A stretch of 60,994 bases of DNA, filler included, from Bipalium vagum (GCA_037834085.1; 3 parts of 3 records of this genome joined end to end with filler, not necessarily neighbours in it), one strand, 5' to 3'. Counted from the whole stretch's first letter, positions 1 to 60,994 are shown. Made by a program: numbers and translations. Notes: generated by a model not told the origin, from the letters alone.

Positions 1-635
1 CCTATATTAATAGAGTTAGCATTTTTATATTTTCGAGATTAGATCTCGCAGTAAGCGTCGAACCAAAACACTTACATCCTCATCTTCTCCTCTTCTTAGT
101 TGATGATTCCCACAGTATCATTGTCTGACCCCTATGGATAACCAACACCCTCGAGAAAAATGTCAACGATTCCAACTTCATTTTCCATATGTGAACGGAA
201 AAAATTCATAAAATAAAACAAACATTAAGAAAAATAATTGTACTTTTAAATAAAATTATTTTTCAATTTCCATTTTTTTAATTAAGTATGTTTACCCTCT
301 TTTTATGTATTATTTTATATTTTATAAAAAATAATAATATTTAAATTATAAATTTGTTTTTAATTAATATAAATAAATATAATAATAATAATAATATAAA
401 TTGGGAGTTGAAGTTAATTAAAACTTAACCCACAAAATTAGTAAAAATATTTTAAATGAATAATAATCATTCAGAAAATGAAACTTACTAAAAATACATT
501 AATATGAGAAAATATTAATATGTGGGTGGATATATTTAGTAAGTTCTATAATATAAAAACTTTCCTAAAATAGCAAAAACTCACATTACTCTATTAATGG
601 AAAGTTTTATTTTTAACCAATCAAGAGATCAGGAA

Positions 636-1200
636 TGTGAAAATCAGGAGTATATAAGCTATTGGTTTTCTCATTTAAATCGCATTTTAACTTCGCATAT
701 ACAAGTTAAGCTAATAGTAAAAGGTAATATTAAATACGCTTCGGTTATTTAAGAAAATATCGATTTCTTTTGAGTAAAATTTAAATAATTAAAAAATCAT
801 CAACGTATTCAGAGTAAATACTCTGCAATACGTTCTTTTTATATTTTTTTTCTTAGTTCCTTTTTTGTTCTCTTAGCAAATTATTCTGCTTCGCTCTAGG
901 CGACAGAATACGTATTTTTGACATCAGAGCTTCTTCGGTTATCGTAAAACCAAGAAAGAAGACTTTAATTAATTAATATTATTATTGTGATAAGAAAGAG
1001 TTGTATTTGTTTTACAACATATATATTTTTGTAATAAAATCGTGTTATCTCAGTTGATTTTAGTTAAATTTAGTTCGTATCTTAGAACACTCATTTGTTA
1101 TACTACCTTTGAATGAGTTGGTGAGCCAATATCTAACCTATATTAATAGTGTTAGCATTTTATATTTTTGAGATTAGGTGTCTCATTAACTGTTGAACCA
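636..1200 (+). repeat. Possible LTR-like repeat; its last ~64 bp (1137-1200) recur, diverged, at 1-65
   Basis: CCTATATTAATAG(A/T)GTTAGCATTTT..GAGATTAG..GAACCA is present at both 1-65 and 1137-1200. TG at 636 follows a purine-rich stretch and CA ends at 1200, giving ~565 bp, similar to the other LTRs in this window. Boundaries are speculative. Confidence 0.3.
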
Positions 1201-1399
1201 AATTGTAATCGAAATAGCATGGGAATAAGGTTTAAATAATTTAATAATATAATAATAATTTATTATAATTTAATAATTTTATATACCTCATATATATATA
1301 GTAATGGGGATATAGATTTGAAATCATGATACTGTAAAATTGAAATACCATGTAATTTGCACAAGGATGTACATAAATTAAAAATATAGGAAATAAATA

Positions 1400-1960
1400 T
1401 TTTACAATATTATCTCTTCATGATAGAGAACGTCGGAATTAATGGTCCTTTAGTGTGGCTGCAGCTCAAAGAAAATTATTCATTACCAGTCTCACCATAC
1501 TAAGAGGTGAGAGATGGTTCATACCTTTTCTTCACGAATTTCCCTTTGAGGTGAGTGTTGAAATTGTTCATCTCTCCTGCTCCATGATCACTTGCGGCTG
1601 TAGTTACTTTAAATAATCTACTTTTCTGTAAGCAGATGTGGTACTTATACACCGAGCTTTGGAACGTAATTTAGACCTTTTAATTGGTATGAACTGTGAA
1701 ATTAGACAGATATGACATCTTTTTAATTTTCTTAGTTGTCTCTTTTAACGATAGTTCTCATGTTGTGCACATCAGTCTTGACTAGTCTTCCATAACGCGG
1801 CCAATCTTGAAGGTCGAAATTTCCCGAACGAAATCTGGAAAACCACGCTTGACATTGGCTTTAAATTACTATATACCGCACATAATTTTCTTCTGACATT
1901 TGGGCATTACTCCTTTACAGAAATAAAACAGTAAAATATGCCGAAAATAAAACTTTCATT
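1400..1960 (-). mobile_element. Decayed mariner transposase fragment
   Basis: Minus-strand translation CQAWFSRFRSGNFDLQDWPRYGR (mariner HTH, WF.RF..G..DL.D..R.GR) plus a VPHLLT-like motif; stops and frameshifts. Ends approximate. Confidence 0.7.
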
Positions 1961-2557
1961 TCAGATTTCCGAACTAAAAAAATTATTTCATATATTTAAG
2001 CAATTTTACCCATTAATCATACTTGATTAATGTAATCAATATTGAACTTTTTATTAATAACTTATATTGATACTTTGGATTTATAAAACTTCAACTAAAA
2101 AAAACTTTTCGAACCTATTTTTTCAAACATTTCTGAATTCATCATAACCACTGAATATGATTTATTATTAAATAATATTTACTACCTTTTGTCAAAGTTT
2201 AACGTTCAAACAATAATTTATCATATGTGGTACTTAAGTATTTCGTTATAATTATCTTTACTTGTGATCTCCAAATCTAGTTGCACCAGAGTAAAAAAAA
2301 ATCCTTATATGAAATCCAACATAAAATCAAACCAGTCAAGACTAATTTAATAATTTATTCATAACATGGTTCAACAAAGGTCTGACATAATTGAAGAGAA
2401 TTAGTCAAACACATACAAGCACTCACACGAACGAACTCAGGCTCAGATTGAAAAACTCTCTAATTTCTAAAATTCGTATTTCTATCACACACCGATGGGA
2501 AAAACGAAACACTTATCATTGATATTTACATTCCCAATAATAAATCTAATTTTAGTT

Positions 2558-4183
2558 TCATTTCCCCTCCAACTTCTTTTTCAACGATTCCGGAATCACT
2601 GGCGGACCTGGTCGCGGCATGCGCGTAGCCACTTTGAACCCATCGTAAATAAACCACTGCAACGCGGTCAAAGTACCGATCATAATGATCCTGGGTAATA
2701 TTCCACTCCACATACCTATAAAAAGACAAAGAATCAAAGTTTTGTGATTTTCATTATATAGAAATCGATGTAACAACCACAATTAATAAAATAGGATAAT
2801 CGATAATATTATTGCTAAACCAAAGAAAAAATAATCAATTAAAATAAAAATATCCATTAAAACCACAAATTTTATTGATAAGCTAAAAAAATCAATAACA
2901 ATCAATTTTATAATTATTGTTGATACTAATTGACAATTATGGATCTATTATTAGATATTTTCATTATCACCATGGCAAAAATTATTGATAATTATAGCAA
3001 GAAAAATTTCTTAGAGACGGTCGTTGGCAACCATTTTTCGTTTTTTAAACGTTGATTGCCTTTTTTCTATCACCAGAAAAAAGGATATTAATAGATCGAT
3101 TGATATATATATATTTATTTATTATAACACTATAAGGGTATCTAAGGAACTCACGGAATCACGTTAAAAGAAATAACCGATAAAAACTCAAAAATTATGA
3201 ATAAAACTTAGGAAAATCAATGGGCACCTTAACGATTATAAAATTATTTAGTAAAAATAAATCGATTTCTCATACTAACAATAAATAATTTCTAAAAAAA
3301 ATCAATAATTACCCAGCAATCCCAAATTCCTCGCTACCTCTCCCAGCTTTGCGTTCTTGTCCTGGTTGAGCTTGCTGACAATCGTGTCGGCAGGATGGGA
3401 AATAACTGCACAGAACACTCCGGCAATGTAACCGGCCACAAAGGTTACGACAAGTTGTTCGCCCTTGGTACACTTGTCTCGGGGTTTGGGCACGACATAT
3501 TTGTAAAGGGCCTCCAAAGTCCGCTCGAAGCACGAGAATTTCATCATCGTGTACGGGATCTGTCGGCCCCACAATGGTACGATACCCTTGTAGAATCCGC
3601 CCAATCCCTCCTGAGCAATCATCTTCGGCAGTGCTTCGCGCAGCGTCGACGCGAATCCGGGCATCGTTTGGATTCGGACTTTGACGGCTTCCATTGGACA
3701 GAGCAGGATATCGGCAAAGAATTCGGCACTGGCACTGGCCGCCAAGTAAATGCTCGTTCGCCAAAGAAAAGCGTTTTCCTGAGAGAATTTTTCATTCAAT
3801 TTCCATCTTTGTCATGAAAAAAGTACTTCCGATAGGGCATTGGAATATTCGGTTTTGAACAATTCGTACAACCCAAACTTCCCCAACCCTTGCATTGAAT
3901 AACCGATTAGGGTCGGTGCCCAGCCTTTGGCCAGACCACGAATACCCTCTTCGTGAATGGAAACTTTAAAACCATTGACGATTCCCTTGTACTTAGCTTT
4001 ATCTACTTGGATTCGACATTTGACCAAGTCCAAAGGAACAATTGCCGTGTGAGTTGTTCCACAACTCAGAATACCACCCACTCCACACAATGCGTAAAAT
4101 TTTGCCGTTCCAAATTCACAGCTGTTATTGGTACCAGACGGAGCAGATGATCCACAATTGGCTTGTAAATACTTTATGAACAT
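2558..4183 (-). CDS. SLC25A3: Mitochondrial phosphate carrier (PiC/SLC25A3 family). Exons 4183-3827, 3778-3313, 2715-2558
   Basis: Carrier signatures PLDLVKCRIQ, PMEAVKVRIQ, PADTIVSKL; PiC-typical CGTTHT, GYSMQGLGKFGLYE, RQIPYTMMKF, RIIMIGTLTALQWFIYD. GT-AG introns of 48 and ~600 bp with compatible phases. Confidence 0.95.
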
Positions 4184-4755
4184 ATTTTGTGTTTTTAAAA
4201 AAGCAGGAAATTGAAAGTATTCGTTTTATAATTTACAAATTAAAACAACACTTTTCTTTGTTAATTTAATCACGTATTTTTGTTTTCTTAGTGAATATTA
4301 TATTTTTATTCATACTATTTATTCATAAAATTTATTTTAAAATTTAGCTGTTTTTTACTTTTCCAAAAATATAATGTTGAGATTTTTTGTTAAAAATTAT
4401 TCAAATATTTAAATAAATTAGAAATTTTATGAATTTATTATTACTTTTCAAATAAACATATACAAAAATTACGCAATTATAAAATTTTTTTAATATATTT
4501 ATTTTATTATACTTTAAATGAATTGTGGATTGACTAACTCATGTTTCCTAAGTATAGAAACGTAGAAAACAAGTTAATGAAAAACCACGTGTGCATATTT
4601 TTCTCTGTTTGCGTCTGTGTGTGTTTGTGAATGCTTGTCTTATGTAATAATTTGCAATATTTGTATGCGACCTACAAATTTTGGTGACTAATTTTAGCTA
4701 TTTTTTCATTGGTCATTCAAAATAGTCGATAATGTTTAGTTAGATCTTGTCAAAA
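4184..4755. promoter_or_regulatory. Probable bidirectional promoter between the PiC gene and the RASSF-like gene
   Basis: Divergent start codons 572 bp apart (CAT 4181-4183; ATG 4756); a CACGTG E-box near 4586. Confidence 0.35.
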
Positions 4756-7700
4756 ATGAATGAATGCAATGGGAGAAGAAACAGTCTGGAGTTTAACAAA
4801 GTTAAACATAAGCCAAGTGAATCAAGTTTCCGAATCCATTTGCAAAGTACCAAAGCTATTTGTCGGAATAAATCAATACCAACAACAGATTCATTGAAAC
4901 TATACGAAGATCAAATGGTATTGAAAAATCCAATGTTAGTTGATATCAGTGAATCGTCGTTACAAAAACGACCTCTTTCCCTATGTTTCGATTTGGGTTC
5001 ATCGGGCGAAGAAATCAATAGTACTGATACGTCATCTACTATGTCATCAGTGTCATCTTCATCGTCTTCAAACTCAAAATCGTACCACAGTTGCAGTAAT
5101 GGTAGTTCATATTTATCAGATTTATGTAATAATGATTTTATACTATGAATAGAAAGCGATCCGTTCTTAGAAGATGAACATTACAAAGTTACCAAACACA
5201 GCTCTCTCAGTGAAGAATATGTAAGTAGAAGCCGACAGCAATATATTTCTCATGACAGTGTCTTCTTAGGACTTAGACTCCGACAAATATTCCACCTCAA
5301 ACGAATCATCAAAAAAAGAAAGTATCGTCACAGTAATCAACAGCCGCAATTACAAAACAATGGAATTATTGGACCTATCGGAAAGTTTTCCCCAACCCTC
5401 TGAGTATGAGCACTTGTCAGATCGCAACCTTATTCTTTTGGATCACCACTACGATTTGAGCAGTTCGGACAATATCGACATTTTGAAAATGGATGTTTCG
5501 GAAAACGAGTTTACCCATGTCAATTCCCTGGACTCAGATACCTGGACAACGGACATGAAAGACGTTATTAAAATTTTCAACTCTAATTCCGTGGGGATGA
5601 AAATGTTTGAAGACGAAACAAATGTATGTTTTGAACAAAAATTTTAATTTCAATTTTTGTTTTTTTCCTTTAGAAATCGTTGATTTGTACTGTGAAAATA
5701 TTTATCAATCTCTGTGAACCGGTGAAATTAACTTTACCAAATGTTGTTGTCATGTCCTGTAAGACCCTCTTTCCTCGAGGCGGTTTTGAACTGGTCGACA
5801 TTGACAGGTAGTGATTATACTGAGTTCTATTTTTGATTGTTTACTCCTTAAAACCAAACTCAATGGCAGTCGCCATTTTGAATTTTTGTTTGAGTGATAT
5901 CATTTAAACAAACTATTTTTCCCATTAATTTTATTCAATATGCCAACAACACGAAACTTTATTTAACGTCGAAATAAATTTCTTTCTTATTTTTTAAACT
6001 AGTCATATAGGAGTTAGTAGAAGTAAAATTTTGCGTGTGTAATAAAATTTTCTTTGTCACTTGGAAAATGATGTTCGAAATTTGTTCATTTATAAATTTA
6101 TTTTTTTTGTTATGTATGATAATGTAAATGGTCATCGGTAGTTTACAACATATTGTAATGGTTGCCTAAATTTGAATATGTTCACAACGTAGAATGTTGT
6201 CGGGGTTTCACAATAATGCTTTATGCTCAAAGTATTACAATTCTGATTCAAAATTGAATGAAGTAGTTCTAGTGTATACGGCTTATCGCATAGATGTTCC
6301 AATGTTTTTTTAACTAGAATAAATAAATGAGAATATTTTAGCTTCAGATACTTCACCAAAAATTTTTGTCGATGTTATAATTTGATCTTATCAAGACAAA
6401 TGTATCAAAAAAAAGTTTGATATGATAATTTTTAAACAGAAACTGAAACAGATTTTATTTTTCCGATAATCTTAGTTCTTAATCTTCACCTTGAATTAGT
6501 AACTTGTGAATAGGGTTGAATAAATTATAACTAATTTGTTTAATTAAATATTAATTTTTATAAGTGAAAGATTTAAAGTTTATACGAAAAAGCAACTACA
6601 GTAATAATAATTTATAATATTAACATAATAACATTAATTAAATTATACATCTTTCTAAAATAATTATGAAGTATCCTTGTTGTCTTGCCTCATGATAATT
6701 TATAATAACTATTTCTCTCATTTCTAAATTAATTTCATAAGGCGCTGGTCACTAGGGAAATATGTTTGTTTTATTTAACATATTTTTAAAAAAATAATCT
6801 TGTAAGTATGGCTACTTTTTATTTTTTAATTAATTTGAGGTCATTTTCTTTCATTCTAATTTTTTCGTTATTTAACCTCTATTTTTTCAATTGATTATAT
6901 TATAAACTTTCTACAAAATCTACCATATGGCACAAACAAACTGAATTTTTTAGAATTCTTACTACAGGATCACAGTTTGATAATAAACAATTTTTATCAA
7001 TTATTATCAACTAAATTGTAATATTTATATAAAAATATATTTAAAATTATAACATACATTTATATAATAATTACCTTTTGAAAGATATTATCACATTTAT
7101 GTTAGGATGGATGGTATTAATATATAATTATACTATAAAATTATATTTGGTTTTTATTGAAAATGATGTTTTAAAGTTAAAATTTTATTCCACAATTGTT
7201 TAAATTGTAATTATAATTTAAGCAAGCCAAACTTCTCATTACGAAGTATAGTTAGGCTCAATTTTTTTAATAAGGTGTATTCATATTGTCCTAATAATTC
7301 TTGGAATCTTCATATTTAAGAAAGACTGTTAATTATGATTGATCTTCTGTATTATTTCTTTCATATTTTTGAATTTTGTTTTTAGATAAATCGATGTATT
7401 AATTAAATAAAATTGAAATACTTAAACAAAGCATTTCAATCTTAATAAATATTAAAATAACTATTAATTTTAAATTCTTGCTAATTTATCACATCAACCC
7501 TGTTTTCAATATTTTTATTTACTCTAATTACTGAACCATAATATTTATTGATGTAATCTTATATAGGTACACAAATATTCATTTTAAAATTAAAATCCTG
7601 TCAGATCTGTTTTTGTATTTTTATCATATTTTATTTTAGTTACTTATTAATTTGAATTAGATTTTCTCAACTTAATTTATAATTTTGAATTACAAAACTT

Positions 7701-9197
7701 TCTTTAACATTTTATTTTTTAATTATTATTTTGTTACTTGTGTTATCATTCATGCTACTTAATTTTTCATTTTGTAATTATAAAAGTTTTTTTTTAAAAA
7801 TTGAATACAATAATGTAACCATTAAATATTTAAAACTATCGTAATTTTTTTAATAGAATATTAAGTATTTTTAACTGATTTTACAATAATTGTCTTTTAT
7901 TTTTCATTTTGTGAAGTATTATTAAGCAAATATTTTAGTCTGAAAAGCATTAAATTAACATAAAAGTATAATGAAACAAAATCAGTGGTCATTGTCATTG
8001 TATTTTAAAACATAATGGAAATATTTGAACTTATGAAAAATATTTTGGAAAATAATACTCATTATTATTATTAAGTATTTGTATTATTATTATTATTATT
8101 AGTATTGATCTTATGTACCAGTGCATAAATTTTAATTCTTTATCATATAAATGTTTGTCAACAAAATAATGCAAATTAATGCTTAAATTTAATATACAAT
8201 TATACAGTAGCTCTTAAAGAGATAATTAAAAAATTATTGATATTTAATTAATTGAAGTTGTTTAAATTTTTATGAAGTTTGGCAGATTTTTAATTTTAAA
8301 ATGTTAAAAGACGATTTTTCTTTTCCAAAAGAATTGAGTTCTATTGTAGAACACACTTAAATTAAACGAATGCTGGGATCTGTGACTTTTTACAAAGATT
8401 TATATTTGATTTAAATCAAAAAATTCTTTGCAAATGACAACAGAGATCTAACAGAAATTATTTTCGCCAATATACCTATTTTTAGATTTCTATTTTTGTG
8501 TACTTTTTTACAAAAAACAGTATTTTTTATAGGGTACATTTATTGTGAAAAAACCTTGTAGTACTGAAACTGACAACCCTAATTCATTTGGTATGTGTTG
8601 ATTTATCTAAATTTAGAAGTTTTTTTTTATTATTTGTATGATTTGTAATATTTAGGTTTTTTAAAATTTTGTTTCTTATATAGGTAAACGAAACAGATTA
8701 ATTTAAAAGATACCTCTGATTTTTTATTTCTACTGGGATATGTTTTGAATATTTAATGTTTGAATTTTTCCTGGTTTTTCAATAGGAATAAGAAATAAAA
8801 TTATTTTTTGTCTAAATTTAGTTTTCATTTTTGGTCAACCTATTTCCTATCTCAGTCTATTGAAAAATCCAGCAACAATGCAACATCGTTTTCTTATAAA
8901 TATATAATGGATTATAAGAGCTTATTGTAGTTGTGTCTGCCTAATCATTTGGAAATTTTAGAAAATATTTATTTATTCAAATACTCACGAATGTAAAAAT
9001 TTTCTAGGATAATTTATTTATTAATAAATATTGATAATTACAAAGTTATCTAACAAATAATAATATTGATTTATCTGTTATATTATTTTATTTGTTAGTG
9101 AAGCACAATATTAAATTATTTTTTGAAAAGATGGACAAGATAACTTAGAAATAAAAGAGTAATCCAACATAAAGTCATTATTCGATATAGAAACAAT

Positions 9198-9241
<44 letters not shown>

Positions 9242-12200
9242 TCTTATCTACGAACTTATAAACAAAATCAAAGACATTTATTCACTGGTTCGCACACTGG
9301 TTTATTAAGAGGAAAAATATTTTCTTAGAATAATAAGACCTTTTCCTGTTGTCCTTTTATTTTGATTTATCTTTTATGATAAAAGTGTCAATCATCAGTT
9401 GTTAATAAATATAAGATCATCAAATCTTATAAGATCAAATAATTTGCAAAACGAAACGATTTTTTTCTAATGTCCAAAATCTTCAACACGAAATGATTGC
9501 CATTTTTTAAACAAGCATAAAAGGTTGAACCATAATAATTGTAGATGAGAGATTCAAGATTTTATCGCAACGCTTAACTTGTTGACTTAGGTTGATATTA
9601 TATTCAATATGTCAGGTGTTTTAATAGCCACAAGTATTATGACCATCCTGATCTTCGTCGAAATTTAATTATTTTGTTATTCTGATACAGACACGGTTTA
9701 CGGTATGGTAAGTGGATCAATTTTAAAATATAACTCATTAAAGATTTTTGTGTGGAACAATACGCTTATACTTAATAAATTAATAATTCATTGAACGTGT
9801 TTTGATTCAATTCTGAGATTGATCTATAATCACTTAATTGCCATGATTATGTGTTTCTATTTGCTTGAGATGGATGAATTACTCAAAGTGATTTTAAATT
9901 TCAATTTTGATAGTACCAATGTACATATGCGATTGATTAGAGAAATTTACCAGTCCTGGAACTCTTATCGATTCCAGATTCATACTTCAGATTAATTAAA
10001 CTAAAATAACTAATTAAATAAAGAGGTTTTTATTTGATCGGTTATTTGGATGGTTCTAATTTATTGTTTTTTTATTAATTTCCCGTATTCATAGTTTATT
10101 TCTCCCTCTGGAATTTTCCGGCATATAAAATTGATTTTACGAAAATTTTCTTGCTCTATTACATCAAATTCAAAATTGATTTCTTATGAGTCGGCTTTTA
10201 TGAGTCAATCATTTTTATTTATTTTTCTCCCTTATAATAAGCATCTGAGATATCATTTGATTTGAAATGATACCACTTGGAAGCCATTTTTATCTCTAGA
10301 AACAAAACAAGATGTGGGTAAGTTTGAAGAAGGAGGAAGATTGGAGTTTATTTGGTGTAATTTAGTCATTAGAATAGCAGATCTGAGTTGGAGCACTTTC
10401 GAATGATCAATCACTTTTCTACAACAGACGGTTGTTTTATTTGAATCCTTTCATTTATACGGACTCGGACTACTGATGATTTCGAATATTCCCCACTTTT
10501 CTTTTTCAAGAGAATAAAGTAGAATAATATCAATAATAATATCAATAACTTTTGCCGAATAAGTGACCATATTAATGGTCTTTTGAATGACTCACTTGAT
10601 TTTATACATTAGAATGATGGAGTTTTAGTTTCAAGGATGTAATTATGGATCTAAATCTCTTGTAAAAAATAAGCTTAAAACGAAGAAAGTTGTTTGAATT
10701 TTGAAGAGTTAAAAACATAGATAAAAAATCACATTATCTCGCGTTTTTGGTTTCTTTTGTGAGCAGGCGCGATAGCTTTCTCAATTTCAGATCTTTTCTA
10801 ATACGTAAAATGTCAATCTTATTGATTTATTTGTTTATTGCACAAACTTGGGGTCTTTGATTTAGCAATCATCATGGACAACAGAATATATTTATTTAGA
10901 TAATTTGGCGTACAGAACATTCGGAGTCAAATGTGGCAACAACGAAATTCTGTAAGTCTTTTATGAATCATTCAGATTGATGACAACGATCCTTCACTAT
11001 ATTTATTAAGCATCGATTTTGTCTTTGCAAACATATATCTCTTACAACATTATGTTTCCTCAGCACTATAATTCTATATTTTGCCATGTTCACTAATGAA
11101 GAGGTTAAACTGTGTTTTTTTCCAGAAAAATAAATTAAATGTTGAATACTCTTATTTCTTGATTACAAAGTTCAATAATGAACAAGTTTTCATCAATATA
11201 TTGAACCAATTCTTTGATTGTAAATCAAACTTGTTAAATACCTCATCTCCTCAAGTGAATGGGTTGAAAATTGTGAAGTAACTTTATTTTAAATCATGTC
11301 GTCCTTCGTTCAACAATACTACTTTAATTTCGAAAAATTTGGTGACAAATATCGATTAATTTTTTTAAATAAATTTCATATTTAGTTCGTTAGGTAAAAA
11401 CTTTCACAAATCAAGTTTTACTGTCTTTCGTTGCCAGGAAAGCTTCTGGTAACAGTTTAGCTTCAGCACTCTTTTAGTCATAATCAATGTTGATTGGAAC
11501 TTGTTTTCAGATATGTTTGTTTGGTTTATTATTTAATCATAATAAAGACCATAAGTACAAAAAAATTTATTTCTCATTAATTATTTATTACGATGCTAAT
11601 TGATATTCTCTAAACATGTCCAGATCTCATGATGGTATTAAAGTTCGCTTTAATCGAAATCGATTTAGCACAGATAAAAGTAAAGTTATGTTAAAATAAT
11701 TAATTATATATTTCTCTCGATTATAAATAGATTAAATGTCGTACTTTTTATACTTTTTACGGTACTTAACAATAACAATGACATGGAGTCGATGGTAAAA
11801 TGTTTTGCAAACCAGATAAATATTTATGTACCTAATTGGTTTTCATTATCTGGTGCTTTGGTTTTATAGTTAATTTTCATAGAAACATTTTTGTAAAACA
11901 AAAGGAAATTTTGTTACTATTGTAACGAACTCTAAATCCTAAAGTATTGAGAATAAACGAGTAATTTTATATGATTTACCTGACTTCTGTTCTGTGAAAT
12001 ACGGAGTAGTCTCATATTCACTACAAGCAAAGAATTATTTGATTGAGTAAAAAGGATTCGTTATTCCTGTAGTGAATAAAATAAGAAAAATATTGATTAT
12101 TCTAAATCATTTGAAACATATTAAAATATATTTGTTTTAATACTCAAACTAGCGCGCTCGTTTTAAGTACGTTATTCTTAAGAAAATGATTCTTATTGAA

Positions 12201-13565
12201 ATTAGGAAAAGTATGGAAGATAATAATCAATAATTTCGTTGCTTGATGTTATTTTATTTTCATAAAGAAAAATGCAACGCAGATCAAAAAGAAAAATTTT
12301 CAAGTGAATGGAGAAGTGAGTGAACGCGTATGTCAGAACCCGTTTAAAAATTTCCGGACCAGTGATACGTTCAGAGAGGAGACCATTGTTGATAGATAGT
12401 AAATATATCGAAGGTTTGATTAAGGGAAATACGTACTATATAATGTGTGGCATTGTGGGTATTATCAATGTTTCTCAAGTCTATTTAAAATCAGTTGCCA
12501 TAGATTGGTTATGTTTCTCGTTACGATATTTGAGTGCCACATCACTTAATTGAAAAATTTTAATCGATCGAATATTAAAATGCAATTTATAGCTCAAGCT
12601 AAACCAGGAAAGTCCATTTCTCAAAAGAATTATTATGAGCGACGAAAAATGGTTCTTTTTTAATAACGTCCAAAAAGCGGCTCGCTGCGTTTAAATTTAT
12701 TTGAAACTTCTTTACTAATTACTATACATTAATTTAATTAAATCTTAAAAATAAAGTTTTATGGTCATCATAAAACTTCAGTTTCGATAAAATCTGACGT
12801 CAGGTTTATATTTGTGGACATTGAAAGTTCAAACGTACTATTTATGAGCAAAGTGAAATCAGTGAAATTCTTTATAAAATCTGAATAATATTTAATCATC
12901 TCTGATTAATTGTTTGTTTAAATTGTCCAGCTAATCATACATCTTTAATTCAGTAGTGTAAATGAATATAAATAGATGAACTACAGATACCTCATTTAAT
13001 CTGCACTCTTACCTTTTACATAAAAATAAAATGTTTATTCTTCTACGTTCACTGATATACATTTTTTATTTTAGTTTACAAAAATATCCATTGATTAGTT
13101 TTTAAAGGTTATTGTCATTCTTTTGCGATCTGTATTTCCCTTATATATGTGTGGCTAAAAAATCATTAAAATTGTGATTAATTCTAAGAAAATCAATGAA
13201 AATATATTTTAGCCTAATTATCAGAGAAAATTTTTCATTATTAAAATGCATAAATTATTTACCTAGCAACGCTTGAATATATTAGATTTGAAAGCCCGCT
13301 CCACTGATTAATATTAGCGGTCATTGATAAGAACATTGAAATGATTAATCTATAATCACTATTATGTCCATTGATAATTGATTTTTATGTGATCCACAAG
13401 TTTTTTTTAATTAACTTTTTTGTCTAGAGTATTAAACTTTATTCATAATATTCAGGTCTTCAACGTGCAGAAATATAATTGAGCACCTTTTTGATAAGTT
13501 TTGCATTCAAGAAAATTATAGCAATTATGGTTTGTTTGAGCACACAATCCAGGAGAACCAAAAAG
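4756..13565 (+). CDS. RASSF1/3/5-like Ras-association domain protein, 3' end not identified. Exons 4756-5101, 5153-5220, 5270-5623, 5674-5807, 13456-13565
   Basis: Spliced translation ..MKDVIKIFNSNSVGMKMFEDETN/KSLICTVKIFINLCEPV..KTLFPRGGFELVDIDR/SSTCRNIIEHLFDKFCIQENYSNYGLFEH follows the RASSF1/5 pattern (IKEYN..M; GFIKVQLKL.RPV; FYLP.....LH..S.T...EVI..LL.KF.....KFALFE). Splice phases are consistent. SARAH exons were not found before the spacer at 19283. Confidence 0.7.
9199..9240. repeat. (AAT)n microsatellite
   Basis: About 14 perfect AAT units. Confidence 0.9.
12250..12690 (+). mobile_element. Decayed mariner transposase fragment
   Basis: ESPFLKRIIMSDEKWFFFNN (mariner FL.RI.TGDEKW motif) with upstream GRP-like remnants. 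Confidence 0.7.
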
Positions 13566-14297
13566 GTAAATTTTTTAAAAGAAAAATTAATAATATTTTA
13601 TTGAAAAATATTCGAGTAATTTATAGTTTTCTTTCAACAAAACACAGAGGGTTTACTGTCGATTTTATTAAACAGTCTTTCGCTAATTGCAATTCTTTTA
13701 GCATAGTCTTCGTCATGTTACTTATTGATAATTTGGATTTTGTATGGATAAAGATGAAGATTTTATTGTACTACAAAAGTGTACAGCTTTAAAACTGCAT
13801 TTAACTTTCTCAACAAAAGTTCTTAGCGATATATAAGGTGCGTCTTCATAAATCCAAATTTTTATCTTCAGTTGATAATCTTCTAAAAATGTCTAGTCTA
13901 TTTGATTTTCGGAAATATCTTTCTCATTGTTCTCGGTGTAGGGATATTTTCCATCAAAAGTTCTAATTGCCACCTGACTAATGAGACTGATTCAATCTCA
14001 GCTATTAGTAAAAAAAATTGCACTTTCTCATCAATGAAGAACATTATTAAAATTTGAATTTACTGCAATGTAATTCGATAAAATCGACTTAATAAAACAA
14101 TTATAAATTCACATTAAATTTCGGAAATTATCTTTCTTAGAAAAATGAAATATTAATTGTGATATATATATCGGGTACTTTTTTTAATAAAATCATATTT
14201 TAAATGAAAGAAGCATAGGTATGTCTATGACAACGGTAAATTATATTAATAAAATAATTAATAATAAAAATTTCCTTGAATTTTTCACTCTTTTAAA

Positions 14298-27800: not shown

Positions 27801-30800
27801 CCGTCAGAGGAATTAGCAAATGCTACAAAAGAAATGAACGCTTTCAACTGAAAATAAAAGTTGTTACATTAGTAAAACAAAATTGATTCAATTTTTCTTA
27901 TTTATTTTTCTTGAGATATTTTTTTTTATTAAATTTTTTGTTTGTTCAATTTTATGGGTTTTCGTTTCTCAATTGGAATCGATTTAATCTCCTCACTCTT
28001 TTTTTCATTTTAGCAAGTATTGGAAAACGAGGATGGAAACTCTATTTTGGAAGATTGCAAGATCTAACCCTTCATCTGCACAAAGACGAAGTGTCGGTAA
28101 ATAACAGTTTGAAACGAAATCCAAAAATAAAAGCCAACGAAAGCGAGCTGCAAAAGAACGGAGATGGTTTTTTGGACAGAGTATCTTCACAAGTTGAGGA
28201 CAACAGAAATGACAAGTCTCCCAATGTTCAATTGAATGGGTTAGCGTTTCGTTTTCATAAACTTTGTTATTAAATTAAGGGAAAATTAATCCCCCACGTC
28301 GTCGTCAGTGAATAGATTTATTTATTAATTACGTTGTAGGTATATTTTTAACATGATTAATTGATTTTCATTTAAATTGAACAAGACGCTTTTTTATTTT
28401 GTCGGTAAAATGTTAAATATAATTATAAATTATAATTTTAAATAAAAATATTTCATTCTTATTGGATTCGGTCATATTATTATATTCTTCTTTTGTCGAC
28501 AATTCTCAATTTCTTTGAGTGTCTCGTCTGCATCCCGGAACTTGTTGAACCAATATTGTGGGGTTGCTTCGATAGTTATTTCTTTACCGAATACCAGATT
28601 AATGTTGCGATTTTCTTAAAATAATATGAAAAATTTAAATGTAATCGATTATTTTCCATGTTATTATTGTTATTTTATTTTTACTTAATTTTTTGCTTGT
28701 TTTAATCTTTAACTATTCAGTTTATGCACAAAATCATTTCATAATAAAATTTATTTATTCCAAGGATATTCTCCGTCATCGATAAGGTCTTTTCAAATCT
28801 TAACTTTCTTCATATTTAGGGTTAAATATTCACATTTCATGATGTCATCTTTATTAATTTTACTGAATCAAAAATTTCTTGGCGGACAATAATTATTTAG
28901 TTCCACAAGAAACTGACTTTTTCCTGATCAAGAAATTTTGCATTGCCCGGAATAGATTGTAGTCAGGAATTGCAATATCTGAACTTTGAGAACGATTAAA
29001 TAAATGTTTCCACTCAAAGTCTGTAATCTTATAAACTTTCCTATTTGTGGTATATGATTGTGTAACATTTTGATTAATAATGACTCACTTTCTGTATGCC
29101 AAGGCTAGCTTAGTTTTTTGCAGTTTCAGCTTTCAATTTCTCCAACTGAGTGTAATATACATTAATGTTTATTGTTCCACCACTTTCTAGCAACTCAAAA
29201 TATGTAATACTTCTTAGCAGACCACCAGATACTTAATATTATCTTTTTCTCGTGAATATTTGCTTTGTAGTGATTTTAGACCTTTGGTGATTCTCTTTGA
29301 ATGCCGGAGTTGTCGTATATAAAGAATTTTTTGAATCTGATATATCTAAATCTGATTATATTAAAACAATTAAACGCAGACATAAAATTTCATAAATCCT
29401 ATTTTTATATAAAATAAGATTGATTGCAAAACATCTAAAAATATTTTTTTGTTGCTGTTTTAAAATCGGACACTCATATTTGTTACACACACCATGTTTA
29501 TAAAAAATTTATTAACTTATTGAATATGAGTTACTAAAAATAGTTTAACTTCAAACCCCCTGCTTTAATAATAAAGTAATAATATTTAAAAAGTTTATTT
29601 GTAAATTTGGACAGATTTGTCCGTTTATCAATCATATCAAACCAGTGATTATTTTAATACTGAATAATTATTTTACAAAATATTGAACTGGGAAAAATAC
29701 GATTCTTCTTTATTCTTTGTGATATTATTGCACTGTCAATCAGTTTTGGGAATATATATTTTTTCTTTTATGGTTTATGAATATAATCAACTAGAGCTTG
29801 ACATTTTATGAACTTTATATATGGGTAATATTTTTAATTACTGGAATAGCCTATATGGTTAGAGAAAATCGTTATGGAAGTAACATATACAAGGAAAATT
29901 ATGTTGAAAAACAGTTGAATAAGCTTGATAATAATTTTATTACAAAATATATATCTTAGTAATATTTTTTATATTCTTAGTGGATTATAATTTAATTCTC
30001 GGTTCACGGATAAATAAATGTGTGTGTAGTGAGGTGATCGAAAAACGGGAATCAGTTTATATTTTTAATTATTTATTATTATTTGTCTTATTGTTATCTG
30101 TTTGGATTGAATTATTATGATTGAAGGGTTTTCTGGATCTTTAGGAATTATTTTGTATTTTTTTTTCTAATTAAAGGAATTTTTATGCATATTTTTATTG
30201 GACTTTATGGAAATATGATAATGAATATTATTAAAATTTTTAGTAATATTTGTTTTAATAATTTTTTTGACAAAATGATGATGAATTTTCTCCTTTTTTT
30301 ATTAGAACTACTAGTAAAAAGCCCAGAAAGTCGTATCGATTTCCACGAATAGACAAGCACAGCTCTACTCAGTCTTCTAAGTCCAATAACGAAAAGTCCA
30401 ATTCAACATCAAATTTACCAAACTCAGGGAACGAAACAGTCAATTCCAATATCGATTCCGGTTCGATAGGTGACACTCATATTTTCCTCAATCACGGATT
30501 TGCATCAAAGGCCACGGACTACAGTAAAAAACGAAACGTATTTCGTCTCCAAGTGAGCAATGGCAGTGAATATTTGTTTCAAGTGAAGTGAGAATCATTG
30601 AAATTTCTATAATTGATGATGGAAAATTTCTCTTTTAGTGAACCGAAAGAAGTCGAACTTTGGGTGGATTGTATAAATTTCGTTGCTGCTCTTTTGTCTC
30701 CTCCAATATTCACTAGTAATTGTAGCAAAGATTCTATAGATTCCTCCAAAAATCGGACCTATACCAGTCTGACTTCCTTCAACATTGTAATTGCAGTTTT

Positions 30801-33800
30801 TATTCGATTAATTATTTATTTTATTTTTCTTATTGTCATATTTATTTCCACTCTGTTCGGATTATGGCATGAGAAAATTCAGTTTTAGTAGTTCTAATTA
30901 ATTATTTTCCACCAATATTCCCATGAATTCTGCATTTATTGTTGTCGTATTTATTAATTATTTTACGGTAACCAAGCTTTTTAATTATCAAGTTATTAAT
31001 AAAAGAAATTATCATTTTTGAGGGATTGGGATCTATTTTTATCATTTTCATTTGATATTATCATTATTTATCATTGATTAAAGGAAATTATTTTCGTTTA
31101 ATAAGATAGGTCAATTATTATTGGCTGAAATTAGCATTTTAATTAGCTGATGTTGCGTCCTAGAAATTTTCAGAAATCATTATATTTAATATAGAGCTGA
31201 AAGGAAGGAGCGTTATTTCAGTGAAAATTCGTTTTTTTTATTTAACTAAAATTAATCTTTTTCTTTCGTTTTTTTGTAATCTCAGTTTTCTTGGTGGTTT
31301 TATTTCTTTTTTAAAAATAAATGCAACATTAAAAAAATTGATTCTCTTTTCATTGTATATTTATAATTATCATCTTTGTATTAATTTGATTGAATGTTTT
31401 CTAGACTAATTTCTTTATTTCCCGTAAATTTATTAATATTTCTTGAGCTAAATTTATAGACATTTTTTCCACACTTTTCTCCTTTTATTAGATTTTATTT
31501 CAGCTTAGTTTGTGAAAAAGAAAGAAAGTGGAAATTCTTGATAAATGTGTGAATTGGAGTAAGTTAATGTGAATAAAATAATTTCAGTGGAAAAATGTGT
31601 CGATTTTCACTCCAGAAAATTGTAAAGCTTATTATGAATACTTGAGTAAAAATCGAATTAAAAATTGAAAACAATTGTGCAATAATGGTTTCCAGAAATT
31701 TAATTGATATTAATTAGTGAAAAATTTTTATTTTAAAAATAATTTTATTTTTATTTCACTATCAATAATAGAAAATTAAAAATGATTTTTTGCATTTGTA
31801 AAATATATATATTATTATTTTTTTATATACAAGGTGTAGAGCTAGAATCCGGACAAATATATATTTATCATACAGTAATATACAGTTATATATAATTATC
31901 ATAGTAAAATGAAATACTAATACAGTTATTTATAAAATATTATTGATTATTCAATATAGTCACCATTTTTCGTTATCACTTGCTCTATTCTTTTTCTAAA
32001 GTTCGAGTATGCTATTTTTAGATATTCGTGGTTAATTCTGAATTGGACATCAATAGCAACCAGAAGAGAATCGGTATTAGGATACTGGAATCCTTTTTTC
32101 TCTATTCGATATAATATATTGAAATTACTGATCTAAACAAAAAGTATTTAAACAATCCATAATTTCAAATATTAGATAAATCTCAATTTAAATTTTGTCC
32201 TGATTCTAACGCCGTACCCTGTATTATTAATAATTTGGTAATTTTAAAATTGCATCACTTTTTAATATTGATTATATTTTATCTCAATGAAAATTATTAA
32301 ATACAACAGAACCATCATTATTATAGAATAATTTACAGTAGGTGTTCTCAAACTAAATTCAGAGGGGCCTAAAAATTCTCGAAAAATTAATTGGATTCCC
32401 ATACAAATTTTGTATCCGTTATTTTATGCCAAAATTTGAAAAAAAAAAAAAGAAAATTTTAAGATCATAGTTATGATCTCAATTTTGGTTCCTAGGATTC
32501 CATAAAAAAATTTTAAAGCCTCTACATTTCAAAAAGTTTGAGAACCTCCGAACTATGATTTTATGTAAATAAAATACAATAAATAAAAATTTTATTTAAT
32601 TAAAATATTCACCATTGAATTCTACACAGTTCCTGCTGCGTTATGCTTCAATTTCCATTCATATAAAAATAATTCGCGATTCTGTATTTTTTATTTTTAA
32701 TTCCATGCGATCTAAAATTATTTTAAGTAATTCTTATATTAAAGCAAATATTATCTAACGATTATTCAGATTTCAAATTGATATATAAATCAATTTTATA
32801 TAATAATTATTACTTGACTTATAATTAATTTTAAAAAAAGATTTCCAAATTCTGACATTTCATATGTGACAAAGGAATATATAAAACATGCTTTATTGAT
32901 CTAATCATTGAGACTGTACTTAACTGTATTTTTTGAAATACTATGACAACCAAAATCTTGATTGAAAAGAAAGGTTTAAGTCTTTTTCTTTCAATTGTCG
33001 TTCAACACCAATGTTTCGTGAAATTAAAAAAATCTTTTTTGAGATCATATTTTTATTGAATAAAATAATGAAAAAATCATTACAGAAAGAACAACTGGAA
33101 AGCCATCAGAGGTGTGTTCTAAACCTCGAACAGGACTTGATAAGTTTATCAACAAAACCATCTTGCAAGTCCGACAAAACCAAGCTAAAATGGCAATATA
33201 ATAGACAGCGTAAATTTATTGAGAAGGAGGTTGGTAAATATTTCCCCGTTTTGATTGATTTCATTTTTGACCGTTTAGCTTCTTCGATACAAAACATACG
33301 CCCAACTCCTGGAATTCGAAATGATCCATCTTCACAATGTTACAATTGCCAGATTGAGCCAACAAGCATTTATTGATCCTTATTTGGTTCCGATTCAGTA
33401 TTCTCAAATTCCAGGATCATCTCCTCTGTTCTATAACTATCAAACCAATCAATTTTTCCCGGCAATCAATTGCGTTTCGACAAGTATACCAGTCTTTCAA
33501 TATCATCCTTCCGGATCTATTAACAATTCAATTAAAGAATCATTGGAAGAAAACAATTCCCAATGCTCTTTAGATCCTCAAAATCCAATCAATATGCAAC
33601 GAGTTATTATTCGACCTTCATTCACGTGTAATCGAAATTCGAGATCACAATTAGGAATGAACAAATGTCGTCGCTACCGAAACATTCCCATTCAACCGAT
33701 AGTCATGCAATATCCCCCATCGTTTCACGTATCAAATTCACAAAACTCCATTTACGGAACTCTGGTTCCCACTCAGACGATATCAGCCAGTGCCAGTGGC

Positions 33801-33980
33801 AGCAAACTATCAACATTACACCATCCATCGGTTTCGAAAACGAAAGAATCTCTCTCTCCGAAATGCTCAGGTAATCTTAGTTCGACTAAACAATCATTAT
33901 CAGCACATCCAAATATTCAACCAGCAAACTGTGCCAACAACATGTCATCAAACAGTAGGACATTTTACGAAATTTTATGA
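21837..33980 (+). CDS. PSD: PSD/EFA6-family ARF6 GEF (Sec7 C-terminus, PH, coiled coil), 5' part missing. Exons 21837-21895, 21952-22085, 22552-22645, 25909-25990, 28014-~28239, 30306-30587, 30639-30786, 33086-33229, 33279-33980
   Basis: Sec7 motif HTLVCALMLLNTDLHG and KMSCEDFV..MAELNNGDNFDREEL..LFNSI; PH motifs GYLLRK, GKRGWKLY, HGFASKATDYSKKRNVFRL, EYLFQ, WVDCINFVAALLSPP; coiled coil KEQLESH..EKE/LLRYKTY. All are EFA6 hallmarks and the splice phases join. Confidence 0.9.
22174..22291 (+). mobile_element. Solo LTR (118 bp) of a tRNA-containing TRIM family, in a PSD intron
   Basis: TGTAAGG...CCTAACA inverted termini; perfect 5-bp TSD AGTAG (22169-22173 and 22292-22296); core is a tRNA-Ala-like sequence homologous to the LTRs at 55003 and 55244. 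Confidence 0.85.
22202..22273 (+). tRNA. tRNA-Ala(CGC)-derived sequence inside the solo LTR, probably non-functional in translation
   Basis: Acceptor stem GGGGACG/TGTCTCC with G3:U70 and discriminator A; D arm GCTC..GAGC; T arm CCGGG-TTCGAAT-CCCGG; intact A and B boxes. Anticodon stem is mispaired and position 33 is G. Confidence 0.75.
26537..27324 (-). mobile_element. Non-autonomous Tc1/mariner-type element
   Basis: Imperfect TIRs CAGTTGTTCCCAAAGGTAAGTTAA.. / ..TTAACTTACTTTTGGGAGCAACT; 5' TA; HTH remnant KKFFETGTMNRKSGSGRK. Confidence 0.7.
28480..29330 (-). mobile_element. Decayed mariner transposase
   Basis: Minus strand HEKKIILSIWW and SSDIAIPDYNLFRAMQNFL (YSPDLAPSDYHLFRSLQNFL-like). Confidence 0.7.
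31830..32221 (-). mobile_element. Tc1/mariner-derived MITE
   Basis: TA-flanked imperfect TIRs CAAGGTGTAGAGCTAGAATCCGGACAAA / TTTGTCCTGATTCTAACGCCGTACCCTG; internal transposase C-terminal remnant (FRKRIEQVITKNGDYIE). Confidence 0.7.
32339..32550. mobile_element. hAT-like MITE remnant
   Basis: Inverted ends GGTGTTCTCAAACT / AGTTTGAGAACCTCC. Confidence 0.4.
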
Positions 33981-36900
33981 TACCATAAGGTTCAGACTCT
34001 GATTGTAATAACGATCGCAATGAATGAACTGAATGATCATCAACATCCTTTATGTGTACTGAATAAATAGTTGTATATTTTCTACCTCAAGTGAGACCAA
34101 GGATATAATTCTATTTTAGTTTTTAAGCGTTCTGATGTTGTGTTTATTCGATAATTTTTTGACGGCACATCATGATCTCACCAGACAATTTTATTTATTT
34201 GAAAGTCTTTTTACTATTTCGTTTTCAATCATCAAAATTGAGGTCTCTCTTTCCTGTATATATATTAATACTACTACTATTACGGCTACGGCTACGACTC
34301 CTAATACTATTACTATTACTACTACTACTATTACTAAATATTTGGTACTGCAGACTTAATGAAACGAGCATGGTATAAGCTGACATTGTTCTAGGATATG
34401 ACAAAGGGAAATGTGGAACTATGTTTGATGTTGATATATAGGATTGCGATTAGTCCATAATCTTTATATCTTTTTCAGATAATGTCAACGGTTACTATTT
34501 CTTTGGAAATGATTTTCTGTTTGTGTACAAATGCTTTAAGTTTAATAAATTGTATATTGTTATACTGTTTATAAATTTTTATCGTAATAATTGTCTTGGT
34601 TTTTCCTTGTCAACGTTTTATAATGGGCGAAAAAATTGAAACGAGATTTCACTTACAGAAATTAATGGACATTTACCAGTTGGAAATTGCTTGTGATCGA
34701 GATGAGCCCGGGAAACTGTTGGAAAAGTTAATTAACTAATCGATTTTTTTCACAATTTAAAATGAAATGTTTTCCTTTAACTGGTCTTTTTATTTCGTTT
34801 ATTGTAGTTAAACAAAAAACGGGAAATACAAAAAATGATTAAATAATTTCCATCTTTTTTATTTGCGTTAGAAAAAGTGATAGGAAAACTTAAAAATAGT
34901 TTTAGATGGAGATTATTTTTTTTTAAAAATTGTGATTTATGAAATTCAATTTAAAAATTAAGAAATCTCTAATGGAAATTAGTTCGGAACGTTTTAGTAT
35001 GGGTTTTTATTAAAAATTCGAATAGTTGTCAGTAAAAGCTATTTGCAGTTTCATTAAGTGTATTCTGCATCGGACGATAAGGGGATATTTTGAGAATCCT
35101 GATAATTGAAAATGGACCTAAACTTAATTGATTTTTTCCAAGAAATTCATTCGTTCCGTTTTTAAGAATATCGAATGGACTTTTTTGTTTGACTTTAAGT
35201 TCATCCTTCAATTCTTCATAATTAAAGAGCTTCAGAAAGTCTTGAACAAAGTATTAACTGACTTTTTTCTACAGGAAGTCACAGAAATCAATATCAAATT
35301 TAAAGTCTCACTGAAATTGATTATGGTTACTTTATTCACAAACAAAATTTCACTAATTTCGCTTCATAACAAATTTCTCTTCCTTAGGATAAAGATTTTG
35401 AAAAGAGCTAAGCTTTAGGAATGATATAAAAGGATATTTATAATATTGGATAAGTTTGAGTCTTGTAGAAACCAAATTTTTATTTTGGTTCTCGACTTTA
35501 TCTTGTAAGATTGAAACATTTTAAGAGACATTCCTAAACTAAAGAATCTGGATAGTTTTAAATCACTTTTTGGAAATATTATCGAGACAATTACCCTATA
35601 TTTCTCATATTCTGATTTTATATTGTAATATTTAGAAACCAGGCAGTCTTCCAAGTCTCTCAAGTGCAATCAAATAACCACTACAAGTGGTTTGAGCTTC
35701 AACTTTATTGATTATATTAAAGTTTAATAATAGTTTACTTTAAGGTTATAATTATATTTTGGCTTTTAATTTTCTAGTTTTCTTTTATTATTACTTCGTT
35801 ATTTCTCTAATCGTTTTATGCTCAACTCCCTATCATAGAAATTATACTACAGGAGATACAGACTATCGTAATAAAAAATGTGACCTCCATATATAAAGTA
35901 AAATGTTGGAGTTTCTTACGAAAAGATTTTAACTCTTGTTCATCATACTTTTATGGTACTGTAACATAACACATTATACTTTACTATACTTAAATCTGTT
36001 GGCCCAATTATAGGTATGACTACGGCGTAAAAGTGACCAAGATACCAATTTATGAATAGTGAGATTATCCAAAATTAATGACAGATAATATTTAAGCTAT
36101 CACACGAATAAAACTCTTTAAAGATAGTCTGGTTTTAATCATTAAAATTCAGTTATGGTCTTAAATTTTTTTTATATGTTCATCTTATCTGTTTAATAAT
36201 AAATTGGATTTTAATTCAATTAATTAAAAAATTAATAAACAAGTACAAGACATTTTCCATTAATCTTATAATCTATTGATTTTGATAATAACGATTTGTG
36301 AAGACCCACCAAAAACGGTAAAAAATTAATATTTTTAGAATTTTCAAATCCGAACATTTCTTTTATTTGATTTTAATTTTTTAACTGTCATTTTATATTG
36401 TGCATTTATTTCAAAAAAATAAGTTATTAAAGAATTTAAAAATTATCTTTTCTTCTTTAAGAATAATAATAAATATTATAATTAAAAAATAATACAAATA
36501 ACTATAATAAAAGTATAAAAATAATTTATAAAAAAAATATTTACCTAGAATAAAATAATAAAAAAGATTAAGAAAATTAAAATTAAATTGGAAAAGAATA
36601 TCAGAATTTTAAGAAAATCTAAAAATAGTAACATAAAATTATCATTGCATTAAGCATTTAATTTTTTTGTTATTTCTGTTTCTATTTTATTTTTTCATTT
36701 TTAAATCAAACACTTAGAAGAGTGTTGTTCTATTGATTGCCCTGATGGGAGACCAAGCATAGTGCAAATATTGTTTTTTTAATTTTTCTCAAAAATATGT
36801 ACTTTTAAAAAGACGGTTAATAAAAGTTTGTTGAGTTCGATTTAGCAAATATTGTGAAGTGAAATCTTTAAATTCTATATTTTGATTAAACACACCACTA

Positions 36901-37437
36901 TTAAGCATGCTTGGAACCTAACCACAACCATTGGGACAAATGAGTTATTAATTCGTTAAATCACAACAAATGATCTTTTCTTACATATTTCCAAAGATTC
37001 CTGTCGATGCAATTGTTTAATCATGAATAATATTGTGGAGATTCCGAGCAGATCAACAAAATCCAACATCGGCACAAGGATTACAAATACAAAGAGTGTA
37101 ATATCTGTGACGAAAAATGAGCAATTAAAATAATTTCTTTTAATAAAATAATATTTAATCTACTTTATTAATATATTAATATTTTTGATATTACCAATTG
37201 TGTCATTTTGTTGTGCAGGCCTTCAGTATATTTTAATAATGTTGATTTTATTAGGTTTTATAAAAAAATATAATTTTTCCACGATCAATTGTTTTTTCAT
37301 TCTGATCAGTAAACATAATTAAGAGATAATTTATTTTGAAAATTAAATATAAACAAATCAAAATATCTGAAAAAGCAGTTTAATTAAATAAAAAATAATT
37401 AATATATAATTATACTTATTTTATTGTATTTTATTAT

Positions 37438-37439
<2 letters not shown>

Positions 37440-37509
<70 letters not shown>

Positions 37510-37609
37510 NNNNNNNNNNNNNNNNNNNNNNNNNNNNNNNNNNNNNNNNNNNNTTAATTAATTAANNNNNNNNNNNNNNNNNNNNNNNNNNNNNNNNNNN
37601 NNNNNNNNN
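37440..37609. other. (TAT)n microsatellite plus second assembly spacer (37510-37609)
   Basis: Same N44-TTAATTAATTAA-N44 cassette. Confidence 0.9.
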
Positions 37610-38159
37610 GAATCCTACGACAGTTAAAAAGAATACTACAAGGACCCACACAATCAATTCGTGCAAGTACCAACCAGCAAGTTGTCCACTATAAAAACGT
37701 TGGCCAGTCAACCAAACTAAAAAATCTACAAAACAAAACAACAAGTAACGAAAAATAAACAGCAAAAGAAAAGGCAGCACCGTTCCAGTAAAACGTAGAA
37801 CAACTCGAACTCGGAACTCAAAATCATCAGTACCATTCGTTCAAAAGCCACGATCCTTGCTATCCGACGACAAAAAAAAAGAAGAAACCTTTTTCAACCA
37901 AATTTTTATGCTCAAAGTTTTTGTTTTAAAAAAAGTAAATTCATTTTGTTTTAACTTGATATATTCATGTTTCAAAGTTTAATAAAACGTATTAAAGTTC
38001 AATTTTTATATTTTCAATTTCCTCAAGTGTCTGTCTTAGTTTAATTTTATAATTGATTTCATTTTATCGTAATTTACCGTAAAACGTATAATTCAAATTT
38101 ATTTTGTAATTGTTAAATGTATTTTACTTTTACATTAAAGTAACTTGTTGCAAGAAATT

Positions 38160-38970
38160 TGTGACAAAGTTCCAAGTCTACTTACATATACAAATTTATA
38201 TATCAATAATATAATATATAAATAGCTTGGAACCAAAGGTTCACAAGACTAGGAATCGATCTTAAGTAAACTTTATACATTTATATTTGTTTATTCCTAA
38301 TTAAATCAGGCGTGTCTTGTTAGTAAATAAATAATTAAGTACTTAGGCCAGGACCGGAGGATCAATTAACTTTTTAAAATTCCTTTTTCTTATTACCTTT
38401 TCTTTTTGTGTTCATATTCCACACGCTAAGTAGGACGGTGAAATATATTTTTATTCTTCAACGAAAACCTCTGAGCCTAAGAGCGAGAGGATTTTTCATA
38501 AATAATAATTATAATTAATAAAATCCAATCAGTCAGAATCGATATCACCATTTGTAATATTAAACTTTATTTTGAACCAAAATAAAAGTATTAAAAGATA
38601 AATCGTTTTCTTAGTCAATTTAAATAAACCGAACACATCCATAAGCAACCTTCAACCGTTAAGGCCTAAGTATTTCAGTAAGCCCCACCTTTAATATCAA
38701 CTTATTCCCTCATCTAAGGATATTAACATTTGGTGAGCCCGACGTGATAAATGTTCGGAGCATATTAAAACAAAACGGCAAGCAATAATAATAATCTAGA
38801 TATTGATAATAATAATAATAATTTTGATTTTGATAATAATTTCCCAAACGTAACAACTGTTAATTCCGAATCTGATAGTCAAATTGAAAAAGTTAAAGTT
38901 AAAAAGTCCAAAAAACAAAGTTTAATCGTTGAAAAACCTATCATCACTCGTCAATATAAATTTTATTGAT
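38160..38970 (+). mobile_element. LTR (38160-38728) plus tRNA-Trp PBS (38731-38748) plus truncated gag start of a Gypsy-like element
   Basis: TGTGAC...TTAACA (~569 bp), then TT and TGGTGAGCCCGACGTGAT (17/18 match to the canonical tRNA-Trp PBS TGGTGACCCCGACGTGAT). Shares TTAACA-TT-PBS..TCGGAGCA with the element at 57650. Confidence 0.75.
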
Positions 38971-39974
38971 GATCATAAATCAAGTTTAATATAATTTCAG
39001 CAATTTTATCTTAAATTTTGTTTTGATCTTTAGAATTAACCTGAAATTTTTTGTTTAAATGGAGCAACAACGAAATTGAATATTTTAAAAGAAAAATCTT
39101 ATGGGAAAAATAAATTCTGTTTTACTAAAAGTACAACTTGTAGAATTAAAAATAAAAGGAGACAATATGTTTAATATTGAAGCAAAAGCGAAGCTCACTT
39201 ATATTAAATATCGTAAAAGGGGTATATAACTTATTTATTATATTAAGATATTATTTTAATAAAACGGATCTATGTTATACTAAAACATAATATCAATATG
39301 ATATTAAATTTGATAATAATAATTATAATATTAGTGATATTTTAGATATATTTGATTCTCAGTTTTAAATTTTATTAGAAATATAATGAAAGATAAATAT
39401 GAATAAAAATAAAATAATAAATGTTGGTAATCATTTTGATGATAATGATGTTAATTTGAAGTATATCAAAATATTAGGAAAAATAGAAATACAACTCAAT
39501 TTGTTGAAAGATTCAGTTCTTCATCTTAAAGAAAATATTGATACAGAAATTGAGCAAAATTAGAACACTGTGCGAATCGGTTATAATAAAAGGGTCACTT
39601 ATGGTGTGATGTTGAAGACCGCAACAAGGTCTGTTATAGAATAATAAGTATATTAGTAGTATAACAATAATATAATAATAAGAGTTATTTTCCTTTCTGC
39701 CTTTGGTGATGGATTTATGCTTTTAACAACCAGTGGATTTACTATAAAAAAGTAACGATCTATTATGCCTTATCCAAAAATGCCACAATTATTTATCTTA
39801 TTAATTCATTATCTTATTAATGTAAAAGTGAGTAAATGTAATGCTTATGGTACATATTTCCTTTATATTATCGAAAATTTCCTGATTTTTATAATATTTC
39901 AATATCTTTAAGAAAAACTTTGTTACATTTATTAAGAATATCATAAAGTTTAAAAAAGTTATCAACTCAACATA

Positions 39975-42900
39975 TTAGATCACTCTTGGAATTTCAATAG
40001 TCATTTCAGGTGGCAGAGACCTGGCATTACAATGAAAAATTCGGCGACCTCTTACATTACACGAGTCTATCACCTTAATAACATTCTGAAAATCCGTTTT
40101 CGAAGTTTTCAGCAAACCATTTTGTGCATTAAAAATATTTCTATCTACGGCTTCCTTTAAACTGACCCAAGTATTTCCATCCGGGTCATAGATTTCGTCA
40201 ATTTTATAGACAATCTTTTTATAATTTTCCTCAATCGAAAAAGGCCTGCAAGACTGTCTGTAATCATAATTCATAATCACCAAACCTCTTCCTATAGCAG
40301 ATTGAAAATTGCATTTCATTCCGGAATCCGTATCCAAAATTTCTAGGAATGTCTTATCACATAAACCATTGTCTACAGCTTGTTCAGGGGTTAAAAGCAT
40401 TTGCCTCTTAGTATCATACACATTATTAATTTTGTCAACATGTGGTACGCTAAGAACCAAATAGCAGCATTGAATGTGATCTAATGATTAATAAAATAAA
40501 AACGTGTATCGTGATAAAATTTATTAAAATCAAAAATCTTATTTTCATATCCTGATAGAAGAATGAAACATTAGAAAACTTTTAGAATAATACTTTCCAT
40601 TAAAATCATAAATACCATTTTCATTAACTATTATATGTCTGGTCGTTCAAAGATAAAACAAAAAATAATTAAAATTACTCCCTAACGGAAGCTTTAGTCT
40701 TCCCTCATTTTCCAGCCTCACAATTTAAGCCAATCTCAATGAAAACGTCGGATAGATATTTGCTCTTCTTTGTTCGTTCGCAACCAAAATGAGTACATAC
40801 CTGACAGAATAATTACGGAAGTCGAGAAGTGGGTCTTTTATGATAATTCCAGACGTTCGCCTTCATGGGTACAACCTGGTGAAACTTCTAGCCAGTCTCA
40901 TAAATCTTATATCAATCGAAAGGTTATGCTCAGTGCTTGGTATTCATCAAGTCAAACAATTTATGCCAACAAATAGATAGAGTTCATTCATCTTGCTTGA
41001 AAAACAATCAGATTTAATCAATTGATATGGTGTGATTGTTTTGCAGATTCTATTGAAACATGCAAATCCATGTTGCCCGATTGACTCAAAATAAATTTTC
41101 ATATTTTAATTGGGAAACTTTTTCCTCATCCACCACATAGCCCAGAAATTTCATCCTTGGATTACTATCTTTTTATCAATTTAATTTTCCTTTTCTATCC
41201 AAATTACCAAGAACGTCCTCAAGTCATTGATGCAATGAATGCCTTCTTTGAATCAAAGAAGAACTCAGATTTATTTCGAGACGGAAATTAATTTTTAATT
41301 TTGATGGTTCATATTTGTGTACATTAATAATTTTTTTCTATGCTACATTGTTTTAAAACCTATTGACAAAAAGGGTAAAGACTTTTTAAAAAGCCTAATA
41401 AAATTATTCCACCAAGGTAAAAATGCACTTATTCTCTACATTAATAAATAAATGATTAAGTTTTATTCTTTCAAGACGACACCAGACTATATGTATGAAG
41501 AGTAACAATAAAAATCTGGATAGGTTTCAATGAGAAATATCTATTATAATCATCTGACATCATTTATAACAAAGTTTTCAATGCCAGAATTTTAAGAGTA
41601 TTACAATATCATTAGAGTATTATTTTCATGACAAAAATTATTTTAATTTTTTAAAAATTAATTAAAAATGAAATCAAGAAAATATTTGTTTAATTAATAA
41701 AATCTAAAGAATACAAAATACTTAAGTAATGATAATAATTCTAAATAGAAGTTTGATGAAGATGCTCCTTCTGGAGCCTCAATAAATCATGGAGATGAAA
41801 ATTTCATCTTAGGAAAGTTTAAGGAACTGCAAACAAAATTTACTTTAGTTACTTTCGGTTACCAACTTATCAACCGTTTTTGATAAATCCTGGATTGGAG
41901 ATAATGTAACATTGAGGGATTGACGAAAATCAAACAAGAAGAATTAAGGAAGATTTAAAACAATCCAAAAACTTAAGATGCTGCAGAGTATACGTGGATT
42001 TTCTAATTGGTAATTTTGTAATACAGGGTGCTTATTGTGTATGTTAACATACTTTAATTTTAAATATTTTAATAAACAATAAAGATATAAAGTAGGTAAT
42101 ACTTTTTTATTTGAATAACATGTATATTTAAAAACAAATACAATATGTAATTATATAATTTGACGCCCGTTGATAGCTAGGCAATGGCTTAATCGAGACA
42201 GTACATTTAGACATGCTCGCTGGCACATTCCAGTATCTACTTCATTACAATCATGACTAATTTTATCCCTGAGCTCAGCGTTTGTATGATGTCTGTCTCT
42301 GTAGACATTTTGTAGAAACCTTTTGTCTAGCCAGTTCCTGACTTTTTGGTAATAGTGCGCAGGTGCCCCATCTTGTTGTAAGTACTTACAACCTCTTGTT
42401 ATTCTAGGCCATAAAATCTTTTCCAGCATCTCAAGGTATGACTCACCAGTTACCGTATCTTCGAAGAAGAATGGCCCAATGATACCTCGTGAACTTAAAC
42501 CACACCACACCGTTATCCCAACTCTGGAGTTTCTAACAGGAATTGTTATTTTAGGATTAGAGTAGGCCCAAAAGCAGCAATTGTTGCGGTTAACAACTCC
42601 ATTGAGCATGAAATTACTCTCGTCTGACCATATTATCTTGTTGACCAAGGAAGAGTCATTTTGGAATTGTACCAACATTGTCTGACAAAATTCCATTCTT
42701 CTGTCAAAGTCGTTATCACTGATCTCAATTACGGTTGACGGCTTAAATGAATGAAAGCCAGCTTCATTAATTGCCTTGTAATAACTGGTTACAGTCATGT
42801 CAAGTTCCCTAGCACCCTGCCGAACTGCTAGATTCTTCAAACATTTTTTTCACTCTTTGAATTGTTTTCGTTGTTAATACGGAACGATGTCAGTCGGATT

Positions 42901-45900
42901 TTACTTGGTGATGAACACTTCCAGTCTTCTTAAACTTTTCCACTATTTTTTAATTGTTTGCCAATTTGGTGGTGAAGTGATAAACTTCGTTTTTCAAAGC
43001 CAAATTACTTCAAAATTATCAAATTTAGAGTTCCATACAAAAATTTGAATTTTTTCTTCCATCGAAAAACACAGTCATTTTATTTTAAAATTAACTAAAT
43101 GGATTATTAAACTTTTAATCCATATAAACAAATTAGTAATACCTTTATTTTTTAACTTGTAATTTAAAAATAAGGTATGTTAACATACTTAATAAACACC
43201 CTGTATATTGTAAATATTAAAAAGATTTTATCATTATTACCTCAAAATAAAGTTTAATAAAATAAACCCTCTTTCAAACCTATCAATTTTCAAATAAATC
43301 TAAAAATTGAAAATCTGTTTAAATGCTTGTTAATTTGTTTAAACTTTTAGAATACAAAATCTGAAAAATAATGCAGTTATTAAGTAATTTTTAAAAAAAG
43401 GATTAAGAGAAAAAATTCATACGTTTATGGTAATGTGTTAGGTGAATGGGCTTCTTTATATGTCACATTTAAAATATGGGTAACTGAATTCAAATGATGT
43501 CGTAAATAGATTAAGAATGATTACTGCGAAGGTAGTCTCCAAATTTTATCAATAACAAAAAAGTAGTTCTGCAATGCAACAAAAACTCATGCGAAAAGAA
43601 TTTTCCGAAGATTGTTTGACAAATTCTAAGCAGAATAGAAATGATTCTATGGGTCGTTTTATAACTGCTGATAATTCATTGATCTATCATCATGATCCTA
43701 AATTAAAAAATGAATTAACTAAGGAAAAAGCAATCAGTGGAAATTGGTACGGCAACCAATTTCTGGGATGCAGAAGGTATTTTAATGATCGAAAAACCTT
43801 TTATAAAGACCACAAAACTTGTCGAGTCTTACTTATTTATATTATTTTTTATCTTGATGAGTTAGTATTTCTTGTCATCTTGACTAATTATTAATAAGAA
43901 ATTACAGTATTTGAATTTTTATATTTTTAAAGATAATTTATAAAAAGAAAAAAGTACCTGATTTATTTTTGTTTATTTTAAATCTATCAATAGTCTCTGC
44001 AAATGAATGGACATTGCAATGGAATTTATTTGGACAAATTCTACGTGCAAATTCTTGACCAGCATAGGTATTGGATCTCTGCAAGAAATATTTGTCGAAA
44101 TTTCTTCCGATATCTCTTTTAGCTGAATAAGTCGCCAAAGTATGTTGGTTAAGGGATTTAAAGTTTCTTGAGTTTGGCAACAAAGATCTTGTAAAAAAAT
44201 GGTCTATGTCGACTGAAGATACGCAAATGTCGTCTGACGGAATGGGCAAAGATTGTTTTTGATAAAATCTCATTTCTTTTTCTGCTGGAACAGAAATATC
44301 AATTTGAGTGTTCTGTGTCCCACTCTTTAAATCAGAGATATTTCTTTTCGACTTAAGTTCCAATCTACTGGGTATTACACTGATCTGTGGAAACTCGTCA
44401 AAAACTTCGTTTTTGTTATCCAGTCTTTTACTTTCAATAAGCAATTCCAAATATTTTGACCAAGCAAGCTGATTGTTTTTCGACAGGATACTAAATTTGG
44501 TTTAAAAACTTTATTATCAATCAAGAACATATTCAGATTGTCAGAAGAAAACATGTTATATTAAAATCTTTATTTTTATTATTTTATTTATAAGATATCT
44601 TTTTATTTCAAAACATTCCATGTATTATTGGTTTGGATTTTTTAAAATAGTCTTTTGAAAATTACTCTAGCAAACTCGAGGTTATCTCTCTCAAAAAGGA
44701 TCCAAAACAAATATAAAAAAACTATAAAATTGATGCTCTTTGAGTTCCTTTTAAACATTTTTCACGGATGAAATCAAAAAATATAATTAAAAAGACATTA
44801 GAATAAAAAAATCCGTAAGCTTCTTATAATCAATCCATAAGATAAAAGTCTGGAGTGATTAAATCTAGTGAGAACAAAGAACGTTGAAAAATGATTTATA
44901 AATTGAAGCAAGATCGTCTTAGAAACTTCAATTCGATATTGCTTTTGCTCCAATTTCAAACCTTTTGGAACCAGTATCGCAGTAACACGTATCATACACA
45001 ACGTATTGAGTAACATAGATTGACATGAACCAAATATATTCCAATCAATATTACAATATCTCGGATAGTCAATCTTTGATAGGCAAGTATGATTTTTGTG
45101 ACATATTCATCATTAACTGATGTTGCTGGCCTTCCTTTGTGAGGTTCATCAGTAACTTTGATACAGCCATTCTTAAATTTCATATGGTAATGAAATATTT
45201 GTGTTTCCGACAACAATTCTTCGCTGTAATATATTTCAGTTATGCCGGTATTTCATTGGAAACGCAAAAATTAATGCAGATTCGTTTTTCAATTTTCGCA
45301 TTCATTGTAAAAATGTAAGATCATTAAAATACTCCATTTGAACAAACATCACAACTCATAAAGTAGCTATTAATGAATGGTAAAATGTTAAATGCATATG
45401 ACAAATAGCAGTACCCATGTAGAATGGCGATTACTGGTAAGTAAAATGTTTGAACTTCTTTCAAAAAACATATTCCGGAGGTTTCTTGCTCACAGTCGTA
45501 TATTTAATTTAATTGCACATTTTAACAAAATTTATGAAATAGAATTTAAGAAGAAGAAACGCCAAATTTATTTCATTTCTTTGTTAAAATGTACAATTAA
45601 ATTATCACCTTATCAATTATTTTTAGTTAAAAATGTTTGTGAAAGCTCTCAGTTACGAAGTTTTATAATACATGTATAATATTTCGAAAATCTTATTTTA
45701 TTTATTTCCGACTTCAGTCACATATTTATATTTATATAAAACTTCATAAAATATAAAGCAAGTCTAAACCTCAATGACTGTCGAGATGATAATAAATCTA
45801 CATCCTTCCTGTCACAAATCACTGACAAATCTGAAGAGTTTTCCACCAAATTTTTATACATTTGCCAATTTTTATGAAGCTCCTGAAATTAGATAAATGA

Positions 45901-48900
45901 CCATATATGATTAATATTTAACAATTGTTTTACTGGATATAAAAATTATTTAATCATTGAAAAATACATAATCTAGAACTTTTCTAAATACTTTTAATAT
46001 TTTATTCATTATATTTAATATCATTGAAATTTAATAAAATTTTGGAACTGGAATATTTTATTTACTTTTTATGTGTTTCGCTGCAGGTACATTAAGTAAT
46101 ATCCAAATAATAAATTATTAAATAATAATAATAATTATAATAAATTAGGCATTTTCAATACATCTGCTTCATCCAGCTGTACTCTAAAGATCTGTATCAC
46201 TAGCAATTTTTTTCAAATTATTTTTTCCATTGTAAATAGTAAATTATTATTATTTTTAATAATCAAACAATTACTTTATATTTATTTATTAAGATGTTTA
46301 TAGCTCTTTTCTGATAAATAAACGTTTCAGATCTTGTTAAAGAAGAATTTGAAATTGTGTCTTCATTTTTTGCTAGAACAAATGGCAGAACATCAATGAA
46401 GATGGTATCTGTAAGAACAAAAATATATTTAGAACTTTGTGGAAAGCTGAATTATTAATTCTAAAATCAAAGGTAAAATACACTGAACAAAATTTAACCT
46501 AATTAATTTCAGTTATGATCACTTTAAAAAGTTATCTTTGCTGGGCATACCTAGGAGCACAAATCAAATGGTTAATTATAAGGGTTGCAAAAAGAGTCCG
46601 AGAACCCATAAAATAGTAATAAATATAATAAATAATAATATAATAAAATTATTTACAATAATAAGATTAATATTAATAAATTACCAATAACTATAAGTAT
46701 ATAAATAATAGAATGTTATGGTTATTAATATTATATTTTGACTTTTATTATTATTATTATTATTAAACTCAACAGTATAATAATAAAATTAATATTAATA
46801 AAATATAAAAATAATTTAATTTTTATAAAACAAAATAATATTTCGAGATCAAATATTTTATAAAGAAATTGATAATTATTTCTGTATCTCTATGCAACTT
46901 GTCACGTTCGACATCCGCATCTGAACTGTGATTGAGAGCTCAGTTAATTTTCTTCATAATTACAATAGTAAATATCAAAAGAGATTGATGGCTGTCTACT
47001 TCTCCGCCGGGTAAGCGGTCTTAAGAATTTGTTTATTGAAAACGAAGTAACGTTTTTCTATCATGGACGAACCAAGATACTTTGAATTCTTGATGGACAA
47101 CTCAATAATTTTGAGCTACAAAAATAAACAATTGTTTTTAAAAACGAGATTTTCTTTCTTTCATTATTATGAAACCTTCATTTTCTGATTGTATTTCATT
47201 CTCTTTCGTTTCACTTGAGAAAATTCAACCTAGACAGTTTTCAAGTCACATTTTAGAGATACATTTTGATTTTTCAGTGAGTTCCTATTATCAATATGAT
47301 TCCTTGACAATATAAGGTGGTATTTACTTATTTTATACTTAAGTGAAAAGCTCTTATCGAAAACTAGCATAAAATAAATAAACAAGACAACCACCTACGT
47401 TAACTTTACAAAGTCTTTTGAGATGTTTATCACCTATTCTATCTTTGATTTTTGACTTGATGCATTCGTTTTAACTCATTGCATCGTCCTTCTAAACAGT
47501 TTTGTACAGATGTTCTTGCTAAATGGTGGGAATTTGTGGGAACACTTCTTCCTCTTTAGTATAAAATTTGTACCTAAAAGTAGATACTTCCGAATCCAAA
47601 TTTAATACCACAGTGGAGATGTCTATTTGACTAGGATAGATAGACACACGGTTCGTTGTGTATAGTTGATTTTGGTATATTACAGTTTTGAAACTGTCAA
47701 AATGCCTCACGAATAAACGGTTTTGAGATAACAAGAAATATGGATGGAAATGGAAGAAACGCGCTAAAATGATCCAGGAATTAAAAAAAACAAATATAAT
47801 TTTCTTTTCTTTTCATTGGTCAGATGAAATTCTTGGATCATTGATCATCCCCATTCCTTTCTATTTACTTATAACTTATCAACATAATCATAAAAAATAA
47901 AAATCAGGTAACGAGCTAAGTTTTTTCGTTTTTTAATTAAAAACTAAACCAAGACTGAAGTTAAATTAAATTTATTAATCATAAAACATTATTAAAAAAT
48001 TAATCATCCAGATATTCCCCATCTTTTTCTATTACTGCCTCCCATCTACTTAGAAGTTTATTGATCCCAGTATTATATATTAAGTTCCTAAAGATGAGTT
48101 GGGTCAAAAATATTGATTTTAGCCTTTTAGGCAACTTAACAAGGTATACTGTTATCAGAAGGATTTAAGGAGTGTATTTTCGTAACTATGTTTGAAAGTA
48201 GGGTTGAAAAATATGTATTTGCACATTGTAAATCGATCGTCAATATTAATAACATAAAATTCAATTACTACAAAGAAAATCAATTAAAAGTTTTCAAAAA
48301 AATTAAGACATTTTTAAATATGTTTATTTATAATATAATTCACTGATTAGTAAAGACCGGATTCTACGTGCTGCACATAACAGACTGGGTAGTAAAATCC
48401 TCTAAAATGTTTAAAGTTGAAAGATAATCTTTTCACAGTTACTGCAGTGGAAACCCCTGGAACAGTTTACTAGCCTAACCGCTATTTAAACTGTGAGCAA
48501 AAATAGAAGTAGAAAATTCAAAGAAAAAGAAATATATAACCCTAGTATCAACTAACTAGTGATTATTTGAATTGTTAATAAATTTGAGGATCCTTGTGCG
48601 TAATAATTACTTTTGTCTTATAATGTCAAATTAACTAAAATTTCAAACACCAAATTATTAAATCATTAAATCAGAATCAGATTTAATTTTCTAGTCTTTT
48701 AAAAATCTCTACATTTCTCCCCCTTTCGGAAGACTTTTTTTCACAAAGGATGATATATGGTAAAAGAGGATTTTGTCTTTGGACGTACATCCAAGGAATG
48801 CAACGATATCCACAGAAAATCAGTAGGGAGAGATTACAGTAGTGGGCAGATTTGTCTGGATTGTGATTTGAATTTCTTTCCTTATAGGTAGTCCATTGAA

Positions 48901-51900
48901 AATCTTGAGGATAGCGTTCATGTCCATTGGGTACAATGAGTTTTCAAGGACCTCAACTTAAGAACAAAACTTCCCATTTTTATAGTTACCTGTTTGGGTT
49001 TGTATAGAGGATACATTTGCAAAATCAGTTTGAGTTGCATTGGGAACGAAAAGATTTTTGGCCTTTTGGATATGAGTACCTCAGCGCGGATGTTTTCTTT
49101 TCGACTTTTGCGACGTTGGTTGCATTTTTCACTCTCATTTTGAGAAGGATAAAAAGAGGAGCTGCAGATGTGGATGGTGCCTCAAAATAAAAATGATCTC
49201 CTTCGTCATGGGCAGAATACATTCTTCAGTAATCGGCCTGGTCCATCACAGAGGATAATGCAACAAACTTTGAATCGAAATGGGACTTCGGAGGAGATGG
49301 TATACTAGGTGTATGTGACATTTTTTGAGATAAATCAGTCATTTTGAACTGTGGAGGTTGTTTGTCCATCAATCTACTTTGGATTTTCATGATAATCTGA
49401 TAACAATTTTGTGTCACAACCACTGCCATTTGTAAATCGTTGATAGGATAATGGAGGAGAAGAAGGTGATTTATTCAATATGGCTTCATTACTATTGTAA
49501 AGAAGCATTTCTTCACAGATTAATTATAATTCAGTAAACATTGATCCTTCAACCTTGAACCATATTTCGAGAAGTATGTACGTTTGTTGTACACATTGCG
49601 CCTGAAGCCATTCTGGACCAAATTTAGGTATTGAACAAATTTCAGGAACTTTGAGTTTATTCGCTAAAGGATGGAGGTTTAAAACCCCACTGGGAAGTAA
49701 TTTTAATGCTTACCGTAACTGTGGTAGATACTGAAAATCAATTTATCTCCTGATATTGTAGGAATACCACACATATTATGAAAATAATCAACTTGATTCA
49801 CAATTGTGTTCTTATCTTTGATACTTTCTTTTATTCGATCTAGGACCGCAGGCTAGTCCATGCCGTTAGTGAGGGCTTTGTCTACGAATGAAGATAACCA
49901 CCATAACAGCTTTAAGTACTTGCTCCGTTGCAAGGCATTTTATACTTTGGAATATGATAGGAATTTCGTGAACGATAGATTTCGTCATTCTCATGAATTA
50001 ATACGGAGAGAGAAGCATAATAGTGTTGGAGTTGGTTGTTTTTAAACAAAGCGTCTAGCTATGTCTGACCAAATTCTAGAAATGAATGGAGAACCATTTT
50101 TCAATCGTAATTTGGTCTGGGACACCACCAACACGAAATATCACAGAGTGATTGCAGACATGAACGTACGACCACATTTTGAGTTAGGGGATAACATCAG
50201 ATAATATATAAGTGTTTAGGTTTAAGACTTTTTGTATATAAAGTGTTCTTTCTTCAGTAGATTGGAATTTACAAGAATTTTGAATTTCCGTTGTCTTCAC
50301 AATGACTGTGGGTAAATGTATTAAGGCTTGTCTAGCCTTGTGGAATTTTTATCACTCCAAGTATGTGAATTTATTGAATTGTTGCACGCAAATTAACGCA
50401 TCGGGACCTGTTTCTGCAATGTATTGACTGATGGCGATGGAATAGGATTTGGGAGTATTTTTGTTGGAGTGAATTGGTTTTAGGCAAGGAATTGCTGTGG
50501 AAGTTTTTCTCGTAACTTGCTGGTTTAATTCACAAGGTCTTTTAAAATTCGCGTTCCTCGACCACTTCCACTGGCAAATGGAGTGTAGGAGAAAGGTAGT
50601 GAGTGAGGTTGTGAATGTAGAATAGCTTCATTGCTATTATGAATGTGGATATCTTCCATCATTACTTTTAGGTTCTTTGCTAGGGAAAGTTCAATGTTGA
50701 ACCAAATTTCCCGTAAAAGATGGGTGTGTTGAACACACTGAACATTTTCCCATTCCGAAGCAGCTCTTGCCAAAGGAGCCAAATCTTTAATGTTAATGCG
50801 CGGAGCTAAGGAATTGAGCCGTAAGGTTCCGTTTGGTGGTAATTCTAATAATTCTCGCAGCTGAGGAATATATTGAAAATCAATATATCCAGCCATCAGA
50901 GTTGTAGGGACACCACAAATTTTTAGGAAATATTCGACCTGATTTGCAATTATTTAATTATTTGCACGGCTTCTTTAACATCTTCATACGCCTGAGGTTC
51001 GTCCGTTCCACAGTTAACAGCTGTCTGAGATGTCTGTCTGTTTAAAATTGGATTTATAACGATGGCGAGGAGAGATAATTGTACACAGAATATTTTTTCC
51101 ATGATAATTTAGGACATGTACTGCTAAAGGAACATGTTCCGAGATTAGACTACCAGGATTAAAAGTAGTTACCTCCACGAAGACAGCCTTTTTTGTAATA
51201 CTGATAAATGTTGGGAATTACATTTAGGAATAAAGTAGGGATTTCTGTCGAGTAGAAAGCGATATAAGTCGTCTTTATTATGTATTAATTGCGAAGGTGA
51301 CACATAATTTGGAGAACGAATATCCTCAATGATCAAAATGGTGTTGGGTTTCGTTGTCTCCAGCCATAGTGTTCGACTTCATCCAACCAGATTATCAAGA
51401 TGGATGGAGAAATATTTTTCGACTGTAAGAGGGGCTGGGATACCACCTACTAGTAGTATCACTGAATAGTTACAGACATGAATATGGAATGACTCTTTTG
51501 GATATATGTTGTTTTTGAATCCAGGAATAATATCCGAAAGATAAAAATATTTTGGTTGAGGGATTTGATACTTCACAGCGCAGCATGATACTTCACGCAT
51601 TCTAAATAGGGGTATTTATTGAATTGTTGCACTTTGATGGACGCGTCAGAACCGGCTTCCTGAATATATTAGCTCAGTGCTATAGTATAGGAGGATGGTT
51701 TTTTAGAGTTTGAACGGATTGGTTTGGATGATTGGATTGGCTGAATTGGTTTGTGGGTATTGAAACCGAATGTTGACTTGGATTGGTTTGTTGAATGGAA
51801 AGTTCTCCTTGACAAAAAAGATTTGTATAAACACCATTCTATAACAATATAGATGTGTGTTTGTGCAAATTAAGTTACAGTAGGTAGATTGATAATAAAT

Positions 51901-54900
51901 CTCCACTGTGAACTGTAATTGCTATAAGGTGGTCATTTCGTACATGACCGTATCATTATTAAGATAATTATAATTACCAATTTTAATATAATTATGTTTG
52001 ATCAAATATTTCAAAAAATAAACACAAAGAAAGAAAATCGATAAAAAGGAAATAAAAAAAATTATGACGATAAGAATTATGAATGATCGGTTTGAACGTG
52101 GCTCTTTTTCAATATCTTTTCTTTGTTTTTTGTGCAATTCTCTATGAGCAATAGTAGGGCAAATAGCCAATATTAATATTATTAATGCCTATGGCATGAT
52201 GTAAGCTTTTCCTAGATAGAAAGCTACTTCCGATTCCTTTGATTATTTGCCATATAAAGTAAATACCAGAGAATCCGGCTACCCACGTGCTGAAAGTAGT
52301 GAAACCACCCCATATGTAGGATATAGCGTTTTTTGCTGCATGAATGTAATGTTCGACACCGAATAGAAGATTATAGTCCACTTTGCCATCTTTTAGAGTA
52401 ATCACTTTGGTAATTATTTCCATGATTCCTCTTTCTTGAACTTGGGGAAAAAGTAATATACGTCTGGCTTGTTCGATGTCATTCATGGAATACAATCCTC
52501 CATCAACCATCGTTGGTAATTTATGAAATTCAACTGTGCTTTGTAGCTATATTGTGTCTATTGTTCTCACACGATCCCTTGGAGGTTTTCTCTCAGGAAG
52601 GGATATCCATTGTTTGCCAATTTTGTATAATGGTGAAATGGCTAAACTACACATTTTTGGTTGAGGTTGTACATCCATATCTAGTAATATTCTGATCAAA
52701 GGAGCTTCAAATCGTAATTGTTTTTGGTAGATCATTTGTACAATGAGGATGATTTGCAACTTATTTTTATGCATTGATAGGTGTATAAAGCTTAGTAATG
52801 GCGAAGATTAGTAATGGCGAAGTAAGTTCGGGATTATTTACTGCTAATAACAATCGGTTTTTTAATATTTCACTGGCTAATTTACAGTCATCCAGCACTG
52901 TTTCTTGGTAGATATCTTTGAGCTGTCTTTGCAAATCATGATAGAGATAATTGATTTTATTGTTCACGTATAAAGCAAGTTTAATATCTGAAGTATCTTT
53001 AGGACATGCTCGTACTACTCTATCTTTTGATACATTTATAGTTAGTCTCTTTGACGGATGCTGCACATTTTACCACCGATTTCTTTATGATAAGACGAAT
53101 TAGTTCATTTTTATCTGTAGTTACAAGTACTGTAGAAGTTTCACGCTCCTCACTACTTGAACTGTGTCGGGGATCTTTTTTATAATTTTCAGGGATTTTA
53201 GTATATTCGTCACGTGTTGGATTAAGTTGAGATTCTGATATTTCCTCAAAATTCGTCATTTTCAATAAGCTCAGATTACAGGGTTCTTTATTAGTCTCAT
53301 AGATTAGAGTTGCTTCAGCTGAAGTGCAAAACCTTTTTTTCAGATTACAGCTAGGACGAGACAATAACTGGCCAGTAGTCATATCGAATACTCCTTCATA
53401 TATTAATAGTTCGACTTGATAGTCTTCAATTTCCATCACTTGATCAACTTTTTCACCATTAACATATTTTTTGTAACCATCACATTTACCATTTGTGAAT
53501 AATGCTCCTCTAGTTACCACTTGTCTGGTAACAGTATTTTCTTTTACCAATATGCTCAGAACTTCATCTATCTTTATTTTGCTTTGTTGAAAGGCATTGT
53601 CACAAGTATCTACGGTAGTTTGCACTTCTCTGGGTAATAATTTTGCGGACATGATGGAAGTATGCCTATTCATACCACAATAATATTGTAAGGTAGACAC
53701 TTTTACTCTACATTCACGTATTTTGGTTCTATAAAAATCACCTTCTTGATATATATAATAAGCCGTCTTTTAGCTGTTACATTATTTGGTGTTAAGTGTT
53801 CACAATCCAGTGTGTCAACCAATGAATAAGTATTTCCAAATTTTGGATTAGCACAATCATATTCTGCTATTGTACCTGTGGGTTTAGATAACGAAAACAT
53901 GAGCATCATCATCATTTGCACCATATTGGAATTGTTATTAAAAGAAGGATGAGCCGGTGTGGAATTTAAAAATTCTCATCCACCGATCTTTTCTATGAAT
54001 GGACTGACAATTTGTTGAACGGTTTTAGTGGTCTATTTTAAGATTACTGGTGCTTGATGAGGTGAGCGCTAAATTTTTTTAATAGCCTGTTGCAAAATTA
54101 TTGCAAGCGCGGTCGTACAGGTGTCTTTATTTGCGTTTTTGCATATTGCTCATTTTCTCTAATCCTTTTAATTTTGTGAACAATGCTTTAATTTTAAAAA
54201 TGAGATTATCGAATCCCATTCCTTGATAATTGATATCTGTAACATGAATGGTGCTGTCCAAAGCCTGAATAATGGCTGCAACTTTAGTTAATAAATCGTC
54301 GGGAATTGTTTCATCCTCGAACTCATTATTTAATTCTGCTGCCAGCGTCTGGGCTTGTTTAAGCATAAGCTTTTCTTTAACGTAATTCAAGATTTCAGTT
54401 TGTTGTACATGCTTTACTGCAGGTATGTGTTGATATATGGGATCATTATGTTTAATTTTTAATGCAGGTTTCTGAGTACCAATGTCTGTACCCGAAATCT
54501 TTTCGGTTTGAATACATTTATCTGGGGTTGGTAGCGGGGTTTTGATAGCTTGAAATGATGTAGTAGTTGGAATTGGTACATAATCAGGTGTATTCAATGG
54601 TTCATCATGATCGGATAACTGTACATACATATCAACTGGCCAATATTGAGACTGAATTTGTGGTAATGGATCTTCCTCCAATAATTTTTGTATAACCTCA
54701 TTGGTTTCATCTATCTCTTACCATGCGGCTTGTATATTTTGATCTATATTAGGACAAGGATTTTCTGTTATTGCTTGCTCTGTTACCGAAGTTTCAATAG
54801 GTACTTCACAATACTCTGGTTCTTCCTGGGGTTTTATTTGAGTATCTTTCATTTGATTGGTAAGATCAATGATTTCCTTCGTAGGAAGTTCAGTGGAAAT

Positions 54901-57900
54901 ATACATTCCAGGATAATGAACCTTTATATTTGTAACCTTTTTTGGTCCACAACCACAATCTATCAAGTATTCGTCGTCATCTCTCATTTTGCCAAAGATC
55001 TCTGTGAGATAAATTGAAAATTAGTCGGGGGATGTAGCTCAGCGGCCAGAGCAGTGCGCATATGAAGGTCCCGGGTTCAAATCCCGGTATCTCCGATTAA
55101 TTTTTACTAACATGGCGACCACACCAGGACACCAATCAGCGGACGAGGTCTCGAAGGTAAAATAGTAAAGGAATGGAATGAAAATTGAAGTAAAGAGACT
55201 CGGGGCGGTTAAGGGTATGGATGTGAGCTTTAAAGGAGGGGGATGTGAGATAAATTGAAAATTAGTCGGGGGATGTAGCTCAGCGGTCAGAGCAGTGCAT
55301 GCGCATGTGACGGTCCCGAGTTCTAATTCCGGTATCTCCAATTATTATTATCTCCCAATCTTTGCCTCAGTTTTTGTACTTTATTTTTTATTGGCAATAA
55401 ATAATAATGATTTGTGCCATCAGGCATATAAGCTTTTATCTTGGAGGATGTTAGATTTTCCTTACTTTGACGAATTGATTGACCATATTTTAATAACACT
55501 TCTTCTAACTCTTTTCTGTGATGTACTGAAAAGGTTACCCAATTACGGAGTTTGTTTACTATCTTTTCCAATATCTTAACTGGTATCGGCATTTTGACAA
55601 CGGAATTTAATAAAAACTTGATTTTAACATGATCCAGATTATTTTTAACCAACTCTTGCGTGAGTTTGGTGGGAATATTTTGCATATGCTTATAGTCTTG
55701 TTCGCTTATATCTGTCACAGAGCAACACCATTTCTTCATTTATAACCTCTTCGGGTTCACAATAAATATCAATTATATTATGCCAACCTGGTAATATTAT
55801 ACCATAATCCAGGAGACTATTGTTGGGATCTAATTCTATGCCATAATATTTTAATTTCAAATTTCTATTAATCAATTCCTTAACGTTACTGATTATTTCT
55901 TGTACCATTGTAGCTGTAGTTGCTGTATTTAATACCATTACATTATCAGGGTATCTGTAATATAGGGTAAATTGCTCATTTGTCTTTGGATATAACCTGC
56001 CGAATGTTTTTAATAATTTGAATTCAATATCTTTACCTATTGGATTTTGAAGTAACAAATACTTTGCTTCTTGTAAATTATCTATGGGTACTTCTCCACT
56101 AACACATTTTTCTGCGATCTGTCGCGCTGCTCTATAATGTTGAGCTCTGTCAGAAATAACTATAATTTGATCATCTGAAGGGACTTCCTCAGGATTACTT
56201 TGATCCATTTTGGAATAATCATTTTTCAAAATTTTTTCTAACCTTTCTATATAGGCTAACCGATTTTGGGAATTAATATCTGTCTCGTCTTGGAAAGTAT
56301 TAATTTGACCTGATAGTTTAAGACAACTTCTTTGAGTATGCCCAAATTTTCCACATATATAACATTTGATCTTTCCCTCAAATTTTATTTCCTGCCGTTG
56401 GGGATAATTATAATTGATGCTTCGACAGACATCTTTAACGTGGCCTCTTTTACCACATTGTGCACATTGTAGGTTCATGGCCCTACAATCATTTGCTAAC
56501 TGATTTCTACGAGCACACTTCGTGCATTGCTTACTGAACTGATTATTATTAAACTGATTATTAAATTGATTATTATTATTATGAAATTGATTATTATTTA
56601 GACTTACAGCTCTAATTTGAAATTGATCTTTTATGACGGGACGTGAACTATTACCATCTAAGGCATTATAAGTTTTAGTGGCAAATCCATTGAATCTCAC
56701 ATTTTTACTGACATTATTAATATTATTTGGACAATTTCGGGCTTCATTTCCTACTTCATTGCACCGATAACACTGTATAGTTTGCTAATTTATTACCTGT
56801 TGTGGCGATTTGGGTCTCTGTCCCAGGGACTGCGGGTTTTTAGTTATGAAATTTAATGCCTTTACTTCTACTGTGGTTTCGGCTAATTTTGCTTTTTCTA
56901 ATAACTTATCGAATACATCATGTCCATACATTATGATAGAAGATTGTATTTCGATTTTTAAACCAGGCCACCATTGGTCTTTGAATATTGATTGTGTATT
57001 TGCGTCCCAATTGTTTTGGATGCCGAAAGCTCTCTGGGCTACGGTCCTTAATTTGTGAGTATAATCCGCTACAGTTTCATTAAACTGTTGCACTGTAATG
57101 GCAAATTGCCTTCTAAAGAGATGCCCTGTATCGCCTGTTTAACCTTTGACTAACTTTTATTTTTAACTTTTTTTACCAAATCTAAATAATCACCCCAAGC
57201 TGCGCCTTTTAAATATATGGGCAAATGGTTCATCATGATTTTTTCAGAGAATCCGTATGTTTTCATTATGATATAATAATTTGCTAAGAAATCGGGTAAC
57301 TCTGCTGGGTTCCCATTGAAAACATCAATTTTAATATAACCATTATAAATTTGACTTGGATTTTCATCATCATTTGGTTGTTTTTCTTGTGCTGCCATAT
57401 CGTTTTCTATTAAATTATCAATTATTTCTGTGATTCTTTGTCGAGTCTGCCTACGTGTAAGCTTAACCTTTTTATCTGTTTGAGGATCTATTTTACGATG
57501 CCTTGATTTATGTAGTGGTGAATCTGTCTGTGTAGCAAGATCAAGAGTTTCAATTACTTTTAATTGATCCTTGTCTTCTGTTGCTGTGACTTTAGAATTT
57601 ATCATTTTACTTTGAATAGTGCTCCGAGTGTGATCACGTCAGGCTCACCAAATGTTAAGTTCCTAAAAAGTTGCTGATTTTAAAAAGATCGAACTTGGGG
57701 TTTTAGGTCACTTAACAAAGTACTTAATATCAGAAGAGTTTACGGATGAACATTCAAGCACAATATAAAAATTACTATTACAATAAATCAAAACGAAATG
57801 AAAAAATTTTTGTAAACAAAATCTTTATTGATAAATCTCTTTCACAAACTTTAAATGACAAGTTAACAATGAGATTTTAAACTGATTGATCAGAAATATT

Positions 57901-60900
57901 TAGACACCGACTTAGTCTAGTGTGCTAAAGCTCTCAGGAAGTTTGCCAGCTAGCGTCAGTGCAAACTCTGAACAAAAAAGGAAGAAAAAGAGAAACAGCA
58001 AAATCTATTTGATCAACGGTAAAGTACCGAGTAATTATTAAAAAGAAAATATTAATTTAAACTTTATGTCAATCGGTTAAGATTGCGTAAAGGATTGAAT
58101 TGAATATCTTTAAAAATTAATTTAATACTTCTGTTTTGATAGAATCAAACAGAGTATGTATGGTTAAATAATAGTAATAATAATTATTTATAGAAGAATT
58201 TGGTGATCGTCAGTTACAAATCTCTCACATAAAAAATAAAATTACAATACAATAAATGTTTATTAATCGATAAAAGTTTTCAACAATCAAATAATGTTTT
58301 TTGATCACTGAGATGAAATGTTTATTTTGGTATGCTCCACAGATCCATTAGACAATTTGGTCATTATCATCAATTTTATTCTCGTATTTATTCGACAATT
58401 TGGTGGTTATTTGGATTCTTTTTTACCATCTGATAAAGTGTTATCGTTTTTATCTTGTTAGTACCATTTATACAATGTGATATAAATTCAAGTTATTGCT
58501 TTACTGATTTCTGAAATTGCACAGTCTAATAGAATCGAAGTCAGTTTAAATTAGAAATATTTAATACTTTACAATATTTAATAATCATTAAAAAGAGAAA
58601 TAATTTGAACAAAATATGTAAACAATTAAAGGTCATTTAAATAATTAAATACAATAATAAATAAGTAAGTATAAAAACAATTAAAAGTATCGGTGACAAA
58701 TATAAGTCATTTAAATAATAAAAATAGTATATTTTAATGTAGAATTACTGAATTTATCAGCACAATGAGGTCTCAATAATATTTGGCAATAGTGAAAGTG
58801 CCTTAATTTTTATCAAAATATTACTATTACTTCTATGAATTTGAGTTTCTTCCGTAATCAAATTATCATCGTGTAATTCTAACTCAGCCTTCAGTTCATT
58901 GATCCGACTTTGTAAAAATCCTAATTGAGAGGACCCTATCCAATACTTATTGAGTAGTTTTTCAATAGTCTCCAGAGATTGAGATATTCCAAGTTTACTG
59001 TAAGCTTGAGTCTTGGTTGACAAGATCTTAAAAGGTTTTATTATCAGATAATAAGAGTTCATCATCAATTTTAATTTATTAATAAATATTTTTTTCAAGT
59101 TTATATCCATCATAAAATATCAAGTCGTTTTATAAGTCTTTACGAATTATCATCGACTATTTTTAATGTTGTTTTTCTATATCTATTGAATTTTAGATAT
59201 ACCAATCATTTAAAATTATGTAATGAAATTATATTTATATGTTATATATTTATTTATAATTATATATTTATTTTTTTATAGGTTTAGTTAATTATTAATT
59301 TTAGTGATGGCCTTTGCAAAAGAAATGATTAGAACATGCATGTTATATGATTTTAAATCCGGACTAAACGCAAGGCAGTCCAGTGACAGGCTATGCATGG
59401 CACTGGTCGATCATCCATGTCTAAGTAAATGTGAAAAATGATACAGATAGTTCCGCAAGTAAAGATTTAATAAAAAAAAGCACCTGTGCAAGAATATCTC
59501 AGTCGAAAAACGTTAGAATTAGCCAAACTCACAAATACTTCTAAAAAACTGCCTATGACATGTGACTAAAATGAGAAAACTTTTATGTAGGATAAATGGG
59601 TTCCACATCTTTAAAGTGAACAGCAACTTTTAAATCGAGTGACAATTTGTAATACCTTCAATCACAATCGCTAGACATAGTTCTTGTAACGGATTGTGTT
59701 TATTTTATTATAAAATGTTTGGTGTTAACTTTTATTTATTTCTGTACTCATTACAGTACCTCTTCTAAGATCAGTAACCAGATAAAATAAAGTTAAATTA
59801 ATATAATCAAACTGTAAAATCTGAAAATCCCATACATCAATATTAGATCTGCTCCAATAATCCAGAACATTTGCCGTGTAATTCATGATAACCTCGCCAA
59901 TTTCTTTCATGGTTGTTGTCCAGTTGGCCAGCAAATCTAACCGTAAAAGAAGTGCATCTTCGATGGCATCAAAATCAGGGGTGCAGATTTCAACGCAAAT
60001 CGAAGGTACGTTTCTTATTTGGTCCTGGTGGATATTCTCCAGTTCCCATCTCTGAGGAGAATCGTTTTTGCACCTGAAAACCTTTTCTCCTTTGTGAAAT
60101 ATAACCTATTCTTGATATTATAAAGAATAATAAAAAATAGAAACCAACGTTATTGGATTTATAATTGTTTATCATCGTCACTGGTATTTTGAAGTCCGTT
60201 TTGTTCAGTCTTAATTTCAAGGGATTCAATTTTCTACTTTGTGAAATCAGGGTCTCGATATTTTGCAGCCATGTGAAATATTCGGATAGGTGAATCTAGT
60301 GAAAGATCCAAATAAATTTCGGGAAATATTTATGTTTTAATTATTATTATTTTTATTTAATTTAAATAAGTATTACATTTATTATTTTAGTATATTATTA
60401 TTATAAATATTAATATTATTATTTTATTAACTTTTTTTATATGATTTTTAAAAAATCCATCAAAATTTTTATGTTTATTGACGTTTTATCGTTTCATTCC
60501 AATCTGATTGATTCTTGAGTAAAATTTCTGCTCTATTTGCTTTCCAAGTATATTAAATTAAATCTTGATAAAATAATTAATTTAACAGTATAAGAGAACT
60601 TCTGAAAAAGGATTAATTAATTTATTTATTGAACTCTCTCTATTTATAACAATTCAAATTATATATGTAATCTCTACGGTTACCTTAAAAAAAATAATAT
60701 TGGAAAAAATAAAGGGTTTCATTATTATACTAATTATTATTAAAATATTTAATATCAGTTAATAGCCCACATAAAGTAAATCAATATATTATCCTTTTAA
60801 CTACCTTCATTGATTTATAAATGTCATTTGCCTCTTCGTAATTGCCATCATATTTCAGTCTTTTCATTTGATCTCTTTCCATTTGACAAATTTGTACTAT

Positions 60901-60933
60901 TCCAATTTTGTATTGTAGGACAGTCTGATAAAA
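39975..60933 (-). CDS. Plakin-family protein (plakin domain with SH3 insert, C-terminal plectin-type repeats), 5' end outside the window. Exons 60933-60805, 60295-60149, 60105-59836, 59026-58831, ~46408-46275, ~46190-46161, 45882-45770, 44490-43958, 40480-39975
   Basis: Spliced LNPLKLR..IPVTMINNYKSNN/VIFHKGEKV..NDSPQRWEL..VPSICVEICTPD..A matches the plakin SH3 (PLK.R..P...CDYKQ....KG......W......VPSVC...PP). Last exon has plectin-repeat motifs VYDTKRQMLLTPEQAVDNGL and IYDPDGNTWVSLKEAVDRNI. Phases are consistent; the middle exons are less certain. Confidence 0.75.
40640..41400 (+). mobile_element. Decayed mariner element
   Basis: DRIITEVEKWVFYDN, KVMLSAW, HPPHSPEISSLDYYLF; mariner-like 3' TIR ..AAAGACTTTTT..CCTAATA. 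Confidence 0.8.
42024..43203 (-). mobile_element. Tc1/mariner superfamily element (maT/rosa-like) with both TIRs
   Basis: TA TSD at both ends; TIRs CAGGGTG(C/T)TTATT..GTATGTTAACATAC; transposase WSDES, VWCGLS, GPFFF, QQDGAPAH; SPDL segment deleted. Confidence 0.9.
43330..43830 (+). mobile_element. Decayed mariner fragment
   Basis: WVTEFK and GRFITADNSLIYHHDP (RFITGDETWIHHYDP-like). Confidence 0.6.
44800..45500 (-). mobile_element. Decayed mariner fragment (N-terminal part)
   Basis: KFKNGCIKVTDEPHKGRPATS, RLTIRDI, LVPKGL. Confidence 0.7.
47200..47780 (-). mobile_element. Possible piggyBac transposase remnant
   Basis: Through stops: FKTVIYQNQLYTTNR..EVSTF..PTI..DAMS*NE..DR resembles the PGBD IV.QTNLYA..E...F..P....AMSRNRF..DR motifs. 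Confidence 0.45.
48150..48713 (-). repeat. 3' LTR (~564 bp)
   Basis: Starts TG immediately after the polypurine tract; ends ACA; contains AATAAA. End boundary inferred. Confidence 0.6.
49380..51700 (-). pseudogene. Two diverged tandem copies of an unknown retroelement accessory module (A ~51700-50525; B ~50480-49380)
   Basis: Paired motifs VQQFNKYPYLE/VQQFNKFTYLE, HVCNYSVILLVGGIP/HVCNHSVIFRVGGVP, DFQYIPQLR/DFQYLPQLR, QCVQHTHLLREIWF/QCVQQTYILLEIWF, NSNEAIL (both), GSG. Confidence 0.7.
52142..53924 (-). pseudogene. env-like chuvirus (Jingchuvirales)-type glycoprotein, frameshifted
   Basis: Signal-like N-terminus; YDC..YSL....C; YYCGMNRHTS; YVNNKINYL...L..IY.....DC....IL.N.L.LA...P; GLYS..DI...R..LLFP; TM region IWGGFTTFSTWVAGFSGIYFIWQIIK. 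Confidence 0.8.
55028..55095 (+). tRNA. tRNA-Ala-derived pseudogene within TRIM LTR1 (4-bp deletion in the anticodon arm)
   Basis: GGGGATGTAGCTCAGCGG..GAGC..GGTCCCGGGTTCAAATCCCGGTATCTCC. Confidence 0.7.
55269..55340 (+). tRNA. tRNA-Ala-derived pseudogene within TRIM LTR2 (decayed B box)
   Basis: GGGGATGTAGCTCAGCGGTCAGAGCAGTGCATGCGCATGTGACGGTCCCGAGTTCTAATTCCGGTATCTCCA. Confidence 0.7.
57633..57650 (-). other. Primer-binding site, tRNA-Trp type
   Basis: TGGTGAGCCTGACGTGAT, 2 nt after the LTR-terminal CA; 16/18 match to TGGTGACCCCGACGTGAT. Confidence 0.85.
57653..58218 (-). repeat. 5' LTR (~566 bp)
   Basis: TGTAAC...TTAACA directly upstream of the PBS and gag. Start boundary inferred from TG and length. 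Confidence 0.65.
59320..59720 (+). mobile_element. Decayed mariner fragment (N-terminal part)
   Basis: IRTCMLYDFKSGLNA (mariner HTH) and KWVPH. Confidence 0.7.
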
Positions 60934-60994
60934 CTGGGAGAAAATAATCATTAATAATTATTATTATTAATTAATAATTAATAATATTGATAAT

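Follow-up and report, generated by a model that had tools for sequence, protein, structure and literature searches.

The closest described relatives of the element reported here are the tRNA-bearing TRIMs that were named Helenus by Kojima 2024 (PMC10886601). Helenus has been reported in six animal phyla, Arthropoda, Mollusca, Chordata, Brachiopoda, Nemertea and Ctenophora, where its hosts are chalcidoid and cynipid wasps, pteriomorph bivalves, fishes and the coelacanth, Lingula, two nemerteans and Mnemiopsis, and outside the animals it is found in Pucciniales, some Agaricomycetes and Selaginella (PMC10886601). The published elements range from 311 to 1263 bp, their origin is proposed to lie in the insertion of a SINE2 into the LTR of a TRIM, and the use of pol III has been proposed for them, the promoter function being unproven; a few of the families may encode tRNAs (PMC10886601). 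All published animal Helenus have target-site duplications (TSDs) of 4 bp and the fungal and plant members have TSDs of 5 bp (PMC10886601). Ajax is the 5S-rRNA counterpart, known from two nemerteans and with 5-bp TSDs (PMC10886601). The initial annotation of our locus had considered a tRNA-bearing TRIM to be new to animals and had taken Ajax for a tRNA element of stramenopiles, and the published record contradicts it on both points.

Ajax, together with Cassandra of plants, is like our element in that a module taken from a small-RNA gene and bearing a (here putative) internal pol III promoter lies inside each LTR of a non-coding TRIM, but the 5S promoter is of type 1 (A box, IE and C box) whereas the boxes present in our element are the A and B boxes of type 2. 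SINE2 elements, the proposed source of the module, resemble it in their tRNA-derived head with A and B boxes, their short length and their high copy number. They differ from it in that SINEs have no LTRs, no primer-binding site (PBS) and no polypurine tract (PPT) and end in a LINE-related or A-rich tail, whereas our unit is organized as LTR-PBS...PPT-LTR with TG..CA ends and has no simple-repeat or A-rich tail.

The locus lies in a window of 60,994 nucleotides, by which we mean the whole stretch of DNA that was analyzed, filler included, and all the parts of the element given below are on its plus strand. The unit that begins at 55003 is very probably an old and decayed copy of a TRIM of the Helenus or 'TRIMp3' type, that is, a non-coding parasite of about 350 bp of an autonomous LTR retrotransposon. 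A repeat finder together with a reading of the sequence identified two direct repeats, at 55003-55112 and 55244-55349/55357, which are about 91% alike and bracket a non-coding interior of 131 nt. According to the repeat finder, the first 55 nt of the repeats are 98% identical and the following 50 nt are 84% identical; the 43 nt at the repeat start are the same in both, and a 4-nt indel falls within what would be the anticodon region. LTR1 (55003-55112, 110 nt) reads TGTGAG...CTAACA, and its limits are given by the repeat finder, the alignment and the contig breakpoints. LTR2 starts at 55244 on the evidence of the alignment and of the contigs that begin there, and it is either truncated at 55349 (106 nt) or full length to ..CCCA at 55357 (114 nt). 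The PBS, TGGCGACCACACCAGGAC, occupies the 18 nt at 55113-55130 and is the complement of an RNA 3' end that reads ...GUCCUGGUGUGGUCGCCA; its reverse complement ends in CCA, and its TGG... at 55113 adjoins the ..ACA end of LTR1 with no spacer. The PPT, AAAGGAGGGGGA, of 12 nt, is found at 55232-55243 and adjoins the TG start of LTR2. The interior as a whole (55113-55243) is rich in purines, with 35% A, 34% G and 17% T compared with 36% T in the surrounding piece, and has no ORF of its own. Short LTRs with TG..CA ends, a PBS and a PPT adjoining them and the lack of coding capacity are characteristic of a TRIM, and both the coordinates and the alignment agree with the TRIM layout that the initial annotation had described for this unit (two repeats of about 110 bp, PBS, PPT and a 131-bp non-coding interior).

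The unit sits in the minus-strand ORF of a degraded, env-carrying retroelement that is itself repeated. Three contigs from paralogous copies of this host element skip the whole unit, from 55003 to 55356/7, and because these copies are without the unit as one block, the element is proven to be an insertion. A script check, limited to the reading frame, places the two halves of the host ORF out of frame in the 55003 copy and in a single frame in the paralogues. At the junction the empty paralogous contigs have 35 additional bases, which indicates that the target site has been rearranged. The 3' end can be read in two ways. In the first, LTR2 is truncated, the unit is flanked by a perfect ATCTC duplication (54998-55002 and 55350-55354), and next to it 35 nt of the host were lost. 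In the second, LTR2 is full length, the flanks are ATCTC and ATCTT (54998-55002 and 55358-55362, matching at 4 of 5 positions) and the host sequence lacks 38 nt between these two flanks. A global alignment of LTR1 with LTR2 ending at 55349 has 94 matches, 8 mismatches and 12 gap columns, and one with LTR2 ending at 55357 has 99 matches, 10 mismatches and 6 gap columns; the extension to ..CCCA aligns at least as well as the shorter end. The 5-bp ATCTC duplication of the initial annotation stands insofar as those letters are present on both sides of the unit, but at this rearranged site the 3' end can be read equally well without a clean duplication. The same applies to the loss of the last 7 bp or so of LTR2, which is possible with an end at 55349 while a full-length LTR2 to 55357 aligns equally well. 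The length of the duplication is 5 bp, and not 4 bp, under both readings, with the limit that a single rearranged copy cannot fix the TSD length of the family.

Each LTR contains a tRNA-like module, located at 55028-55095 in LTR1 and at 55269-55340 in LTR2. Both modules exceed the gathering score of 29 of the Rfam tRNA model RF00005, LTR1 with 44.3 bits (E of 1.4e-6) and the more decayed LTR2, in which the T arm and the B box are mutated, with 33.4 bits (E of 0.0014). The Rfam scan of the piece with E up to 1 returned only these two tRNA matches and a chance miRNA match, and no 5S match. The acceptor stems are paired at 7 of 7 positions in both LTRs and each includes G3:U70, the alanine identity pair; the discriminator base is G in LTR1 and A (A73) in LTR2. 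The A box of LTR1 (TAGCTCAGCGG, 55035-55045) and its B box (GGTTCAAATCC, 55074-55084) were read directly. In most contigs of the family position 55079 is G, which restores the canonical B box GGTTCGAATCC, and most of these contigs also have other letters at 55311 and 55319 within the module of LTR2. The 19-nt tRNA head occurs at two sites in the window, which are the two LTRs, with 0 expected by chance. The tRNA-Ala-like sequence with G3:U70 and A and B boxes that had been assigned to each LTR is therefore borne out by the Rfam scores and the acceptor pairing, except that the B box of LTR2 is mutated.

The same modules invite the idea that the LTRs disperse functional tRNA-Ala genes and that the element is a vehicle for them. 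In keeping with this, both modules have G3:U70, LTR2 has A73 and the fold of LTR1 shows the acceptor, D and T arms intact; a few Helenus families may likewise encode tRNAs (PMC10886601). The fold of LTR1, however, has an unpaired stretch in place of the anticodon arm, 12-13 nt being found at that position in the modules (12 in LTR1) where the Rfam model has 17. ARAGORN with default settings found no tRNA anywhere in the piece and with relaxed thresholds reported only 'tRNA-???' with a malformed anticodon, and in terms of energy the module folds no more favorably than shuffled sequences do. We consider the tRNA gene vehicle exceedingly improbable. Judged by their sequence, the modules of the LTRs are promoter-like relics derived from tRNA-Ala and not tRNA genes, since they have no anticodon arm and could not work as tRNAs.

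The status of the element as a member of a family was assessed with contigs from the one public run in which the locus was found (X1), no RNA run containing it, aligned to positions 54650-55700 at 80% likeness or more. A total of 4716 contigs of this run were placed on the 1051 bp, with the limit that summed contig depths do not equal copy numbers. In 225 contigs the match starts precisely at 55244, the TG of the LTR, and the flanks upstream of this point are discordant (agreement of 0.45), while 85 contigs extend past 55104 through ..ACTAACA into variable AT-rich flanks. One contig of 2750 nt follows the element from the interior up to precisely 55003, where the match ends, and has about 2.5 kb of other sequence beyond that point, and seven contigs have common sequence up to 55152 and diverge beyond it. 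Variant letters in the interior are carried by 59-97 contigs, compared with 2-30 at positions in the flanking host element. Because the contigs lose their match at the repeat boundaries and enter unrelated flanks, the element belongs to a multi-copy family whose members are dispersed and end sharply at the LTRs, and the initial annotation, which had looked to copies with different flanks as the check on its proposal, is upheld here. The family is apparently high-copy. Most contigs differ from the 55003 copy at several LTR positions, which indicates that this copy is decayed and agrees with the LTR-LTR divergence of about 9%. Contigs pile up over the tRNA-like part, and some of these may derive from genuine tRNA-Ala genes or from tRNA-derived SINEs. 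Contig joints that go back by about 241-246 are most simply explained by contigs with a single LTR, parts of which align to one LTR and parts to the other, and they are not counted in favor of tandem arrays.

This evidence bears directly on the question of whether the unit is a retrotransposon at all or instead two independent copies of a tRNA-derived SINE or tRNA pseudogene, or the product of a local duplication, that bracket 131 bp by chance. Repeats derived from tRNAs are abundant in this genome, to judge from the contigs piled up on the tRNA-like part, and the TSD is not clean, both of which speak for such a coincidence. It would have to explain, on the other hand, why the repeats have a common 25-nt leader and TG start, why a PBS complementary to a CCA end adjoins the CA of the first repeat and a 12-nt PPT adjoins the TG of the second, and why there is no A-rich or simple-repeat tail. 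The interior, moreover, is itself multi-copy (in 59-97 contigs) and the paralogous host copies are without the 350-bp unit as one block. A chance bracketing of SINEs or a duplication is thus largely refuted and in our opinion very improbable, and the Helenus-type TRIM is the reading that we retain.

Such a TRIM would be copied as follows. The internal A and B boxes would recruit pol III, which would start near tRNA position +1 (about 55028) in the 5' LTR. With such a start the tRNA-like module would be R, the 25-nt leader in front of it (55003-55027), which is the same in both LTRs, would be U3, and the last 8 nt or so would be U5. The TTTTT run at 55101-55105, the sole run of at least four T on the plus strand of the element, is a candidate for both the pol III terminator and the R/U5 boundary; in most contigs of the family 55105 is C, leaving TTTT. 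Pol III would read past this weak T-run of the 5' LTR and through the T-poor interior and would terminate where it meets the T-run in the 3' LTR. The primer annealed to the PBS would be one of the host's tRNAs, probably an Arg isoacceptor, and an autonomous LTR element would supply reverse transcriptase and integrase in trans for the copying and insertion. The present copy was inserted inside the degraded env-carrying retroelement and has since accumulated the 9% or so of divergence between its LTRs, including mutations in its own B boxes.

From the 55101-55105 run to the end of the second module, a distance of 235 nt, the sense strand has no T run of at least four; among random 235-nt windows taken from the piece only 11% are likewise free of TTTT, so that the scarcity (P of about 0.1) is suggestive and not significant. 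The low T content of the interior would by itself account for the scarcity of T-runs. Within the family no part has been kept better than the A and B boxes, the B box being canonical in most contigs, and we infer that the two boxes act as the pol III promoter of the element. In the competing account the module is a passenger, a tRNA-derived SINE that was once inserted in the LTR of a TRIM, and the genomic RNA would come from pol II transcription of the LTR or from read-through out of neighboring genes. Such a passenger fits the SINE2 origin and the unproven promoter function given by Kojima for Helenus (PMC10886601), and the deletion of the anticodon arm is also in its favor, as is the T5 run just after the module of the 5' LTR, which in the 55003 copy would end pol III transcription at about 75 nt. 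Against it, a pol II promoter together with R would hardly fit into the 25 nt upstream of the module, the boxes have been kept as described, the interior is without T4 runs and the layout is common to independent Helenus lineages. We judge the passenger account unlikely, though by no means negligible, and continue with pol III as the putative polymerase of this element.

The assignment of the primer to tRNA-Arg is based on the RNA 3' end complementary to the PBS, which we take to resemble that of vertebrate tRNA-Arg(TCG/CCG). As the default ARAGORN search detected no tRNA gene in the piece, there is no host tRNA within it with which to compare the PBS. The PBS of our element begins with TGGCGACC and is of the kind assigned to tRNA-Arg, and the mdg1/412 and Mag lineages of Ty3/Gypsy are candidate helpers. 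An Arg PBS is found in Culex in mdg1 elements and in one Mag element, and the mdg1-lineage elements with this PBS make 4-bp TSDs whereas those of the Mag lineage are mostly 5-bp (PMC3286476). The apparent 5 bp of our element differ from the 4 bp of mdg1 and are as found in most Mag elements, which argues against an mdg1 helper and not for it, and a 412/mdg1 Gypsy is not favored as the probable helper on this comparison. No autonomous element with the PBS of our element was found within the piece. The host retroelement was considered as a candidate; its PBS-like motif differs from the PBS of the TRIM, so it is not an evident helper, and no RT or IN was found downstream of its env.

In its structure the element is close to the published Helenus. 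Its length of about 350 bp is within the published range and near the small end of it, and an LTR of about 110 nt with an interior of 131 nt can be compared with small families of 112/97, 110/133 and 104/130 (Table S1 of PMC10886601). The kept A and B boxes, for which the conserved Helenus motifs are TRGCY..YGG and GGTTC, the lack of a credible anticodon, the PBS complementary to a tRNA, the PPT, the TG..CA ends and the multi-copy nature are further points of likeness. The fragments of published LTR consensus that were compared mostly have the same order of leader, tRNA-like part, T-run and a few bases to ..ACA. At the sequence level there are differences. The head is Ala-like, whereas the published alignments of hymenopteran, fish and mollusc Helenus have tRNA-Lys or tRNA-Val as their reference (PMC10886601, Figure 2 legend), and the PBS differs from the TCT-type TGGCATCC of the published Arg-primed wasp families (PMC10886601). 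The duplication of 5 bp under either reading, taken from one rearranged copy, likewise differs from the 4 bp of the animal members. Motif searches of the published Helenus consensus file found the control motifs and none of the PBS core TGGCGACC, the tRNA head GGGGATGTAGC, the LTR start or the PPT junction of our element. Because no published Helenus consensus carries its PBS or tRNA head, the element appears from these motif comparisons to be a new family of a published kind, set apart by its PBS, tRNA head, LTR start and PPT junction. Helenus is a structural and probably polyphyletic group, so the absence of sequence relatedness does not exclude membership. A scan of metagenome contigs for the junction of the LTR end with the PBS gave four chance matches, bacterial in appearance, and none in viral contigs, and a search of literature text for the PBS strings returned only primer noise.

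The family may, in a more tentative extension of this reading that we hold possible but rather doubtful, be a Helenus lineage that arose independently in an animal group without a previous report, with a tRNA-Ala head, 5-bp duplications and a helper that could be a Gypsy of the Mag-like type, a BEL/Pao or a Copia element, and with R formed by the tRNA-like module between borders set by the pol III start and the T-run. Duplications of 5 bp rather than 4 bp would in that case point to a helper other than those proposed for the animal Helenus. If the compact LTR is organized in this manner, it would illustrate a general design rule, with the tRNA-like module as R and with the pol III start and the T-run as the U3/R and R/U5 borders. 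The element adds to the Helenus type a compact and apparently high-copy family that differs in its tRNA head, its primer site and probably its duplication length, and this family supports the view that miniature LTR elements driven by pol III have arisen independently and repeatedly. Copies of this kind inflate the counts of tRNA-Ala pseudogenes and may be mis-annotated as SINEs, and the minimal LTR of 110 nt (leader, tRNA-like module, T-run and 8-nt tail) would be a handy substrate for testing genomic RNA synthesis by pol III.

The piece in which the element is found has a G+C content of 30%. A gag-like ORF and a plectin-repeat-like ORF gave no homologues by word search, and exact look-ups of three ORFs of the window returned no match. 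The ESM atlas gave a weak lead to Rotifera, and the host is likely to be an invertebrate. The env of the host retroelement is a fusion glycoprotein of the Monjiviricetes type, and the matches to the env fragment are metagenomic proteins. The piece also contains the remnant of a mariner-type transposase, the best match of which is a Logan contig (74% identity), while the named relatives are from arthropods at 36-46%.

The TRIM, a miniature LTR retrotransposon of the Helenus type, is inserted in a degraded, multi-copy retroelement that lies on the minus strand of the window at 52142-57660. This host element begins with gag-like ORFs (57605-55690, minus strand), whose CCHC knuckles are weak, and continues with ORFs of unknown function (55739-54127, minus strand) and an env-like fusion glycoprotein of the Monjiviricetes type (PF24664), which is broken into three out-of-frame pieces (53700-53020, 53066-52767 and 52510-52142, all on the minus strand). 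A search of 48000-52100, downstream of env, revealed no RT or integrase. The gag-then-env order is reminiscent of the GAG-ENV-POL errantivirus-like elements reported from some invertebrate phyla (PMC13524379).

A short way upstream of the gag-like ORF (~57635-57660, minus strand), a PBS-like TGGTGAGCCTGACG stands two bases after ..TTAACA, a sequence that resembles an LTR end. Because this motif differs from the PBS of the TRIM, the host element is not an evident helper, that is, the autonomous element presumed to supply RT and integrase in trans. Among the contigs of one public run aligned to the region, seven have in common the LTR and PBS together with about 40 nt at the start of the interior (window 55113-55152), after which they diverge into A-rich sequence; in others, 65-83 nt of the interior are absent. 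Both kinds of contig point to TRIM subfamilies or to a larger relative, a possible helper.

Paralogous copies of the host element contain, precisely at the 3' junction of the TRIM, 35 bases that are missing from the window's copy (55003-55357 junction), and their loss shifts the frame of the host element. The loss may be a target-site deletion at integration or may have occurred afterwards.

Elsewhere in the window, a word search with a 161-aa ORF (39975-40460, minus strand; borderline Plectin-repeat match) returned no homologue; its closest ESM-atlas clusters are small plectin-repeat proteins, mainly Rotifera records. The minus strand also carries a Tc1/mariner-type transposase remnant at 42151-42840 (DDE_3, HTH_Tnp_Tc3_2), with named relatives among the arthropods, in Pycnogonum, Tachypleus and Blattella (36-46% identity), and its closest relative, at 74% identity, in a Logan contig (SRR20852515).
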